Positions 1 to 64,000 of a stretch of 64,000 nt of DNA are shown here, piece by piece. Under the pieces are notes generated by a model that saw only the letters and a list, made by a program, of their open reading frames with translations, was not told the DNA's origin and made no database searches. The position numbers and the translations under genes are program-made. How positions within the stretch are numbered: position 1 is the stretch's first letter; each line of letters opens with the position of its first letter. The stretch comes from Podarcis bocagei (taxonomy: Eukaryota): the NCBI GenBank assembly GCA_964188305.1, contig OZ076889.1; one strand, given 5' to 3'.

Positions 1-816
1 ATACATGGGAAAGCCCCCCTCACAAAAAGTTCAATGCAGGGAAAACAAGTTCTACCACTGTAGCTTCTGATTATTATTTTAATAATGTATATCCTGCTAT
101 TGAGGCTTGATTGGGGCTGCACGGCTGCAATATCTCTAGGAGGAGGTAATAACCTGTAGGGGAAAATGACTTTAAATTCTAATGATAATCACAGCATCAG
201 GGAAAATATGTTTCAGCATAGCAATTGGTTGATCCATTTTCACTTTTATTGTATTCAGTTAAAATTCATGAACTGCTTTTCCTCAATGCCCCCACCCCGC
301 AAAGCAAAGCATTTTACAAAGCAAAGGGGAAAAAAGAAGAAGGCGAGGAGGATCAACAGGATGGCCTAAAAACTCAATATAAAACCACTGTGCCCAGACA
401 TTCCACTGAAAATTATAGCCTAACCATTAGCAAGAGTTAAAAGCATAGTACAAGGGTCTTCTGGATCTTCTTAACTACAGCTTCTGTCATCCCTGACCAC
501 TGACCATCCTGCCTTAGACTGTTTTCTTGGAGAGCTGCATTTACCCACCCTTACTTCCACAGAGCCTGGGATCAAAGATTAAAGGCAACTCCCTTCAACA
601 TGGTGATTTGCAATCCAATACCTCTCATGTGACCTAAGGGTAAACACTCACATGTTAGCTAACACAAAACAACCACAGTTAATTATTGACTCAGTTAGAG
701 CTCAAAGACCCTCTTAATTTAGCTTCTGCAGAATCTCCCCAGGTTAAACCTTTTCACCAATACACAGGTATTCCCATTTCAGTATCAATTAGATCAATTG
801 TGCTTAACAGGAACTA

Positions 817-1161
817 CAGTGGTGCCTCACAAGACGAAAAGAATCCGTTCTGTGATTCTCTTCGTCTAGCGGTTTTTTTGTCTTGCGAAGCAAGCCCATT
901 GACGGATTAGCGAATTAGCGCTATTAGCACTATTGGCGGCCTTTAGCGGCTTATCTGCTGATCGGATCAGCTGATAAGCGGCTTAGCGGCTTAGAAAAGG
1001 GGGGGGAGAGAAAAAAAACCCAGCAGGAACTCGCAAGACATTGTCGTTTTGCAAAGCAAGCCCATAGGAAATTCGTTTTGCGAAGCACCTCCAAAACGGA
1101 AAACTCTTTCGTCTAGCGAGTTTTCCGTCTTGCGAGGCATTCGTCTTGCGGGGCACCACTG
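817..1161. mobile_element. Tc1/mariner (Tigger/pogo-like) MITE
   Basis: TA|CAGTGGTGCCTCACAAGACGAA ... TTCGTCTTGCGGGGCACCACTG|TA: imperfect TIRs with a TA TSD. Confidence 0.85.
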
Positions 1162-2612
1162 TATATGTATTGCCCACTGTCTATGTGTACGGTTGTGTCT
1201 ATGTAAAAGAGAGAGGTGGGGTGTAGGGGGAAGAACCACTCCTGGAATCCCACTAGAAAGAAAATTATTGGGGGGCAGGGTGAAGGGGGAAAGTGGTGAT
1301 ATGATGGGAAGGGTTAATGTAAGAAGACCCCTGCTGAATGAGGCAAAAACCCCAAAGTGCCCTCTCCTTGCACTGATCTTACAGCTGAGAGCAGTCGGAA
1401 GGGTTTCCCAGCATGCAGTGCAGGCAGAATATGTGGTTCTGCCCTAATTCAAACTACCCTTCTAACTATACCACTATCATAAAACCGAGGTGGGAGAAAG
1501 CCTACTTTCTATTCAGCTGCCATGGCCCCAAGTGCTGCTTAGTAGTGACTCTCTTGAATGGAAGCTGTCTTGAAATGTACTGATGAGTCTGAAGAAGAGC
1601 TGGGAAGAAAGTTAAGTGACAACAGCCTTTTATTTTATTTCAAAGAAAACTGTTCCTAGAAGACTTCCAGTGTTCATATATTCACAGGGCTATCTCTCTT
1701 CCCCACGACACCATCATTAATACCCTCAAAGGGTGTTCTGTCTACTTGGACTGATAATGTGATTTGCAGCTACGCTGGTCTCATTCTGATCCTCCCTGCC
1801 TTTTCTGTGATGACCTTCACAGGAGCGGTGCTTGTTATAGAAACTGCATTGCATATACGCTATCAGACAACAAATGAACAGGTTATACTGCCAAATGTGA
1901 CGAGTTCCTGTAAAAGCAGAGCCTGGTGTCAGGGCTGGAGGGGGAGGGTCGGAAGCAATGCTAAATACAGCAACTTTCAACTTTTGTGGTTTTAGGGTTT
2001 AAGATCTTATAGTAAGGCAGTTCGCCCAAGAGGCATGAGATGGAACAACGTGGAGTTCCTTGATTCATGGTTGCTTTTTTTTGAATCGCTGGATGCATGG
2101 GGTCTGTTTGGCACTCTCAAAACAAACGCTTTGGGGAGCATTTTGGGGAAGTGGAATATAAAGCAAATTAATACACACAAGACAGTTGTATGTGTGTATT
2201 GCAAACAACGAAAACAACAAGGCTCCAGAAAAAACCTTTGGCATTTAGTGTTGATCAGGATTGATGGGGTGGAAGGCTGGGAGACTAAGGCTGGATCTGC
2301 ATTGATCTGTAAAAACACTTTTTAAAAGTTCTATAACTCTCAATGCAATTTCCCTTTGATGACAGATCACTACTCTACAGCGCCCTCTGGTGTCACATGT
2401 TTACAACACATATTTAATGTTTTAACTGTCCAGTGTAGACTAGTCCCAACAGTAGGGGGAGACAGAGCCAGTGACAGGCAGAGTCACTCCCTGAACTGGT
2501 TGCAAATAAGAAGGTGGGCAGGTGGGGCCTGGCTGAAGGCAGATGGAAGTTGTTGGGGACTGCCCCATTCTCCCTAATGGACCAGCCTCTACTCTTAGCA
2601 TTTCTCTGTCAA

Positions 2613-2789
2613 TGAGAGCCAGTGTGGTGTAGTGGTTAAGAGCGGTAGTCTCGTAATCTGAGGAAGCGGGTTCGCGTCTCCACTCCTCCACATGCAGCTG
2701 CTGGGTGACCTTGGGCCAGTCACACTTCTCTGAAGTCTCTCAGCCCCACTCACCTCACAGAGTGTTTGTTGTGGGGGAGGAAAAAAAAA
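2613..2789 (+). mobile_element. tRNA-derived squamate SINE (Squam3-like), 3'-truncated with A tail
   Basis: Head GAGAGCCAGTGTGGTGTAGTGGTTAAGAGC with A/B-box-like motifs; ends in an A run; perfect 16-bp TSD AGCATTTCTCTGTCAA (2597-2612 / 2790-2805); homologous to 54016-54272. Confidence 0.85.
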
Positions 2790-2809
2790 AGCATTTCTCT
2801 GTCAAGCTT

Positions 2810-3015
2810 TTGTTATTATATGCCACCCTTTCTCAAATGAGTTCAGGGAAGCATAAATGGTTTCCCCATCCTTTATCAGAACAACCCTGTGATGGAGGCT
2901 AGGGCAAGAGAGAGGGGCGAGGAATGTCTGCCCCAAGATCTCTCAATGGGCTTCATAGCTGAACAAGAATCAGAACTCCAGTGTCACTGGTCCCAATATG
3001 AACACTACACCACCC
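2810..3015 (-). mobile_element. old diverged tRNA-SINE fragment
   Basis: ACAACCCTGTGA...CCCAAG...CACTACACCAC motifs typical of reverse-oriented squamate SINEs. Confidence 0.5.
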
Positions 3016-3606
3016 TGGAGTTTGTTATAATTATTTCATTCCTCTATAGTCAGTGCTAAGCCTTCAGAGAACTGCATTTGGATTCATGGTGGGGGAGGAT
3101 GGCTTAAACTGTGCCTTCCGCCTGGAGGCTGCGTGAGAGATGGCCACCATGTTTGCTGTCCGAAAGCACTCTCATCTTTGGATAGATTGTGGCCTTCATG
3201 TGTAGAGACCCACGCGGACAAACTAATTCACAAAATCATTCCCTGAAAATGATTGTAGCACCACTACACAGGCTTCTAAGTCTCAAGCTCTAAGAGTTCT
3301 GTCTCTGCCACCTTGACTTTCCTTTTAGGATAGCGGACGGAAGCAGAGATGGTGGATGCTCTGGCATCACTGGTGAAACTTGTGCTTCCCATCAGGTATA
3401 GGACTACCTGTTCCATCATAACTGGTGGGAAACAGGTGCTATTTGCATCATTTCCGCTAGGGCAAGGCCCTGTAAGGTCCTCCTGACATGTACAGATTTA
3501 TTAAAAAATGTTCCACAGGTAAGTAACTTCAATGAACCAACAACTGATTGGTTGGATCTGAAAACTACATGGAAAGTCTGGGGATCTGGAGAGGGAAAGT
3601 CAGGGC

Positions 3607-3971
3607 TTAAAAGTGTTGGTGCTGACCTTTAAAGCCCTAAACGGCCTCGGCCCAGTATACCTGAAGGAGCGTCTCCACCCCCATTGTTCAGGCCGGACAC
3701 TGAGGTTCAGCTCCAAGGGCTTTCTGGCAGTTTCCTCCCTGTGAGGTGAGGTTACAGGGAACCAGGCAGAGGGCCTTCTCGGTGGTGGCGCCCGCCCTGT
3801 GAAATGGCCTCCCATCAGATGTCAAGGAAATAAACAACTATCTGACTTTTAGAAAACATCTGAAGGCAGCCCTGTTGAGGGAAGTTTTCAATGTTTGATG
3901 TTTTTAATATTCTGTTGGGAGCCGCCCAGAGGGGCTGGGGAAACCCAGTCAGATGGGCAGGGTATAAACAA

Positions 3972-4025
<54 letters not shown>
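3607..4025 (+). mobile_element. L2-clade LINE 3' fragment with (ATT)n tail
   Basis: Encodes KVLVLTFKALNGLGPVYLKERL (end of L2 ORF2), then 3'UTR and (ATT)n at 3972-4025; close to the copy at 57200-57803. Confidence 0.85.
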
Positions 4026-4028
<3 letters not shown>

Positions 4029-4600
4029 ATATACCATATAATGACAAGAAGCAACACTTTTCCTTCTTAAGGAGGACCCCATGTAAGAGGCAAGCAGAAT
4101 CGGGGAGCTAGCCCAGTTATGTCACTTCTTGTCTGCAGAGCTGGCAGCTTCTCACCCTTTTTCAAACACCCTCCCTCGTGGAGTGTTCTCTCAGCCTCCT
4201 CCCTACCCTCTCATTTGGGAGTCCTCTGGGCAGCCACAGCTGCCAGCCCTGGTCTCTGAGCTGCGCCCCCAAGAGAGACGCCTCCTCACATTGCCCCACA
4301 GGAGCCTGGGAAGCACCCCCTGGCCAGCCCCAGAGGCTCCATTTACCTGGGAAGCTTGTAGCCAGGGCTGCTGCAACAAAGACCATACAAACCTTTGGGA
4401 AGCAGAGACGCGAGAGAGCATCAGAGGACAGGGGGAAGGAAAAAAGAAACAGAGGCCAGTGTTGCCCGCAGCACCCCTGACCACGGCACACTGGTTGAAA
4501 ACTACTGTCTTATTCAACAACTGAAATGGTATGACATCATCTTAAGTTAAACTTGCTGGGTCTGCTTGCCAGTGTCCATTCAATCGCTATTGTCCTCATA

Positions 4601-4954
4601 GGTAAAGGTAAAGGGACCCCTGACCATTAGGTCCAGTCGTGACCAACTCTGGGGTTGCAGCGCTCATCTAGCTTTATTGGCCAAGGGAGCCGGCGTACAG
4701 CTTCCGGGTCATGTGGCCAGCATGACTAAGCCGCTTCTGGTGAACCAGAGCAGTGCATGGAAATGCCGTTTACCTTCCCGCTGGAGCGGTACCTATTTAT
4801 CTACTTGCACTTTGACATGCTTTCGAACTGCTAGGTTGGCAGAAGCTGGGACCGAGCAACGGGAGCTTACCCCATCGCAGGGATTCGAACTGCTGACCTT
4901 CTGATCAGCAAGCCCTAGGCTCAGTGGTTTAACCCACAGTGTCACCCATGTCCC
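4601..4954 (-). mobile_element. Sauria SINE, full length
   Basis: tRNA-like head at 4954, (ACCTTT)n tail at 4601, perfect 12-bp TSD ATTGTCCTCATA (4589-4600 / 4955-4966). Confidence 0.92.
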
Positions 4955-6265
4955 ATTGTCCTCATACTTGGTATTTAAAAAACCAACCCTATTTCTCATT
5001 GCCTGACCTGTACATTTTTATATTCCTCTTCTATATTAGCCCCATTATAAATTTGTCATAAATGATGTACGAATACCCCTTTCCCCTGGAGCATACAAAG
5101 TACAGTTGACTCCACATAGTTCATTGAGTCTGGAGTGAGTGTTACTGTTGTGCAGGTAACTGGGGCAGCGGCAGGGGGAAGGGGGAGAGTTACATTTTTA
5201 GAAAATAAAGGGCTGGAGGGAATTGGAGTATCCCTACTTAAGCCTAGCACAAAGGGTTAGGGTGTTGTTGCTGTTTTTCTGCCAGAGTCCCATCTTCAAG
5301 GTAGCTTATCAATGCAACTATTGACCCGCACAATGAGTTGTGATAGTTGGCAGTGATGAAATTACTCCTGGGCATATTAGATGAGCCAGACTTTGTCCTC
5401 ATCTGGATGGTGTCAGTGAAGGGCTTTGGCTGAACATGGAAAGGGAAAGATCCTGCTAAGGCAAATTCTAGTAAGTGACAGACACACTTATCTCCCAAGG
5501 TGGATGAAATGAGTGCGGAAAGTCATTGTCTGGCAGATTAACTTCTTAATCGGGCTTCAGAAGCTGGTCATAGCCAGAGCTTATCTTCACTCCCCCTTAA
5601 ACTAAACCTTTAACTATATTCTCCGTCTTAAAAGATAGTGACTTCAGTGCTTTTCATTTTGAAAGTGACCCTGGGGTTGAAATCTGGAGCCATCACCACA
5701 AATATTTTCCAATGGTCCTGTTTTACAGAAACATTCTCGTCGGAGGGAGATCATTTGCTCTCCCTGGCAGCCAGCTCTTCCGCTGCTTCCGTTCTCTGTT
5801 ACAGTCTAACCTTTACTTTTCCATCATGTGTGTTGTTATATTCTTAATTACATTGGCTCCCCTTTCTCCGGTTCAGATGGCTAGCAGGAGATTGCAGGCT
5901 TTACTGTACTGCTACATGGCGTTTTCATAAAGCCATGGCATTATTCTGGGGAACTGGTTTTTTTTTTGGGGGGGGGGAGAAGAGGAAAGTTTAGGAAACC
6001 ATTTTTGTTGAAAATAATCTTCACTCAGCTAGACCAGCTGTGCAGTGCATCATCCCCATTGCAATACTCTCCAAGTACAATGTTCAAGAGGCTTTGCTTC
6101 AGAGATGAGACTACAATGTGCTTTGCATTTTTCCAGTCTCATCATGAAAAACAGTGCATGGGTTGGCCCATGTTTGAGATTCAGATTCTTCCCCCCCCTT
6201 CAAATTTACAAGTTGCAAGGAGAATTGTCCTAAATATAAAAGCTTCCCCGAGACGTTGCAGTGCT

Positions 6266-6692
6266 CAGTGGCGTAGCGTGGGGGGTGCAGGGGGGGCCAT
6301 TCGCACTGGGCGCAACATCTGGGGGGGGGCGCTCGCACTCTCAGCTCTCTGCCCCTACCTGGCTCACTCACTCTCTCTCACTGCAGTGCTGGCTGTGCGA
6401 ATCCGATCCGAGCCGCCGGGTCGCCGCCCACTGTGGAGGGGGGGGGGTGCCAGGCGTGCGGTGCGGAGAGAGAGCGAGGGACTATCTGGGGGAGGGACAG
6501 TGCAGCGGCCGCCCAGCGCAGCGCTGAGAGCGGGAGAGAACCACACCAGACCAGCCCAGGCAGCAGCAAGAAGAAGCTGGCAGCGGTGGCAGGTTAGGGG
6601 TTAGGGGGCGCAAATTACTTGCCTTGCCCTGGGTTAGGGGGCGCAAATTACTTGCCTTGCCCCGGGTGCTGACAACCCACGCTACGCCACTG
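6266..6692. mobile_element. non-autonomous hAT element with GC-rich interior
   Basis: Perfect 17-bp TIR CAGTGGCGTAGCGTGGG; perfect 8-bp TSD GCAGTGCT (6258-6265 / 6693-6700). Confidence 0.92.
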
Positions 6693-9044
6693 GCAGTGCT
6701 CAAGGGGAGAAATCATGTTAATATCTCACATCCTCCCTCTTGAAAGGATGCATATGTCTCTATGTGCATTGAGCTGGACTTTAATCCTGAAATATAGTTT
6801 TTAGCATATTGCCAAACAGAATGCTGAATGGGGAAATTAAAGCCAAAGCCCCCTTTTAACTAAACTGGTTAATGAATTGCTGGTCGATAATAAATTTCTC
6901 AGTCTTTAAGGTGCTGTTAGACTCTTACCCCTCTCTGCTCCTCTTGTATGGATGTCAATCATTCCTGATGTATCTCTTTGCCATTGAATAAATAGCAATG
7001 TGTGATAATGATTGTGTGAAGTGTCACTAGTTCTTCTCGAGAAACCAAGGAATTTTGGTTTGTGTGGCTGAACGAAAAATTCACAGGCAATATGCATTTT
7101 AAGTCCCCATTCCACATTCCTCCAGGTTACTCTGCTGCTCTTTTTTGTCCCCCTCTGGAAATGTTCACGTTACACATGCTTGAAGGTTTCTTCTGATTTA
7201 CCAGGCACTCAGCTATTGATTCTTTTTCTTCTGCAGCAGATTCTTCATATTGATCTTTTCAGGGACAAAGTTCATTAAGGGTGCGGACGTTTCAGAGCTC
7301 TTCTGTAAAATAGTTTCATTCCCTTCCTCACTTCTAGTGCTGTTATCTCACAAAGAAAGTGATTTTTCCCCTTCTCTCTTGAATTTAGTGATAGGTCAGA
7401 AAGCACAAATCTTGTTCTTTCCACTGAAAAGTATATTTTCTATGGGATAGATTCTTAACTGGGGAATAGTTTTCTGGGTGCATTAGAAAAATGTCTACTG
7501 TGCATACATTGGACACTTTCCTCTGCAAAGAGAGAGGACAAATTAAACCCAGGATTTTGTTCTGCCGTGTGACTAGTTAAGGTATTCATATTGCAGTTGT
7601 TCTCTTCTGCTAAACCTCTCTTCTGCTGCTTTGCAGCATCCAAGTGATGTTCAAGTTAGGAAAGAAAATGTATTAATAACTAATTTAGATTCTGAAACAC
7701 TGAGAGCCACGTAGCTAGAGCACTTGATTGCATGTGAAGAGATGTGGTTGGATGTGCTCAGTTCACTTATATAAAATGTGGATCTCAGGTGGTGGAAGCC
7801 CAAAAGCAGTTGAACCAAGAGCTACACACATAAAAGTAATCCACAGAAGTGGGAAGATCTGAAATGCATGGACTATGAGAATTCATCTACTCTGAAATGT
7901 GTTTTACTTAGTCATCGGATGGGGAAACCTATGCATGTTAGCATTGGGTTTTGTGCTAAAGGTCTACTACATGTTTGGCAAACCTAATTTTTTATCACTA
8001 CTACCTCCTGCCACAACAACTCAATGGCATAGCAACCTTTGTTTTCTCCAGCAACTTTGGAGTGAAGAAACTTGAACATCTGAAAGAAGTGAGGATCGAA
8101 TGGATGATAGACAGATGGGTAGATCTTCCTCTTCAAGCCTTTGCTGCTGGCCAGGTATGATACCTGGTTTAGGACTTAGTTGATCTGACTTTTCTGCCTA
8201 CTTGGCCTTAGCCTTCGAGCAACCATTACGAAAGAAAGGAGGAGCACTTTGCTGGTATCTGAGTCAGTGGGTTTTTGTTCTGCGTTTTCCATTGTCAAGG
8301 CTTCTTGCCTTGAGTTGCTGTCCCTAATCTCATCTATCTTCTCTTGTCTTTGCTCTTCCCCTTCCTTGATCCTATTGGAGCAAAACCCCATCAAAGCATA
8401 CTTCCCTAGCACTGAGACTATGGCACTGTGCAAGATTTGACACTGAAATGTGCTGGCCCCTGACATCAGAGCTGTCCCCTTCACTGGAAAACTGAAAAGT
8501 ACAAGGATTTGTTGGGGGCTGGGATCTGGCAGCTAGCTTTTCACACATTCTTTTCTCTCACTTTTGTATCAACAGTGGGGTAGGAGAGCTGAAAATAATG
8601 CCAACATATTTCACATCTGGTAACCAATGCGCTCCTTTGGTTTCAGATAGTACGGTGATTCTAAAAAGAAGTATGCATGTCTACTCGATTATGACCAAAC
8701 TAAGCCCCCCTAGAGCAAAATATACACTAGGAGCCTTAATTTAATCTGAATTGAGTATACACTTTCCAGTGTCAATGCTAAATACATCACTTCTGGTAAA
8801 TGAACCACCATAGCCGCTAGAGGGCTGTGAAAATTTGAGTCATGGGCTTTTTAGACTCATCTATCCATGTACTATCTGAAACCAAAGGAGCACATTTCCA
8901 AATCCAAAGTTACTCAAAGGCCATAAGAACAGGCCAATACGGGAGTGTTAAGTGGAGTCACCACAGAATTAATTCATATTTTGATCAGGAATGTTGAGTC
9001 TGACCCCCTCCTCCTGTAGTCCTCATAGAACTCTAGCCCAATGG

Positions 9045-9183
9045 TTGCCATTAATTTGATTCTGAATTGATTTTAGAATGTATTTTAATTAATTGATTGT
9101 GATTTTATGTAAACTGTGCTATTTTTATTTTTGTTAGCTGCCCTGAGCCCGGCTTTGGCTGGGAAGGGCGGGATATAAATAAA

Positions 9184-9249
<66 letters not shown>
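9045..9249 (+). mobile_element. L2-like 3' tail with (ATT)n microsatellite
   Basis: GCTGCCCTGAGCCC...GGGCGGGATATAAATAAA followed by (ATT)n at 9184-9249. Confidence 0.6.
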
Positions 9250-9285
9250 TTGCCTCCAAGAAAATGAAACAGTTGGTGCTAAAAC

Positions 9286-9427
9286 CATGGGCATAGCCAG
9301 GATTTTTGTTAGGGTGGCAGGCCTTATGTTAGGGGGGACAGAACTTCAGTTAGCTATGTTTTTAAATTGATTTTTATTGATTTTGCAGGGACAGTTGCCC
9401 CCCCACCCCCCCTTGGCTACGCCCATG
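9286..9427. mobile_element. hAT-like MITE
   Basis: TIRs CATGGGCATAGCCAGG / CTTGGCTACGCCCATG; TSD not convincingly preserved. Confidence 0.6.
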
Positions 9428-10998
9428 CCAGACCTCTGCAGACTCATGTAGGTTGGGATGATAAAGTTTTGCACTTTGGGTTTTTATTGCTTGTTCCCCT
9501 TCTCTTTTTTGTGGTTTGAGGGATGAAAACACAGCTTTGTGTTACCACATTTATATTTTCAAGTTCCTGTAAATGAATGTTGTTGATTCCCAGCCCCCTC
9601 CCCCTTTTGGGCTATAGACTATGATGTCTGGCTCCCAGCAGAAGAAACCCAAACAGTCATTACAAGGGAGGCAAAGGTGGTCAGTTGAAGTAGAGCAAAT
9701 TCAAGTGGGGAATCCCCTCCATTTCCCCCCAGCTGACTAATGCCACATTCTAGTGAGTTAGGTGATAGCTCTGACCCCTATAAAACTTCCTGGCTCTTAC
9801 TATTTAGAGGGACTTCTGTCTGCAGTCTGCTTCATTCAGTTCTTGCCCTTAGGTGGAGAGGAGGCTGGACCTGACAATAGTTTGCTGCCAGCAAACAACT
9901 GCTGGAACAGTCGTCTGAGAGCCTAGCAGGTGGGGCCTGCTATCAACGACAGAATGAGGTTCACAGGGACTTGCTTAAAATGCCATTTTTCAGCTGGCCA
10001 GAGGAGAGATTGCTAAAAGAAAGTGATCATCTCTTTGTTGCCATACTTCTCTCTATTTGGCTTCTTTTGAAATCCAAGAAGCTATCAGCACAGGTGATGA
10101 TAGCATCTCTGAATTATTAGCTGTGAACATAATATTTAGTATGCTGGGGATTTTTGTGTGTCACAACAAAGTCTGCTGTCCCTTTTGTGTCGTCGAAAGA
10201 GGAGGAAAGACAGTCTCCTAGGGAGATAATTGAAGCTGATTCTTTTTTAAAATGCTGTTCAGTAGACAATACAGGGAGAAAATTATATGCAACAAACAAA
10301 AGAAGAAATGCTACTTGCCATCTTGCCCCCACTTCCCTCCTTTCAAGTTTGAAGTACAGTCTACACTCTTGTTTTAAGTGTCAGTTAGGGAAATATTTCT
10401 GCATCTGTTACCATGGCAAAGGGTGCCTTTCATTGCAAAGTGATGGACCTCAGAACCATTTTGTGAAATTAAGAAATTAATGTTGCTAGAATGGAGCACG
10501 GGTGACTCAGAAGCAAAATGGAAAAAGGAGAAAGCAGAAAGTGGCTTATTCATGGGATGAAGTGTGTTTTTTTGGGGGGGGAGAAGTGCCAACAATTTCG
10601 CAACAAAAGACACTTAGGTATTTCAATAACCATGGAAAGAATCAACTCCTGGTTTAGCAGGGCCAGATTATCTCTACCTACATAAGACTCTACTGAAATC
10701 CAGTGCAAAGTGCCCATAGCTTAATGCTGCATGCTGAAGATCTCAAGTTAATATTAGGGTTTTCCAGGTACCTGGGCTAGAAAGGACCATCTTCCTAAGA
10801 TTCTGGCTGGCAAGAACCCTCCAGAAGAGACTCAGCTAGATATATAAATTCAGACACTGGTCCTTAACAGTTTCATAAAGTGCCTGTTCTGAAAGACCAA
10901 AGCTTGAAAGATTATTCAAAGAAGTCACAGGTAAGAACATTTGGTTCCAAATTAATGGAAGGTCTACCTAGAGGTCTACCGAGGCAGCACAAACTTTA

Positions 10999-12810
10999 TT
11001 TTTTTAAAAAAACTTTTTTTATTGGTTTTTCACATTTTATAAAGACATAACACACACGAAAAAGACAAAGACAAAAACATGCATAGTTTCAAAGATCTTA
11101 CTTTCTTAACCTTGTTCCTTGACTTCCCCCCACCCCCCTTCATGCATCCCAATTCCCATAATTATGTCAGCAAGTTATTATTTCTCCTCTTTACCATCTT
11201 AATATTACATCTTTTATGAAAAATTAAGTTCTTTCCTAAGTTGGACTCAAATTCCCTTCCGTCGATTTCCCATTTTATATTAGATAAAAATCATATTAAC
11301 TAAACCCAAAAGTCATAAGTGTTTTTGAAGTTCTGTTTTCCCCCTCCCTCCCATCCCCGGTTTCCGTCCCTTCCCAAATACGTGTCCATAATAACAGTTC
11401 TTAGCCTGGATTCCTCACATCCGAGGCCTTCAAATCTCTTTCAGTCCCTCTCCGCCGGTCTTGTTGGTAGTCCTTTATGTTGGTCATCGAATCTCGAAGG
11501 AGTTCTGTCCCAATCAAACCAGGTTTTCTTCCCACAAGAGTCCTTAAAAACAACTGCTGCAAAAGTTCCACAAACCCTTCATCTTCAAAGTGGAGGCCCC
11601 AGTCATATTTCTTCTTTGTTTTAAGTTCCTGTATTCCAAATACTCCAGGGGCCCCCTCCTTCATCTTTTGCATCTTTCGCAGATTTGTAATCCATGTGAT
11701 CCAAAGGTCTTCTTGCTTATACTCCACTGATGTAAGCTTCTGGTTGGTACTTTCCATCTGTACTTTCTCCTTTCCTTGTTTAGTCTCCTTCAGTTCTTGA
11801 GATATCTCTTCCAATTCAGCTGCAGATTCTTTCTCATTCAAGTCCTCAATACATTCAGCAGAGCTGCTTATTCCAGAGGTCAAGGTCGTGAGTTGTTTGT
11901 TCATTGCCAGACTCTGCTCTTGTAAAATTCCCACAAGGTAAAACATTCTTTCTATCTCAGCTAGTAACTTTCCGTCCGCAGCCATTGTAATGTCTCAGAA
12001 TTCCCCCTAGAGGGAATCTGGTTACTTAGTAATCTTTTTCCAACAGTCCTCTGCCTCGTTGTTTGTTTCTTTGTTTCCAACAACTTTAATTCAATTGTAT
12101 CTCATTTAATCCAGAGAGATCTTAAATAACAAGTTTTTAGCTTTAAACTGCCCGTTTGACAGCTTTGACAGCTGTCAAACTCCGTATTCCTCTTCAACAG
12201 ACTCAAACACAGGACGCTCCCGGGCCCGGGAGGGGGGGTTGCACACAACAAGAAGAAAATCTCTAAAATTCCACTCTTACACTCCAGCTCAAAACTTCTT
12301 TTTACCAAATCGTGGAAGTTAATATCTTTTTTTGACTCACCCCGCAAAGGGTAGGCTCTCCAACTTAGTTCTTCTATTATTGCTTTAGATCATCTGCAGG
12401 AGGGGGGGGGTGCGGACTTCCCTTTAACACCCCCCCCGGTCGTACCGAATTCACAAGTAAATATTTTAAAGTCCGAATTCCGTTCTACTCACGGGTTACT
12501 TCTTTTCAAGTCCGAATTCAGGGGAAAAAGTCAGCGCTCTTCAGCCATGGCACACGGCTTCGCTCCACTGGGGTAGCGGTCTACTCCCAGCACCGCGCCG
12601 CTCTCCGTACCCTCTCCGAAGCCTTTAAAAAGGCTCTTCGTGGGTCAGAGGGGGCGTTTAAGGTGCCCACCGAGTCACCAGGTCCGCAGGCATCCGCGCC
12701 TGCGGTTTTTAAGGGTCTCCGCGTCGCCGTCGCGGCAAGACCCGTCTCCAGCGGAGCCGATTCCCTCCGGAGCTCGGAGGGAATCCGCCATTAGCTGTTC
12801 GCGCCAACCC
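10999..12810 (-). mobile_element. apparently complete short non-autonomous L1-like retroelement (HAL1-like architecture)
   Basis: Perfect 16-bp TSD GGCAGCACAAACTTTA (10983-10998 / 12811-12826); CpG-rich 5' end; one ORF; AATAAA plus A-rich tail on the minus strand; 3'UTR similar to L1 3'UTR at 31260-31424. Confidence 0.85.
11401..11985 (-). CDS. 194-aa ORF of the short L1-like element; ORF1p-like coiled-coil protein
   Basis: Uninterrupted ORF with a strong Kozak context (ACAATGG); Glu/Lys/Leu/Gln-rich heptad-like N-terminal half; sits in the ORF1 position after the 5'UTR. Confidence 0.55.
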   Translation of the reverse strand: MAADGKLLAEIERMFYLVGILQEQSLAMNKQLTTLTSGISSSAECIEDLNEKESAAELEEISQELKETKQGKEKVQMESTNQKLTSVEYKQEDLWITWITNLRKMQKMKEGAPGVFGIQELKTKKKYDWGLHFEDEGFVELLQQLFLRTLVGRKPGLIGTELLRDSMTNIKDYQQDRRRGTERDLKASDVRNPG

Positions 12811-14086
12811 GGCAGCACAAACTTTACCCACCTGACCACAGCAACTCCTCCTTTAGGCTCACAGCAGTTTTTGAGATTCCCCCCGACCAAGCACTGTTGA
12901 GATCTTTTCAGGCTTACAGGCTCACTCTGTTGGCTTCAGCTGCTGTCCACAGTATATTGCAATGTTGTTTTGAAGTATTTTATGCAGTTTTATTGTCATC
13001 CTGGGTTCCCCATGGGAAGGAAAGGTGGGAGATATATGTGAAATAATACTAGTGATATACGTAAATAAAATGTCTCTGGCGTAAAACCAAGGGCTAGTAG
13101 CAACTGTTGGCAAAGCTGTTGCATGAAAATCGAGGCCATCACCTTTACTAGTGATGAAGTCCCATGGAATTTCTTACTTTGACCTGGCTTGGGTGGGAAT
13201 CTGAGGACGGAATTCAGTGTCGCACAATAATGAACATCTGCACAAGCATTTAGGTTTTCCATCAAACAATTCCCTGTCTCCTCCCACTGTGTGCTGTTCT
13301 GGATGGGTGTGGGTGTCTCCAGAGCCAGTTTGGTGTGTGGAGCATGGGGCAAGAGAAGGGGGAAAGCCCCATTGTGCGGGCAAAATTTCTTGCACAGGGT
13401 TTCAGCTGTTGGGGCCTTGTTAGGTGGATCCCAAGCTGTGTTTACTCCATTTGTGAGTATGCTAAAAGGCAGATTTGCCATGTTAAGTACTTGTTGACTT
13501 TGGAGTGCTAGTTCTATCTTCTGTAGCAGCAGCAGCACCACTTCAGATTGAATTAAGGCTTACTCATCTTGTTGATGGCTTCTACTTCAGTCAGTTTCAT
13601 CATCAGCCTGAAGTAGTACACTCCTTCCAGGACTGTACCACATGGTTCTTCTGTATCTTTTAACTGGACTTCAAAGTGGCACAGTTCAGGCAGATCTCAC
13701 AGCCCAGCATGCAGATGCTATTATAGGTGTACTTGGGGAAAGTCTGGTGATGACCTGCTTTAAAGGGGTGATGAGATGGAGCACATAATATTTGGGAAGT
13801 TAGAAGTTTTTTTATTGAGGGCACATTTGTAGTCATTGTTTGCAACAAAGCACAATCACATTATTTATTAGCTCAAGAGCGCGCAATGCTATTAGAAAAC
13901 AATCTAGCAAGGCCATACAAAATTAGCACATTAATTTTACATTATGTGGGGAGGGAGAAAGGAAATTGAATTGTACATTCTGTGCATTGAAACCTTCCTT
14001 CAGTGGTGCAATACAGCTTGAGATTCCACACAAACATGCACACACACCTTAATACCTTATAACACCTTAATTCTCTGCTACATTAT

Positions 14087-14121
<35 letters not shown>

Positions 14122-16892
14122 AAGCCACTTAAATTGCTTGCAGTGATTTGGTTATCTCACAGAGCAGATCATTTTCATTTAGCTACTGTTGAGATCATCC
14201 CTCCCATTAGCTCCAATGAGCTTTTATGAAACTGTTACAATTCATCAGATCTATGACTCTGGACGTTATTGACTGATGAATATTTGCAATTTTTGCAGGG
14301 GACCCTGTGATGCTCTGTACTGCTGTTAGCATAACTGACAGCTGGCATTAGTTGTGCTACTGAAATCCACTATTACAGGGGTACCCTGTTCAGTGGCCTC
14401 TAGATGTTGCAGAACACAGCTGCCATCACTGGCCTTGCTGCCGAGGACTGGTGAGAGTTGCAGTCCACAACATCTGGAGGCAACATATTGCACACCCCTG
14501 CACCAAACCAGATCTTCAACCCCTCTAAATATTATTAGTTAGTAGCTGCACAGGTCATATTTCTTTGCTTTTGTTTCTGAAAATGGTGGAGACTGGCAAT
14601 GTGCAACACTACAAATATTATTGCTTGACACCAGGCACAGTTTCTGGCTTTCGATTATCTGTTCACTCCTCGAAATGTCATCCAATGTAATTTGTCTCTC
14701 CCTGCTAAAAGCATCGTTTAAAACAACAAGAACAAAACGGGGCCTTTTATTTGTAGCCTTACGAGCCTTTTGTCATTCACATGGGAGTATCTTCGGAGGC
14801 TCTGTAAGGATGGAAATCCCGAATTCTGGTTCTGCACCCACACAAACCAAGTCTATTGGCTCAATTGAAACCAGTTATGGACATCTGGCAAAATTATGTA
14901 TATTCAATTCATTTGCTTCTCCCAATGCATATAAAGCCACAGAGCAGTTCATTTGTCACAGAATGTGGGTCCCGCTGGAAATCTGTAGCGGCATCAAAAT
15001 GCAACAAGGATCCAGGATTATCTTCAGGTGATCAGTACCACGGACAGCTCACAGTGGTGGCTGGCTAGAAAGACAAGGGGCGATGCCAACTGGTAAGTGG
15101 AGAGCCTCCCCCAACCTGGTGCCATCTAGCTTTGGACTACAACTCCCATTAGCCTCAGCCAGCAAAGCTGTTGATAGGTCATTGGAGATCAATGCCTTGC
15201 TGGATGGAGGGAGCTGCATCTCGGCAGGTAGCAATTGAAAGCAGGTTCTCAGCGATGTGTTATTTTAGCGCACTGGCCCTCATTCTTTCTCCCTTTAAGT
15301 GACAGAGAGCTCGGGTGCCTCCTGACATTTCCTGAACTGTGGGAAACCAATGGAAACAATGGAAATGCAATGATTGAAAGCTGTGCCTTTTCACCCACTC
15401 ATAAAATGCACAGACTGACCTGAAACGAAAGGAAAGTGGAGCGAAATAAGGCACAGCAGATGGGGGCAAGACCTCAAGAGCAGGTGAGAGCATGAATAAC
15501 AGCAGGACTTAATAGAGGGGGAATGAATGGCAGAGGGCATGGCATTTTGGGTATGACTGGGTAGACAGGATTAGGCTCTTGAGGTGCATGTTCCCCCTCC
15601 ACTGATCTAAACAAATTTTGATTCTATTGATATAGATTTTTTTTGCGGGGGACACCCCCCTTAAATCCTAGGAATTGGTAGGATTTTGCTTAATTGGGAC
15701 ATGGAAGAAAGTAAAAGCTGCAGATCTGTGCCAGACAAGGAATCCCTGGGCTGATTTAGGCAAACCAGCCAGACTGGCCTAGTGAAGCGCAAACCTGTTA
15801 ACATGAGAAAATGTGTTGGTGGGGCGTCTGGGAGGAATCCTTTGGCCTGGGGAGACAGATGTTGCCAAGGTTATGAGGTTCCCCTATTCCTATTCTGCAA
15901 AAAGCCTGCATTGCAAATGGAAATGAATGGACAGGAAATGTGAAGTGAATCTGGTTTACACATATATGTTCATCACTCATGATCAGTGGCTACTGTTGGG
16001 GGCAGAATGCCTTTGAATGCTAGGAATCACAACTAGGGAGAGTCCTGTTGCAGGCTTCTCATATGTTGCTGGTTGGCATTGCAAGAAAAAGATACTGGAT
16101 TACATGGGTCTTGGGTCTGATCCAGCACACTCTTCTTGGGTTCTCAGAACATCAGGTATGCTATATATTTTCTTCTCTTGTTGCTAAGGTTGCACCAGTG
16201 GTATTCCATAATTTCAATATTTCCTTCAAAGATAGCATGCAGTCAAACTTTGGGGAGCCTGCTGCTGTGCTCAGATTCTGTTTGTGGGCTTCCAGTGTTG
16301 GCCACTGTGAGAACAGGCTGCATTCTTATATTCTTCTGCTCACACAATGTGTGTGTTGGAGGTGACAGGAAAAGGGAGTCTCGAGGAAGGGTTGTTGGGG
16401 AGAAGGAGGAGGAAGAAAGACTGAGATCCATCTTGGGCAGGCAGGCTGAAGGCAGGCTGGGAGAGATGCCCTGGACTCCATCCCTGCACTGTTGTTTCTC
16501 CAGCACATCAGAGCTGCCCTCTTCTTCCTCTGCAAATCTGCTGGATCAAGACCTCCTCTGACATCACTGGCAGCCCTTTCCATCTGCCCTGGTCTTTGCT
16601 TGACCTAGTTCTATTTTTGATTACTGCTAGTCTTTAGGGGGAAAAGAAGTCATTTGCCTTTATAGTTCATGACAGGAGGTGCATAGCGAAACAAGCACAT
16701 CCATACATTCTGCATTCCCTACATTTGCAGCTGTTGGTTTGCACGGTAAAGATAGAGGGTTATAATAAGCCAATATTGTTCTGTATATGCCAAGCAAAGA
16801 TTAGCCAAATCAAGGAATATAAAAGGCCATTAGGTAAACACCCAGGCTTAAAAACCCTAGACCACTGGGATCTTGAAAGTGATGCTACTATT

Positions 16893-17100
16893 GAGAGCTA
16901 GTGTAGTGCAGAGGTTGGAGTGTGGGACTTAGACTGGAGAAAACTATGCCCAAATTCCCATTCAGATCTGTTTACTGGATGACCCTGTGTCAATCAGTCT
17001 CACTCAGCCTACCTGAGTTGCTGGGAGGATCATACAAGGCAGAGGACACTGTGTATGTTGCTTTAAGTTCCTGGGAGGAAAGGCAGGATAGAGAGGTAGC
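16893..17100 (+). mobile_element. old tRNA-SINE (Squam3/MIR-like) remnant
   Basis: GAGAGCTAGTGTAGTG... head and TGACCCTG...TCTCACTCAGCCT core-like motifs. Confidence 0.5.
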
Positions 17101-17451
17101 AAGTCTGTTCCCATGTGTTGTAATAATCTTGGATGAATGAATGAAGGAGGCATTGGGCAAATGAATCTTCATGGCATGTCCTCTAATATTTTGACTGCAG
17201 ACCCATCTATGCATATTTGATGTTTGTGATCACCGTGGATCTAAAAGGGGGTCACTGTGATTAGGCAAATCTCCAGCCAGGAGGCACCAGTTTGTACTGT
17301 TGGCTTCACAATGTGATTTCAGCTTGACCACATGCTTGCTGGCAACCCTGCATCTGCTGGAAGTAGCCACTTTTACATCAAGAAACATCTGTGCTGGCTT
17401 GGTGCCTAAGGCTGCATCTGTCCACAGCTAGGTTCCACAGCCCTGCATTTA

Positions 17452-17677
17452 CAGTGGTACCTCGGGTTACATACGCTTCAGGTTACAGACTCCGCTAACC
17501 CAGAAATAGTGCTTCAGGTTAAGAACTTTGCTTCAGGATGAGAACAGAAATCGTGCTCTGGCAGCGCGGCAGCAGCAGGAGGCCCCATTAGCTAAAGTGG
17601 TGCTTCAGGTTAAGAACAGTTTCAGGTTAAGTACAGACCTCTGGAACGAATTAAGTACTTAACCCGAGGTACCACTG
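17452..17677. mobile_element. Tigger-like MITE
   Basis: TA|CAGTGGTACCTCGGGTTA ... TAACCCGAGGTACCACTG|TA; same family as 24441-24682 and 55591-55832. Confidence 0.92.
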
Positions 17678-20434
17678 TACTTGGAAATGGGTCTACTGCG
17701 GCACATCTGCAAACTGTTATCTATAATGGCCATTGTATCTTTATTTCACACAAACATCCTGGTGGCCCTGCCCTGCCAGAGGAAGCAATCTCTGCAATAT
17801 TTCAATGGATGCCCAACGCTCTATTGTCTTCCGAGATCCATGCTCTTATTGCACCATTGCAAATTGGGAGTAACTGCAGAAGGCAGCCGAGTTAACAGGA
17901 CTTTTTAGAGTGAGATGTGATTGAGACCCTGAGAGAGTTGACCCCCCGGAGGAAATAAAAAATGTCAGTGGAGGCGGGAAGGGGAAGGCCAGAGGACACG
18001 TTCGGCATTTGATGTACAGGGTGTTGCTCATTCCCTGTGGGGAAATATTTTATTCATCATTCAGTATGCAAACTTTTACTGACACTTGGGAGTTAGAGGG
18101 GTAAACGAGCCCTTGAGATTTTATGGCTTCTCCAGGGCTGAATATGAAATGTTGTGGAGGGCAATTGCAAACCCCCCTCCCACCCCCGGTGTATGTGTTT
18201 GTGTATGTGTATAATAATTTTTCTAGGGTTACAAAAATACGTGCATTGTCTCTCTTTTCAGGTTGTAGTCTTTTCTACAAATCAGTTACCTTCAATGTGA
18301 GACATTGATGTTGTATACATTATAAGGTATGGGGAGAAGAGAGGCGAGGAGGGGTAGTAAATTCACATCTTTTTACTTGGTGAATGTGTGAGGTTTTTGT
18401 GTCAGTGTCACTCAGGTAGCTTCTCTTTCTATTTGTTTATCGTATTTCCTTGGTAGTGAGAGAGGTTGGGCGGGACCAGGCCCCACCCCCTGCCAGTATT
18501 CTGTTTATTGCAGACCATAATAATAAAAGGGCTTCTCTAACCCAAACCTCTTGTTTAAAATATGGTCGCCCCCCACAAAAAACCCTGGTTGTTAGAGTCA
18601 CATAATGATGGTTGTACCAGGTTCTCTGTAGAAAAAACCAGGGACATGCACCAGTTCTCTGTGTGGCTCAAAATATGGGGAATAGCAGGGCCCTTCAGGG
18701 TAGGTGGTCACAGTTTCCAGTTGGACTGAGCCGTTTTGAAGGCATCTCAAGATGGAAGTGACTCAGGGGCTCGCTAAGCTAGAGACAAAGCTGAATGAGT
18801 CATGGTTTCTACCGGGCATTTATGGAGTTTCGAAACAGATGTTTTCCAAAAACTGGGGCAGGGCAGAACATCTGCTTTGCATGCAGGGGATTGCAGCTTC
18901 AGATATTTCCAGGTAGGGCTATGAATGTCCTCTCCCTGAAACCCTGGGCAGCCTCTGCCAGTCAGTGTAAGCAAGTACTGAGCAAGACGGACCGATGAGC
19001 TGCCTCAGCACGAGGCAACTTCTGATGTTCTTATCTTGACTTTGCCTTTATGATCTTCAGAGTGAGTTTTTCCAGGCTATTTTCTTTCTTTCAGCTCAGC
19101 GTAGGTACACTATAAGAAACAACTGGCCCATCCCAGAAAGTATATGACCGAGCAAACTGCAAAAGACACTTTCTGTCTATTCTTGCAAGGGGAAAATAGG
19201 AATCATCAATCGTTATTTGTATCATCCTGGTAATCATAGGAGTGACTGTTCAAAAGTATCTCTTTTTACTGATTTTTTCTTCTCACCCCATTTGATTTCT
19301 CCCCTTCTTTCTTCAAACCTCATCAGAAGATAATGTCTGATGTTAGCAGAGATGCAGTTAGGGGCTGCAAATTGCAGTTATTTTGCCTTGCTGCTTTCCC
19401 CATCTAATGGTGGCATATCCCCCTTCAAATACACTGATGAAGCACGGAGAGACACAGTGAACGGTGCGAGCCGGATCTGTTGTTCGGATAATTTGCCTTT
19501 TCCTCTTGGCAGACAAACAGTTTCATCAGAGGCTGTGGATAATGTTCCATGATTCTGCTCTCAACAGATATGTTTCCTGAGTGCTAGTTAACATCATTCC
19601 TATTATGACCCTTCACTTGGTTTCAAAGATTACTTTTGGGAAAAAATATGTCTAGGTTGCCGCAATCCATATTTATAGCCTGGAGCCACTGAGTAAAAAG
19701 CTCTGTGCTGTAGGAAGGAAAAAGGCCCAGGATTCAAAGCTGCAAGGCAACACAGCGCTTGAATCCAGGTAGCTGGTGCTAATCAAAACCAGCAGGCAAA
19801 CTCCCCAGGGTTCAACTTTGCAAACGGGACATTTATTTTGGAAAATAAAGGGTTAAACCCAGAAACAATTGAGCATGCACAAAGGTGGTGGAGACTGGCT
19901 GCTGGAGTTGTGCCAACCGTGCAGACGATGCAGGAAATTGAAATGGACTTTTGAATCAATCTTGGTTTGAACTGCAAAAATATTGACAATCATTAGACCA
20001 AAGCCAGGGCTCATAAGACAACTGAGAATTATGAACCCCTAGGATTTGATGTACAAACCAACTAATTCTGAATATCACTGGGAAAGCCACACAGTTAATA
20101 TAACACGCAGCTTGACCTTCAGTGTCACGTGTCTCTTGCCCCTTTCTCACTGATAGGCTTAGCAATTGACCACCCCAGTCCTTTCAGTTTCCTAGTAAGT
20201 CTTTCGACCATCTGCGGGCATAAAATATGACTGCTGTTGGCTGGCGGTGTCAGAAGTACTTCAGCATGTTGTGAGAGAAGGACAAGATGAAGAGCTCTGA
20301 GGAAGCCGCTTTGGTAACAAATCACCAATTTAGCCTCCCTAATATATCATGAAAAACAGCTGCAACAGGTTTCAACTTTATTTATGCCACAGGCTTGCTT
20401 ACTAAGTGCCGCAGTTCCAAGGAGAACATATTCA

Positions 20435-20965
20435 TTATAACAATGGTGTCTGCGTATATTTAAAACTGGCAAAGAAGTGGGAAGGAAACAATATACCCAC
20501 AAAAGAGGATTGGTTATATAAACTATCCGAATTCATAGAATTGGCGAAAATAGCTGCAGCAATAAGATATCAAACAAACGAGAAATTAAGGTCACAATGG
20601 ATATGGTTTGAAGAGTATATGAGCAAACACAGCTCTAAAGACAGCATGTTGATATGTTTAGACTAAGCTTGTAAAGTTGATCTAGAAAAAAATGACAGTT
20701 TAACAAGAGAAGTAAGGTAGAGATATATGAAGTGCAATGCAAACAAGAATTTTAAGGAATAAAAGATGATGAGCACTGGTGGAGGGAACTCACGAGGGTG
20801 TAGTTCCATCTATTTATTTTATGTATTTCTTCTTTTTTATCTTTCTTTTGTATGGTGTTTGGAAGTGTATGTGCATTATGTGTTTTTATGTCTGTAAGTG
20901 TACGTGCATTATTGTTTTGTATGTATGTCTAAATAAATAAAATATTTTTACAAAATAAAAATTAA
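20435..20965 (+). mobile_element. L1 LINE 3' fragment (ORF2 C-terminus plus 3'UTR)
   Basis: LAKKWEGNNIPTKEDWLYKL..ELAKI...W..FEEY resembles a non-mammalian L1 ORF2 end; GT-rich 3'UTR, AATAAA and A-rich tail. Confidence 0.75.
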
Positions 20966-21689
20966 AACTGCTTGAGTTTTGAATCTGATTTCCTTTTCCT
21001 TTGGATGGTTTTGTCATCTCTCCTGAGATTTTTTTTTTTACTAATATCTAACCCACTCACAGTAAAAGCCAAATAAAATAAAAGGCATTCTGATTATGAA
21101 CAGTCTGGCACACATTATCCGCCCCGCGATGGCACATTTTTGTATTGACTCATCAGGTTTAGGGTTTTTTGTTTTGTCTTGCATCATAGCTACATTTTCT
21201 CATTCGACATTGGCCAGATACTCCATCATGTTACTAAAGCAGCTATTTGTTATGCAAGGCCTGCTCCTGCAGTGTGACTGACTGATAACTGCAGTTCTTT
21301 GAAACTGAACACTACATGATTAGACATGGTGCCAGAGCCTCTATTATGCACCAAAAGACTTTCTCGCCCTTAGCTACCTTTAAAAGAGGTTTGACATGTC
21401 TTAATCCCCACTTGATAGGGCTAACCGTGGGCCTCACTTCCCATGTTTGTTGGTTTCTCCGTGTGGGAAGTTGCCTGAAATTACATCATGAGTGTAATTT
21501 CCCAAACTGGTCTGTTTCTCGCTGTGAAGGACTGCCCCACTGCACCCTGTGTTCCCCACCTGCTTCGAGGCAGAATCAGGCCACCAGTCAACAGTGCTTG
21601 CTGGCAGACAAGACAGGTAGATCTTACATGGTTGGATCAACATAGGATAGCCCATAAGGCTGGACCCTGATTGGTGTGTGTTCAACTCC

Positions 21690-21773
21690 TGAGTGACCAA
21701 GATGATGAAGGGTCTGGAAACCAAGCCCTATGAGGAACAGTTGAGAGCATTGGGTGTGGTCAGCCTGGGGAAG
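21690..21773 (+). mobile_element. CR1 LINE fragment
   Basis: ACCAAGATGATGAAGGGTCTGGAAACCAAGCCCTATGAGGAACAGTTGAG (CR1 ORF2 end); apparent continuation at about 23120-23385. Confidence 0.7.
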
Positions 21774-22380
21774 TGTGCTGGTCCCGAGGGTTAACCATGC
21801 GGAGAGGTCCAAGTCCAGTCCGAGGTCGAGGGTGCGGTATGGAGGCTGTCCATCAAAGCTGAAGCTGGGTCCAAGGCAGGGAGTTGGGTGAGGTCAGGAG
21901 ATCCGGCAGAAGAGCAGGACAGGGTGCAGGCAGGAGCAGGCTACCACCAACGTTGCTCCCGCAACTTGGGACTGGGCTGGCTGGCTTTTATCTGCCCCGA
22001 GGCATAGGGCGGCCCCGGTCCACAGGTGACTCGCCTCTCCGTGCCTGGAGGCAAGCACTCCTCCTGCGGGAACTTAATTCCCTCCGCCTCTCTGCCCTGA
22101 GCCTCTGCAGCTCAGGAGAGGCTGGAGGGTTACCGGACCCAGAGGCAACCTCCTCTTCCCCTGATGGGGCTGAGAGTGAAGCACCTGCAGGCAATGGGTC
22201 CTCCATCACCTCAGGAGCCAGAGCAGACTCAGATGATGCCTGCACCTGAGGATCCAGCACAGGTGAGGACCCTTCAGGCTCATCCCCCAGCCCCAGCTCA
22301 GCTGGTTCTGGAGGCGGGGACTCCGTGCTGGTTTGGATTCCTCAGGTTCAGCCTCCAAGTCCGAATCCCAGGCCATCACA
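21774..22380 (-). mobile_element. solo-LTR-like element
   Basis: TG...CA termini; TATA-like GATAAAAG on the minus strand near 21990; acidic/RRRS coding-like U3 region; TSD unclear. Confidence 0.55.
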
Positions 22381-23119
22381 GCTTTCTTCAAATATCCTAA
22401 GGGCTGTCACAGTTGAATCAATCCATCAACCTCTGATGGATGAGTTAGAAGGATTGGGTCCAGAATCTCTTTTGCTGCGAGTGCGTGCTAGTATCCATAC
22501 TCAGCAGAGTTACATCTCAACACAGCTCCTTCCATGGAAGCATCTTTGGGGTTGAAGGTACACACAGTAGGCAATAAACATCCATGGATGCCATAAAGAT
22601 TCAGTCAAGTGTAGAGGTTGACCTGACAGGCATAAAAACATGTTGGTAGCAAATATATACAGACATTCACCACTGCAGTGGTCAAGGCATGCTCAGAGTG
22701 CTACAAGAGTCCAAGAGTCTCTCTCTGCTTCTCTCACCACAAGACGCAAGCAAGAAACTCGCAACAAGTTACACAGATCCTTTATCAGTACTTCCTGTGA
22801 CACTGTGCATGTCCAAAGAACAGTTCCCACAGAAAACGTCCTTGCATAGACCAAACGGTTTCAGCCTTCTGCTGCTTCTTGAAACTTCCCTGTTTCTGGA
22901 ACAAAGGATTCTCTCACACACAGAGAGAATATCCAACAATCACATGGAATATGGAGTACAGCAATGGATTTACGGTGGTGTGGGCAGTTATGCCATACAG
23001 AGAGCTTAGCTAAAGGGGTGCCTAATTGAGAAGATCCATAATTGAGAAGATCCATCTGGGGGCACCACATTTTGGCCTTGTACAGGGCACCATATCGTAA
23101 AAGACTACCAAAGTCCACC

Positions 23120-23385
23120 CCTGATGGAGCAAGCGTTTTCCTCCTGCTCCAGAGGGCAGGCCTTGAACTAACGGATTCAAATTACAAGAAAGGAGATTCC
23201 GACAAAACACTAGGAAGAACTTTCTGATGGGAAAGGAGAAAGCTAATAGCTGCTTGACAGCCAAACAGATTACCTCAGGAGCAGGTGGACTCTCCCCAGT
23301 GGGAAGTTTTTAAGCAGAGTTGTCAGGGATTTTTTAGCTGTGATTTTTTGGGGTCCCCCTCAAACCCTACAATTCTATGATTCTC
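23120..23385 (+). mobile_element. CR1 LINE 3' fragment
   Basis: ...ACATTAGGAAGAACTTTCTGA-like segment, GTGGACTCTCC, GTTTTTAAGCAGAG and an ATTCTATGATTCT tail. Confidence 0.7.
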
Positions 23386-24440
23386 CGAACTGGTTTTATT
23401 TGCTTTCATGTTTTTATACTGTTTTATTGCATATTCGTTCCAATGGATATTGTTTTTTTGTAGCTGAAGAACCGAGACTGAGCCTGGGTAAAGTGGTACT
23501 GTGGAGAATACATCTCTCTTGAGGGCCAACATTAGTGTAAACGCTGGCAGTCTTCAAGCCTACGGCGTTGGTTAATGGACTTTAGCTACACAATAGTGCT
23601 CTTTCTGTCTTCTAATTAAAGTCTATAAAATAATTACACTAGAAATTAGGACAGTTTTAATCTTTGATATGTATAATGAGGTTTAAAGGCCATCGTTGTG
23701 GCTGGCATTGTTTGCACCATCACTGCTTAATTGCGTCCTATTGTTCCCTGAAAACCGAGTATTGTGCGTGCGAGTTTTGAAGGAGTCTCATAATTTATTA
23801 ACTTACTTTTTAATAATGAACTTTGAACAGCATCCCATTCAGTCCAGCACAATAATGCTAGAGCAATTTACGAGGCAGGATACTAATACGGTGTGCCTGC
23901 CATGGTCTTATCTTGTGTGTACCACTTTGAAGCAAAGTACCTCTGGTGTGAAAAAACCATATATAATTCATGTATTCTCCATCTCCCTTTCCTCCTCTCT
24001 GTCTCTCTCTCTCTGCAATTTATGGGCTGGATCTTTGTTACCTAAGGGTTGCTAAAGGCAGTGGTTTTTGTTTCTTTAATAGTAAGGATGAGAGCAGTAA
24101 TTTTAGGACAGCAGAATGGGGGAAGAGGTAACTTAACCTTGCCCACCCATGATCCCAATGAATATTGCTCCCTGCATTGCAACTGATGGTAAGGGGAAAT
24201 CTCCCATTGCTACCAATGGGAGCTTTCCTTCAATACTTATAACAGCACAGGGGGAGATTTTCATGACAATGTGGCATTGTCAGGCAGCCTATTGAGAGTG
24301 AGGTCACTACTTCAGCTATGCAAACGACATGGCATTGTGGCATTGTGTGAATATTCTCTCATCAGTAGGTCTGTTCCATATGATATAGGAATTGAACCTG
24401 TATTATGGTGACATCTGCCCATTGGAATACCCTCCCATTA

Positions 24441-24682
24441 CAGTAGTACCTGGGGTTACAAACACCTTGGGTTACAAACACTTCGGGTTACAGACTCCGC
24501 TAACCTGGAAGTAGTACCTCAGGTTAAGGACCTTACCTCAGGATGAGAACAGAAACCTCGCGCTGGTGGTGCAGTGGCAGTGGGAGGCCCCATTAGCTAA
24601 AGTGGTACCTCAGGTTAAGAACAGTTTCAGGTTAAGAATGGACCTCCGGAACGAATTAAATTCGTAACCAGAGGCACCACTG
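24441..24682. mobile_element. Tigger-like MITE
   Basis: TA|CAGTAGTACC ... GGCACCACTG|TA; homologous to 17452-17677. Confidence 0.88.
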
Positions 24683-24869
24683 TATACATTCAACTAGCCA
24701 TCTCTGTTGTCTTTTCAACACCTACTGAGAACCTTCCTTTTCCAACAAGCCTTTGAAATGGAGTAATGTTTTCTCTCTATAAAATTGTTTTATATACTTT
24801 TTGATTTTCGATGCCTTTGTTGTTAAATTGCTTTTGAAATGTTTCATAGGAAGCAAGCAATGGAAGAAG

Positions 24870-25470
24870 AAATCTGCTGTAGAGTTTGGGAAATGGCTTG
24901 TCCATTAGGTTGGTTTGTTTGTTCTCCATAGGTTTGGCCACCTCTTGAGATATTGCCACCAAATTTGGCACAAGGGTTCCTCAGGTGGAGGCTGTGGACT
25001 TTTGTTGATGTTTGGATGTCAACCGCCATTTTGAAACAAGGTGGTGGACCAAAATGTCGCTTTGGTGTGTCTTTGTCTGTTTTTTGACATAGTTTTGGTT
25101 TCCTCTCAAGATATTGTCAGCAAACTCAGCACAAGGGTTCCTCAGGTAGGGTGGTAGAGTGTGTCATTGTTTAGATGCCAGGTGCCATTTTGATTCAAGA
25201 TGGAAGTCCAAAACATCACTTAAGTGCAACTTCACCTGTTCTTTGGGCATAGGTTCAGCTGCCTGTTGAGATTTCATCACCAAACTCAGTATGAGGGTTC
25301 CTGAGGTTGTTGCTCTTTGTTGACATTTGGATGCTGGGCACCACTTTGAATTAGGTTGGTGGACCTAGTTTTTGCTCTGACAGCTCCAAACCTACAAATC
25401 ACACTATACATTTAAAAAACACAATATGTTTTGGTTTCCAGTCATTATATAAATAAGAAAACCCTATTTT
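24870..25470. repeat. element with about three diverged 160-bp tandem units
   Basis: AGGGTTCCT(C/G)AGGT recurs at 24973, 25134 and 25294, each preceded by GATATTG.CACCAAA-like and followed by GCCATTTTGA-like motifs. Confidence 0.7.
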
Positions 25471-25986
25471 GTTTTGCTTCTAAAAATGATGCTAAGGCTG
25501 CACCTTGGAGAAAGATGCAGCTGTGAATAGGGAGTGAATAATAATAATAATTTTATTATTAATAATAAAATAATAATAATATTTTATTATATATATAGGC
25601 TCAGAGCGGCTAACAACAGTAAAAGAGCACATGGTACCTAAGCTAAGGTGTTTTTTCACTCATATCCTAACAAAACTCACTTTTAAACTTCCACATATCT
25701 GCAGGTAAAAATCCAGCACAAGCCCACTGTGTACACATTTTTTGTTCCATTGTCAAGACTGTCCAAAAAGGATTTGTAAGACTTAAAAGCAAATCCAGTT
25801 TTTACCAAAGGTGAAAGTTAAATCAGTTTGCCTGCCCCTGTCTGGATACTGTTGAAAACAGATCACTGCACTACATATTCCTTTGAGTCTTGTGCAGCAG
25901 GGCACTTATGTGCTGAACTCTCAGCAGTAACCCACTGCCCATTTTTTCCTCAGGGTCGTTAAAAGCTGAGGAATACCAGTGGGAGA

Positions 25987-26128
25987 TGATAGCTCAGTTG
26001 GTAGAGCCTGAGACTCTTAATCTTAGGGTGATGGGTTCAAGTCTCATGCTGGGCCAAATATTTCTGCAATGCAAAATATTCCTGCATTGGTTAGATCTTC
26101 GTGGTCCCTTCCAACTCTACAATTCTAA
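25987..26128 (+). mobile_element. tRNA-Lys(CTT)-derived SINE with CR1-like tail
   Basis: TAGCTCAGTTGGTAGAGCCTGAGACTCTTAATCTTAGGGTGATGGGTTCAAG matches tRNA-Lys; ends GGTCCCTTCCAACTCTACAATTCTA; acceptor stem disrupted. Confidence 0.8.
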
Positions 26129-27300
26129 GAACTTTAAAAAAACACATAATCAATATGTTGTGCAGCATCACTACTTCTATTTTAAATTATGTCAAGGTAT
26201 CTGCATAAATTTGGACATCTCACTCCTAAGGCTGTGAACCTGTGGGGAACCTGTGGTCCTCCAGATATGACTGGACTGCAACTGCCAACATCTCTGACTA
26301 CAGGCTATGCTGTCTGGGGCTGATGGGAGTTAGAGTTCAGCAACATTTGAAGAGTCATAGGTTCTATTTAAGAGATGTCAGTGACTCATAAGCAGAAAAT
26401 TTTCCTCTTCCTCCAGGCCTTTGGGGGTGATGGAGGGTGATGTCGGCAGACACCTGTCTGGCTTGTACCGGGAAGGAACAGGTGAAGTGAACTGTACAAT
26501 GTTAATTAGATTTATTTGGTTTTAAGGCTTGATTTTATGTTGTTGTTTTTTACAGTTGTGACCTGTGCTGGGATCGTTTTGGGGGTATACATTTTATTAA
26601 TGAGTAAGTAAGTAAGTAAGTAAGTAAGTAAATAAGCAAGCAAGCATACCTGGGCACTGTGGATCACAAATATAAGGCTAGGACACATCTTCAGGAAAGG
26701 CAGATCTATCTCCCATAACAACCATGTACACTAAAATAAAAAGGCTAGCTGTTGTAGAATGGCCAGGAGGGGTTGCCATGATGCTTCTGCTATTACCTTA
26801 GTCAACCAAGGGAAATGATGCTGAAGCTGAAGAAGATTCCATGTGGAAGAAGAAGAAACACTAGGAATCATTTGGGCTGGGCTGTATGTTTGGTGTCAGA
26901 CGGTGGGCCTTACCTAACCTCCTGGCAAGTGGACCACTGCTGTTTGCTGGGAGGGACAGTGGGTGTGGCTAGGCAGTGAGGAGGTTGGCGCTGTGCAAAC
27001 ACACCACCAGAGCCAATATGGTGGTTCTGCCAATGGTTTTGCACAGTGCTGACCTCCCAACTCTCCCTCTTGATTCCACTGCAGGGAGGTCAGGTTAACT
27101 GCAACCATGCAACCCTACTGTTCACTACTGCGTATATCACAGTCACGGTGGGGCTACAGCCTAAAATGTCCCCTCCATCACCAGTAATTAGGATGCTGTG
27201 CCATCCCTTCTGCTTCCTCACCTCAATGAAAACTGAACTTTCCTGATTGTTTGGTTTTGATTTTCTGGTCTTACCTGTATTTTGACAATACATATGCTGC

Positions 27301-27885
27301 TGTCAGGGCCAACAGGAGAGAACAGGTTGTTTGCAGAACAGAGAAAGACAGTGACACGCCAGCTAACTTACAGTAAGTTTTTTTATTACATAAGCAGAAC
27401 AGAGGATACACTGAGACTTCGAAGGGTTACTCCTTTCTGGCTGAAGCAATTGCTCGGACTGGCTTGTGCCTCCCACTTCACCCCATTCCCTCTGCGTCAG
27501 GCCCCTGCCTCTGTCTACAGTGAGTCCCGAGGGACCTCTCTGTTTCCCCCTGGCTCTCTGCTCTGTGATATGCTTCAGACACCTTATTCTGGGGGTGGGG
27601 GCTTGCAGGCTGTCAACAGAAAAGCTGTCTAGGTGGCTCTGTGGTGAAGCTGCTAAGTCTGATCCCTATCTTTGCTCTGTGCTGGGGCACTTGCCTGTTT
27701 GCTCCTCTTCCTCATTCTCCAAGCTCCCAGGCTCCAGTACTTCTCATCTCTCCTCCTCCTCTAGGGTGTGTGCGATTGCCCACCATGAGGATCCAGGATC
27801 CAAATCCTCTCCCTCTGTGCTTTCCCTGGGGGGCCCTTGGTCAGGTGGTTTCCACCATTCCTCCTCATCCAGCCAGTCCCTAACA
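27301..27885 (-). mobile_element. solo LTR (Gypsy-like)
   Basis: TGTCAG...CTAACA termini; minus-strand 5' end TGTTAGGGACTGGCTGGATGAGGAGGAATGGTGG homologous to 45611 and 60167; AATAAA on the minus strand. Confidence 0.7.
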
Positions 27886-27938
27886 CCTACTAACTGCCAT
27901 ATAGTCAGTCATAACTGACTAATGCTGCAGTCTTAACA

Positions 27939-28794
27939 TGTCAGGGAATGGTCTGAAGACAAGGAGTGAGGAATGCATCCTATGGCAGACCAGCTTCTCT
28001 CTGATGGACAGCTGGAGGGAGAAGAGCTCTCCCCTCTTGCCCACAGCATGTTCAGAAGCAGAGAGAGAGACAGGAGCTGAACAGCTTAGGGTGGAGTTAC
28101 CCAGTTACGAGATAACGGCAGCAGAACCAGAAGGGAGGGGGCAGCTAGTTGAGACATCACTTGAGAGCGTGGGGAACCCCTCCTCACCATGGAGGTCCGA
28201 ACATATCGGAGAGCAAAAGAGTCAGAGGGAGGGAGGAACTCCCCGTTGGCACCCAAAATGCTGTGGAAGTCGGAAGGAGGGTTTAGAGTAGCCAACTGCC
28301 CTCCTTGCGGAGAGCTATGTATTTGTGCTCGCAACATGATTCTATAATAGGTAAAGGTCAAGGGACCCCTGACTATTAGGTCCAGTCATGACTGACTCTG
28401 GGGTTGCGGTGCTCATCTTGCTTTATTGGCCGAGGGAGCCGGTGTACAGCTTCAGGGTCATGTGGCCAGCATGACTAAGCCGCTTCTGGCGAACCAGAGC
28501 AGTGCACGGAAACGCTGGCGGGAGCCGGAGCGGTACCTATTTATCTACTTGCACTTAGACGTCCTTTCGAACTGTTAGGTTGGCAGGAACAGGGACTGAG
28601 CAACGGGAGCTCACCCCATCGCGGGGATTCAAACTGCCGACCTTCTGATCGGCAAGCCCAAAGCTCTGTGGTTTAACCCACAGCGCCACCTGTGTCCCAG
28701 ATACTATAATAAAAGGACTAGAAATCCATCAACTGCTTGTTAATTCTTATCTGTGAAGTTACCAAAGGGAAGGGAGGACTCTCCATGCCTGACG
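27939..28794 (+). mobile_element. solo LTR interrupted by a Sauria SINE
   Basis: TGTCAGGG ... CCTGACG termini; 5-bp TSD TAACA/TAATA; AATAAA just after the SINE. Confidence 0.6.
28350..28698 (-). mobile_element. Sauria SINE
   Basis: Full head-to-tail homology with 4601-4954; imperfect TSD GAT(T/A)CTATAATA. Confidence 0.92.
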
Positions 28795-30871
28795 TAATAC
28801 TACTTGCCTGGGCGTAAGCCCCATTGAATTCAATAGGACTTACTTGAGTAGACATGGTTAGGTTTACACTATTCCTAACAACATAGTCCCAACCCAACCT
28901 GTAGTGTTTAGAACTCCTTCCTGCAAGTAGCTTGTCCATCACTTGACTCAGGCTTCATTGAAGATTCTTAGAAATTATGCGTTTCCACACCCTAGTCTGT
29001 GTGACACCTGAATTACATGAAAAAGGGTTTCGAAACATGACAGGACATTTCTAGTGGCCTTCTCATGACGACTGCAACACATGCTCTTCTGGATCCTTTG
29101 GTGTCTGTTCTATGGACCTATTAAGGTCTACGAGTTTCTGGAGCTCCATTGCAAGGAAGGCCATCTCTTAGGGTTCTTTGGCCAGAGCTCTCGTTTCCTG
29201 GGATGGCTGAAACTCAGACATTTAGGGCAATGCATATTTTAAAATAATTGATCTGAAGGCTGTCGTGGAGGTTTGGTTCCTTGCTATTAAGTATTACCTT
29301 CCTCCTTGCAATTCCTGGGGTGCCTGGCGCTAAAAATGAAACGACAGCTTTAACGGTGAATTCTGAGCTTTTGTCATATTGAATAAAAACCTTAATGTTG
29401 CTTTAATGGAGGGCGAGGGGTTTTTGGGTGATGTTTATTAAACATATGCTCACAGTTACTGCGCAATCTATTTTCCCTGGCAAGACCACAAATGCTCAGA
29501 AAACTGCCAGCAGTAAAGAATGTGTGACTGCATTTTTTTTACAATACCGAAGGCTGTAAAAAAGATAAATAAGCTCTGCTAAACCATTTTAAGCACTCAT
29601 TTACACAGGCATTTAGCCCCTCTGCGAGAGGTCTCCCTCCTTGTATATTTCCATCCGAGCCTATATTTAATGCATTCCTATGAAAAATAGTTCCAGCCTT
29701 TTCAAACTTGCATTTACATCCCCGAGCACTATCAGATAAACTAATATTAAAAAATGGGGTTTGATTATTATTATTTTTGCTGGGCACAGCGGCTGAAACA
29801 AGCTGCGGGCAGGCGATCGTCAACCATGATTCCCCCTTGCAGATCGAGAGCCTCCCAGGCTGGCAACCGTCACCTAGTTGTGAAATGAGATAGAAATCCC
29901 ATTAATATACTTTAGGATTAGCTTCAAGGTTTCATTAACTGTTAATGCCGCCTTTACCTGAAGTGAGTATGTATCTCACACAGTATATTTACGGCGGTGG
30001 TAATGGCTTGCATTGCAATCCCTGCCAGGTATTCCATTCTGGAGACCTGGGGTTTTGCACAGACAAAGAGGAAAGGGGTGGGTGGGGAGCAAGTCATTTA
30101 AATGTATGTCTTGGAGAAAAATAAACAGCTGCAAGATGTTAGGAGGTTTTGGCCCTGGGGTATGACAAACAGAGGCTTGAAAACACCATGGTTTGCCCTG
30201 TATAAAACAAACCTCAGCAGTAATGGTTTTTTGTTTTTAAAGAGAGTTCAACATTCCTAACTAAAGAAAAGAGATGATTTTATTGGAAATGAATCACAGA
30301 ATCATAGAATGAAAGAGTTATAAGTGACCCCGAGGGTAATCTTGTATGTGAGCCTCTGTGGACGCTGTAGGCTTGCCCCCTAGGACAGTCGACACCTGTT
30401 TGAACAGGAACAGAAGGGGGCACATGTAATAGATGACTATATAAAACCCTCAATGACTCAAGGCCTAGGTATTTGTAGGAAAGTCTCTTTCTATATTGAT
30501 ATGCCTGAGATCAGCGGGGGCTGGCTGCTGCTTGTGGTCCCACTGATGGGTGTAGTTTGTGCAGAAACCTGGAGCAAGATCTCATCTGTAGTGGCATCTC
30601 AGTTGTACAACTTCCTCTGCATGGAAGTTTGGATAGCCATTACACTGATGGACCTTTGCTGCCTGGTGAAGATTTGTTCCATATGTAAGCAAGGCAGCTG
30701 CTCCTGCTACAACATCCCAAGTAGGTTTTGTAATGTTTCAGGGGAGTGGGATTGGGTGGTTGGTGAGTGTCAGGGACTGGACTGAGGAAGAATAGTGAGA
30801 GCCGCCCCCCCTCCTTTTCTGAACCTGAAGGGCAGGAGGACAGTATTGATTTAGAACAGTGGTTTGCAGAA

Positions 30872-31424
30872 ACCAGAGGCCTTTCTCTTGGGCATAGTCG
30901 GCCAATTGGTGTCAAAGAAAGACAGAATTTTCTTTATGTACGCCACGACAGCAGCAAGAATACTTATCGCAAAGTATTGGAAGACACAAGATCTACCCAC
31001 CCTGGAAGAATGGCAGATGAAAGTGATGGACTACATGACATTGGCTGAGATGACTGACAGAATCCGTGATCAGGGGAAGGAGACGGCGGAAGAAGAGTGG
31101 AAGAAGTTCAAAATTTACCTTAAGGACTACTATAAACTGCATGAATGTTAGAATGTCGAGGTTTTGAGAAAGAAAGGGCTACAGCGATATAAGATTAGAA
31201 TGAAGGAAAGATTAAGAGGACAGAGGTTTGACAGAACTATTTAGAAGTTGCTGAAAAACTTTGGACATTGGGATACAGAAAGGGGAGGTATGGGGGAGTC
31301 CGAGAAACAAGGTTTATGAAAAAAAGGGTACGAAACTATACATGTTTGTATGTCTTTTTATATGTTTGTATTGTTTTTTAAAAAAACTTTTTGTAAAACC
31401 AATAAAAATCTTAAAAAAAAAAAA
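30872..31424 (+). mobile_element. 5'-truncated L1 (ORF2 C-terminus, 3'UTR, poly-A)
   Basis: PEAFLLG...TTAARILIAKYWK..PT.EEW..K L1 ORF2 end; AATAAA plus A tail; perfect 20-bp TSD TAGAACAGTGGTTTGCAGAA (30852-30871 / 31425-31444). Confidence 0.92.
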
Positions 31425-31669
31425 TAGAACAGTGGTTTGCAGAAGGGCATAAGTCCAGAGGCGGAAAGCTGGGAAATACTGGGTGCGGAACAGCTAGGAG
31501 AGGAAACACCAAGAGAGAGACAGCTGGCAGATTCAGTATCCTTGGACAGCATTCCTGACACCCCTTCGCCCAAGACTAGAAGGGCTTGGAAAGTGTTAGA
31601 ACAGAAAGCGCAATGGCAAGAAGCTCAGATTACCCAACAGAGGAGTGACGTAGATTAATGGGGACAGAG

Positions 31670-32107
31670 TGTTAGAATTCCTGATCTATGATTGCAGTCA
31701 TGGGATTTTTGTCTTTCTCATGACGTGATATGTTTTGACTCCACAGAGTGGGAAGTGATGGAGACAGGATGTTTGTGTTACTGTGTTCCATGAAGTGGGA
31801 TTATTTCTTTTTCTCTTTGCTGTCTGATGCTAGAGAGAGAGGGAGCCATGTTGCAGTGCTCCGTGTGTGTTTATATGTAAATAAAGTAGATTAGCCAAAA
31901 TGCTGAGCTGCTGAGGTCTGTTATGCATGAAGTGCAAACTCTGCGGATCCCTAAGTGTGCCGGTGTCGGTTGGCATCGGTCGCTGTGATGTTCGGGCTGA
32001 AGAAAGCTTATGAAGTTCCCGAATGATCGACCAGGAGGGAGAGAACATGCCAGTCGGGCATGTGTCTCTGCCAGGGTCCTACTTGAGTGTAGGATGAACT
32101 CCTGACG
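31670..32107 (+). mobile_element. second solo LTR nested in the 30768 LTR
   Basis: TGTTAG...CTGACG termini; perfect 5-bp TSD CAGAG (31665-31669 / 32108-32112); internal AATAAA near 31880. Confidence 0.75.
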
Positions 32108-33504
32108 CAGAGGGGGTGAACCTTTACTGGGAGCAACGCCATTTTCGAGAGAGATATGCGTTCATTTGTCTCTTGCTGTGATTATTAAAGAAACTCTGGT
32201 AAGAACGCTCCTTTTGTTTGATCTTCTTAATCACTGCCACCGGGGGAGGGAATCCAATACCCTGAAGTCTGACAATGAGGTGGTGAGGAGCAAAGTAAGC
32301 AGGGAAACATCCCCTAGTAGAAAGTATAGGTGCTTCTTCTGTATTTTGACAATGAAGGCTGCAGCCAATGCATCATGGTTGGCAAAGGCTGATTTGCAGC
32401 ATTTTAAAATGCCACTCCGTAACCTAATAGCACTCTGGGCAGCTTACAATAAATTGATCGGGGACGGTGTGAGTGTCCCGCGGTGTCAGTGGAGGCAACT
32501 AAGTGTCCAACGGACCAATTTACATTGTGAATAATTCGCATGATTTTCGGTTAAACATTTCTGGAATACCAGAAGATGGCAGTGAGAAACAGCTGGAGAG
32601 CTGAATGTCATAGCAGAGACATACAACTGCTGCCGCTGGATGTAAAATGATGCTGTATTTATTTCGGAACAAAATGCCATCGATATTGCAGACATGAGAA
32701 AGCATCTAAACAAAAGACAATGTTCAGTAAAGGGCTGCCTAGCTAGATCTCAACGTTGCCCACTTGCATCTTTCATTGGGCCAGAAAAATCATGATTTTT
32801 ATCCTGTTTGTTCAACAGCCAAAAGATGGAAGCTTATCAGATTTGTCCTGTAAAAGTGACACGGTGTGCCGGATTAATAAAAAAAAGGAGAGAAAAGCAG
32901 ATTGGTTTTTTTATTTTATTTAAATTGCTCACTTTACATATAACGGTGTCTCGTGGAGGGTGTAATGAATTGAAGTGGGCTGTGCAATTTAATTCATTAC
33001 AGCCGTCAGGCATTCAAATGGTGCTGCACTCTATCTGCTTGTGTGCCTCTCTCTGGCCGGTGTGAAGGTGCTACCCATTTATACCTCATTTTGCAAACTA
33101 CCCAGGTGGTGAAAACAAATAAAGGAAAAGGTTACAGGGTGGACAGCAAGAGCTGATCCTGTTCCTAGAGGTGTGAATGATGGAATGGGAGAACCAGCAA
33201 ACAATATACTGCGGCCAGTCATGGGCTGCAGTGAGGCAGAGAGAAACCTGCTTGGTTAACGAGGCAGCACTGGAGGAAAATCAGATGCTAAAATGGAGGA
33301 GTAGACAGCTTGGGTTTAGTTTCACAGTGAATGTGATGGGTACAATTTAGAGAATAGCTGGTATGCACCATGTGGCAGTGTGGACAAAACTTGGGCTTCT
33401 ATGTTCTTCCGTGGCTCTGGTAGATCCCCAAATGTGAATTAGGACTCGCATGTAGAAGACTGTGAATGAGTATTCTTGTAGTGCAGGACCTGGAAGAAGA
33501 TCTT

Positions 33505-33633
33505 TGTGGTGGCACCTCAGTTATGGAGCTCTGCTTCCTTGGAAGCACAAATGGCTGCAATGTTTGATCATGCTTTTAATATTCTGTTGAAAGCTGCCCA
33601 GAGTGGCTGGCGCAACCCAGCTAGATGGGTGGG

Positions 33634-33688
<55 letters not shown>
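33505..33688 (+). mobile_element. L2 3' fragment with (AAT)n tail
   Basis: TTTTAATATTCTGTTG..GCTGCCCAGAGTGGCTGG..AACCCAG homologous to 3900-3960, then (AAT)n. Confidence 0.7.
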
Positions 33689-33689
<1 letters not shown>

Positions 33690-33962
33690 TTGTTTAGTCA
33701 TTTAGTCATGTCCGACTCTTCATGACTCCATGGACCAGAGCATGCCAGGCACTCCTGTCTTCCATTGCCTCCCGCAGTTTGGTCAAACTCATGCTGGTAG
33801 CTTCGAGAACACTATCCAACCATCTCGTCCTCTGTCGTCCCCTTCTCCTAGTGCCCTCAATCTTTCCCAGCATCAGGGTCTTTTCCAGGGAGTCTTCTTT
33901 TCTCATGAGGTAGCCAAAGTATTGGAGCCTCAGCTTCAGGATCTGTCCTTCCAGTGAGCACT
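33689..33962 (-). mobile_element. Bov-B (RTE) LINE 3' fragment
   Basis: Encodes SLEGQILKLRLQYFG.LMR.EDSLEKTLMLGKIEG.RRRGRQR.RWLD; (CAA)n-type tail. Confidence 0.92.
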
Positions 33963-35043
33963 TAAGAATAATAATGACTTGCAACCAGTCCAGAGAATGA
34001 TACTGGCTGTCATCTTCCTTCTCCTTAGCCTCCATGTTGCCTCTTACAGCAAGACCCAAATTCAGTCCCTGATGCCTCTTGTTGAAAGGTGGATAGCTGC
34101 TACGAGGCATGGCCAAGCTGAAAATGATATTGCAGGTGCTATTGCATTTAATGTGTTTTTTAAAAGGAAAAAGATGCAGATAGCTGCTACAGGGGGCCTT
34201 GAAAAGGATTGGGAGCATGGTAGGCAGGGAAGGGGAGTTTAGCTCTTTCACATTACAATTGGGGGAGAACTTTCACAGGCTGCTGCAAGTAAGCCATACG
34301 GACTCTCAGCATGAGAAAGATCTCTCATTGTGTCAACAGCAGTGAGCTTCATCTCTTGCTTTGCTGCTTAGCTGAGGCTAGAGGGCAAGTCTAGGCCCTC
34401 TGTCCTCCCTTCTCCCACTTTCTGCATTGTTTATTATATAGGAGTTTTTGTTGTTGTTGTTTTTACCCTTCGCTGGCAGTCAAAAAATGGAAATGAGTTT
34501 TCCAGCACCTGAGGGGGAAGCTGCTCTTGCTCAGACTTGTCAAGATATGGTCAGGGGCGAAAGGTTGAAAATAAAGACAAGGGTATTAATTTGCTGAGCT
34601 GAATATATATCAGCAGGCTGCTTCGTCAGTGACATACTCTGCAGTCATTAGAATATCTGGCAGGTATGAGTAAACTTGGTGGCAAATTCACCGGTGGAAT
34701 GAGGTGAAGTTAGGTTCAGAGAGAATGCAAGCTGACCTGAATTGCGATGTCTTTTCCTTGGTTCTTTAAGCGAGTTTATATTTGCTAAACTTCTCCAAGT
34801 TGCTTACAGATCCACATACCAGCACACAGCTTTTACTCTCTCTTCATGCAGAAGCTGTTGTTGATTGATGTAATGAAAAAGAAAAAAAAGTTTACAGATA
34901 GGGCTGTGAACCATTTAAAGGTAGTTTTTTGTTTAAAAAGAATGATCAACCTTTACATAGCCTTTACATTCATTAATGAACAGCTCAAATTATACATGTT
35001 TACATATTGCCAAATCATCAGCATATGTGTCCTTTTTACTATA

Positions 35044-35409
35044 GGGACACAGGTGGAGCTGTGGTCCAAACCACTGAGCCTCTTGGGCTTGCTGATTGGA
35101 AGGTCGGAGGTTCGAATCCCCTTGACGGGGTGAGCTCCTGTTGCTCTGTCCCAGCAACAGGGCATGCCAGTTCGAAAGCATGCCAGTGCAAGTAGATAAA
35201 TAGGTACCGCTGCACCAGGAAGGTAAACAGTGTTTCTGTGCACTCTGGCTTCTGTCACAGTGTCCCGTTGCACCAGAAGTGGTTTAGTCATGCTGGCCAC
35301 ATGACCCGGAAAGCTATCTGTGGACAAACGCCGGCTCCCTCAGCCTGAAAAGCAAAATAAGAAGCCCATAGTCGCCTTTGAATGGACTTAACCGACCAAG
35401 GGTCCTTTA
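35044..35409 (+). mobile_element. Sauria SINE
   Basis: tRNA-like head GGGACACAGGTGG, ACCTTT tail, 13-bp TSD CCTTTTTACTATA (35031-35043 / 35410-35422). Confidence 0.9.
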
Positions 35410-35545
35410 CCTTTTTACTATAGCATATAAAAGCAGAGGAAAGAGTGTATTCGGATCCAATGAATGAATAGCACACCATTCCCTTAAGTACAACCAGTGG
35501 TGCAGGTAAATAATTATTTTGGACCTGGTTGTAACCAGCCTAGTA

Positions 35546-35799
35546 CAGTGGACGCTTGGGTTGCGAACGTGATCCGTGCGGGATGCACATTCGCAACCTG
35601 CAGCGTTCACAACCCGCATCTGCACGTCTGCACACATGTGGGTTGCAATTCGGGGCTTCTGCGCATGCACAAAGCACGATTTCTGCGCATGTGCGACTGC
35701 TGAAACCTGGAAGTAACCCATTCCTGTACTTACGGGTTTCGGCGGTCCACAACCCAAAAAAAACGCAACCTGAAGCGTCTGTAACCCGAGGTATGACTC
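35546..35799. mobile_element. Tigger-like MITE
   Basis: TA|CAGTGGACGCTTGGGTTGC ... GTAACCCGAGGTATGACTC|TA; degenerate TIRs. Confidence 0.7.
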
Positions 35800-36063
35800 T
35801 AAGCCTGTGATATTACCAGGACCTGCCCGAATCAGTAGTGAAGTTTCACAAGGCAACACAATTAAGCACACATACTGTGTCTTTTTGAATCCAGCAGGTC
35901 TTTCTGTGTAGGAAATGGATTGCGTTTGAGATTTCTTGCCATTAACACAAACTAGAAGGATGTTTGATCCCTGTTTGGAATTGGACAGATGGGATGATTC
36001 TTGCGTTAGGGAATATATACATGGCAAGAGCTTGATGTAAACCAATTGAACTAAATTACATTA

Positions 36064-36309
36064 CAGTCGTACCTTAGAAGTCAAACGGAATCTGTTCCGG
36101 AAGTCCTTTCGACTTCCAAAACGTTCAGAAACCAAAGTGTGGCTTCTGATTGGCTGCAGGAAGTTCCTGCAGCCAACTGGAAGCTGTGGAAGCCCCATTG
36201 GGCGTTCGGCTTCCAAAACCAGTTTGCAAACTGGAACACTTATGGGTTTGTGGTGTTCAGAAGCCAAAACATTCAAGAACTAAGCTGTTCGAAAACCAAG
36301 GTACAATTG
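36064..36309. mobile_element. Tigger-like MITE
   Basis: TA|CAGTCGTACCTT ... AAGGTACAATTG|TA. Confidence 0.75.
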
Positions 36310-36793
36310 TATTGCTTTGTAGATTGATGTTAAAATATAGATGGAGTGTCCCCTGAATCTGCTGATGGACAAAAACTGCTCAGACATTATAGGCTTCAGG
36401 AAACAGGGCATAAAGTACAGGCTTTTACCCATTTTCCTTTTGAGATGCCCCAGCTGCAATGCTTTTTTATTTTTTTGCTGTCAAAAAGGCATCTGGCTCA
36501 CTGTTGCTTCCTTTCATAGAAATACCAATTGCCTGTTTTCGTGCAGCAGACTGAGATGTGTGCTGCACGTTGCCAAAAAGAGGCGTGGGGGAGCGGCTGG
36601 ATTGTGGATAATATCGGGATACTGTAACCCGCTGGCCAGCAACCACATGAGAAGGCATAGCATGTGAAGCAAACATCAATATTTTCTCAATGTGCGGAAA
36701 CATTAGAGGATATGCAACTCAGTATTCAGCCACAGCAATGTTAAAATTATAAAGAATAACACGAAAGCCAGTGGCGATTCTCTAGAGGGATAT

Positions 36794-36967
36794 NNNNNNN
36801 NNNNNNNNNNNNNNNNNNNNNNNNNNNNNNNNNNNNNNNNNNNNNNNNNNNNNNNNNNNNNNNNNNNNNNNNNNNNNNNNNNNNNNNNNNNNNNNNNNNN
36901 NNNNNNNNNNNNNNNNNNNNNNNNNNNNNNNNNNNNNNNNNNNNNNNNNNNNNNNNNNNNNNNNNNN
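36794..36967. other. assembly gap (174 N)
   Basis: Run of N. Confidence 1.
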
Positions 36968-37040
36968 CAGGAAGCCCACACATGTTGTTTTCGTAAGAAC
37001 TTCCATAGACCAAAATTAGGCTATCTACAGTTTCTATATA

Positions 37041-37319
37041 AAGAAAAAGGTAAAGAACCCCTGACCCCTGCGGGTCATGTGGCCAGCATGACTGAGCCGT
37101 TTCTGGCGAAACCAGAGCAGCGCACAGAAACACAGTTTACCTTCCCGCCAGAGCGGTACCTATTTATCTACCTGCACTTTGACATGCTTTCGAACTGCTA
37201 GGTTGGCAGGAGCAGAGACCAAGCAACAGGAGCTCACCCCATCATGGGGATTCGAACCGCCGACCTTCCGATCAGCAAGTGCTAGGCTCAGTGGTTTAGA
37301 CCACAGCTGCACCCACACC
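37041..37319 (-). mobile_element. Sauria SINE with internal deletion
   Basis: Homologous to 4601-4954; 17-bp TSD TCTACAGT(T/A)TCTATATA. Confidence 0.88.
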
Positions 37320-37356
37320 TCTACAGTATCTATATATGTATCTATATATCTATCTT

Positions 37357-37595
37357 GCCAGTGCAAGTAGATAAATAGGTACTGCTGCAGCGGGAAGGTA
37401 AGCAGCATTTCTGTGCGCTCTGGTTTCCGTCACGGTGTTCTGTTGTGCCAGAAGTGGTTTAGTCCTGCTGGCCACATGACCCGCAAAGCTGTCAGTGGAC
37501 AAATGCCAGCTCCCTCGGCCTGAAAGCGAGATGAGCGCCACACCCCATAGTCGCCTTTGACTGGGCTTTAACCATCCAGGGGTCCTTTACCTTTA

Positions 37596-37596
<1 letters not shown>
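37357..37596 (+). mobile_element. 5'-truncated Sauria SINE followed by (CT)n
   Basis: Homologous to the 3' half of 35044-35409; ACCTTT tail then (CT)n to about 37645. Confidence 0.88.
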
Positions 37597-37648
<52 letters not shown>

Positions 37649-38583
37649 GGTTGATAGCAGCTTCCTTTATGAGTCACAGATGTAAACAAATATGAGAGGC
37701 CCATCAACTAATACCCACTGATCTACTGCTGCAGACTTCTTTAAAAAAGGATCACAACTGACTGCTTTGTTTTCAAGCAGGCAAAGCTGTTCAGGAGGAG
37801 AAAGTGAGCAACATTCTGACACACACTCAGAAAAGCACGGAGGGCTTATTTTCTGCCTGTAAGCGTCCAAATATTTGCAATAAAACATAAGCTAAATGAC
37901 TGTCTCCTTCCAAATGTGAGATTTAGCAGCATGTCTAGAAAAATGCAGGAATGGTTTGCTCATCCATTCTGATTTCTGAGAATTGGGGGAAATGCCAAGA
38001 GGGCCATTTGTAATGCACTTTTCAACCTCCACAAGCCATGATAGCTGGGCGAAAAAATATGGGATACCTCTATGGAACAAGAGACGCGTTTCTGGAATGG
38101 AAAGCAAAATGGAACGGCAAGAATAAAGGCAGCGTCACTGCTGCATATTTCACAGCCCATGTCAAGTTAGCAGAAATAACTGAGCTTCTTACTGTCCTTG
38201 TTTTACTGTGGGAAGAATTTGAGTGAGGAGGCACCAGGAATGTTGAGTCTTCATCAAAGGGTATATACATCTGCTGCATGTGAACACCACCAGATTAGGT
38301 TCCACTTCATGTTTTCCCAGGTTCTGCCCACCATATAGAGATGTGTAATGATAAGTAGTGTGAGCAGAAATTTGCTATGTGAGCCACTCTATGGCCCCCA
38401 TAAACAGCCAAATGCCTGGTCCACTAAGACATGCACACTTCAGTTCTTTGAGCTCTAGTTTCTACTCGCCTAAAGCTGTCACTCAGATCATTTCTTGGCC
38501 GCGAGAAGCCAATGTGATGCCCTTCAGATGTTGTTGGAATTAGTTACAGATATGTTGTTGGAATTAGTTACAGATGTTGGAAT

Positions 38584-38729
38584 TAGGGTTGTCATATGTC
38601 CTCTTTTTCCAGGACACATCCTCTTTTTTCATGGGTATGTACAATGAGAGTCGCCATAGAGATCTATAGTTAAAATTAGAAATTGGCAAATATGTCCTCT
38701 TTTTTGCTTTTCAATATAAGGCAACTCTA
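38584..38729. mobile_element. hAT MITE (TAGGGTTG-type TIR)
   Basis: TAGGGTTGTC ... GGCAACTCTA; perfect 8-bp TSD GTTGGAAT; repeated GTCCTCTTTTT subterminal motifs. Confidence 0.85.
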
Positions 38730-40530
38730 GTTGGAATACAACTCCCATCATTTCTGGCTGTTGGTCATACTAGGTGGGGGTGATGCAAATTGAATGTCCG
38801 ACACTAGGCTCTTTTAAACTGTCTGTGTGTGTTATTGTTTCTTATTATGCCATGTATTTTTGTGTTTTTATATTGTAAACCGCCCTGTGATCTTTGGATG
38901 AAGGGCAGTACTGAAATTTTAACAACAACAGCAGCAGCAACAGATCAGCTTCCGGTTCTGGTCTGCCTTAATAGAGGCAGCTCCCACGACAGCAGGAGAT
39001 CATTGACGAAGGAAAAACAGGGATGATTGAGGGTAATTATCCTTGCAAGATTTCCCCAAGGACAGGGATAGAACCTCTATCCAACATGAACAGAAATTAT
39101 TAATATTGCAGTTGTTGTATAAGGGATCGCTATTTTGACTGGAATGTAATAGAAATTAATAAGATTTTGGAACTCAGAAATAAATCATATAATTTGATAT
39201 TTGAATGATTGGCATTAGTAATTGTATTATAATTTGGTATTGTTATAATGAGGCTATTATTGGATTGTAATTGAAAATTAATAAAAAATATTATTAAAAA
39301 ACCCCAATAGCAACATCTGGAGGCTACCATATTCACTACCCCAGTGATTGACTAACAACTACTTTACAATCCTCTGTTTCTAGGGCTGTTTGGTCTAAGT
39401 CCATTAGCAGCTAAAGAACCATAAGAAGAAAGATCAGGGACCCTGAATTTGTCCATCAACACTCAGCACCCAGACAACAGAGAGACGAGGCACACAGTCC
39501 ACCTGGTTAGGGTCACCTCCACTATGGTGAGATGTACTGCATTTCTCTTTAAGGCATAGCAATGATTTCTTAATTTTCAACTATACATATACATCAGCAC
39601 ACACACATTGTATGCAGATATGTGCTCACTCATGCCTTCTTTTTTATGTTGGTTGCCTCTATTCTGGCGATGCATAAGTGACCACCCTAAGAAGGGTTGT
39701 AAAAACAAAGAAACCAGGGTATGGTCTAAAAGCAGATGAGGCCACCACCATGCTGAAGCTAAGCAGGTCTATGTCTGGTCAATAGCTGGATGGGTGACTT
39801 CCTGGGGACCACATGTATGACAGGAAGAAGGTGGGAATATAAATGTATGGGGGGGGAAGCAACTTAAGAGGACAAGTTCTAATATGACCCCTTGAATACA
39901 TATTGTACAATGTAAGAACCTGCAGGTAAAAACAGGGGCCAAGAATCTAACCAACTTCAAGGAGGGCTTTCAAGTAGAAGAATGTGTAAATCGCTTCCTT
40001 CTATCAGTCCATGTTGTGCTTTCATGACCGTATATTACAAATCATCACTAAAAGCATTCCCTACTGTCATTAAGACTCCATTTTTCAGAAGAAAAATCAT
40101 TTGCCTTGTCACTGTATTTTAAATGCCAGCTGGGGAAGGCCATGAGAGATTTCCAATAATCAGTATGCGAGGGAGTATGGGATTCAGTAATAAACCGAAC
40201 CACTTATCTGAACCATTTTCTCATTCAGTATATTAGGCTAGATTTTCAAAACATGTCATTTTCAAAGCATTTAGATTCCCCTCAGGTGAATGAACATACC
40301 GTATTTTTCGGACTATTGGACGCACCGGTCCATAGGACGCACCTAGATTTGGGGGGGGGGGGAAATAAAGGCAAAAAATTTTTATCCCCCCCCCGCCAGG
40401 CGCGGGGCTGGGGCGGGGAAGCCCGAGCTTCCCCCTCCCCCAGAACGGGACCCAGAGCCATGCCGAAGCTGCGCGCAGCTTTGGCATCGCTCTGGGAGCT
40501 TGCGGGGCTGGGGGAGGAGGAAGCCTTCCG

Positions 40531-41300
40531 CCAGCCTCCAAACCATGTCGGGAGACAGCGGGATGGCGCGCTGCGCCTCTCCTGCTGTCCCCCGAGTTTG
40601 CGGGGCTGGGCCAGCCTTCTAACCAAGTCGGGGGACAGCGGGAAGGGCGCGCTGCGCCCCTGCCGCTGTCTCCCGAGTTTGCGGGGCTGGCGACGGGGAG
40701 GAGCAGGCTTCTCCCCCCGCCAGCCTTCTAACCAAGTCGGGGGACAGCGGCAAAGGCGCGCTGCCCCCTGCCGCTGTCTCCCGAGTTTGCGGGGCTGGCG
40801 ACGGGAAGGAGCAGGCTTCTCCCCCCGCCAGCCTTCTAACCAAGTCGGGGGACAGCGGCAAAGGCGCGCTGCCCCCTGCCGCTGTCTCCCGAGTTTGCGG
40901 GGCTGGCAATGGGGAGGAGCAGGCTTCTCCCCCCGCCAGCCTTCTAGACAAGTCGGGGGACAGCGGGAAAGGTGCGCTGCGCCTCTCCCGCTGTCCCCCG
41001 AGTTTGCGGGGCTGGCGACGGGGAGGAGCAGGCTTCTCCCCCCGCCAGCCTTCTAGCCAAGTCGGGGGACAGCGGGAAAGGCGCGCTGCGCCTCTCCCGC
41101 TGTCTCCCGAGTTTGCGGGGCTGGCGACGGGGAGGAGCAGGCTCCCCCTCCCCCAGCCTTCTAACCAAGTCGGGGGACAGCGGGAATGGCGCGCTGCGCC
41201 TCTCCCGCTGTCTCCCGAGTTTGCGGGGCTGGTGACGGGGAGGAGCAGGCTCCCCCCCAGCCTTCTAACCAAGTCGGGGGACAGCGGGAAGGGCGCGCTG
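40531..41300. repeat. GC-rich minisatellite A (about 108-bp unit, about 7 copies)
   Basis: CAGCCTTCTAACCAAGTCGGGGGACAGCGG unit starts near 40612, 40721, 40829, 40937, 41046, 41154 and 41258. Confidence 0.95.
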
Positions 41301-41302
41301 AA

Positions 41303-42085
41303 GCCTGGAGGTTGTGGGGCTGGTGGGGGGGAGAAGCAGGATCGCCGCCATCCCGCTATTCCCCGACCTGATCTGGAGGTTGTGGGGCTGGGGGGGGGGG
41401 AGAAGCAGGCTTGCTTCTCCCACCCCCAGCCTCCAGATCAGGTCGGGGAATAGCGGGATGGCGGAGCGCTGCCATCCCGCTATTCCCCGACCTGATCTGG
41501 AGGTTGTGGGGATGGTGGGGGGGGAGAAGCAGGCTTGCTTCTCCCACCCCCAGCCTCCAGATCAGGTCGGGGAATAGCGGGATGGCGGAGCGCTGCCATC
41601 CCGCTATTCCCCGACCTGATCTGGAGGTTGTGGGGATGTGGGGGGGGAGAAGCAGGCTTGCTTCTCCCACCCCCAGCCTCCAGATCAGGTCGGGGAATAG
41701 CGGGATGGCGGCGCTTCGCCATCCCCCTATCCCCCGAACTTGTGGGGCTGGGGGGGGGGGAGAAGCAGGCTTGCTTCTCCCACCCCCAGCCTCCAGATCA
41801 GGTCGGGGAATAGGGGGATGGCGGAGCGCCGCCATCCCGCTATTCCCCGACCTGATCTGGAGGTTGTGGGGATGTGGGGGGGGGGAGAAGCAGGCTTGCT
41901 TCTCCCACCCCAGCCTCCAGATCAGGTCGGGGAATAGCGGGATGGCGGCGCTTCACCATCCCCCTATCCCCCGAGCTTGTGGGGCTGGGGGGGGGAGAAG
42001 CAGGCTTGCTTCTCCCCCCGCCAGCCTCCAGATCAGGTCGGGGAATAGCGGGGTGGCGGCTCTGCGCCTCGCCGCTGTCCCCAGC
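41303..42085. repeat. GC-rich minisatellite B (about 111-124-bp unit, about 6 copies)
   Basis: CAGCCTCCAGATCAGGTCGGGGAATAGCGGGATGGC unit starts near 41427, 41551, 41673, 41787, 41911 and 42022. Confidence 0.95.
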
Positions 42086-44649
42086 TTTTGGGTGCAGGCT
42101 GCTGCCCGCAAGCCTTGCGAGCCCGCGGGACATCCCGCCGGGCTTGCAAGACTTGGGATAGCTTCCTGAAGCCTGGAGAGCGAGAGGGGTCGGTGCGCAC
42201 GGACCCCTCTCGCTCTCCAGGCTTCAGCAAAAGCCTGCATTCGCACCATAGGACGCACACACATTTCCCCTTCATTTTTGGAGGGGAAAAAGTGCGTCCT
42301 ATAGTGCGAAAAATACGGTACTTTCTCACATCGTGAAATTGGCCCTGTGGAGGACAACTAGAACCAGTTTTGTGTCCTTTAGAAAGACAATAAACAGTCA
42401 AGTTTCACTTCAGGATCACACCAACTTACTCTCTGATCACCATCTGGGCTGCTGTAAACAGTCTCACTCCTCATCTTCCTGCTGCCTCCATCCTCCTTTT
42501 TGTGATATTGTTGAGGTCTTCCTCCTCGCTGCCCTTTCTCTCTCCTCCTGCTTCTTTTCTCCTCGTTCTGCATGAGCTGTAGCAGTATCAACAGTTTTCC
42601 CACTGGCCCACCCAACTCCTTCTCCTGCCCTAGTGTCTCCTGCTGAGGAAGAGTTAATAGGGAGTCAACATCCTTTCAGTAAACAGAATCAAACCCCAAC
42701 TGCCTTTGGTGGCATGGAGGGGAATTTGTAACTTTTGACCAGGTCCCCAGTGGGGAAAGTTTAGCTTGTGGATTTGAAGGGAAACCTGTGAAAACTGGGC
42801 CAGCGAAAATGTAGGCTGAGAAATAAATGGAAGGGGGGGGGGAATTGGAGGGTCATCCTGTTTGAAGAATCAAATACATTTCCTGTTGTCCATTGCCCCA
42901 ACCTGCCTGCCCTCCTCGCATAGATGGCCGCGGCTGTATAATTGATGCTGCGGTGTAGTCTGAAGGATTCTGTCAAGATTGGCAGGACAGATGCCACTCA
43001 GCCCTAGCTTTTGGGCCATTGCCTCATTGTCAGAAGTGACACTTTCACGAGCTCATTTATTGCATTGTTGCTCCCCTAAGTGATTGCCAATGATGGGATT
43101 TATAGGTGCGCGTTCAGGAGTGGCTAGATGAGATGGGCTTTCTCTTCTCTTCTCCATCCCTCCCCCCCCGCCACCTCCACCTTCACTCGTATTAATTCCA
43201 AAGTTACTGCCAATGAATAGTTGTATCCAGATTGATGGGCAGCGTACTATAATTACCTGTCAGAGACATGGACCACTTGATGCTGGAAGCTGGACTTTGA
43301 TGGAGGCGCTACAGGGGAGGCGAGGAGGGCGAAACTGAAATTGACAACATTGCAGCTCTGCTTGCATCTGCTTATTTCTTTGCAGATAAGCTGTTTGTGT
43401 TAACTTGAGCATTTTTTTAAATGAAAAAAACCAAAAACCCAGCACCTTACATTTTGCTATCTACAATTCCCCCACCGCCGGACTTAATTATAGGATTATA
43501 ATTGCCAATTAAGCGATAAGTCTTGTATTCCTGGGTCACTGTGCATGAATCTGATGCAATGTGCATGGGGGGGGGGGAGAGAAAGAGAATCAGACTGAAT
43601 GCACTCTCCAATATTTCTAAGTCATTCTCAGCTAATCTGGTTTTTAGTTGAGAGCCGGTGTGGTTAGATGATCTGACTAAGATGGAGGAAACCCAGCCAT
43701 TGCACTTGTTGGGTGATTTGGGGTGAATTGCCATTGTTCACAGGGTTGTTGGGAGGGTAAAATGGAATATGGAAGAACCATCTATGGTGCCTTGAGATCC
43801 TTGAAAGAAAAGTGGAATATAAAATGTGCTACATAAATAAATAAATAAATATAAGGGCTGTGCATGGAACCCTTAATCAACCTTGTATCTATACTCCCCC
43901 CCCCCCCCATCCAGTGGTAGCGTATTCTGTTTTGCCACCAGCAGAAAAGCAGAGCTGGCATCAGCACCTATTTCAGGTGAGTTTCCTGAGGTCTCAGTGC
44001 TCCACAAGATGTTGCATGATTTTGGCGAGATCTTGATGGTAATCAGCACGATCTTGTCCAAAACTGGCACCGCTGCCAGCACTGCTTCCCTGTGGGTGGT
44101 GGAGGTGGCAGGGCAGATGGGGCACCCATGGGGGGGGGCCCTCATCCCACCTAATGGCTGCACTGCCCCCCTCTCCATCTGTTAATTTCTGATCTCTTTC
44201 TTTGTTGTTCTCTCTGCTTCGATTTGTGATTTACATTTTGAGGCACTCGTCGTAAAATGAAGCTGCTTGTTGCCTATTCAATCTTACAAGGAACCCTTAA
44301 AATTACTATCATTTCCCTCCTTTTGCCAGAATCAGAAGCTTACAGGCTCAGGAGCCCCTCCAGAGTGGATTAAATCTGCCAAATTGCAGGTTCAGGGATT
44401 TATTTATTTTGGGGAGGGAGGAGAAGTAAAAGGAAGCCGCTTTCCTCCATAACCTATATTAAGGCAATACTTTTATTAAGCCGACTGAAAGTGCAAACTC
44501 CATATTAGTTTCATATTTTTAAGGGGAGGAGTGGGGGTTCTCTCTTGCTCTTCTATGCCTTAGAAATAATTAAAAAGTCTTTGCGTGTACTTAAATAAAA
44601 CAAAACATTAGCAGCTTCTCACCAGCTGCCTTAGAATTTTGGTATTTGC

Positions 44650-45570
44650 TGTGATGGGGAGGCATGCCCTCCTATGGGCATTGCAGTTGGAGGCTCCCCT
44701 TAGTATTGCCTTCAAAATGTTGAAGAGCACTGGAGTTTTTCTTTTTTCTCAAATAGAGCGGTCATCTTTAACAGGGGTGGGGTGAGGAATCATCCAATGC
44801 TTTCCAGAATTTTGCTAAATCCACTCCATCTCACTGTGGGGCGAAGTTGCAGTGGACTGCATGGCCTCCTCCTCTCTCTGGGGGCGGGAGACAAAGTCCC
44901 ACGTTGCCCAGGGGATCCTGGCCATGTCAGCCACCAACTGGCCAATCCGCTGGCTGCTGGGGGCGTGGTCGGGACTGTTAAAATCTCAGGCGCGAGCCAG
45001 GGGGCTTCCTCTTGGCTCGCTTCTTCCATATCCCATCCTATTTGCAGGCTTCCTTGGCCTTGCTATGGACCTCGGTTGGTCGCCGTTGAGGGGCCTGGTA
45101 GGAGTTTTTCTACTTGGCAAAATTGGTATGGGGCCATTTGGTTTTCTCCTACCTCGTAGCAATCATCACAACTTTGTAAGGTTGGCGGATAGGCATTGTT
45201 TGACCTTATGAAGGTGTGGCCATCACCTGCCCCTCCAAGCTTAAGGGTGTTCCATTAAAGGAATCCAGGGGTGTGAATCCTGTCCAAAGCCCAGGGCGGA
45301 GCTAGGGCCAAGACACAACCTCATCGGGAACACCTGGGGGAGCTCAAGTTGGTCTGCACTGACGAGGCTCCCCCTTCTGGTGGTTTACCCTTACCGGACT
45401 CCCTGTGCAACGGGCAGGAGTCAGATATTGTCGGGTCCATTCAATGCCTAAGCCAATACAGCTCACATTCTGTAATCAAGAAAGTTGTGGCCAAAATTTG
45501 CCCAATAACAATTAACCTCATTTCTGTGTCCTAGTGTGTTGATTTGCTTATACCTCAACAAGGGGGTGGT
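44650..45570 (+). mobile_element. LTR-like element (boundaries approximate)
   Basis: Begins TGTGATGG; GC-rich U3-like body; AAGAAAGTTGTGGCC poly-A-signal-like motif near 45480; TSD not found. Confidence 0.45.
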
Positions 45571-45610
45571 TGCGGGGTGTAGATATGCAAGAGTATTTCA
45601 ATAGCTTCAC

Positions 45611-46188
45611 TGTCAGGGACTGGCTGGATGAAGAGGAGCGATGGCAGGCACCAGCTGGAGACCCCCTTAGGGAAGCCTCAGAGGAGGAAGACCCAGAGCC
45701 CGGGGAGTGGTGGTGGGACACTGAGGTCAGGTCAGAGGATGAAAGAGAGGGGCAGAATGGTGAAGAGGCTGAAGAAGCAACAGGTTTGAGTGAGAGAGGA
45801 GCCAGATACAGAAAGCAATGCAAACTCAGGACATGAGGCAGAGAAGGAGGGGCCAGAGGTTATAGAAACATCCACAGAGCTTGCCTTTCCTATTGTAGCA
45901 AGCTCCGCTCCCCTTTGTCTCCAAGATCACAGAGAGCTTTCCATATAACAGAACAAACAGCCTGTGTGGCCCCTCCCTGTGGGGGAGGCTGCTTGGGAGA
46001 CAACTGGCTGGGGAGGAGACTTAATGGGAAGTAGAAGGCAAAGACCTTCAGTATGGCAACTGTTTCACTGGGGCCAGTCCTCTTTGCAGGCATTGCTGCC
46101 TGGTATGCTGTTTCCTTGAAGAAAGAGCTGACTTTTCTGCTTGTCTCTGCATCTCGAGTGCTGACCTGCATCTGAACCAGCCGTGACA
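45611..46188 (+). mobile_element. solo LTR (Gypsy-like)
   Basis: TGTCA...TGACA termini; perfect 5-bp TSD TTCAC (45606-45610 / 46189-46193). Confidence 0.85.
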
Positions 46189-46361
46189 TTCACTTCTTGC
46201 AAAGTCCATGGATTACGAGCACAGAAACACAGAGACATAGAACCGACAGGGCTATGGTACAGAAAACCAGAGCAACACAGTGGCAGATGACTTTGTGGGG
46301 GCCTTGATCTGATTAGGGGTGTTTGGTTGACTACAGGAGCATAAACATCATCCCTCATCAC

Positions 46362-46451
46362 CATAGCTGTCAACTTTTCCCTTTTCTTGCGAGGAATCCT
46401 ATTCGGAATAAGGGAATTTCCCTTTAAAAAAGGGACACGTTGACAGCTATG
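46362..46451. mobile_element. 90-bp hAT MITE
   Basis: Perfect 13-bp TIR CATAGCTGTCAAC; perfect 8-bp TSD CTCATCAC. Confidence 0.92.
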
Positions 46452-47517
46452 CTCATCACCCCAACTTGCCTCATTATTTGACCCCAGCACAGAGCAATTG
46501 CACATGCCTAGGGAATATATTTTGTGGAAAACCCTGCCCTCCAAGAAAAGAACAGGTTTTGGGGTTCAGGATGCAGAGTACTATAGCTCCACTATATTAC
46601 TTTCTCTGTGAACACAAAACTCCTTCCTAATCTTTGCAGAGATCTTATTTTCATCAATGACCACACTTTTTTTAAACTGTGATTTTAGCATGATGTTTAT
46701 TTTGCAGCACCTTGGAGAGCTTTGGTCACAGACACAATTAAAACACAAATTAAATAGGATGCAAACTGAGCATGATTGCCGATTTATGCCCAGCTCGCTG
46801 TCAGAGTCCAGCCGTGTATCTTTCTGAACTTTCCTTGCACTTGGGGTTGTAGTACCATGGGGGAAAAAAGCTGTGAAGTGTTCAGAACCTTTTAGATTTC
46901 TTTTGGAATTTCAGCAGCCGTAGCACTAAGAGTTTGCCTTTTGGCCTTTGCTGAATGAATCAACCTTTCTGCTGGAAGTTCAAGTGCGGGAGACGTAATC
47001 TTTTACCAATGTATTCCTTTTGCGAGAGAAAGTCAAGGGAACATTATGTACGGCCAGTCCCACTGTTTCACTTTGCTAAGTGCATTCCGGAATTCTTCCT
47101 GTATTTATCAGAAGACACCAGCGATGCATTGCTTTTTGTAGCAAAATGGCAGGCTGTCGATCTTCTGCTTTTTTGTCTTATTGTTTTAACATCTGGGAAT
47201 CTCTGCAGAACTCTGCAAAGCATTTCAAAAGAAAACATTACCAAAGGAAATTAAGTATATTGAAAACAGCATGATTAGCAAGAGAATAAAATATTTTCAT
47301 AAGTATTGAATGTATCTGCTGCTGTTGCCGCCAGTGATTCTCATCCTGCCATCCTTCCCAGCCTGCCATGATGGGTGGTAGCTGTGGATGATGACCTGGG
47401 TCTGCCCTAAGAGACAGCCTAGTGTAGGAAGGAAATACTAAGGAAATGGGACACCATGATGCATGGAATTTGCATGCCAGTTTGCATACACCTCCACTGT
47501 GCAAACATCTGCCATGG

Positions 47518-47653
47518 CAGGGTTTCCCAAACTTGAGTTTCCAACTGCTTGGGGACTACAATTCCCATCATCCCTGACCACTGGTCCTGCTAGCTAACGG
47601 TGATGGGAATTGTAGTCCAAGAACAGCTAGAGACCTAAGTCTGGAAAACCCTA
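47518..47653. mobile_element. palindromic hAT-derived MITE
   Basis: CAGGGTTTCCCAAACTT ... AAGTCTGGAAAACCCTA; internal inverted GGACTACAATTCCCATCA / TGATGGGAATTGTAGTCC; diverged 8-bp TSD TGCCATGG/TCCTATGG. Many older copies (about 470, 14390, 15110, 26240, 38510, 63520). Confidence 0.75.
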
Positions 47654-49479
47654 TCCTATGGTAAGGCTGGGGATAGCCCAGGTGTCATACAACTCTGTCT
47701 CTGTCTCATCGCGCGCGCGTGTGCGTGTGCGTGTGTGTGTGTGTGTAGTAGGTGCTGATTCAGCTCATGTAAGACCCAGTGTTCTCCTTCTCCATGTAAA
47801 GCCAATCTACAACGTCTCGGTGGCTACTCAAAACCCTTGAGCATGTTGCAGCATCAATTTAATGGGGAGTTACTGATCCACATCAGCAGAACTGGGCATG
47901 GTGATCACAGCAGATGCTTTTGGTAGCAGCAGCTATCGATGATGTCACTCAAGTTGCAGCTTGATGGGATATGTATGAGGAAGCAATTCGGACACATTTT
48001 CCCCAGTACATTGGCCTGTAACTTTTTATTTTACTGGATGTGGTTGACTAAGGTTTACCTGATGCCCTTTAAAATGAATGAATATACAGTAATAAAAAAC
48101 AAGACTCACTACGTCTTTCCTTTTCCCAGCAGTTGACAGTCACCTTGTTTATAACACAAATGGCACACAGAATGAAAAGAGTCACGATATTCCTTTTGGC
48201 TACACTAACAGTATTAAGAATGGGATAAAAGTCATTGCCTGTAAGGGAAAGGGCGGATCAAGGAGATAACCCAAATGTTTCTCACTACAATCATGGCGCA
48301 GTTATTGAGTTAGACGGGCAGCAAATCTGTTATGGAAGAGAAGTAGGTTGACAAAAATACAACACCTAGACTCCAGGTGCCATTGTTAGTTAACTCATTA
48401 GCTTTGCCATATTTCATAGTTTTGAAGGTGTAAATGCCACAATTGATTGCCTCTTGTCTTAACTTGCTTATCAAGAACTGCCTTGAATGGGTTTTATTAA
48501 GCAAAGGTAGAAGTGAAAGATAGGATAAAGAGAGGGGGTCATGCCACCCTAATCTCTGCACCTTGCTTCCCCTGAATATAAATAGGCAGATATCTATGTA
48601 CAGAGCAGAAGTACTGAAAGCCCTTTAAAGATAAGGAACCAGTTATTTTGCTATCTTCTCCAGGTGCAGGTAGCAGTTCTGATAATGAATCTATACCAAA
48701 TTGGAGGGCTTTCATCTGAGGCTTTTTTTTTTTTTTTGCCTTGGTTTTCAAAACTAACTGATTAACCACCTGCCCTTTTTAATGGATGAATTTAGGTGCA
48801 GTGCAATTGAGTTCAATGGGACTTGCTTCCTGGGCCAGCGTGTGTCGAATTTGAAGCTTAAATAGAAATGCATTTGCTTCTTCCCAATATAGATGCAGTT
48901 TTGACATACTGAGGAAGTGCCACTTAATAAAATGAAAGAGGCAAAACATCGCTATAAGGAAAGCCACATCCTAATGTGTTTGTGCATCCATTCCTTGACA
49001 TACAATTATACACCACAACCAACAGAGCCTCAAAGCAATAATGTGTGTGTGTAAAGTTTTTACTGACCAGATGAACGCACCAGTAATAGAAATTATGTAT
49101 AGCATAGGTTCGTCTTTCCTGTTGCATACTGTGGAATGTGCTTAACCCACATCCCCAATGTACCCTTACCCTTTCCCTTGCATGGGAAGATAGGCTACAG
49201 AGGATTGAGTGGATGAGACCAATAGTTGGTCCAATGGTCCAATGGACAAGAAGGCAGTTTCTGCACATGCTGTTGAGGAAATGAGGGGCAGGTGGAGCTT
49301 GTCTGCCTCAGAAGGCTAAGGAGTAAACCCTACACAAATCTGAAGTGGATTCCCTAAGAACAGTTGGATGGCATCTTGCACGCCTCCTTCCAACCAAGCT
49401 GGTGCTCTGCTTTCCTTTGGATCACATCAGTGAGGCCAAGGGGTTGTGTTCTTGTCATCTGGGCAGCTCAGGACCTCAA

Positions 49480-49755
49480 TATGGCTCAGGGCCTTCTCTG
49501 CAGTGGCTCCCCATCTGTGGAACGCTCTCCCCAGGGAAGTTCACCTGGTGCCTTCATTATACACCTTTAGCCACCAGGCAAAAACAAGCCTTTGGCTGAC
49601 CTGATCAACATCCTATACCGTTTTAAAATGTGGCTCTTTGGGGGAGGGTATTATTGGGTTATTGTTTTTATTTTTATTTTATATATTGCAATCTTTTTTT
49701 GTGAACCTCCCTGAGACCTCTGCGTATAGGGTGGTATATAAATACAATAAAAATA
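49480..49755 (+). mobile_element. L2 3' fragment
   Basis: GGGCCTTCTCTGCAGTGGCTCCCCATCTGTGGAACGCTCTCCC (RAFS..AP.LWNALP motif) plus 3' tail. Confidence 0.65.
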
Positions 49756-50150
49756 TTTTTTTTAAAAAAAAACTTGATTAAAAGGATGCCAACCTGCCCT
49801 GATAATGCTCTGGGAAACTGTGGCAATTCCTAGGGACTCAAGTTGTTGATGCAGCACAGATTTTGTGTTTAGAAATTGCTTGCCTAGCATGGAGCACATG
49901 GACAAATGTGCTCCATGAAGATACATGCCCGTGCCACATGTAATACAAGTAGAACCCAACTGCAGAGGACTTGATGAAGGATTCCTGTTGAAAGCCCTCC
50001 CAGCACCGTAGGAATTTTTGCAATAGCTTTCCACTTAAGCAAGCTGTCGGGTCCATGCACAAGGGTGTTGATCGATGGATATTCACAAGGCACCAATTCA
50101 TTATAAAACTCTTGTGCTTAGAAGTAGTTGCCATTTGTAAATGGCATTCA

Positions 50151-50153
<3 letters not shown>

Positions 50154-50202
<49 letters not shown>
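50154..50202. repeat. (CT)n microsatellite
   Basis: Direct observation. Confidence 0.98.
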
Positions 50203-50205
<3 letters not shown>

Positions 50206-50947
50206 GGTAGGGGGCATTTATCAAGCAGACATTTTCTCATGAACAAACCAGCAAAAGAAATTCTATATACTGTGTAATGTACTTCTGAAAGGAACACGAG
50301 CAGCAAGGAAACAGATGGCCCCAACTTGGTCAGGTGAACAGCACCATAATAGGTAGCCTGAGGCAACGAAAGAGAGGGGGGGTACGTGGGTGGTGTGGGT
50401 GGTTGAAAAGCAGTAGATGCTGCTCTATTTCTCAAAGATTCATTTCCCCATTGTCCTGTTACATTGCCTCAAATGGCCAGCTGTTTTACCATTGCTTGCC
50501 TGAGCAAAAACTGGGTTATAATGAGCCTGAAATATCTGGATAATATATAGGCTTTAGCTATATAGTGCTTTGCATCTAGGAGGTCTAAGGTTCAGAGTTG
50601 GGCATCTCCAGTCAAAAGATCTTGAAGGCAGCAAGGTTAAACCCTGAAAGGTCCTGCCAGTCAGGGCAAACAGATACCCTGCTTATGGTGCCAGTTCTGA
50701 TCAGCAGATGCCCCACCTGGTTTCACTTCTCTGGGTTTTGGAAAAGAGCAAAGTGAATTTATTCTGCTCTGCGAAAATTCACATTTCCACAAAATTCACT
50801 TGGATCTGGGTAAAGGCAACATGCTGGACCAGGTGTTTGGGTGTGTGCTGTGTGTCCTGGAAGCAGACACAAAGTTGAAGGTTGGTGCAGCTCAGAGATC
50901 TGCACTTCATTCCCACCCTGCTTCACCCTGTCCAAGGCCTCTAAGTT

Positions 50948-51405
50948 TGTTGTTGTTGTTTAGTCATTTAGTCGTGTCCGACTCTTCGTGACCCCATGGA
51001 CCAGAGCACGCCAGGCACTCCTGTCTTCCACTGCCTCCCGCAGTTTGGTCAGACTCATGTTTGTAGCTTCGAGAACACTGTCCAACCATCTCATCCTCTG
51101 TCGTCCCCGTCTCCTTGTGCCCTCCATCTTTCCCAACATCAGGGTCTTTTCCAGGGAGTCTTCTCTTCTCATGAGGTGGCCAAAGTATTGGAGCCTCAGC
51201 TTCAGGATCTGTCTTTCCAGTGAGCACTCAGGGCTGATTTCCTTAAGAATGGATGCGTTTGATCTTCTTGCAGTCCATGGGACTCTCAAGAGTCTCCTGC
51301 AGCACCATAATTCAAAAGCATCAATTCTTTGGCGATCAGCCTTCTTTATGGTCCAGCTTTCACTTCCATACATCACTACTGGGAAAACCATGGCTTTAAC
51401 TATAC
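50948..51405 (-). mobile_element. Bov-B (RTE) LINE 3' fragment
   Basis: ORF MVFPVVMYGSESWTIKKADRQRIDAFELWC.RRLLRVPWTARRSN...; 12-bp TSD GGCCTCTAAGTT. Confidence 0.95.
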
Positions 51406-54015
51406 GGCCTCTAAGTTAGCAAGCAGCAAAGGGAAAGATCTCTCCTTCCCAATTTTGGAATCCTCCCTCTACTTCTGGAGTGAGCTCAGAACCTGTTGGA
51501 AAGGAGAATGTCCTGGGCTTGTTCTGGAAATGCTTTGGCAGCCATGCCATCTTGCACAGATGGGGAGAAGACTGCTTCCGTTCTATGTTTGAGCTGCCAG
51601 CAATATCTGTGGCAGGCTGCTGTGTCAGAAAGAGTGTTGGACTAGGTGGACCTCGGTCTGTTCCAGCAAGACAATTCGTAGGGTTTTAAATTAGGACTCT
51701 AAATGAAGTGTACACAGAATGGAAAGGTGGTAATGGAACATTACTATTTTCATTTATCATCCTTTTCATTCGCACCATCCAATATTTCAGCAAGCAGAGG
51801 TTTAGGCAAGTGCTAAATGAAAACTTTCATCAGAGCATAAGAGCTGTCTTGCTAGATCACACCTAACATCCATTACACCAAAAGTCAGCTATGGCCCAGC
51901 AGATGCCCTGTGGTAGTTCAAATATCTGCTGAAATGTTGACAGGAGTGAATAAAATGGGTAGAAAATGAAAAAAGAGGTAATGTTCCATTAACATGTTTC
52001 TATTTTCTTCATACTTCATGGGGGGGGGGGAGGAATCCTAATATACAACCCTACAAATAATGGCAATGGTCATTCTTTAAAGTTTGCACCAACATGACTA
52101 CAAGATTTGGTTTGGATCTTGAATCAGAAAATAAGAATAAGCTATAACCATTTTTTCCTTTTGGCAGAAGTGCATGAAATTTGCAGGTGTACCATCCCCT
52201 CCAGAGTGGATAAAGCATGCCAAAAAATGGTCCAGGAGCTTTGAGACTGGCTACGTTTAATGTTAGCTTGGGATTTTTTTTAAGCAAATGTCTATAACTT
52301 TTAACAAAAGTTATTTTGAGGCAAGATATTATGAAATTTGCAGGCAATGTCACCTCTTCTAACACCATAAATCCTACTCAGTTTCAGAAAGATAGCTGTA
52401 ACAGTTTTTTAACATGGGCCATGATTACAGTTTGGAGGTAGGCAAAAACAAAAACAACCTTAATCACCATTGATTTATGGGCAATTGTCCTGCAGCCATG
52501 AATAAGGTGAGCCTGGGTAAGAAATTTGTCAAATTGTGGTCAAATAAATCCAGACGCTTTTGAGCTAGGTAGCTTTAATGGGTCGCCCCCCTGGGGGGGG
52601 CAAGGAGAGAACCAAAGGGATTCACTTTCTAGGTACGTAAAACCATTCCCTCTGATTACTTTATTTGCTGTGCCTTGCAAAAGATCTGACTTTACCTGCT
52701 CCACTTGAGGCTCGGTTAAACAAATTCTCTCTTCAGATTTTCCATGCATCTGATAAGATCTGATTCAGAGGACAAGATCAGATTTTTGCAAGGCATAGCC
52801 ATGGAACAACGATGAAAGCTCTTGGACCTTGGGGAATTAATTGGCACACAATACAATCAAAATATGGATTGCGCAAAAGTGTGGAGGATCCTTTAATTGC
52901 TTGAATTCTTTATGTGAGGAGCACGAACAACAGAACCAGGTAATGAAGCACAATGTTTATTTTGATACATTTCTAAATGTATCTTGGGGAGAAATGAACT
53001 GAAGCCCAGATACTTCTTTCTGTGAGCACCTATTTATGTGCTACAATGACTTCCTTTTCAATGCCCCCTCCCTCTGGAGACGAGGCTGGGTGCCCCCCTC
53101 CTTCCTTCTTTTGGTCAATTGAGTATGGCACAAGGGTAATAAGCAGTCTAATAGATGCTGTAAACCACCCCTTTTTAATGCATAATGTAATTGAGTCAGA
53201 AAATAGTGCCTATGCTGATAGTATCCCTGGTGCTTTAACGGCTGGAATTATGATTAGACAGAAGCAGATAATGCTGACTTCTAATACATTAAGCTGCAAC
53301 ATTATACAATTTGCCTTCCGCGGTGCAGTCACTTTTCACTGCTTTTGAATTATGTAGCGCCATCTTAAACGAGTTTATTATTGTACTGCAACAGAATGCT
53401 AAATCCGAGTAAGGGCTCTGCCATTGTCGACAGGTGAACCGTACACAGGCTATGTTTCTAGGAGCCATTTGCGATGCTTAGATATTTCTGCCAACCTTGG
53501 GCTGCATTTGAAACACGGGGTGTGGGGTATGTGGGCAGAAGGTGCCACCAAGGGGGTGATTTGTAGTGGGGAAATGCCATTTACGATTCCCTTCTCCCCA
53601 CACTTCTCCATTCTAAACCACCTCTGCTGTAAAGCAGCAGTAATGGCTGTTGCCTATTGTGGTTGGTCGGAAGGGAAGGAAAGAGGCCAGCAGTAGGCGG
53701 AGTTAGAGCTCATCATGGGCGGAGCCAACAAATTATAGTTTTGTCCCCAACCTTCTCCCTGATTGAGTTCTACAAAAGTAACACGGAGGCTGAGGAGGAA
53801 GCTGGTGACACCCCAATGGGGCTGTTTCAGAGTAAGAAGAGAGACAGATGGGGTTTGGATGAGGGCAGACTGAGGTTTGTGAGGCAGTGCCCCATTTGCC
53901 CTACTTGACCACCCTCTACCGCAAAACAGATTTTTTTTAAAAATGACAACACTGTAACACACATTAATGGGAGTAACATGTAGTTCTCCTTTAATCTGCA
54001 GCTGTGATCCAGACA

Positions 54016-54272
54016 ATTAGAAGAAGAGTTTGGAAGAGTTTGGATTTGATATCCCACTTTATCACTACCCAAAGGAGTCTCAAAGCGGCTAACAATCTCC
54101 TCTCCCTTCCTCCCCCACAACAAACACTCTGTGAGGTGAGTGGGGCTGAGAGACTTCAGAGAAGTGTGACTATCTCCAGGTCACCCAGCAGCTGCATGTG
54201 GAGGAGCGGGGAATCGAACCTGGTTCACCAGATTATGAGTCTACCACTCTTAACCACTACACCACACTGGCT
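54016..54272 (-). mobile_element. tRNA-derived squamate SINE (Squam3-like), full length
   Basis: Reverse complement matches 2613-2780 and continues into a GTTAGCCGCTTTGAGACTCC...CCAAACTCTTC tail. Confidence 0.88.
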
Positions 54273-54543
54273 GTGTGACTAAGGGGAGGGGACCTGCATT
54301 TTTCAAACAGCAACCCTTGATGCCAGAGAAACCTTACAGGTGACTTTCACAAACATTTTAGGATTGCTGGAGGCCATTGGAGGAGAAGCTGAAGCCAGGC
54401 AGCCCCACCCCACCAAGTGTCCATTTTGAGTTCCAGTGGAGAGCTGCTTCTCCTGCAGTCTCAGGATGAGTGCTGTCATGATGGCAACTAGGCAGCTACA
54501 TAGGGTGCAGATCTCAGAGGGGAACAGTACTGACCTTTGAGGG

Positions 54544-54658
54544 GAATTTTTTAAATTCAGATTTAGTTTTTTGAATTTTTTAAATTCAGATTTAGTTTTT
54601 TGAATTTTTTAAATTCAGATTTAGTTTTTTGAATTTTTTAAATTCAGATTTAGTTTTT
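54544..54658. repeat. 29-bp AT-rich tandem repeat x4
   Basis: GAATTTTTTAAATTCAGATTTAGTTTTTT at 54544, 54573, 54602 and 54631. Confidence 0.95.
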
Positions 54659-55557
54659 GTTCTATCTTATACATTTCTGATAATATTTTACTTTTATTTT
54701 GCCGGCATGGCTTGCAGTTGGCTACTTCCATCGCTGGAGGAAAGACACCACCGTGTCTGGATCCAACCCCAGCTGAGAACCCCCTAGCATTCCAGATGCT
54801 ATTTATGCATCACACTGTGTTGCATTTTAAGTGCTGTTTATGTCGGACTTTAATTGCTGTGAGCTGCTCTGGGAGTGACGTTTTGGCTGGAAACAGGATA
54901 TTTGAATACCGGAGATCCTAATTGGAAGTTAGAAAAATAAAAATAAAATCCTACCAGGCATACCCAAGCCCTTGGATGCATCTCAAGTAGGTCTTTGGAT
55001 CTCATCCGGTATGTCCATTGCAGTGGGATGCAATCTGGAGATGTTGTTCCCAGTCGAGCAAAGGGATTCATGCATAAAAGAAGCTTCTACGCGAGGATAT
55101 CCCTTGCTGGATTAGGGTGTTTGCTTAAACCTTTTTCTTCTTTTTTTTTGCCAGTGGCTGAATTGGAGAGACAACATTGGTGAGGCAACAGCTCCCGAAC
55201 GGAATAGCAATCAGAGGTGGTTGTGCGTGTATGTGTGTATGTTCACCTTCGCTCTCCCCAGATGGTATGATTTCTCTGCCCTCTTGTTTTCCCTTTGCTT
55301 TATCAAGAGTGCAAAGTCAGGAGACTCTCTGCAGATAGCAGTGGATTGTGGAAGTTACTCCGGAAAAGACTGAAAGCCCCATAACTCATAGATGCAGTGA
55401 GGTGTGAGTGAAAGATGTTCTGCACTCACACTTAGGAATTCAGCTCATCAATTACAGCTGGCTGTCAAGATTCTTTCAGGAGACATTCCAAAGGGTAATC
55501 TAGAAAATATGTTAGGATTTTTTTAAATTTTCTTTTTCCAACCCAGCTACATTATGA

Positions 55558-55590
<33 letters not shown>

Positions 55591-55595
<5 letters not shown>

Positions 55596-55832
55596 GTACC
55601 TCGGGTTAAGTACTTAATTCATTCCGGAGGTCTGTACTTAACCTGAAACTGTTCTTAACCTGAAGCACCACTTTAGCTAATGGGGCCTCCTGCTGCCGCT
55701 GCGCTGCCGGAGCACGATTTCTGTTCTCACCCTGAAGCAAAGTTCTTACCCTGAGGTACTATTTCTGGGTTAGCGGAGTCTGTAACCTGAAGCGTATGTA
55801 ACCTGAAGCGTATGTAACTTGAGGTACCACTG
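55591..55832. mobile_element. Tigger-like MITE (inverse orientation to 17452)
   Basis: CACTGGTACCTCGGGTTAAG ... GAGGTACCACTG|TA; (CA)n on the left and (TA)n on the right. Confidence 0.9.
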
Positions 55833-57148
55833 TATATATATATATATCTCCACTGATGGTTTTCTTACTATCCAGACGGCTTCTGCATAGTACATAGGAT
55901 AGAGTCATTCAGAGGGGCTGTAAAAATGATGGTTAGAGAGCTTCCCCCCCCTCCTCTTGCTTCTCTTCTGACAAAATGACCACAAATATTTTTATGGCAT
56001 TTTGGTCGCACCGTCAATATCCAGATGTTATTGTAATCTAAAAGCAATCTAATCATTAGGGCAGCCACTCCACCCCATTATAGGAGTCTTGGTCAATTAA
56101 TTGCATGAGTTGGCTATTCCATTAATTTAATAGTACAATCTGCATAAATTCATGTGGGAGAATCAACAATGTGTTCTAATGCAAAAATAAAAATAAAATG
56201 TTAAACCCTTTCTTTGGGTTGTAGCCAATGGTGGTCCTTATGCAGATGGTAGAAGTCTTTCTGTTTGCAGAAGAGTATTTGATCTTTGCTTATAGGAGGT
56301 GATTTTCACTCATTTCTCCTGCAATTCTCCCACCAGCTTCCAGGGTCTCTGAACTCTCGAGGAAAGATTTTTAGGGGGCACTGGAGGAATGGGGGGGGGG
56401 AATGCCTTCCCTCTGCTTCCATTAGTGGGGGCAACTACTGGATCAAAAGCCTGTTTGCAAATGGAAAGGCTCTGTTTAATCCAACCCATTGTTTTCAGAT
56501 AAGGAACATTGTTTTTATGTACATTTTTAGCTTATTAAGCTGAGATGTGCATGAGTATTGTACATGTGTGCTCTGCCCTCCCTCCCTCTCTTCTTTGCAG
56601 GCCAGTTAGTCCAGGAAGTCTTCAGCTAACCATAGTTTTCCTGTTATGTCTCAGCCAGTAAACCATGGCTGGAAGGATCTTAAAACGGCCATTTGAAGTT
56701 GGAGGAGAGGAGGGGCAGCATGAAGGTGGAGCGAATGGGCAAAAAGCTCATGCGTACCTTGGCTTAGTAAGTCAAGATGTGTACATCCAAGGCTGTTGTT
56801 TTACATCTTGTAGAAGCTGCTTTTTAATATGCAGAATGATTTCCTGCCTCAAGATTGACACTTCTTTCATTTCAAAAGCCCTGTAAAACAGGCTTTCTTT
56901 TTTCGTCTCTTTGTCTCTATTTTTCTTCTTTTTATTTTTTTCTTTGGAGTCCTATGTCTGGGGCCTTTCTTCAGGTCCAGACATTGTATACTCATGGGGG
57001 GTGGTAGATGGAGGCCCCTGGGTGAGAGACAGGGAAATGACGTTCTCAGAGGGTGAGAGACTGGGAGGAGAAAGGAAAAAGTCCCAGGTGAAAAGTGAGA
57101 GGAGCTACTGTCCTCAGTGGGTGACAATGGTCAAGCATTACTTTTAGG

Positions 57149-57199
57149 TAGGTAGGGTTGCCATATTTTGAAGAGCAAAAAAGAGGATGCTATTATATC

Positions 57200-57262
<63 letters not shown>

Positions 57263-57897
57263 TTATTATTTATACACCGCATATCTGGCTGAGTTCCCCC
57301 AGCCACTCTGTGTGGCTTCCAATCGAGTGTTAAAAACAATACAGCATTAAATATTAAAAACTTCCCTAAACAGGGCTGCCTTCAGATGTCTTTTAAAGAG
57401 AAGATAACTGCTTATTTCCTTCATATCTGAAGAGAGGGCGTTCCACAGGGCAGGTGCCACTACTGAGAAGGCCCTCTGTCTGGTTCCCTGTAACCTCACT
57501 TATCACAATGAGGAAACCGCCCTCGGCGCTGGATCTCAGTGTCGGGGCTGAACAATGGGGTTGGAGACGCTCCTTCAGGTATACAGGACCGAGGCCGTTT
57601 AGGGCTTTAAAGGTCAGCACCAACACTTTGAATTGTGCTCGGAAATGTACTGGGAGCCAATGCAGATCTCTCAGGACTGGTGTTATGTGCTCCCAGCACC
57701 CACTCCCAGTCACCAGTCTAGCTGCCGCATTCTGGATTAATTGCAGTTTCTGGGTCACCTTCAAAGGTAGCCCCACGTAGAGCGCATTGCCATAGTCCAA
57801 GCCATTCAAAGCAAATGAATGCAGTGCATCTCAAATTTTACCTCTGAAAAAGAGGGTGTGTCCTGGAAAAAGAGGACACACATGGCAACCAACCCTG
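57149..57897. mobile_element. hAT MITE (same type as 38584) split by an L2 insertion
   Basis: TAGGGTTGCCAT...AAAAAGAGGA left half and AAAAAGAGGACAC..TGGCAACC right half; flanks CTTTTAGG/CTTTTAAG. Confidence 0.65.
57200..57803 (-). mobile_element. L2 LINE 3' fragment
   Basis: LDYGNALYVGLP...KLQLIQNAAARLVTG...HITPVLRDLHWLPV.FR..FKVL (L2 ORF2 end); (AAT)n tail at 57200-57261. Confidence 0.92.
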
Positions 57898-60166
57898 CTT
57901 TTAAGGGAGGACTTCAAATTCAGCTTATTTCCATTTGCATTTTGAGTAGCTGCTATTTTATTGCATTATGAAAAAGTTTAATAAAAATTGCATTATATAT
58001 ATAAAAAAGCAGACTTTATGTTCTGAAATAAAGTTAGCTCCTCCCCACCCTTTCCTGTCATCGAAACATTGCTACATTTGTATGTTCACCGAGCAACTGA
58101 AGCAGCCATTGTGTCAGGATGGCAGCGGCGGCTGGGGTGGTGGAATTAATTCTGAAAATGTTACATCTGTATGTAGCCAAAGATGCCTCTGCTCTTTATG
58201 GAGCCATTGTAACTTTCCCATTCTAGTTTAATGAGTATGATATATGTGCCTGGCCTAGGTAGCGTTTTATAACACCCAAACTGCACGTTTTTTCTGAGCT
58301 TTTTGTGCTGAGAGGGAGAGTGATCAATTCCATAGACCTACTGGACCTGCTGCTGAGTGATCTATGATGAAATGAGCAGGGAGAATAGCCTTTTGCAGTG
58401 CCGCCAAAACTTCTTCTTTATTACCTCAGTTCCTCTGGAATCTAGTGCGAAACGGTTCCACGAATAAAGGGGAGATATAAGTCGAGGAACAAAATTCTCA
58501 GCTCAAGTTCTGAATTCCCAGAGATGAAAAGCATGGGATATGCATCCTAATTTTGAATGAGAATACTCTAAAATTATGTGTGTGTGTACATGTATACTCG
58601 GGGCTACTGCCCCAGCTTGCTCCATTCGAGAATACTGATCCCGGCACAGTTAAAATATCTTTGATTATGAATATCTTCCATCCAGAGCTTAAAAATCAAA
58701 GCTCTGCTTCTCCTTTCCAAACAGCCTCCATTAGCTGTCTTCCTGGAGAGAGAATAAGCTTATCCTTTCTCTTCAGTAGCTTCAGAACAAAGAGCTAACA
58801 CACCCAAGATGCAGACCTGCAGATTAGCATATGCATAGACTTTTAACAGTACATTTTTTTGTGTGATTGAGCCAGCAGAGATACAGCCCCACTTAATCAT
58901 TAACTGTTAGGCTCTCTGCAATTCTTGTTTAGCTTCAGTGGAAGTTTCCTTGCCGGCTGCGCAGTCTACAAACAGGCACATACAGAGTTATTTTCCATTT
59001 CAATGTACAATTAAACAACTACTGTATACTTAGCAGCTGCTGTAGAGTCCTGCTGCTCTATGTTCAGTAGGCAATGGTAGCTCTGCACTGAGCTATTCAG
59101 TTGTGGGTTTAATACTGGCCTCAAAGGTGGGGCATTTAGATGTCGGCAAACCAGTCTTTTCAGGAACTGCTGGGGGGTGCCAGGCATATGGACTCTGTTA
59201 CAGGCCCCCCATCACATCTACCGAATAGTGGAAAAGGCCACGATAACACCAGTTTGCACCTCAGGATTTGAATATTTTGATGGCGAGAGAGCTATAGCTT
59301 CCATATCAACTGGACAGCCTGACGACAGTGCTGGAAGGCATTTGACCTATGTCAGGGACAATTAGAGAAGCTGTTCCATGCTGTGCTGGTAAATTGTCCT
59401 TGCGGGCTGCAGTGAAGGTCTAAATGAAACTTTAACTGCTGGACAATCTTAATTTGTTGCAAACTAAGTGGATACAGGTGCGTTGACAGCATTGCACATT
59501 CATTGCACAAAAGCATGGGACATCCATAATGATTTGTGTGTGGACAACTTGATTCAATTCACTGTTTAGTACATCTGGGGCTGCAAATTGCCTCTCTATT
59601 TGTGTTCAGCATCCGCATCCCAGTGCAGATGGCATTTTCAGGCTTTCCCCCCCTGAAGGTTTCTTGTACTTTAAGGAATATTTTGACTCATCGTCTCTGC
59701 CCCAAAAGATTTCCTTTGTAAATCCTTGCTATTTCCCTCCCGCATCTTCTTCTTAGCAGCTTTTGTTTATTTGTGGCAAGGAATTCTCCTGATGAAAATG
59801 ATCGTTTCTTCATTTTTTAAAAAACTAATCTACCAGCATTATAGCCAGGCCAGATTGACAGGTAGGCTTTTCCCTGGACTCCAAAAGATCTTAAAATGCT
59901 ATATAGCTAAAACACAATGATGGAAACAAGTGTCAGGAAAGCAAAACAGCATGGAGAAACCTGCAATGGCTGAAATAAAGTGTAATGTTTTCATAGGAGG
60001 GAGCTAGTAAAGGGGTGGGAGCAGGGGGCATCTATGGATGCTATCCAGCCATAAAATATAGCTTTATATCAGGGTGGTAGCCTCAGGTTTCCATAGCCTC
60101 TTTACATATCTTTGGGACTTCTCCAGGGCAAACCCCTTTCTCAACTACACAGCCTACTGAACCTTG

Positions 60167-60711
60167 TGTCAGGAACTGGCTGGATGAAAAGGAGTGGTGG
60201 GAGGCACTAGCCAGAGGACCCCCTAGGGAAGCCTCAGGGGACAAAGGCTCAGCGCTTGGGGAGTGGTGGGTGGTGAGACAGCTCAAAGGATAAAGGGAAG
60301 GGGGCGGGCAGAATGGTTGGATGCTGAACAAGCAATAGGCTTGAGCGAGAGAGAGGAGCCAGATGCAGAAAGCAATGCAGACCCAGGACATGAAGCAGAG
60401 ATTCACAGAAGCTTGCAGGTCTTACAGTAATCAGCTCTTCAAGAGCATGGAGGGCTTTGCATGTAGCAGAGTAAAGAGCTCAGAGAGCATAGAGTTTAAG
60501 ACTGCTGGACGGGGAGGAGATTTAGTGGAAAATGGGAGGCACAGATCGTCAGTTCTGGCAATTGTTTTACTGGGATCTTTCTTGCCCGTAGGTTTCTTGG
60601 TTTGTATTTTGTTTCCTTGAATAAAGAATGAAATTTACTGCTTGTCTGGCACTTCTTTACATCTTCCTTGAGTGTTTTTGCCTGGCTGTAATGTACCCTT
60701 GAACTCTGATA
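60167..60711 (+). mobile_element. solo LTR (same family as 45611)
   Basis: TGTCAGGAACTGGCTGGATGAA...GGACCCCCTAGGGAAGCCTCAG homologous to 45611; AATAAA at about 60620; 3' end approximate. Confidence 0.7.
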
Positions 60712-61252
60712 ATATCTCTTTCTTCCCTAAATGGAGAGTTGAGAGGGTGTGTGTGTGTGTGCGTGTTTGTAGAAACTAGCCTTGTCAACAAAGGTAAACT
60801 TTGCCACCCACATTTGCCTCTGGCCCTGCCCACCACTGGAATGTGGCCCCCAGAATATTTCCTAGAAGCACATGTAGTCCTTAGGCTGGAAAAAAGTACC
60901 TTATGTCCTATGTTCCATTGATTCCAGTGACTCCTGTTAAAATAAATGGGGCTCAACATTGGGCTGAAACATGGCCCATATTTATAACTGGTAAATGTAA
61001 AGCAATGGCCTTTCCACTTTCTGCCTGCATTGATGAAGCCCTTGTGCCCTGTAGAAGATTCTGCAGAGTGTTTTAGACTGAACGCTTGGTCCGTGCAAAG
61101 TCTCATTGTTGTTTCCAACTGACCTGACAGTGACCTAGTACCCCTGAATGCTCTCCTGGGGCCTGCGCATTGTGATGGAGGGATAAGCTGTCATTCTGGG
61201 AAGCTTTTATGTTATTCCTGCTCTTGAAGTGTTGTTGTTTAGTCGTTTAGTC

Positions 61253-62497
61253 CAGTGTTTCCCAACCTTTTTTGGGCAAAGGCACACTTGTTTCATGAAA
61301 AAAATCTCGAGGCACACCACCATGCCAGATGGGGAAAGGTCACTTTTTACCTATGTAAAAAAATATAAAAAAATAGTAACAGCATAGAAGGTAATGGTAA
61401 GCTATAACTTGTTAAGCTTATACCTAAATCCGACACTGATTGGTCTCCCTTCCAAGGCACTCGAGGTCCCACATGAAAGCGAGCCCCCAGCAAGGCCTCG
61501 ACGGCCTGCAAGGCGCTTCCCCTTGCGAGTGGGAAACGGACGGGCGGCGGCCCGAGCACGACCTGGCGCCCTCTCAGCTCAGCGAGCACGACCTGAAAGC
61601 TCTGGCCGCCTCCCTGCACGCCCTCCCGGACCTGGAGTACGGCGGCAGCAGCGCGCCTCCTTCGACGGGCCCCGACGGCAACCACGAGCGGCCCCGTCGG
61701 CGGGCCTCGGCGGCGGACCTCCTGCAGGACAGCTCCAGCTTCGCGCCGGACTACGAGGGCTTCGAGTACCGGGGCGACCCTTACGAGGAGGTGGAGCCGC
61801 TGCGGAACCTGCCTGCCTTTGAAGCGTGCTCGCCGGCCTCGTCTGAGTCCAGCATCGACATCTGCTTCCTGAGGCCCGTCCACTTCACCAACGAGCCCGG
61901 CAGGACGGAGCGCACGCTGCAGCTGCTGCCCAAGAGCGCGGCGCCGACGCCGCAAGCCAGCGGCACCTACAAGCACGAGGTTTTCCGCAGCAAAGGCAAG
62001 CAGCTGAGCCGCTCGCTCAAGGAGTTCCCGCGCAGCAGTGGAGGCGGCGGCGGCTCCGAAGGCATCGCCAGCACCAGGCTGTACAGCACCCGCAGCAGCA
62101 GCGGCAGCCGCCTGCCGGCCCCAACGGAGAGGGGCTTCCCGGCCCACGGCGCCCCCTCCGCCGCCTCCCGGAGCTCCCAGCGGCACCACTTCCCGCCGCC
62201 GAGAGGAGCGGGCGACCAGCCCAGCTTTCTGGAAGTAAGGAGAGCAAAAGGCAAGGGCAAAGGCGCTTCCTAGCCAGGGTCTAAGCGTGCCTATGTGGGG
62301 CACGTTACAGCCCCGTGACGTCAGCGCCACGCAGGCAGCCAGGCAGGCAGACGGCGAGAGCCCCGCACTGGGCGGCCTCTCCTCGCTGCCGCCGCCCCGC
62401 CTCTCGCCGCCCGACTCGCCCGCCTCCCTCCCACGGCACAGCAGGCAACGTCTCGCGGCACACTAGTGTGCCGCGGAACACCGGTTGGGAAACACTG
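61253..62497. mobile_element. non-autonomous hAT (Charlie/Buster-type) carrying a captured exon (Pack-hAT)
   Basis: Perfect 15-bp TIR CAGTGTTTCCCAACC; perfect 8-bp TSD GTTTAGTC with central TA; 22-bp subterminal palindrome at 62454-62475; no transposase motifs. Confidence 0.93.
61457..62234 (+). CDS. captured 778-bp host-like coding exon (about 259 codons, Ser/Pro/Gly-rich, probably disordered); parent gene not recognised
   Basis: Stop-free frame with strong GC3 bias; acceptor CTGAT-TGGTCTCCCTTCCAAG|G and donor GAA|GTAAGG; phase 2 in, phase 0 out. Confidence 0.75.
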
Positions 62498-63796
62498 GTT
62501 TAGTCATGTCCGACTCTTCGTGACCCCCTGGACCAGAGCACGCCAGGCACTCCTGTCTTCCACTGCCTCCCGCAGTTTGGTCAAACTCATGCTGGTAGCT
62601 TCGAGAACACAGTCCAACCATCTCATCCTCTGTCGTCCCCTTCTCCTTGTGCCCTCCATCTTTCCCAACATCAGGGTCTTTTCCAGGGAGTCTTCTCTTC
62701 TCATGAAGTGGCCAAAGTACTGGAGCCTCAGCTTCAGGATCTGTCCTTCCAGTGAGCACTCAGGGCTGATTTCCTTAAGAATAGAGAGGTTTGATCTTCT
62801 TGCAGTCCATGGGACTCTCAAGAGTCTCCTCCAGCACCATAATTCAAAAGCATAAATTCTTTGGCGATCAGCCTTCTTTATGGTCCAGGTCTCACTTTAA
62901 TACATCACTACTGGGAAAACCATAACTTTAACTATACGGACCTTTGTTGGCAAGGTGATGTCTTGAGGTATCCATGATAGTATAAATACAGGGTCAGTCC
63001 TACCGTTAGACTGAATGAGGGAGGTGGCTCAGGCAGCTGGTGTTAGGGGGGTGGCAGAAGTCCTCCCACATAAGCTGAGTTCCCTAAGCTCACTTGCTCT
63101 GAACCTTCTAAGGTAATGTCCGCAGGCACGGCAGAGAATTTTGTCCTGTTTCTAACATTGAAGTAGGATTCAGCTGCCAGTCTGGTTGGATTCTATGTGT
63201 GGAACAGGGAGGGCGCCATTTTGCCTTTCACCTCAGGCACCAAAATGTCTTGGTCCAGCTCCATATTGACATGTAAAACCAAAACCCCAAAACCATCAAC
63301 ATTGTTTCTGATATAATGAATTGGCCTTGCTTTGCGCCAGCTATTTTCCATGCCTCTTTCCAGGCTTCCTCTTCTGTGCTGCCTTGGGCTCTGGCTGCTC
63401 CTATAACTGTGCTGGCAAGCCCCGATAAGTGATAAACTACCCTGCAACAATCTGGATTTATTGAAAGAAGATTCCTGTGGCCTGCATTGTTCCACTTAGT
63501 GCCAGAATGAATAAGTTGCTATTGGACTCCGCCTCCTGTCAGCTGTAGCCAGCATGGTGAATGGCTAGGAATGAAGGGAGCCATAGTTCAATACCATTTG
63601 GAGGGCTGCACCTTCAGCACCTTCATTCACATAACCGCCTGTCTCCACCTCAACAGGTGCTCATGGCTGTGTGTGCAGACCATGCCATCCAGGGCAGGTA
63701 ATGGAGCCAGGAGCCTGTTCACTAAAGCTCATGTTACTTGATGAAACCCAGCTGGGCCATTGGGAAGTATGTGTAGCCCTACCATTAGCTGGTACA

Positions 63797-64000
63797 GGGA
63801 TGCGGGTGGCGCTGTGGGTTAAACCACAGAGCTGGTCAGAAGGTCGGCGGTTCAAATCCGCGCGACGGGGTGAGCGCCCGTTGCTTGGTTCCTGCTCCTG
63901 CCAACCTAGCAGTTCAAAAGCACATCAAAGTGCAAGTAGATAAATATGTACCGCTCCGGTGGGAAGGTAAACGGCGTTTTTGTGCGCTGCTCTGGTTCGC
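63797..64000 (+). mobile_element. Sauria SINE (cut by the window end)
   Basis: GGGATGCGGGTGGCGCTGTGGGTTAAACC head; homologous to the other copies. Confidence 0.9.

Follow-up and report, generated by a model that had tools for sequence, protein, structure and literature searches.

An 1812-bp retroposon with a single short ORF in a wall lizard genome probably belongs to a high-copy family of half-L1-like elements

The element and its empty site

The 64,000-nt stretch of the Podarcis bocagei genome analysed here (contig OZ076889.1, assembly GCA_964188305.1; hereafter the window) contains a 1.8-kb insertion with the beginning and the end of a complete L1 and only one short ORF between them. What kind of element is this, where does its ORF come from, and how could it spread? 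We consider it highly probable that it is a member of a high-copy family of "half-L1" (HAL1-like) retroposons in lacertid lizards, which are non-autonomous and derived from L1. A first-pass annotation had regarded it as a non-autonomous L1 parasite, a reading supported by the single short ORF, the lack of endonuclease (EN) and reverse transcriptase (RT), and the L1-derived ends. Its main parts are as follows.

10999..12810, minus strand: whole element, complete non-autonomous L1-derived retroposon, 1812 bp, bounded by target site duplications (TSDs)
12811..12826: 5′ copy of the TSD, TAAAGTTTGTGCTGCC, perfect 16-bp match
10983..10998: 3′ copy of the TSD, TAAAGTTTGTGCTGCC, exact 16-mer
11986..12810, minus strand: L1-type 5′UTR, 825 nt, with five short uORFs (alignment to L1 5′UTRs, count of upstream ATGs)
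11401..11985, minus strand: intact ORF, 194 aa plus stop, probable shrunken ORF1p, with the C-terminus ...RRGTERDLKASDVRNPG-stop
10999..11400, minus strand: 3′UTR, 402 nt
10999..11217, minus strand: L1-type 3′ end, about 220 nt, homologous to the end of L1 3′UTRs
11018..11023, minus strand: AATAAA polyadenylation signal
10999..11017, minus strand: A-rich tail AAAAGTTTTTTTAAAAAAA, adjoining the TSD

This layout of 825-nt 5′UTR, 194-aa ORF, 402-nt 3′UTR, AATAAA and A-rich tail agrees with that first drawn for the element, as does the strong Kozak context, the ATG lying in ACAATGG (A at -3, G at +4). The perfect 16-bp TSD noted earlier was likewise confirmed: the window contains exactly two instances of TAAAGTTTGTGCTGCC, and two matches were obtained in 0 of 100 shuffles. 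The target site, GGGT/AAAG, shows only a loose likeness to TT/AAAA. In empty-site contigs from the DNA runs X1 and X4, position 10982 is joined straight to 12811, so that 1828 nt, corresponding to the element and one TSD copy, are skipped; the X1 flanks differ from the window at 3 of 509 positions. The presence of this precise empty site in two DNA runs indicates that the insertion is recent or polymorphic. The empty allele appears to belong to a close relative or a conspecific. Since the 5′ terminus of sister copies and L1s reads ACTTCCGGG (in one L1 GCTTCCGGG), the window copy is missing some 6 nt there.

L1 origin of both ends

The 5′UTR of the window copy aligned over nearly its full length with that of an RT-bearing P. 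raffonei L1 (alignment A5), and the conserved blocks shared with L1 5′UTRs span about 800 nt. Over the first 326-346 nt, identity to the 5′UTRs of the RT-bearing L1s in L007 and L011 was 72.5-73%; the value of 72.5% (first 346 nt) refers to a nearly full-length P. lilfordi L1 whose 370-aa ORF1 is intact and whose ORF2 encodes EN/RT. At the other end, the last 220 nt or so aligned locally with the 3′UTR of an L1 tail elsewhere in the window (30864-31425), whose ORF is 59% identical to P0025, a sequence that matches the C-terminus of human L1 ORF2p (E = 3.4e-6). The AATAAA context CCAATAAAAA recurs at the end of this L1 tail, and the P. lilfordi copy has CCAATTAAAA there. Judged by these alignments, the 5′ and 3′ ends of the element are both L1-derived; an alignment with full-length L1 had been proposed for the element in the first-pass annotation. 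No origin was identified for the roughly 180 nt downstream of the stop codon. An Rfam search of the element gave no match at E values up to 1.

Conserved features of the 5′UTR

The following features were recognised within the 5′UTR.

12411..12810, minus strand: CpG-rich first 400 nt, presumably acting as an internal Pol II promoter (CpG o/e, GC)
12785..12793, minus strand: TAATGGCGG box, 18-26 nt from the 5′ end of the window copy
12759..12785, minus strand: hairpin/palindrome with 11-bp arms and a 5-nt loop
12713..12743, minus strand: second conserved 5′ stem-loop, GGGTCT...AGACCC (RNAalifold consensus)
12485..12496, minus strand: invariant 12-mer ACCCGTGAGTAG, splice-donor-like
11998..12018, minus strand: conserved palindrome directly upstream of the ATG

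The first 400 nt contain 38 CpGs, with a CpG o/e of 1.08-1.18 and a GC content of 0.54-0.64, against a CpG o/e of 0.35 for the window, in line with the CpG-rich start described before. RNA reads cover this region on both strands, and it may act as an internal Pol II promoter. The motif TAATGGC was unchanged across the mini elements and two L1s (alignment A6); judging from the human L1 5′UTR, we take the TAATGGCGG box to be a putative YY1-like site. The hairpin that the first-pass annotation had placed near 12760-12785 proved to occupy 12759-12785. It is kept in six of six 5′ ends, two autonomous-type L1s among them, and at columns 34/58 both sides have changed with the pairing maintained. For the second stem-loop, pair 88/96 is G-C in three and U-A in three of six sequences, which, in so small a set, lends the structure modest support. 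The 12-mer ACCCGTGAGTAG is identical in all six aligned 5′UTRs, of L1 and mini elements alike, and the palindrome upstream of the ATG occurs, with variants, both in mini subfamilies and in L1 5′UTRs.

Two further candidates were rejected. Splicing at the invariant GTGAGT was dismissed, as the RNA contained no GT-AG joints and the joints observed were length variants between subfamilies. A loose end at 12792, considered as a template-switch oligo marking a transcript start at ACTTCC, showed too weak an agreement (0.68).

The 194-aa ORF

The 194-aa frame is the only ORF longer than 81 aa on the element's own strand; the listed frames of 101 and 107 aa run antisense to it. No similarity to EN or RT was found in the element, and tblastn with a lizard ORF2 (834 aa) and with the ORF2 C-terminus returned nothing from the element or its relatives. 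The ORF listing and tblastn thus bear out the reported absence of endonuclease and RT. Members of the ORF family are 129-215 aa long and 25-79% identical, and an exhaustive profile search of 1.84 billion representative proteins revealed no relatives beyond the family. Since the homologues were drawn from protein databases, they comprise intact ORFs only and the intact share of copies is not derivable from them. The dN/dS ratios of the ORF were 0.32-0.61, with bootstrap 95% upper bounds below 1 and dS up to about 1.1. By this measure the ORF is under purifying selection across diverged subfamilies, the outcome sought by the dN/dS comparison that had been suggested for it. Constraint is strongest in the N- and C-terminal parts, and a basic C-terminal motif is the most conserved portion.

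A Pfam search with the window ORF gave no match even at E values up to 10, a search of the ESM Atlas gave sub-threshold matches only, and an exact-sequence lookup found no record. AlphaFold2 (AF2) predicted a helix over residues 2-68 of the window protein (pLDDT 63-76 over the first 40) and over residues 3-44 of P0014 (pLDDT 81-94). This N-terminal helix is the single confident element of either model (mean pLDDT about 46 in both), and no beta strands or RRM appeared in these two low-confidence models.

The C-terminus was the subject of two rejected proposals. The terminal DVRNPG-stop resembles a 2A-like skipping signal, for which the consensus is D(V/I)ExNPGP; the register is one residue short, there is no downstream ORF, and some family members end in RLPG, RSPG or IDPG. 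Derivation from the last ORF2 codons was discarded as well, the only matches being 9 nt and KDY, at chance level; other mini-L1s of the same genome do use the last ORF2 codons as their C-terminus. To see in the PG terminus a glycine-end C-terminal degron would be pure speculation.

Probable descent from L1 ORF1

We think it probable that the 194-aa ORF descends from L1 ORF1, and a shrunken ORF1p is more likely than a new protein. The alternative is that the ORF was captured or arose de novo and replaced ORF1 inside an L1 shell, its likeness to ORF1p reflecting no more than coiled-coil composition. Such an origin would accord with the lack of a Pfam, Atlas or PDB relative and with several null comparisons: BLASTP of the window ORF against the lizard ORF1p P0027 gave E = 17, hhalign comparisons between the family and ORF1 alignments did not reach significance (E = 0.02-0.065), and the profile split in thirds had no significant match to P0027. 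In the comparison bearing on the CTD, the C-terminal third matched neither P0027 nor a second L1 ORF1 significantly, and a more distant L1 ORF1 lineage gave no signal with the profile.

Other comparisons reach further and argue against capture. Residues 24-178 of P0014 are collinear with residues 93-224 of P0027 (E = 3e-4, about 23% identity), and this match extends beyond the coil into the start of the RRM (DFW...AF..R). The family HMM scored 16.8 bits on P0027, a score reached by none of 3000 shuffles that keep local composition (maximum 16.6), and a subfamily HMM scored 13.2 bits, reached by none of 1000 such shuffles; with the alternative profile A7, p was only about 0.012. In the copy L002-a, the N-terminal half matches an L1 ORF1 N-terminus (BLASTP, 1e-8) and the C-terminal half matches the ORF family profile (3.7e-10), so that a clear ORF1 N-terminus and the family C-terminus are united in the same type of element. 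Moreover, the start codon is located at the ORF1 position, and the first 13 residues, MAADGKLLAEIER, are similar to the ORF1 start, MADGRGKLELIQEK. The bridging copy, the pairwise match and the profile scores therefore favour a shrunken ORF1p, the hhalign result notwithstanding, and leave a captured or de novo ORF improbable. L002-a may be a recombinant instead of an intermediate.

The shrunken ORF1p would be about half the usual size: as reported before, the ORF is shorter than a typical ORF1p, with 194 aa against 370 aa in the lizard L1. Its predicted N-terminal helix aligns with the ORF1p coil. Long subfamilies retain vestigial collinear RRM motifs only, and when the CTD was mapped by hand, three different mappings were equally plausible, so that we adopt none of them. 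The earlier remark that the ORF has no clear RRM or CTD stands insofar as neither Pfam nor AF2 reveals an RRM; however, its force is reduced, since the genuine lizard ORF1p P0027 is itself unmatched in Pfam as well as in PDB sequence searches.

A possible mode of propagation

An internal promoter of the L1 type, inside the CpG-rich 825-nt 5′UTR, would direct Pol II transcription of the element, and the transcript would be polyadenylated at its own AATAAA. Translation would yield the 194-aa protein, a presumed strongly diverged and shortened descendant of L1 ORF1p, which may have kept the N-terminal start and a long coiled-coil-type helix, with the basic C-terminal motif conserved and the RRM and CTD degenerate or lost. 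This protein probably coats or marks the polyadenylated RNA of the element in cis, and we infer that it serves the element's own RNA in the manner of an ORF1p. The ORF2p for reverse transcription and insertion would come in trans from autonomous L1s whose ends are of the same kind, and an A-tail and TSDs of 13-16 bp would result. The A-tail, the TSD, the missing RT and the coexistence of L1s with matching ends suggest trans-mobilisation by L1 ORF2p.

A bolder version of this scheme, which we regard as unlikely, sees in the protein a minimal ORF1p, still essential although the RRM/CTD fold has been abandoned. Its coil would plug into the ORF1p trimers or RNP of a partner L1, and the basic C-terminus ending in PG-stop would be a new functional module, serving, for example, RNA binding, ribosome-linked cis marking or controlled turnover. 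ORF2p would then be stolen by protein mimicry and not through RNA features alone.

It is somewhat less likely still that the protein interferes with its partner, its coil forming mixed trimers with the partner's ORF1p and either capturing the RNP and ORF2p or poisoning the competing L1. The long N-terminal helix, as the only confidently predicted element, its alignment with the coiled-coil region of lizard ORF1p and the unrecognisable RRM/CTD would suit such a role. However, no more than about 23% of residues are identical to those in the coil of the partner, conservation peaks in the basic C-terminal motif and not in the coil alone, and diverged L1 ORF1p coiled coils seldom co-assemble. The first-pass suggestion of co-assembly with the ORF1p trimers of the partner, or of their hijacking or inhibition, is speculation, and we prefer to view the protein as a factor for the element's own RNA.

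Copies, transcripts and probable activity of the family

The P. lilfordi copy L003 aligned with positions 1-1812 of the element at 88.8% identity and has its own TSD of 13/14 bp. Other copies and subfamilies keep the same 5′UTR-ORF-3′UTR layout, only a few complete copies having been inspected directly. A structure unique to this copy or an unconserved ORF had been named as grounds for giving up the first interpretation; the structure recurred with identical ends and different TSDs, and the ORF is conserved. In DNA, the depth of element words runs at about 200-5000 times that of the flanks (1.4e4-3.8e5 against 73 in X1), where summed word depth is not equivalent to copy number. Contigs from unrelated runs also carry the element.

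These observations bear on two remaining explanations. A processed retrocopy (retropseudogene) of a host mRNA, made by L1, would also bear a TSD, AATAAA, an A-tail and a single ORF, and a PDB profile weakly matched the neuroguidin N-terminus (residues 1-43 on 1-43, E = 0.73). The latter candidate was rejected, as the UTRs are those of L1 and neither neuroguidin nor any other host protein appeared among the 1.84 billion representatives; with a 5′UTR and a 3′ end both from L1, a word depth that exceeds the flanking depth by a factor of hundreds to thousands and many diverged subfamilies sharing one layout, a host retrocopy is very unlikely. That one L1 copy suffered a unique internal deletion, or that the assembly is in error, has a negligible probability given copies with identical ends and different TSDs in other species, the element in contigs of unrelated runs and the empty site in two runs.

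Of the single-cell RNA-seq reads, 822 fell within the element, whereas the flanks had none; over the ORF and 3′UTR the reads showed a strand bias. The reads were mostly 90-95% alike, and therefore indicate transcripts of the family and not of the window copy. Read-through or DNA carry-over are other possible sources of RNA reads. The perfect TSD, the empty allele, the undecayed CpG-rich start, the family RNA and the selected, intact ORFs of many subfamilies together suggest that the lizard family is alive.

Comparison with other elements

To our knowledge, the only HAL1 elements on record are ancient mammalian fossils, and the purpose of an ORF1-only design has therefore so far been beyond asking. 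With what is probably an ORF1p pared down to about half its size, the lizard family opens to experiment the questions of which ORF1p parts are required by a passenger RNA to obtain ORF2p in trans, and of how cis-preference is circumvented. Many L1 lineages coexist in reptiles, and whether L1 parasites shape their evolution in these animals likewise becomes testable.

Mammalian HAL1 ("half-L1"; Smit 1999; Bao and Jurka 2010, via PMC5753468) is reported to have originated several times independently. Like mammalian HAL1, the lizard family keeps the L1 ends, lacks ORF2, reaches a high copy number, would need L1 ORF2p in trans and has a single gene derived, in the lizard case probably, from ORF1. 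Unlike mammalian HAL1, it belongs to lacertid lizards and has a separate origin, its ORF is only about half as long as the ORF1p of its hosts (194 vs 370 aa) and so diverged that RRM and CTD are unrecognisable by Pfam, PDB or AF2, and its C-terminus, with PG-stop at the end, is peculiar to the family and strongly conserved. No squamate HAL1 was found in the literature searched, Repbase being outside its scope.

The autonomous L1s of Podarcis (L011 of P. lilfordi, with ORF1p P0027, and L007, minus strand, of P. raffonei) share with the element the ACTTCCGGG..TAATGGCGG..hairpin start, the conserved 5′UTR blocks, the type of 3′ end, the polyadenylation signal and an ORF start at the ORF1 position. 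They differ from it in having EN/RT and a length of roughly 6 kb against 1.8 kb, and the element appears to have lost the N-terminal low-complexity stretch of ORF1 and to have a degenerate RRM and CTD. Alu, SVA and processed pseudogenes share with the element the A-tail, the TSD, an A-rich target site and, as presumed for the element, dependence on L1 ORF2p; however, they are non-coding or dead copies of host genes, whereas the element carries a presumed L1 promoter and encodes a selected protein of its own. HeT-A and TART of Drosophila telomeres offer a functional analogy only, as Gag-only non-LTR elements relying on a partner's reverse transcriptase, for they belong to another LINE clade and are telomere-specific and domesticated.

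Internally deleted L1s of another kind, with complete ends and apparently propagated, are the mini-L1s of the same lizards with a fusion of ORF1 to the ORF2 tail (L003:274-1480; gene model P0026). In these, a recognisable ORF1 N-terminus is joined directly to ORF2, namely to the last 100 or so ORF2 codons in L003 (...NLRIRV|HLWWTCP...) and, in the case of the spliced model P0026, to part of the RT, whereas the window family has no ORF2 codons and a more diverged ORF. In Podarcis assemblies, ORFs of the window family are annotated as "hypothetical proteins", even as genes.

Structure and probably recent insertion of the mini element

The minus-strand mini element (10999-12810) is flanked by an exact 16-mer, TAAAGTTTGTGCTGCC, at 10983-10998 and 12811-12826. 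This target-site duplication (TSD) occurs twice in the window with no third occurrence, and two matches were obtained in 0 of 100 shuffles. The component parts named in the first-pass annotation (a CpG-rich 5'UTR of ~825 bp with a hairpin, an intact 194-aa ORF, a ~400-nt 3'UTR, AATAAA and an A-rich tail) were all located.

Features of the mini element and of an L1 copy in the same window
10999-12810, minus strand: mini element, 1812 bp, bounded by the TSD
11986-12810, minus strand: leader (5'UTR), 825 nt
12759-12785, minus strand: hairpin with 11-bp arms
12166-12177, minus strand: palindrome TGACAGCTGTCA
11998-12018, minus strand: palindrome GATTCCCTCTAGGGGGAATTC, directly before the ATG
11401-11985, minus strand: main ORF, 194 aa, ATG context ACAATGG
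402 nt 3' of the main ORF, minus strand: trailer (3'UTR)
11018-11023, minus strand: AATAAA in the trailer
10999-11017, minus strand: A-rich end, the 3' terminus of the mini element
30864-31425, plus strand: 5'-truncated L1 copy with the last 95 ORF2 codons, ~265 nt of 3'UTR, AATAAA and an A-tail

The leader contains five short uORFs, and its first 400 nt are GC-rich with a CpG observed/expected ratio of 1.08-1.18, compared with 0.35 across the window. Apart from the 194-aa frame, no ORF longer than 81 aa was found on the element's strand; frames of 101 and 107 aa are antisense to the main ORF. As originally described, no likeness to an endonuclease or a reverse transcriptase (RT) was found in the mini element.

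The insertion was independently proven by an empty site. Contigs of two public DNA runs (X1 and X4) with different organism labels connect 10982 straight to 12811, and the gap of 1828 nt equals the mini element plus one TSD copy. In X1, only 3 of 509 flank positions depart from the window sequence. Therefore, the insertion is missing from a conspecific or a very close relative, and the empty site, the perfect TSD and the undecayed CpGs together point to a recent insertion. The target, GGGT/AAAG, is only a loose fit to the sites that the L1 endonuclease prefers.

L1 origin of the leader and tail

The last ~220 nt of the mini element align with the end of the 3'UTR of the truncated repeat at 30864-31425. 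The ORF tail of this repeat showed 59% identity to the protein P0025, which matched residues 1133-1253 of human L1 ORF2p (E = 3.4e-6). In L1, the mini-element tail thus has its equivalent in the end of the 3'UTR of this repeat. Elsewhere in the window, 36794-36967 is a run of 174 N (an assembly gap or masked sequence).

Two L1s share the starting sequence of the mini element: an element with an 834-aa RT-bearing ORF on the minus strand of the P. raffonei locus L007, and a near full-length L1 of P. lilfordi (L011), in which an intact 370-aa ORF1 (P0027) is followed by an Exo_endo_phos ORF2 with RT. The first 326-346 nt of the mini element showed 72.5-73% identity to their leaders. Multiple alignment revealed blocks common to minis and L1s across nearly the whole 800-nt leader, including a TAATGGCGG box, two 5' stem-loops, an invariant ACCCGTGAGTAG, the TGACAGCTGTCA palindrome and the pre-ATG palindrome. 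Mean column identity over the first ~130 nt was 83% (four mini copies and two L1s), and in the two stem-loops a few pairs stay paired despite changes on both sides among the six sequences, which is a modest signal. The TAATGGCGG box resembles the YY1 site located close to where the human L1 5'UTR begins. The invariant 12-mer (12485-12496, minus strand), splice-donor-like in sequence, forms the same block in L002, L003, L007, L008 and L009, that is, in leaders of mini elements and of an L1, and both palindromes recur with variants in diverged subfamilies and L1 leaders. These comparisons show that the leader and tail of the mini element are L1-derived.

A large family of copies

An ORF word-index search found nine relatives (129-214 aa, 39-79% identity) in Podarcis lilfordi and in short contigs from other runs. 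The expectation of multiple copies with the same junctions and distinct TSDs was borne out by a P. lilfordi copy (L003, OX395132), which aligns to positions 1-1812 with 88.8% identity, has matching ends and carries its own TSD (TAACTGTTTCTATC / TAACTATTTCTATC). The start ACTTCCGGG is common to this copy, two further mini copies and one RT-bearing L1, and a second L1 starts with GCTTCCGGG. Therefore, the window copy is ~6 nt short at its 5' end. In L002 (P. lilfordi OX395126, 1501-4521), two members lie head to tail. The first (L002-a, 1501-~3150) is much diverged and frameshifted, with an ORF ending in ...DIRLPG-stop, and breaks off shortly past this stop, exactly where the second, 3'-truncated member opens with ACTTCCGGG (3151); the arrangement is a nested or tandem insertion. 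Seven further loci (L001, L004-L006 and L008-L010) have the identical order of 5'UTR blocks, ORF and conserved post-stop block, and their subfamily proteins showed 25-50% identity to the window protein.

Summed word depth over the mini element was 1.4e4-3.8e5 in X1 (73 in single-copy flanks) and 490-7.5e4 in X4 (16 in flanks), and depth over the ORF is no lower than over the ends. Although summed depth is not itself a copy number, it places the family size at hundreds to thousands. P0002 and P0008, which are listed in P. lilfordi as "hypothetical predicted proteins", are both copies of the ORF of the mini element.

Conservation of the 194-aa protein

Pfam, ESM Atlas and PDB profiles gave no match for the 194-aa ORF. 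When 1.84 billion representative proteins were searched exhaustively with an HMMER profile, only 11 were returned, all of them family members of 129-215 aa, and the protein is an orphan in that sense. Fifteen members (25-79% identity to the window protein) keep the start M-A-x-x-x-K..F.L.G.LQ and the end KDYQQNR.RGTERDL[KR]ASDVRNPG-stop, and in every complete, unbroken member the stop directly follows PG. Pairwise dN/dS (Nei-Gojobori) was 0.32-0.61, with bootstrap 95% upper limits of 0.55-0.97, all below 1, and dS of 0.33-1.14. The strongest constraint fell on the first 45 and last 35 codons, where dS is as high as elsewhere, so that it is the protein rather than the RNA that is constrained. 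The homologues came from protein databases and were intact ORFs only; such sampling does not itself yield dN/dS below 1. The ORF is thus conserved among copies, and this small protein is under purifying selection.

AlphaFold2 modelling, which had been proposed as a comparison with L1 ORF1p, recovered a long N-terminal helix and no beta strands. Both models, from two alignments, were poor (mean pLDDT 46), and the helix alone was confident (pLDDT 63-76 in the window protein and 81-94 in the diverged member P0014).

Probable descent from ORF1

The first-pass annotation saw no clear RRM/CTD. A Pfam match is indeed missing, but this is uninformative, because P0027 (L011:7001-8113), a genuine, intact lizard L1 ORF1p recorded in one source as "L1 transposable element RRM domain-containing protein", matched neither Pfam Transposase_22 (E up to 1) nor, by phmmer, any PDB ORF1p. 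Mammal-built family models miss squamate ORF1p, and the lack of a Pfam hit carries little weight for squamate ORFs of this type.

The 194-aa ORF probably descends from ORF1p. Its ATG occupies the place of the ORF1 start, where the shared leader ends, and its first residues, MAADGKLLAEIER, resemble MADGRGKLELIQEK of P0027. L002-a, the same kind of element as the mini family, matched an L1 ORF1 N-terminus (P0026) with its N-terminal 117 aa (BLASTP E = 1e-8) and the family profile with its C-terminal 101 aa (E = 3.7e-10), which end in ...GRDLRASDIRLPG-stop. P0014 is collinear with P0027 (residues 24-178 and 93-224; E = 3e-4, a single comparison among about nine tried), and the match starts in the coil and reaches into the N-terminal half of the RRM. 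The family HMM scored 16.8 bits on P0027, whereas the best of 3000 shuffles (1000 global and 2000 preserving local composition) scored 16.6. The long-subfamily profile scored 13.2 bits (0 of 1000 shuffles; maximum 9.9) and also matched P0026 in the same register, where 9 of 1000 shuffles were equally high. Several results count against descent: hhalign of family versus ORF1 gave E = 0.02-0.065, BLASTP of the window ORF against P0027 gave no match, the family profile in thirds was not significant against ORF1p, a more distant L1 ORF1 lineage gave no profile signal, and a broader alternative profile (A7) reached p ~0.012 only. Under probable descent, the losses in the window subfamily comprise the low-complexity stretch at the N-terminus and a segment surrounding the first strand of the RRM; three hand mappings of the C-terminal motif onto the RRM/CTD of ORF1p are equally plausible.

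Expression of the family

Raw single-cell RNA-seq reads bearing the same organism label as the best DNA run were compared at a likeness of at least 90%. On the mini element there were 822 reads (18 at 99% or higher and 136 at 95-99%), and on the flanks none. These reads show RNA of the family, possibly including read-through, and not transcription of the window copy. Reads on the ORF and 3'UTR had a 3- to 10-fold bias to one strand (depth 66.8 versus 8.7 at 11105-11185). If the cDNA read is in the sense direction, as is usual for droplet 3' chemistry, the favoured strand is the coding strand of the element. Unlike the rest of the element, the CpG-rich 5' end (12644-12805) was covered about equally on both strands, possibly because the promoter is antisense or bidirectional, like that of mammalian L1, or because read-through is mixed. 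No GT-AG splice joints were found in the RNA reads, including at the splice-donor-like ACCCGTGAGTAG.

Proposed mode of retrotransposition and comparison with HAL1

The mini element is a discrete insertion of the polyadenylated type with a TSD and an empty allele, belongs to a large family with identical ends and family RNA, and has no enzyme genes. Pol II transcription would start from the L1-type leader, and the short ORF1p-like protein would be translated and act in cis on its own RNA, as ORF1p does. ORF2p from coexisting autonomous L1s would then perform target-primed reverse transcription. The first-pass annotation had suggested that the 194-aa coil may invade or poison the ORF1p trimers of the partner L1. 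This alternative has a low probability. The two coils share only about 23% identity.

Among known elements HAL1 is the closest kind, a non-autonomous L1 derivative that encodes ORF1p only and arose several times in mammals (PMC5753468, with reference to Smit 1999 and to Bao and Jurka 2010). Like HAL1, the lizard family has L1 5' and 3' ends, is without ORF2 and comprises multiple copies with distinct TSDs; its descent from ORF1 is probable only. In contrast to mammalian HAL1, it resides in a lizard, implying an independent origin, and appears currently active. Its probable ORF1 is cut to half length, with no recognisable RRM/CTD, and has a family-specific invariant C-terminus. Squamate half-L1s were not described in any paper returned by full-text literature searches. 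The finding is real and has a good explanation, and a possibly living half-L1 offers a chance to test the role of a minimal ORF1p.

A different kind of mini-L1 is present in P. lilfordi OX395132 (L003:274-1480), where a recognisable ORF1 N-terminus continues in frame into the final ~100 ORF2 codons (...NLRIRV|HLWWTCP...), followed by an L1 3'UTR and an A-tail. P0026, annotated in P. raffonei (L007:8001-9693, CM049768) as LOC128406054, is a spliced model combining an L1 ORF1 N-terminus with an ORF2 RT fragment, and represents a transposon rather than a host gene.

Follow-up and report, generated by a model that had tools for sequence, protein, structure and literature searches.

Does the open reading frame towards the end of this 64,000-nt stretch of Podarcis bocagei DNA (hereafter the window) represent a genuine internal exon that was captured with its splice signals, and, if so, was it copied from DNA or from RNA, and is it used by the genes near which its copies have landed? 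The frame lies within a 1,245-bp non-autonomous hAT element at 61253–62497, and the marks of this superfamily are present as perfect 15-bp terminal inverted repeats and 8-bp target site duplications.

The element, its exon and the parental gene

The element and its immediate surroundings are made up as follows.

61245..61252, unstranded: left copy of the target site duplication, 8 bp, identical to 62498–62505
61253..61267, plus strand: left terminal inverted repeat, 15 bp, a perfect inverted pair with 62483–62497
61253..61397, plus strand: left arm, common to sister elements with other cargo; 434 exact matches to an 18-nt piece
61398..62287, plus strand: captured ARHGEF33 DNA, 890 nt, consisting of 59 nt of intron, 778 nt of exon and 53 nt of intron
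61398..61438, plus strand: right end of an older hAT-like element, co-captured; its other end and 8-bp duplication are in the parent intron
61436..61440, plus strand: branch-like CTGAT whose A is at −18; found in 16 of the 17 copies aligned and absent from this genome's parent
61444..61456, plus strand: pyrimidine tract plus acceptor AG, which together are the 3′ splice site of the parent
61457..62234, plus strand: penultimate coding exon of ARHGEF33; its 259 codons belong to the C-terminal region and not to the RhoGEF domain
62235..62240, plus strand: donor GTAAGG, taken over from the 5′ splice site of the parent
62271..62273, plus strand: in-frame TAG in the captured intron, present in the parent too
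62288..62497, plus strand: right arm, GC-rich, common to sister elements, ending in the inverted repeat 62483–62497
62498..62505, unstranded: right copy of the target site duplication, matching the left copy
62499..62896, minus strand: 3′ part of a LINE, with a reverse-transcriptase-like frame at 62504–62896; a 95 % repeat of 50967–51266

The insertion site is the tail of this LINE (62499–62896, minus strand), which we take to be of the RTE/BovB type. Elsewhere in the window, GC-rich minisatellite arrays occupy 40200–42300, as they do positions 6885–9870 of locus L045, where the array mimics a CpG island and its host is presumably a Mariner-like miniature element. A 29-bp tandem repeat is present in four copies at 54544–54658, and a SINE, assumed to be of the Sauria type, starts at 63800–64000; locus L024 is an insertion into a SINE of this kind, at the corresponding position.

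The preliminary description of this DNA, made from its letters alone, had placed CTGAT at 61436–61440, the acceptor AG at 61455–61456, an exon of 778 nt at 61457–62234, GTAAGG at 62235–62240 and a TAG at 62271–62273. All of these coordinates are correct, and the pyrimidine tract contains ten pyrimidines at 61444–61453. The frame is likewise open, as described, from 61458 up to the TAG. A search of the same genome with the element returned 17 full-length matches, one match split by a deletion, one truncated match and the parent locus (G000:C3:94150870-94151760, minus strand), which matches element positions 146–1035 only and is without the element arms. Since 61398–62287 aligns to this ARHGEF33 locus with 97 % identity over 891 columns, the resemblance of the exon is not due to chance. 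The translation of the parent locus matches ARHGEF33 of Podarcis muralis at 95 % and that of Zootoca at 93 %, and mapping of the whole protein reveals a complete multi-exon gene in which the captured exon is the second-last coding exon.

The borders predicted from the splice signals, 61457 and 62234, coincide with those of the parental exon. In the parent gene, the second base of a Met codon is the last of the upstream exon, and the exon downstream opens in phase 0; the proposed phase of 2 to 0 is thereby confirmed, and the expectation that an asymmetric exon of 778 nt would cause a frameshift in a recipient is correct. The Zootoca protein (P0004) continues across the captured acceptor border, and the Podarcis protein model is three residues shorter at the acceptor, as if an AG 9 nt further on were used. 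Eleven codons differ between the parent and the consensus of the copies; outgroup proteins place the changes at residues 48 and 123 on the parent's side and that at residue 35 on the element's. A Pfam search with the exon alone returned no family, and no chimeric or stand-alone protein containing the exon was annotated among the lacertid proteins inspected (23 matches of 142–454 aa, and 120 of the 160 longer matches).

The branch-like motif is present as described, with one qualification. This genome's parent reads CTGGT at that position, its target duplication of the older element is perfect, and the position is where the older transposon's end meets that duplication in the parent intron; CTGAT is thus not an established branch point. 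The 17 aligned copies read CTGAT in 16 cases and CTAAT in one. An origin of CTGAT within the element is doubtful, as a probably parent-type contig of another run (X8) matches the element there; across the motif this parent-like contig shows two differences from the window and no gap. The captured ARHGEF33 allele may already have had CTGAT.

Copies, neutral decay and host sites

The left junction is identical at 19 places. Perfect 8-bp target duplications flank all full-length copies (18/18), at 17 distinct sites on 9 contigs, the nearest copy being located ~10.7 Mb from the parent. Two copies, L013 and L014, form one perfect tandem duplicate of 2,252 nt. Segmental duplication was rejected as the source of the copies, as each site has its own target duplication with the exception of this pair. 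The tree of 17 copies, from which L014 (identical) and L020 (truncated) were left out, is star-like. The one shared junction pair and the star-like tree thus indicate a single origin and one burst.

The dN/dS comparison that had been proposed for the copies gave no sign of selection on the frame. The 119 distinct changes within the exon comprise 75 nonsynonymous changes, 43 synonymous changes and 1 stop, against 74.3, 43.3 and 1.4, respectively, in a base- and CpG-matched shuffle; the ratio of 1.01 is pooled over 17 copies, such that one selected copy alone would escape. Per copy, 3.2 % of CpG sites have changed and 0.4 % of others. The native frame is open in 14 of the 17 copies, two having a stop and one a frameshifting deletion, which is as expected of young copies and is compatible also with use. 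In-frame indels are located in triplet repeats. The 24-nt acceptor is intact in 16/17 copies and the 9-nt donor in 17/17, and over all 17 copies the 33 splice-site bases show 1 change versus ~2 expected by chance. The splice sites are therefore kept no better than chance, and their intactness reflects youth. As a pool, the exon copies decay neutrally, with no sign of selection on the frame.

A genomic setting was assigned for 4 of the 18 copy sites. The window copy is located ~120 kb downstream of a receptor gene with a 7tm_1 domain, presumably S1PR1-like; crude exon scans of 184 kb around the copy found no other host exons, and its flanks have a mild sense-type skew (+0.072). Copy L012 lies in sense orientation 6.3 kb beyond the BTBD7 stop codon, and L015 precedes a FAM155/NALF-family gene by 5 kb. 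The L014/L013 pair is in sense orientation within the phase-0 first intron (89 kb) of that gene. Read in the phase of that intron, L013 has stops at codons 174 and 200, so inclusion of the exon would truncate the FAM155/NALF protein. Exon 2 of FAM155/NALF is duplicated on contigs C19 and C20 at 98 % identity; the data suggest that these two are sex chromosomes, C19 being the W. Orientation over the 18 sites gave no signal of bias with a strand-skew proxy for which calibration on ARHGEF33 is weak (+0.028). Additionally, copy L010 is followed after 4.9 kb by a vomeronasal-receptor-like frame of the same strand (L222:4941-5507), for which Pfam returns ANF_receptor only at E 0.044, and L010 may adjoin or lie in such a gene.

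Sister elements and the route of capture

The 18-nt piece of the left arm is found at 434 places at least, and the search with the element gave 1,188 first-look candidates. The sample of the family consists of 83 elements in which the duplications are perfect and the flanks unique, and it is biased by the queries; 81 of the 83 have TA at target positions 4–5 (nnnTAnnn). Greedy clustering, which over-splits somewhat, sorts them into 31 internal layouts with 13.1 kb of distinct sequence, a GC content of 0.61 and a CpG observed/expected ratio of 0.76, compared to 0.45 and 0.32 for the window. Three further parents, all without element ends, lie on other contigs, namely C7, C8 and C12. The C7 parent is a SIX gene (SIX1_SD plus homeodomain), which we take to be SIX5; its cargo begins 733 nt before the ATG and ends mid-exon. 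A SIX protein search yielded 149 matches from the best 150 of 235 candidates, fragments and paralogues included, and the copies of this cargo number about 100 or more. Another is exon 1 of E2F4/5 on C8, nested in reverse inside a SIX-type element in 2 copies, and the third is a stretch of C12 situated 1.3–2.4 kb upstream of a start codon, with 9 full copies among 40 scored. As sister cargos end mid-exon, are reversed or lie upstream of genes, intact splice sites are not a family trait. Serial capture of CpG-rich host DNA by the family is well supported. Among 40 scored matches, crowded by copies, no parent was found for the commonest 837-bp form or for the L084 form, and no autonomous hAT with the same ends was present among 30 of 70 PF05699 transposase loci searched with 1.5 kb of flank each. 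Contig C19, of 96 Mb, contains many equal-scoring hAT transposase frames, as a large W might have.

Several loci depart from the simple layouts. A piece with an 82–84 % match to the E2F first-exon region (G000:C1:136755347-136756060; L104, L106) adjoins a family left end and other cargo, and is possibly an older, independent capture of a paralogue. Two SIX-type elements (L092 and L093, at G000:C2:14.03 and 14.10 Mb) are truncated at one shared position, beyond which come zinc-finger coding sequence and a LINE; they were apparently duplicated along with a zinc-finger cluster. Loci L110–L129 have one right-hand segment, nested left breakpoints (query 30, 257, 638, 965 and 1069) and varied left parts; these breakpoints suggest recombination between family members besides fresh capture.

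Capture at the DNA level had been proposed for the exon on account of its flanking splice signals, and the junctions bear this out. Homology to the parent includes 59 nt of intron on the upstream side and 53 nt on the downstream side, and then stops sharply; the cargo contains none of the exon–exon junctions expected of retro-capture. The marks of a retrocopy are absent, with intron on both flanks and no poly(A). The cargo opens with 41 nt from the end of the older hAT-like element, which in the parent intron lies 19 nt before the exon, with its other end and 8-bp duplication ~680 nt further upstream. Given that the 5′ junction is inside a transposon of the parent intron, spliced mRNA is impossible as the source. 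The alignments support the view that the exon was copied directly from genomic DNA.

Microhomology, which had been anticipated at the capture junctions, is slight: relative to the commonest sister it amounts to 1 nt at either junction, or to 3 nt at the right-hand one if a 2-nt slip is allowed. Among sister junctions it is 4 and 5 nt at two and nil at that of E2F. With junction microhomology minimal, template switching at capture may be proposed from precedent. The last 11 nt of the left arm (61387–61397) recur at L019:2985-2995, at the far end of the older element and ~600 nt upstream of the junction, a recurrence with a chance of ~1 in 1,000 for the intron as judged post hoc; a two-step switch via this recurrence would leave 5 extra bases, which are absent.

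Quite probably, then, the cargo is a true copy of ARHGEF33 exon and intron in a 19-copy non-autonomous hAT element, with template switching as the likely means of its acquisition and with splice sites that are likely neutral passengers. Repair synthesis inside an existing family member would have switched to the ARHGEF33 locus, and polymerisation would have copied 890 nt of it before switching back, thereby replacing an older cargo; a Buster-type transposase acting in trans may then have spread the ARHGEF33-bearing form. That the whole exon was taken is likely due to the family picking GC- and CpG-rich stretches of ~0.3–1.6 kb, the exon itself being such a stretch (GC 0.72, CpG observed/expected 0.94). 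The present copies are losing their CpGs and, where transcribed, seem to yield mostly unspliced read-through RNA.

Two other routes to the same cargo were weighed. Transposase attack on target-like sites at the parent locus could have nicked it and so supplied the repair template. Both ARHGEF33 junctions and the left SIX5 junction are located at or in target-profile octamers (background fractions 0.097, 0.016 and 0.014), and the left arm is broken at one identical base by the ARHGEF33 and the SIX5 captures. However, these make up 3 of 8 junctions examined, the other 5 having no target-like octamer, and shared TA microhomology accounts equally for the octamer data. Moreover, hAT transposases cut at octamer edges, whereas the junction cuts are not at such edges, and the idea was conceived post hoc with the sequences already in view; it is regarded as improbable. 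Reverse transcription of the cargo from unspliced pre-mRNA, with subsequent patching into the element, would explain why the cargo is oriented in the sense of the gene and lies wholly inside the transcription unit, and unspliced parent-type RNA across the acceptor probably exists (X8 contig, 61398–61486). Yet neither the poly(A) nor the exon–exon junction that RNA might have left is present, and the sister cargos include the reversed E2F piece as well as DNA 1.3–2.4 kb upstream of a start codon, which the DNA route covers with one mechanism. The pre-mRNA route is thus very improbable, and copying from genomic DNA is retained.

Possible use of the splice sites and relation to known elements

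The exon had also been described as splice-ready and liable to be spliced into unrelated transcripts. The first part stands, as the sites are intact in sequence; splicing into hosts and a gene-disrupting role are weakly supported at best. In four raw lacertid RNA runs, of each of which 6–12 % was read and the source of which may be a sister species, no joint or loose end at 61457 or 62234 was among those listed; the contigs drop rare forms, and the ends present number at least those listed, with 90 and 71 loose ends beyond them. RNA depth in these runs is 0–3.4 on the exon versus up to ~200 on the arms. Element-type contigs pass the donor unspliced into the right arm in 3 of 3 runs (61732–62316, 61456–62316 and 61879–62316); these runs are RNA-like by guess and have no cover on the unique flank 60900–61223. 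G-runs downstream often support donors. The four G-runs of the parent intron at +56 to +87 were left uncaptured, with the arm supplying one, and their loss fits read-through at the donor. The element-type contigs carry a common change at 62093 that is found in 0 of the 17 aligned copies, and a single locus in another species or individual may be their source.

At the acceptor, the X1 element-type contig (61398–61638) crosses unspliced, the X2 element-type contig spans 61456–62316 with nothing placed on 61399–61455, and the X8 contig breaks exactly at 61457, yet has the parent's letter at 61561. The contig edges of X2 and X8 are at most a weak hint of acceptor use. Most likely, the splice-ready exon is real in sequence and an idle passenger. 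In a DNA run (X17), a contig coming from the unique flank extends 7 nt into the terminal repeat before it ends; this is below the bridging threshold and hints that the source of that run has the insertion. Between tens and hundreds of RNA reads per run map to the arms (61253–61336 and 62300–62497), two bulk runs show a strand bias there, and the right arm contains a palindrome that is presumably a CRE-like motif. Some family members may be transcribed or located within UTRs.

The strongest competitor to an idle passenger is a portable gene trap, in which some host genes use the acceptor but not the donor, such that their transcripts would end in the element as a new last exon, with truncation of the protein or decay of the RNA as the result. 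The start of the X2 contig (61456–62316) and the X8 break at 61457 would fit such acceptor use, although the X8 break is probably parent mRNA in view of the parent's letter at 61561. The X1 contig (61398–61638) is unspliced over the acceptor, and in run X24 four reads cover 61407–61424 with a depth of 2–3 continuing into the exon. The sense tandem pair within the 89-kb first intron of the FAM155/NALF gene speaks for a trap, but its contig appears to be W-like, where selection is weak. Likewise, the branch-like motif at −18 in 16/17 copies and the openness of two of three frames across the exon in the parent and in 9/17 copies are in favour, while no foreign exon is listed at either splice site and the skew proxy gives no strand bias (11/18 negative, mean −0.014, SE 0.011). 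A gene trap is thus considered unlikely. As this step is the unproven part, it sets the probability of a wider reading, rather unlikely as a whole, in which the lacertid hAT is the vertebrate counterpart of Pack-MULEs, scavenging CpG-island DNA, and its ARHGEF33 form a portable acceptor-only last exon. In that reading, promoters, first exons and GC-rich exons would be spread to hundreds of sites, with truncation of, for example, the sex-linked FAM155/NALF.

Gene capture by vertebrate cut-and-paste elements has been described as mostly single-copy and transposition-independent; this family represents the opposite regime. Capture here is young, high-copy, nested and spread over several chromosomes, and since the junctions can still be read, a single genome offers dozens of events on which to test the mechanism. 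Family members with gene pieces and likely promoters are rarely reported in vertebrates, and no prior report of this hAT family was found in the open literature, as distinct from Repbase/Dfam entries and subscription papers. Scattered CpG-rich promoter and exon DNA, including the ~100 or more partial starts of the presumed SIX5, has to be reckoned with when wall-lizard genes are annotated, reads mapped or methylation studied. What the splice sites cleanly prove is DNA-level capture and not, on present data, exon shuffling; the main interest is the family rather than the single exon.

The closest animal precedents are the Pack-TIRs. In the parts of the survey consulted, Tan et al. 2021 (PMC8277862) count 4 multicopy animal Pack-TIRs among 370, with a median cargo of 224 bp, and describe Pack-hAT-N8_XT, a frog element that carries the CAPSL 5′ UTR in 3 copies; the one lizard surveyed has 0 cases and a library with 0 hAT elements. 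As far as those parts describe them, multicopy Pack-TIRs share with the present element host DNA within hAT ends, GC-rich cargo, an element-free parent elsewhere and separate target duplications at the copies; they also have short microhomology, which is slight in the present element. The features by which Pack-TIRs are recognized, non-TE host DNA within the ends (41 nt of the cargo being of another element), an element-free parent and several copies far from it with distinct target duplications, are all seen here. Pack-TIRs frequently occur in chimeric transcripts with host RNA; the corresponding observation here is of element-type contigs in three RNA-like runs. Judged on its sequence, the element would qualify as a multicopy Pack-TIR, departing in scale and nesting: unlike the survey cases as described, one cargo has 19 copies, another ~100 or more, and many cargos are nested.

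The same source (PMC8277862) relates that a coding exon of human ERP44 and neighbouring intron were co-opted into the GTF2H5 3′ UTR. From that account, the two cases are alike in that a coding exon and parts of both introns were taken at the DNA level, with expression, if any, unspliced; unlike the human case, which is not multicopy, the ARHGEF33 exon has been multiplied by transposition. In plants, Pack-MULEs and Pack-TYPE elements, Pack-hAT among them, contain parts of genes taken from more than one locus (Gisby and Catoni 2022, PMC8903248, in the sections consulted). The present family is a vertebrate family of Pack elements in the plant style, similarly non-autonomous, with pieces of several loci and serial gain of cargo, and differs from the plant elements, so far as those sections go, in being a squamate hAT with a Buster-type target preference. 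The target consensus given for Buster hATs in the excerpt consulted is nnnTAnnn (PMC3517528), which agrees with the 8-bp duplications with TA at positions 4–5 and the short inverted ends found here; the likeness is one of target preference and ends, the element itself being without transposase.

Follow-up and report, generated by a model that had tools for sequence, protein, structure and literature searches.

Tan et al. (2021, Nat Commun, PMC8277862) catalogued 370 animal Pack-TIRs, 208 of them hAT elements, with only 4 of the 370 being multicopy, and most were single-copy and made without transposition. Among the described elements, Pack-hAT-N8_XT of Xenopus tropicalis carries a piece of the CAPSL 5'UTR (PMC8277862). 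The one lizard genome surveyed there, anoCar2, yielded none, its TIR elements being barely annotated (PMC8277862). Uptake of filler DNA has been described for Hobo-type hATs of Anolis (PMC3014272). The preliminary description of the locus presented here had held gene capture by TIR elements to be much less documented in vertebrates than in plants, a view that the catalogue of Tan et al. corrects (PMC8277862). Pack-hATs are already documented in vertebrates, and the present element adds a new and unusually well-resolved case in a lizard family without reported ones.

The element occupies positions 61253-62497 (1,245 bp) of the window, the whole 64-kb stretch of Podarcis bocagei DNA that was analyzed (Table 1). 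Like the animal Pack-TIRs, it has hAT arms on both sides, host DNA with an identifiable parent, internal breakpoints with putative microhomology and captured introns. Its arms match a cargo-free member of the family (98% and 91%) and the parental locus is present in three lacertid genomes, two of the features by which Tan et al. (2021) recognized Pack-TIRs. Its cargo is GC-rich, as in their multicopy Pack-TIRs (PMC8277862). In contrast to animal Pack-TIRs, the cargo is 890 bp long against a median of 224 bp and includes an entire coding exon together with its two splice sites, and the host is a lacertid. The Pack-MULEs of rice and plant Pack-TYPE elements (PMC5861414, PMC8903248) are likewise non-autonomous TIR elements with cellular exon or intron fragments and GC-rich cargo, but Pack-MULEs are Mutator elements with 9-bp TSDs and long TIRs that number thousands in plants and often carry several genes, whereas here a single fragment sits in a hAT backbone. 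Helitron capture in bats and Xenopus (PMC4224331, PMC12001565) resembles this case in that a vertebrate DNA transposon duplicates host exons at the DNA level, although Helitrons are rolling-circle elements that lack TIRs and a TSD and capture by read-through rather than internal replacement.

The TIR is near-identical to that of hAT-N3_AC (CAGTGGTTCCCAACCT, one base off) and close to that of SPIN (CAGYGGTTCTCAACCT; Novick et al. 2010, PMC3014272), and it equals that of the insect hAT2_NA MITEs, C(G/A)GTGTTTCCCAAC (PMC3845634), the likeness in each case being one of the ~15-bp terminus. hAT-N3_AC, SPIN and hAT2_NA all have 8-bp TSDs, with a central TA in the Anolis families. Unlike the Pack-hAT, lizard SPIN/hAT-N3_AC and hAT2_NA are plain MITEs without host exons.

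Table 1. Features of the Pack-hAT element and its insertion site, in positions of the window.
Feature	Position	Strand	Content	Basis
Left TSD	61245-61252	.	GTTTAGTC	Identical to 62498-62505; intact tails in the window have one unit fewer
Left TIR	61253-61267	+	CAGTGTTTCCCAACC	Perfect reverse complement of 62483-62497
Left hAT arm	61253-61397	+	145 bp, AT-rich; subterminal GGCACAC at 61281 and 61311	98% to left arm of the cargo-free element in L017 (P. muralis)
Captured upstream intron	61398-61456	+	59 bp; pyrimidine tract and AG acceptor	P. raffonei/P. muralis homology from 61398
Captured ARHGEF33 exon	61457-62234	+	778 nt; phase 2 in, phase 0 out	Homology; 259 whole codons from 61458
Captured downstream intron	62235-62287	+	53 bp; donor GTAAGG first	Homology to three native loci stops at 62286/62287
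Right hAT arm	62288-62497	+	210 bp, GC- and CpG-rich	91% to right arm of the cargo-free element in L017
Right TIR	62483-62497	-		Exact reverse complement of left TIR
Right TSD	62498-62505	.	GTTTAGTC	Same letters as 61245-61252
Interrupted host repeat, Bov-B-type tail	62498-62590 (mapped); first 24 bp at 61229-61252	-		Aligns to tails at 50976 and 33710

Both 15-bp TIRs and the 8-bp TSD are perfect, as first reported. When the element is removed, its flanks rejoin into the intact tail of a minus-strand repeat, which we take to be of Bov-B type from its GTCCGACTCTTCGTGACC motif. Tails of this repeat at 50976 and 33710 read ...TTGTTTAGTC-xTTTAGTC-xTGTCCGACTC, with two xTTTAGTC units against three at the insertion locus. 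The third unit is the TSD, and the two tails therefore serve as a paralogous empty site within the window; the preliminary description had suggested looking for an empty site in relatives or other haplotypes. Perfect 12-mer inverted repeats at most 5 kb apart and abutting a perfect 8-bp direct repeat occur in only three places in the whole window, namely at the Pack-hAT element, at a TIR element at 6266-6692 and, as an artifact, in a palindromic minisatellite, while 20 Markov-simulated windows scanned as a control gave none.

The element at 6266-6692 is GC-rich and 427 bp long; its TIRs measure 17 bp (CAGTGGCGTAGCGTGGG), its 8-bp TSD is perfect (GCAGTGCT), and related sequence is present at the P. 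raffonei ARHGEF33 locus (L016 ~7809-7972). A palindromic MITE with ends CAGGGTTTCCCAAAC, belonging to a different hAT-like family, lies at 47518-47650, and positions 36794-36967 consist of 174 N, either a gap or a mask. Positions 40200-42300 hold a GC-rich (0.66-0.71) tandem and palindromic array of ~110-125-bp units; its long ORFs, in several frames on both strands, were rejected as genes, being GC-rich minisatellite artifacts. None of ten long ORFs searched for a host gene around the insertion had a Pfam match.

The captured piece spans 890 bp (61398-62287) with boundaries that agree across the native lacertid loci, blastn homology to Lacerta agilis running from 61415 to 62286. Intron is retained on both sides of the exon, indicating that the piece was copied from genomic DNA and not from mRNA. 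The backbone is recognizable from a cargo-free 848-bp element in an intron of P. muralis ARHGEF33 (L017 10016-10863, minus strand, TSD CTGTAGAC), which matches the window arms right up to 61397 and 62288 and has its central ~477 bp swapped for the cargo in the window copy. The preliminary proposal of an exon carried instead of a transposase is therefore right about the exon but not about what it displaced, which was the ~477-bp non-coding interior of an 848-bp element that was already non-autonomous. The right arm includes TGACGTCA at 62316-62323 and a GGCACAC/GTGTGCC palindrome at 62454-62475, and its last 46-47 bp match elements in metagenome contigs L007, L010, L011 and L013 at 87-89%. GGCACAC/GTGTGCC motifs occur 14 times in the window, four of them within ~65 bp of the element termini.

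Both junctions can be read to the base. On the left, hAT sequence ...AATGG-TTAGGCTA and gene sequence ...GGGGCC-TAAGCTA are joined in the window as ...AATGG-TAAGCTA, with 1 bp in common and a 6-of-7 near-match (TAGGCTA/TAAGCTA). On the right, gene sequence ...AAGCG-ACGG and hAT sequence ...CGCGTG-TGCC (CGCGTGTGCC) give ...AAGCG-TGCC, where the microhomology is 0-3 bp (GCG), ambiguous owing to a TG repeat. Such short or imperfect microhomologies are what template switching would be expected to leave behind.

Two other divisions of the element were rejected. Positions 62288-62450 are neither more intron nor a second captured promoter, since they match the right arm of the cargo-free family member, and 61268-61440, all backbone by composition, end in 43 bp of ARHGEF33 intron. 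Relative to the native exon that was the source of the cargo, the 848-bp copy of L017 is oppositely oriented and located ~7.1 kb upstream; the right half of this copy resembles a CpG-island promoter (GCGCATGCGC, TGACGTCA) and may represent an older capture.

The frame at 61458-62234 is free of stops for 259 codons, with GC1/2/3 of 0.66/0.58/0.89 and a CpG o/e of 0.92 compared with 0.34 for the window. An ATG ORF of 266 codons (61473-62273) closes at a TAG (62271-62273) inside the captured downstream intron. The antisense frame of the cargo is also open, for 327 aa, so that openness alone is weak proof of coding, and codon periodicity and homology carry the case. A Pfam search of the peptide found no BED, DDE, hATC or other domain, and nothing useful came from searching Pfam and PDB with the peptide and with the antisense ORF. 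A library-wide HMMER search matched ARHGEF33 (Rho guanine-nucleotide exchange factor 33) from sturgeon to birds, in the region C-terminal to the DH domain, and no transposon protein was among the peptide matches in the protein searches. The open frame is real coding sequence, the large C-terminal exon of the Rho-GEF ARHGEF33. The preliminary description had anticipated a host coding exon in a stop-free, GC3- and CpG-rich frame devoid of BED, DDE and hATC motifs, and these points all hold.

Searches by region with full-length proteins, from which the named squamates come, gave protein identities of 96% to P. raffonei, ~96% to P. lilfordi and 94% to P. muralis (aa ~508-767 of 812), 93% to L. agilis, 92% to Zootoca and 62-67% to other squamates. 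At the nucleotide level the exon is 96.0, 94.2 and 93.3% identical to the native ARHGEF33 loci of P. raffonei (L016), P. muralis (L017) and L. agilis (L018), respectively, and a tree placed the cargo inside the lepidosaur clade. A long-branch cargo, hinted at by proteins of 142-453 aa (maximum 66% identity), was rejected with the full-length squamate proteins. Compared with non-lacertid squamate exons, the cargo has a dN/dS of ~0.06-0.11 and eight indels, all in frame, which indicates that the divergence arose in a working gene. Changes in the cargo avoid the sauropsid-invariant columns (10% vs 40%, p ~8e-7). The native Podarcis exons are equally extreme in composition (GC3 0.91-0.92, CpG o/e ~0.95), so the cargo inherited its odd composition from the parent, which points to a lacertid, most likely a Podarcis, as host. 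In native lacertids this exon (L016 16309-17088; L017 18049-18816) forms an exon-confined GC3/CpG island between 2-kb flanks with a GC of 0.42-0.48; the exon of other squamates has a GC3 of 0.56-0.63 and a CpG o/e of 0.3-0.4.

The 8-bp TSD and the short TIRs, which start with CAG and are accompanied by repeated subterminal motifs, are those of Buster/Charlie-type hATs. The TSD consensus of the Buster group is nnnTAnnn (PMC3517528), and the central TA pointed out in the first account is found in all four lacertid copies, which have four different TSDs, and in 4 of 7 distinct flank sequences of metagenome loci. The left terminus recurs in cargo-free copies of P. muralis and L. agilis and in metagenome contigs, and the TSDs of these relatives of the window element are CTGTAGAC, GGTTAAAC, CACTAAAG and GGTCAGAG, two of them (GGTTAAAC and CACTAAAG ) belonging to short MITE relatives at the L. 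agilis locus. A family with shared termini and differing target sites thus exists in P. muralis and L. agilis in cargo-free form. P. raffonei and L. agilis lack the 848-bp P. muralis copy at their orthologous sites, where the flanks meet over a single CTGTAGAC. Relative to these two species the copy is specific to the P. muralis lineage, and the empty sites indicate that the family transposed after those species split. The hAT-N family has therefore been recently mobile, within the Podarcis radiation. In all probability short of certainty we are dealing with a MITE-like non-autonomous hAT family of Buster/Charlie type that is abundant in lacertid lizards.

Beyond lizards, the exact left-end pattern had no match in metagenome and viral contigs, and a looser right-end pattern found relatives in JGI metagenome contigs, including one complete 743-bp copy with its own TSD. 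These contigs (L006-L013; e.g., Ga0081606_1025293, L013 476-1218) are eukaryotic DNA, and their elements share the hAT terminus and carry GGCACAC repeats next to it. The terminus shared by the metagenome elements and insect hAT2_NA MITEs hints at a horizontally spread hAT lineage. As to an autonomous partner, there was no transposase ORF in the window element and there were no long ORFs beside the metagenome copies examined.

A second version of the chimera was found in two Logan contigs, L014 (ERR14042001) and L015 (ERR14042333). Both are short and lack the TIR, TSD and flank, but they contain the chimeric right junction, ...TCTAAGCG followed directly by TGCCTATG..., and are therefore copies of the chimera and not of the native gene. 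With differences polarized by the three native exons (L016, L017 and L018), 13 sites differ between the window copy and the contigs. Eleven are derived in the window copy, nine of these being CpG to TpG/CpA changes; on the contig side, one derived site is common to L014 and L015 and a further one occurs in L015 only. The window copy has lost ~8% of its CpGs and shows ~0.2% non-CpG change, for ~1.2% private change overall. By this count it is young, in keeping with the perfect TIRs and TSD and with the age given in the preliminary description, its private change being mostly CpG decay. Non-synonymous changes make up four of these nine CpG changes where 59% would be expected (p=0.29, low power), which is consistent with neutral decay. 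Since insertion, the window copy has probably been methylated junk that is losing its CpGs.

The version in L014 and L015 suggests, from sequence comparison, more than one copy of the chimera. An 11-to-1 split is difficult to reconcile with the two sides of a single orthologous locus, and it fits either paralogous copies or a contig collapsing several copies to a consensus; L014 and L015 could also be an orthologous or allelic copy with protected CpGs. L015 stops one base short of the equivalent of 62303, the position of a G/A difference between the window copy and L014, and this end may be an assembly bubble from two versions of the chimera in one sample.

We think it probable that the locus is a Pack-hAT in the full sense, a non-autonomous hAT whose middle was replaced by the ARHGEF33 exon via a template switch and which then transposed into the Bov-B-type tail. 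A break or excision gap would have arisen in a cargo-free family member and been repaired by DNA synthesis, the template switching to the ARHGEF33 exon and back by microhomology-guided gap filling or fork switching. A hAT transposase acting in trans would then have excised the chimera at its intact ends and pasted it into GTTTAGTC of the tail, producing the 8-bp duplication, after which the inserted copy would have decayed as methylated DNA with loss of CpGs. We infer template switching as the joining mechanism, and the chimera itself likely transposed rather than being filled at its present site.

The main alternative is that a cargo-free hAT-N was already in the Bov-B tail and that a later break was repaired there by copying the distant ARHGEF33 exon, in which case no exon was moved by a transposase. 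Most single-copy animal Pack-TIRs arose by filling in place (PMC8277862), the internal breakpoints with putative microhomology fit it equally well, and only one copy is present within the 64-kb window. We nevertheless consider it unlikely in this instance, as the gap-filling model has a cis bias and the 61 kb upstream and 1.5 kb downstream of the element are free of ARHGEF33 sequence, the junction version in L014 and L015 lacks the 11 changes private to the window copy, and the family was demonstrably mobile in the recent past, although no single one of these points is decisive. The preliminary statement that a non-autonomous family has moved an exon as cargo thus stands for the mobility of the family and the presence of the exon inside the element, and the chimera's own move is likely only, with filling in place as its rival.

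It is very improbable that the capture took place in a different lineage and that horizontal transfer or introgression brought in the element with its cargo. hAT ends of like type do occur in unrelated metagenome contigs, the TIR is also found in insect MITEs, and the sampled native genes reach at most 98.2% identity to the ancestral-like version. However, the cargo falls within Podarcis-level diversity, being 97.5-98.2% identical to native P. raffonei and P. muralis (themselves 98.05% identical to each other), and shows the peculiar lacertid GC3 and CpG state, so that the gene of an unsampled Podarcis host is the simplest account. Least credible of all, and excluded here, is a native ARHGEF33 exon flanked by chance inverted repeats, or a processed retrocopy, for despite the intact frame and the splice signals, tblastn with full-length frog, salamander, coelacanth and sturgeon proteins matches only the captured exon in the window, where the conserved and easily detected DH-domain exons are absent, the element flanks rejoin into an intact repeat tail, native loci carry the exon without TIRs, and a retrocopy is at odds with the 59 + 53 bp of intron kept and with the lack of poly(A). 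A native exon, the outcome that the first account had named as fatal to its reading, is thus contradicted both by the lack of a further ARHGEF33 exon in the window and by the TIR-free native loci.

The captured cassette retains both splice sites. Its 778 nt leave a remainder of 1 when divided by three, with phases 2 and 0, so that inclusion in a host intron shifts the frame and the cassette makes a poor module for in-frame shuffling. The exon-shuffling vehicle suggested in the preliminary description does not hold up in this form, as there is no simple in-frame cassette. The general picture of transposons is unchanged by the Pack-hAT, whose exon length limits its value for in-frame shuffling. 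As a natural case of a vertebrate cut-and-paste transposon capturing an exon at the DNA level, the element is unusually complete, with parent gene, cargo-free backbone and base-level junctions all in hand. Wall lizards have many assemblies and population data, which make the question of origin, template switching and transposition versus filling in place, directly testable.

The find would be notable mainly if the chimera proves multicopy. We offer only tentatively the reading that the chimera is a multicopy Pack-hAT, mobile to this day in Podarcis and spreading an intact, splice-competent exon cassette beside a CpG-rich, promoter-like hAT arm. If so, host transcripts could take up copies as exons and either terminate out of frame or gain a disordered tail, and antisense or small RNAs against the parent ARHGEF33 would be possible.
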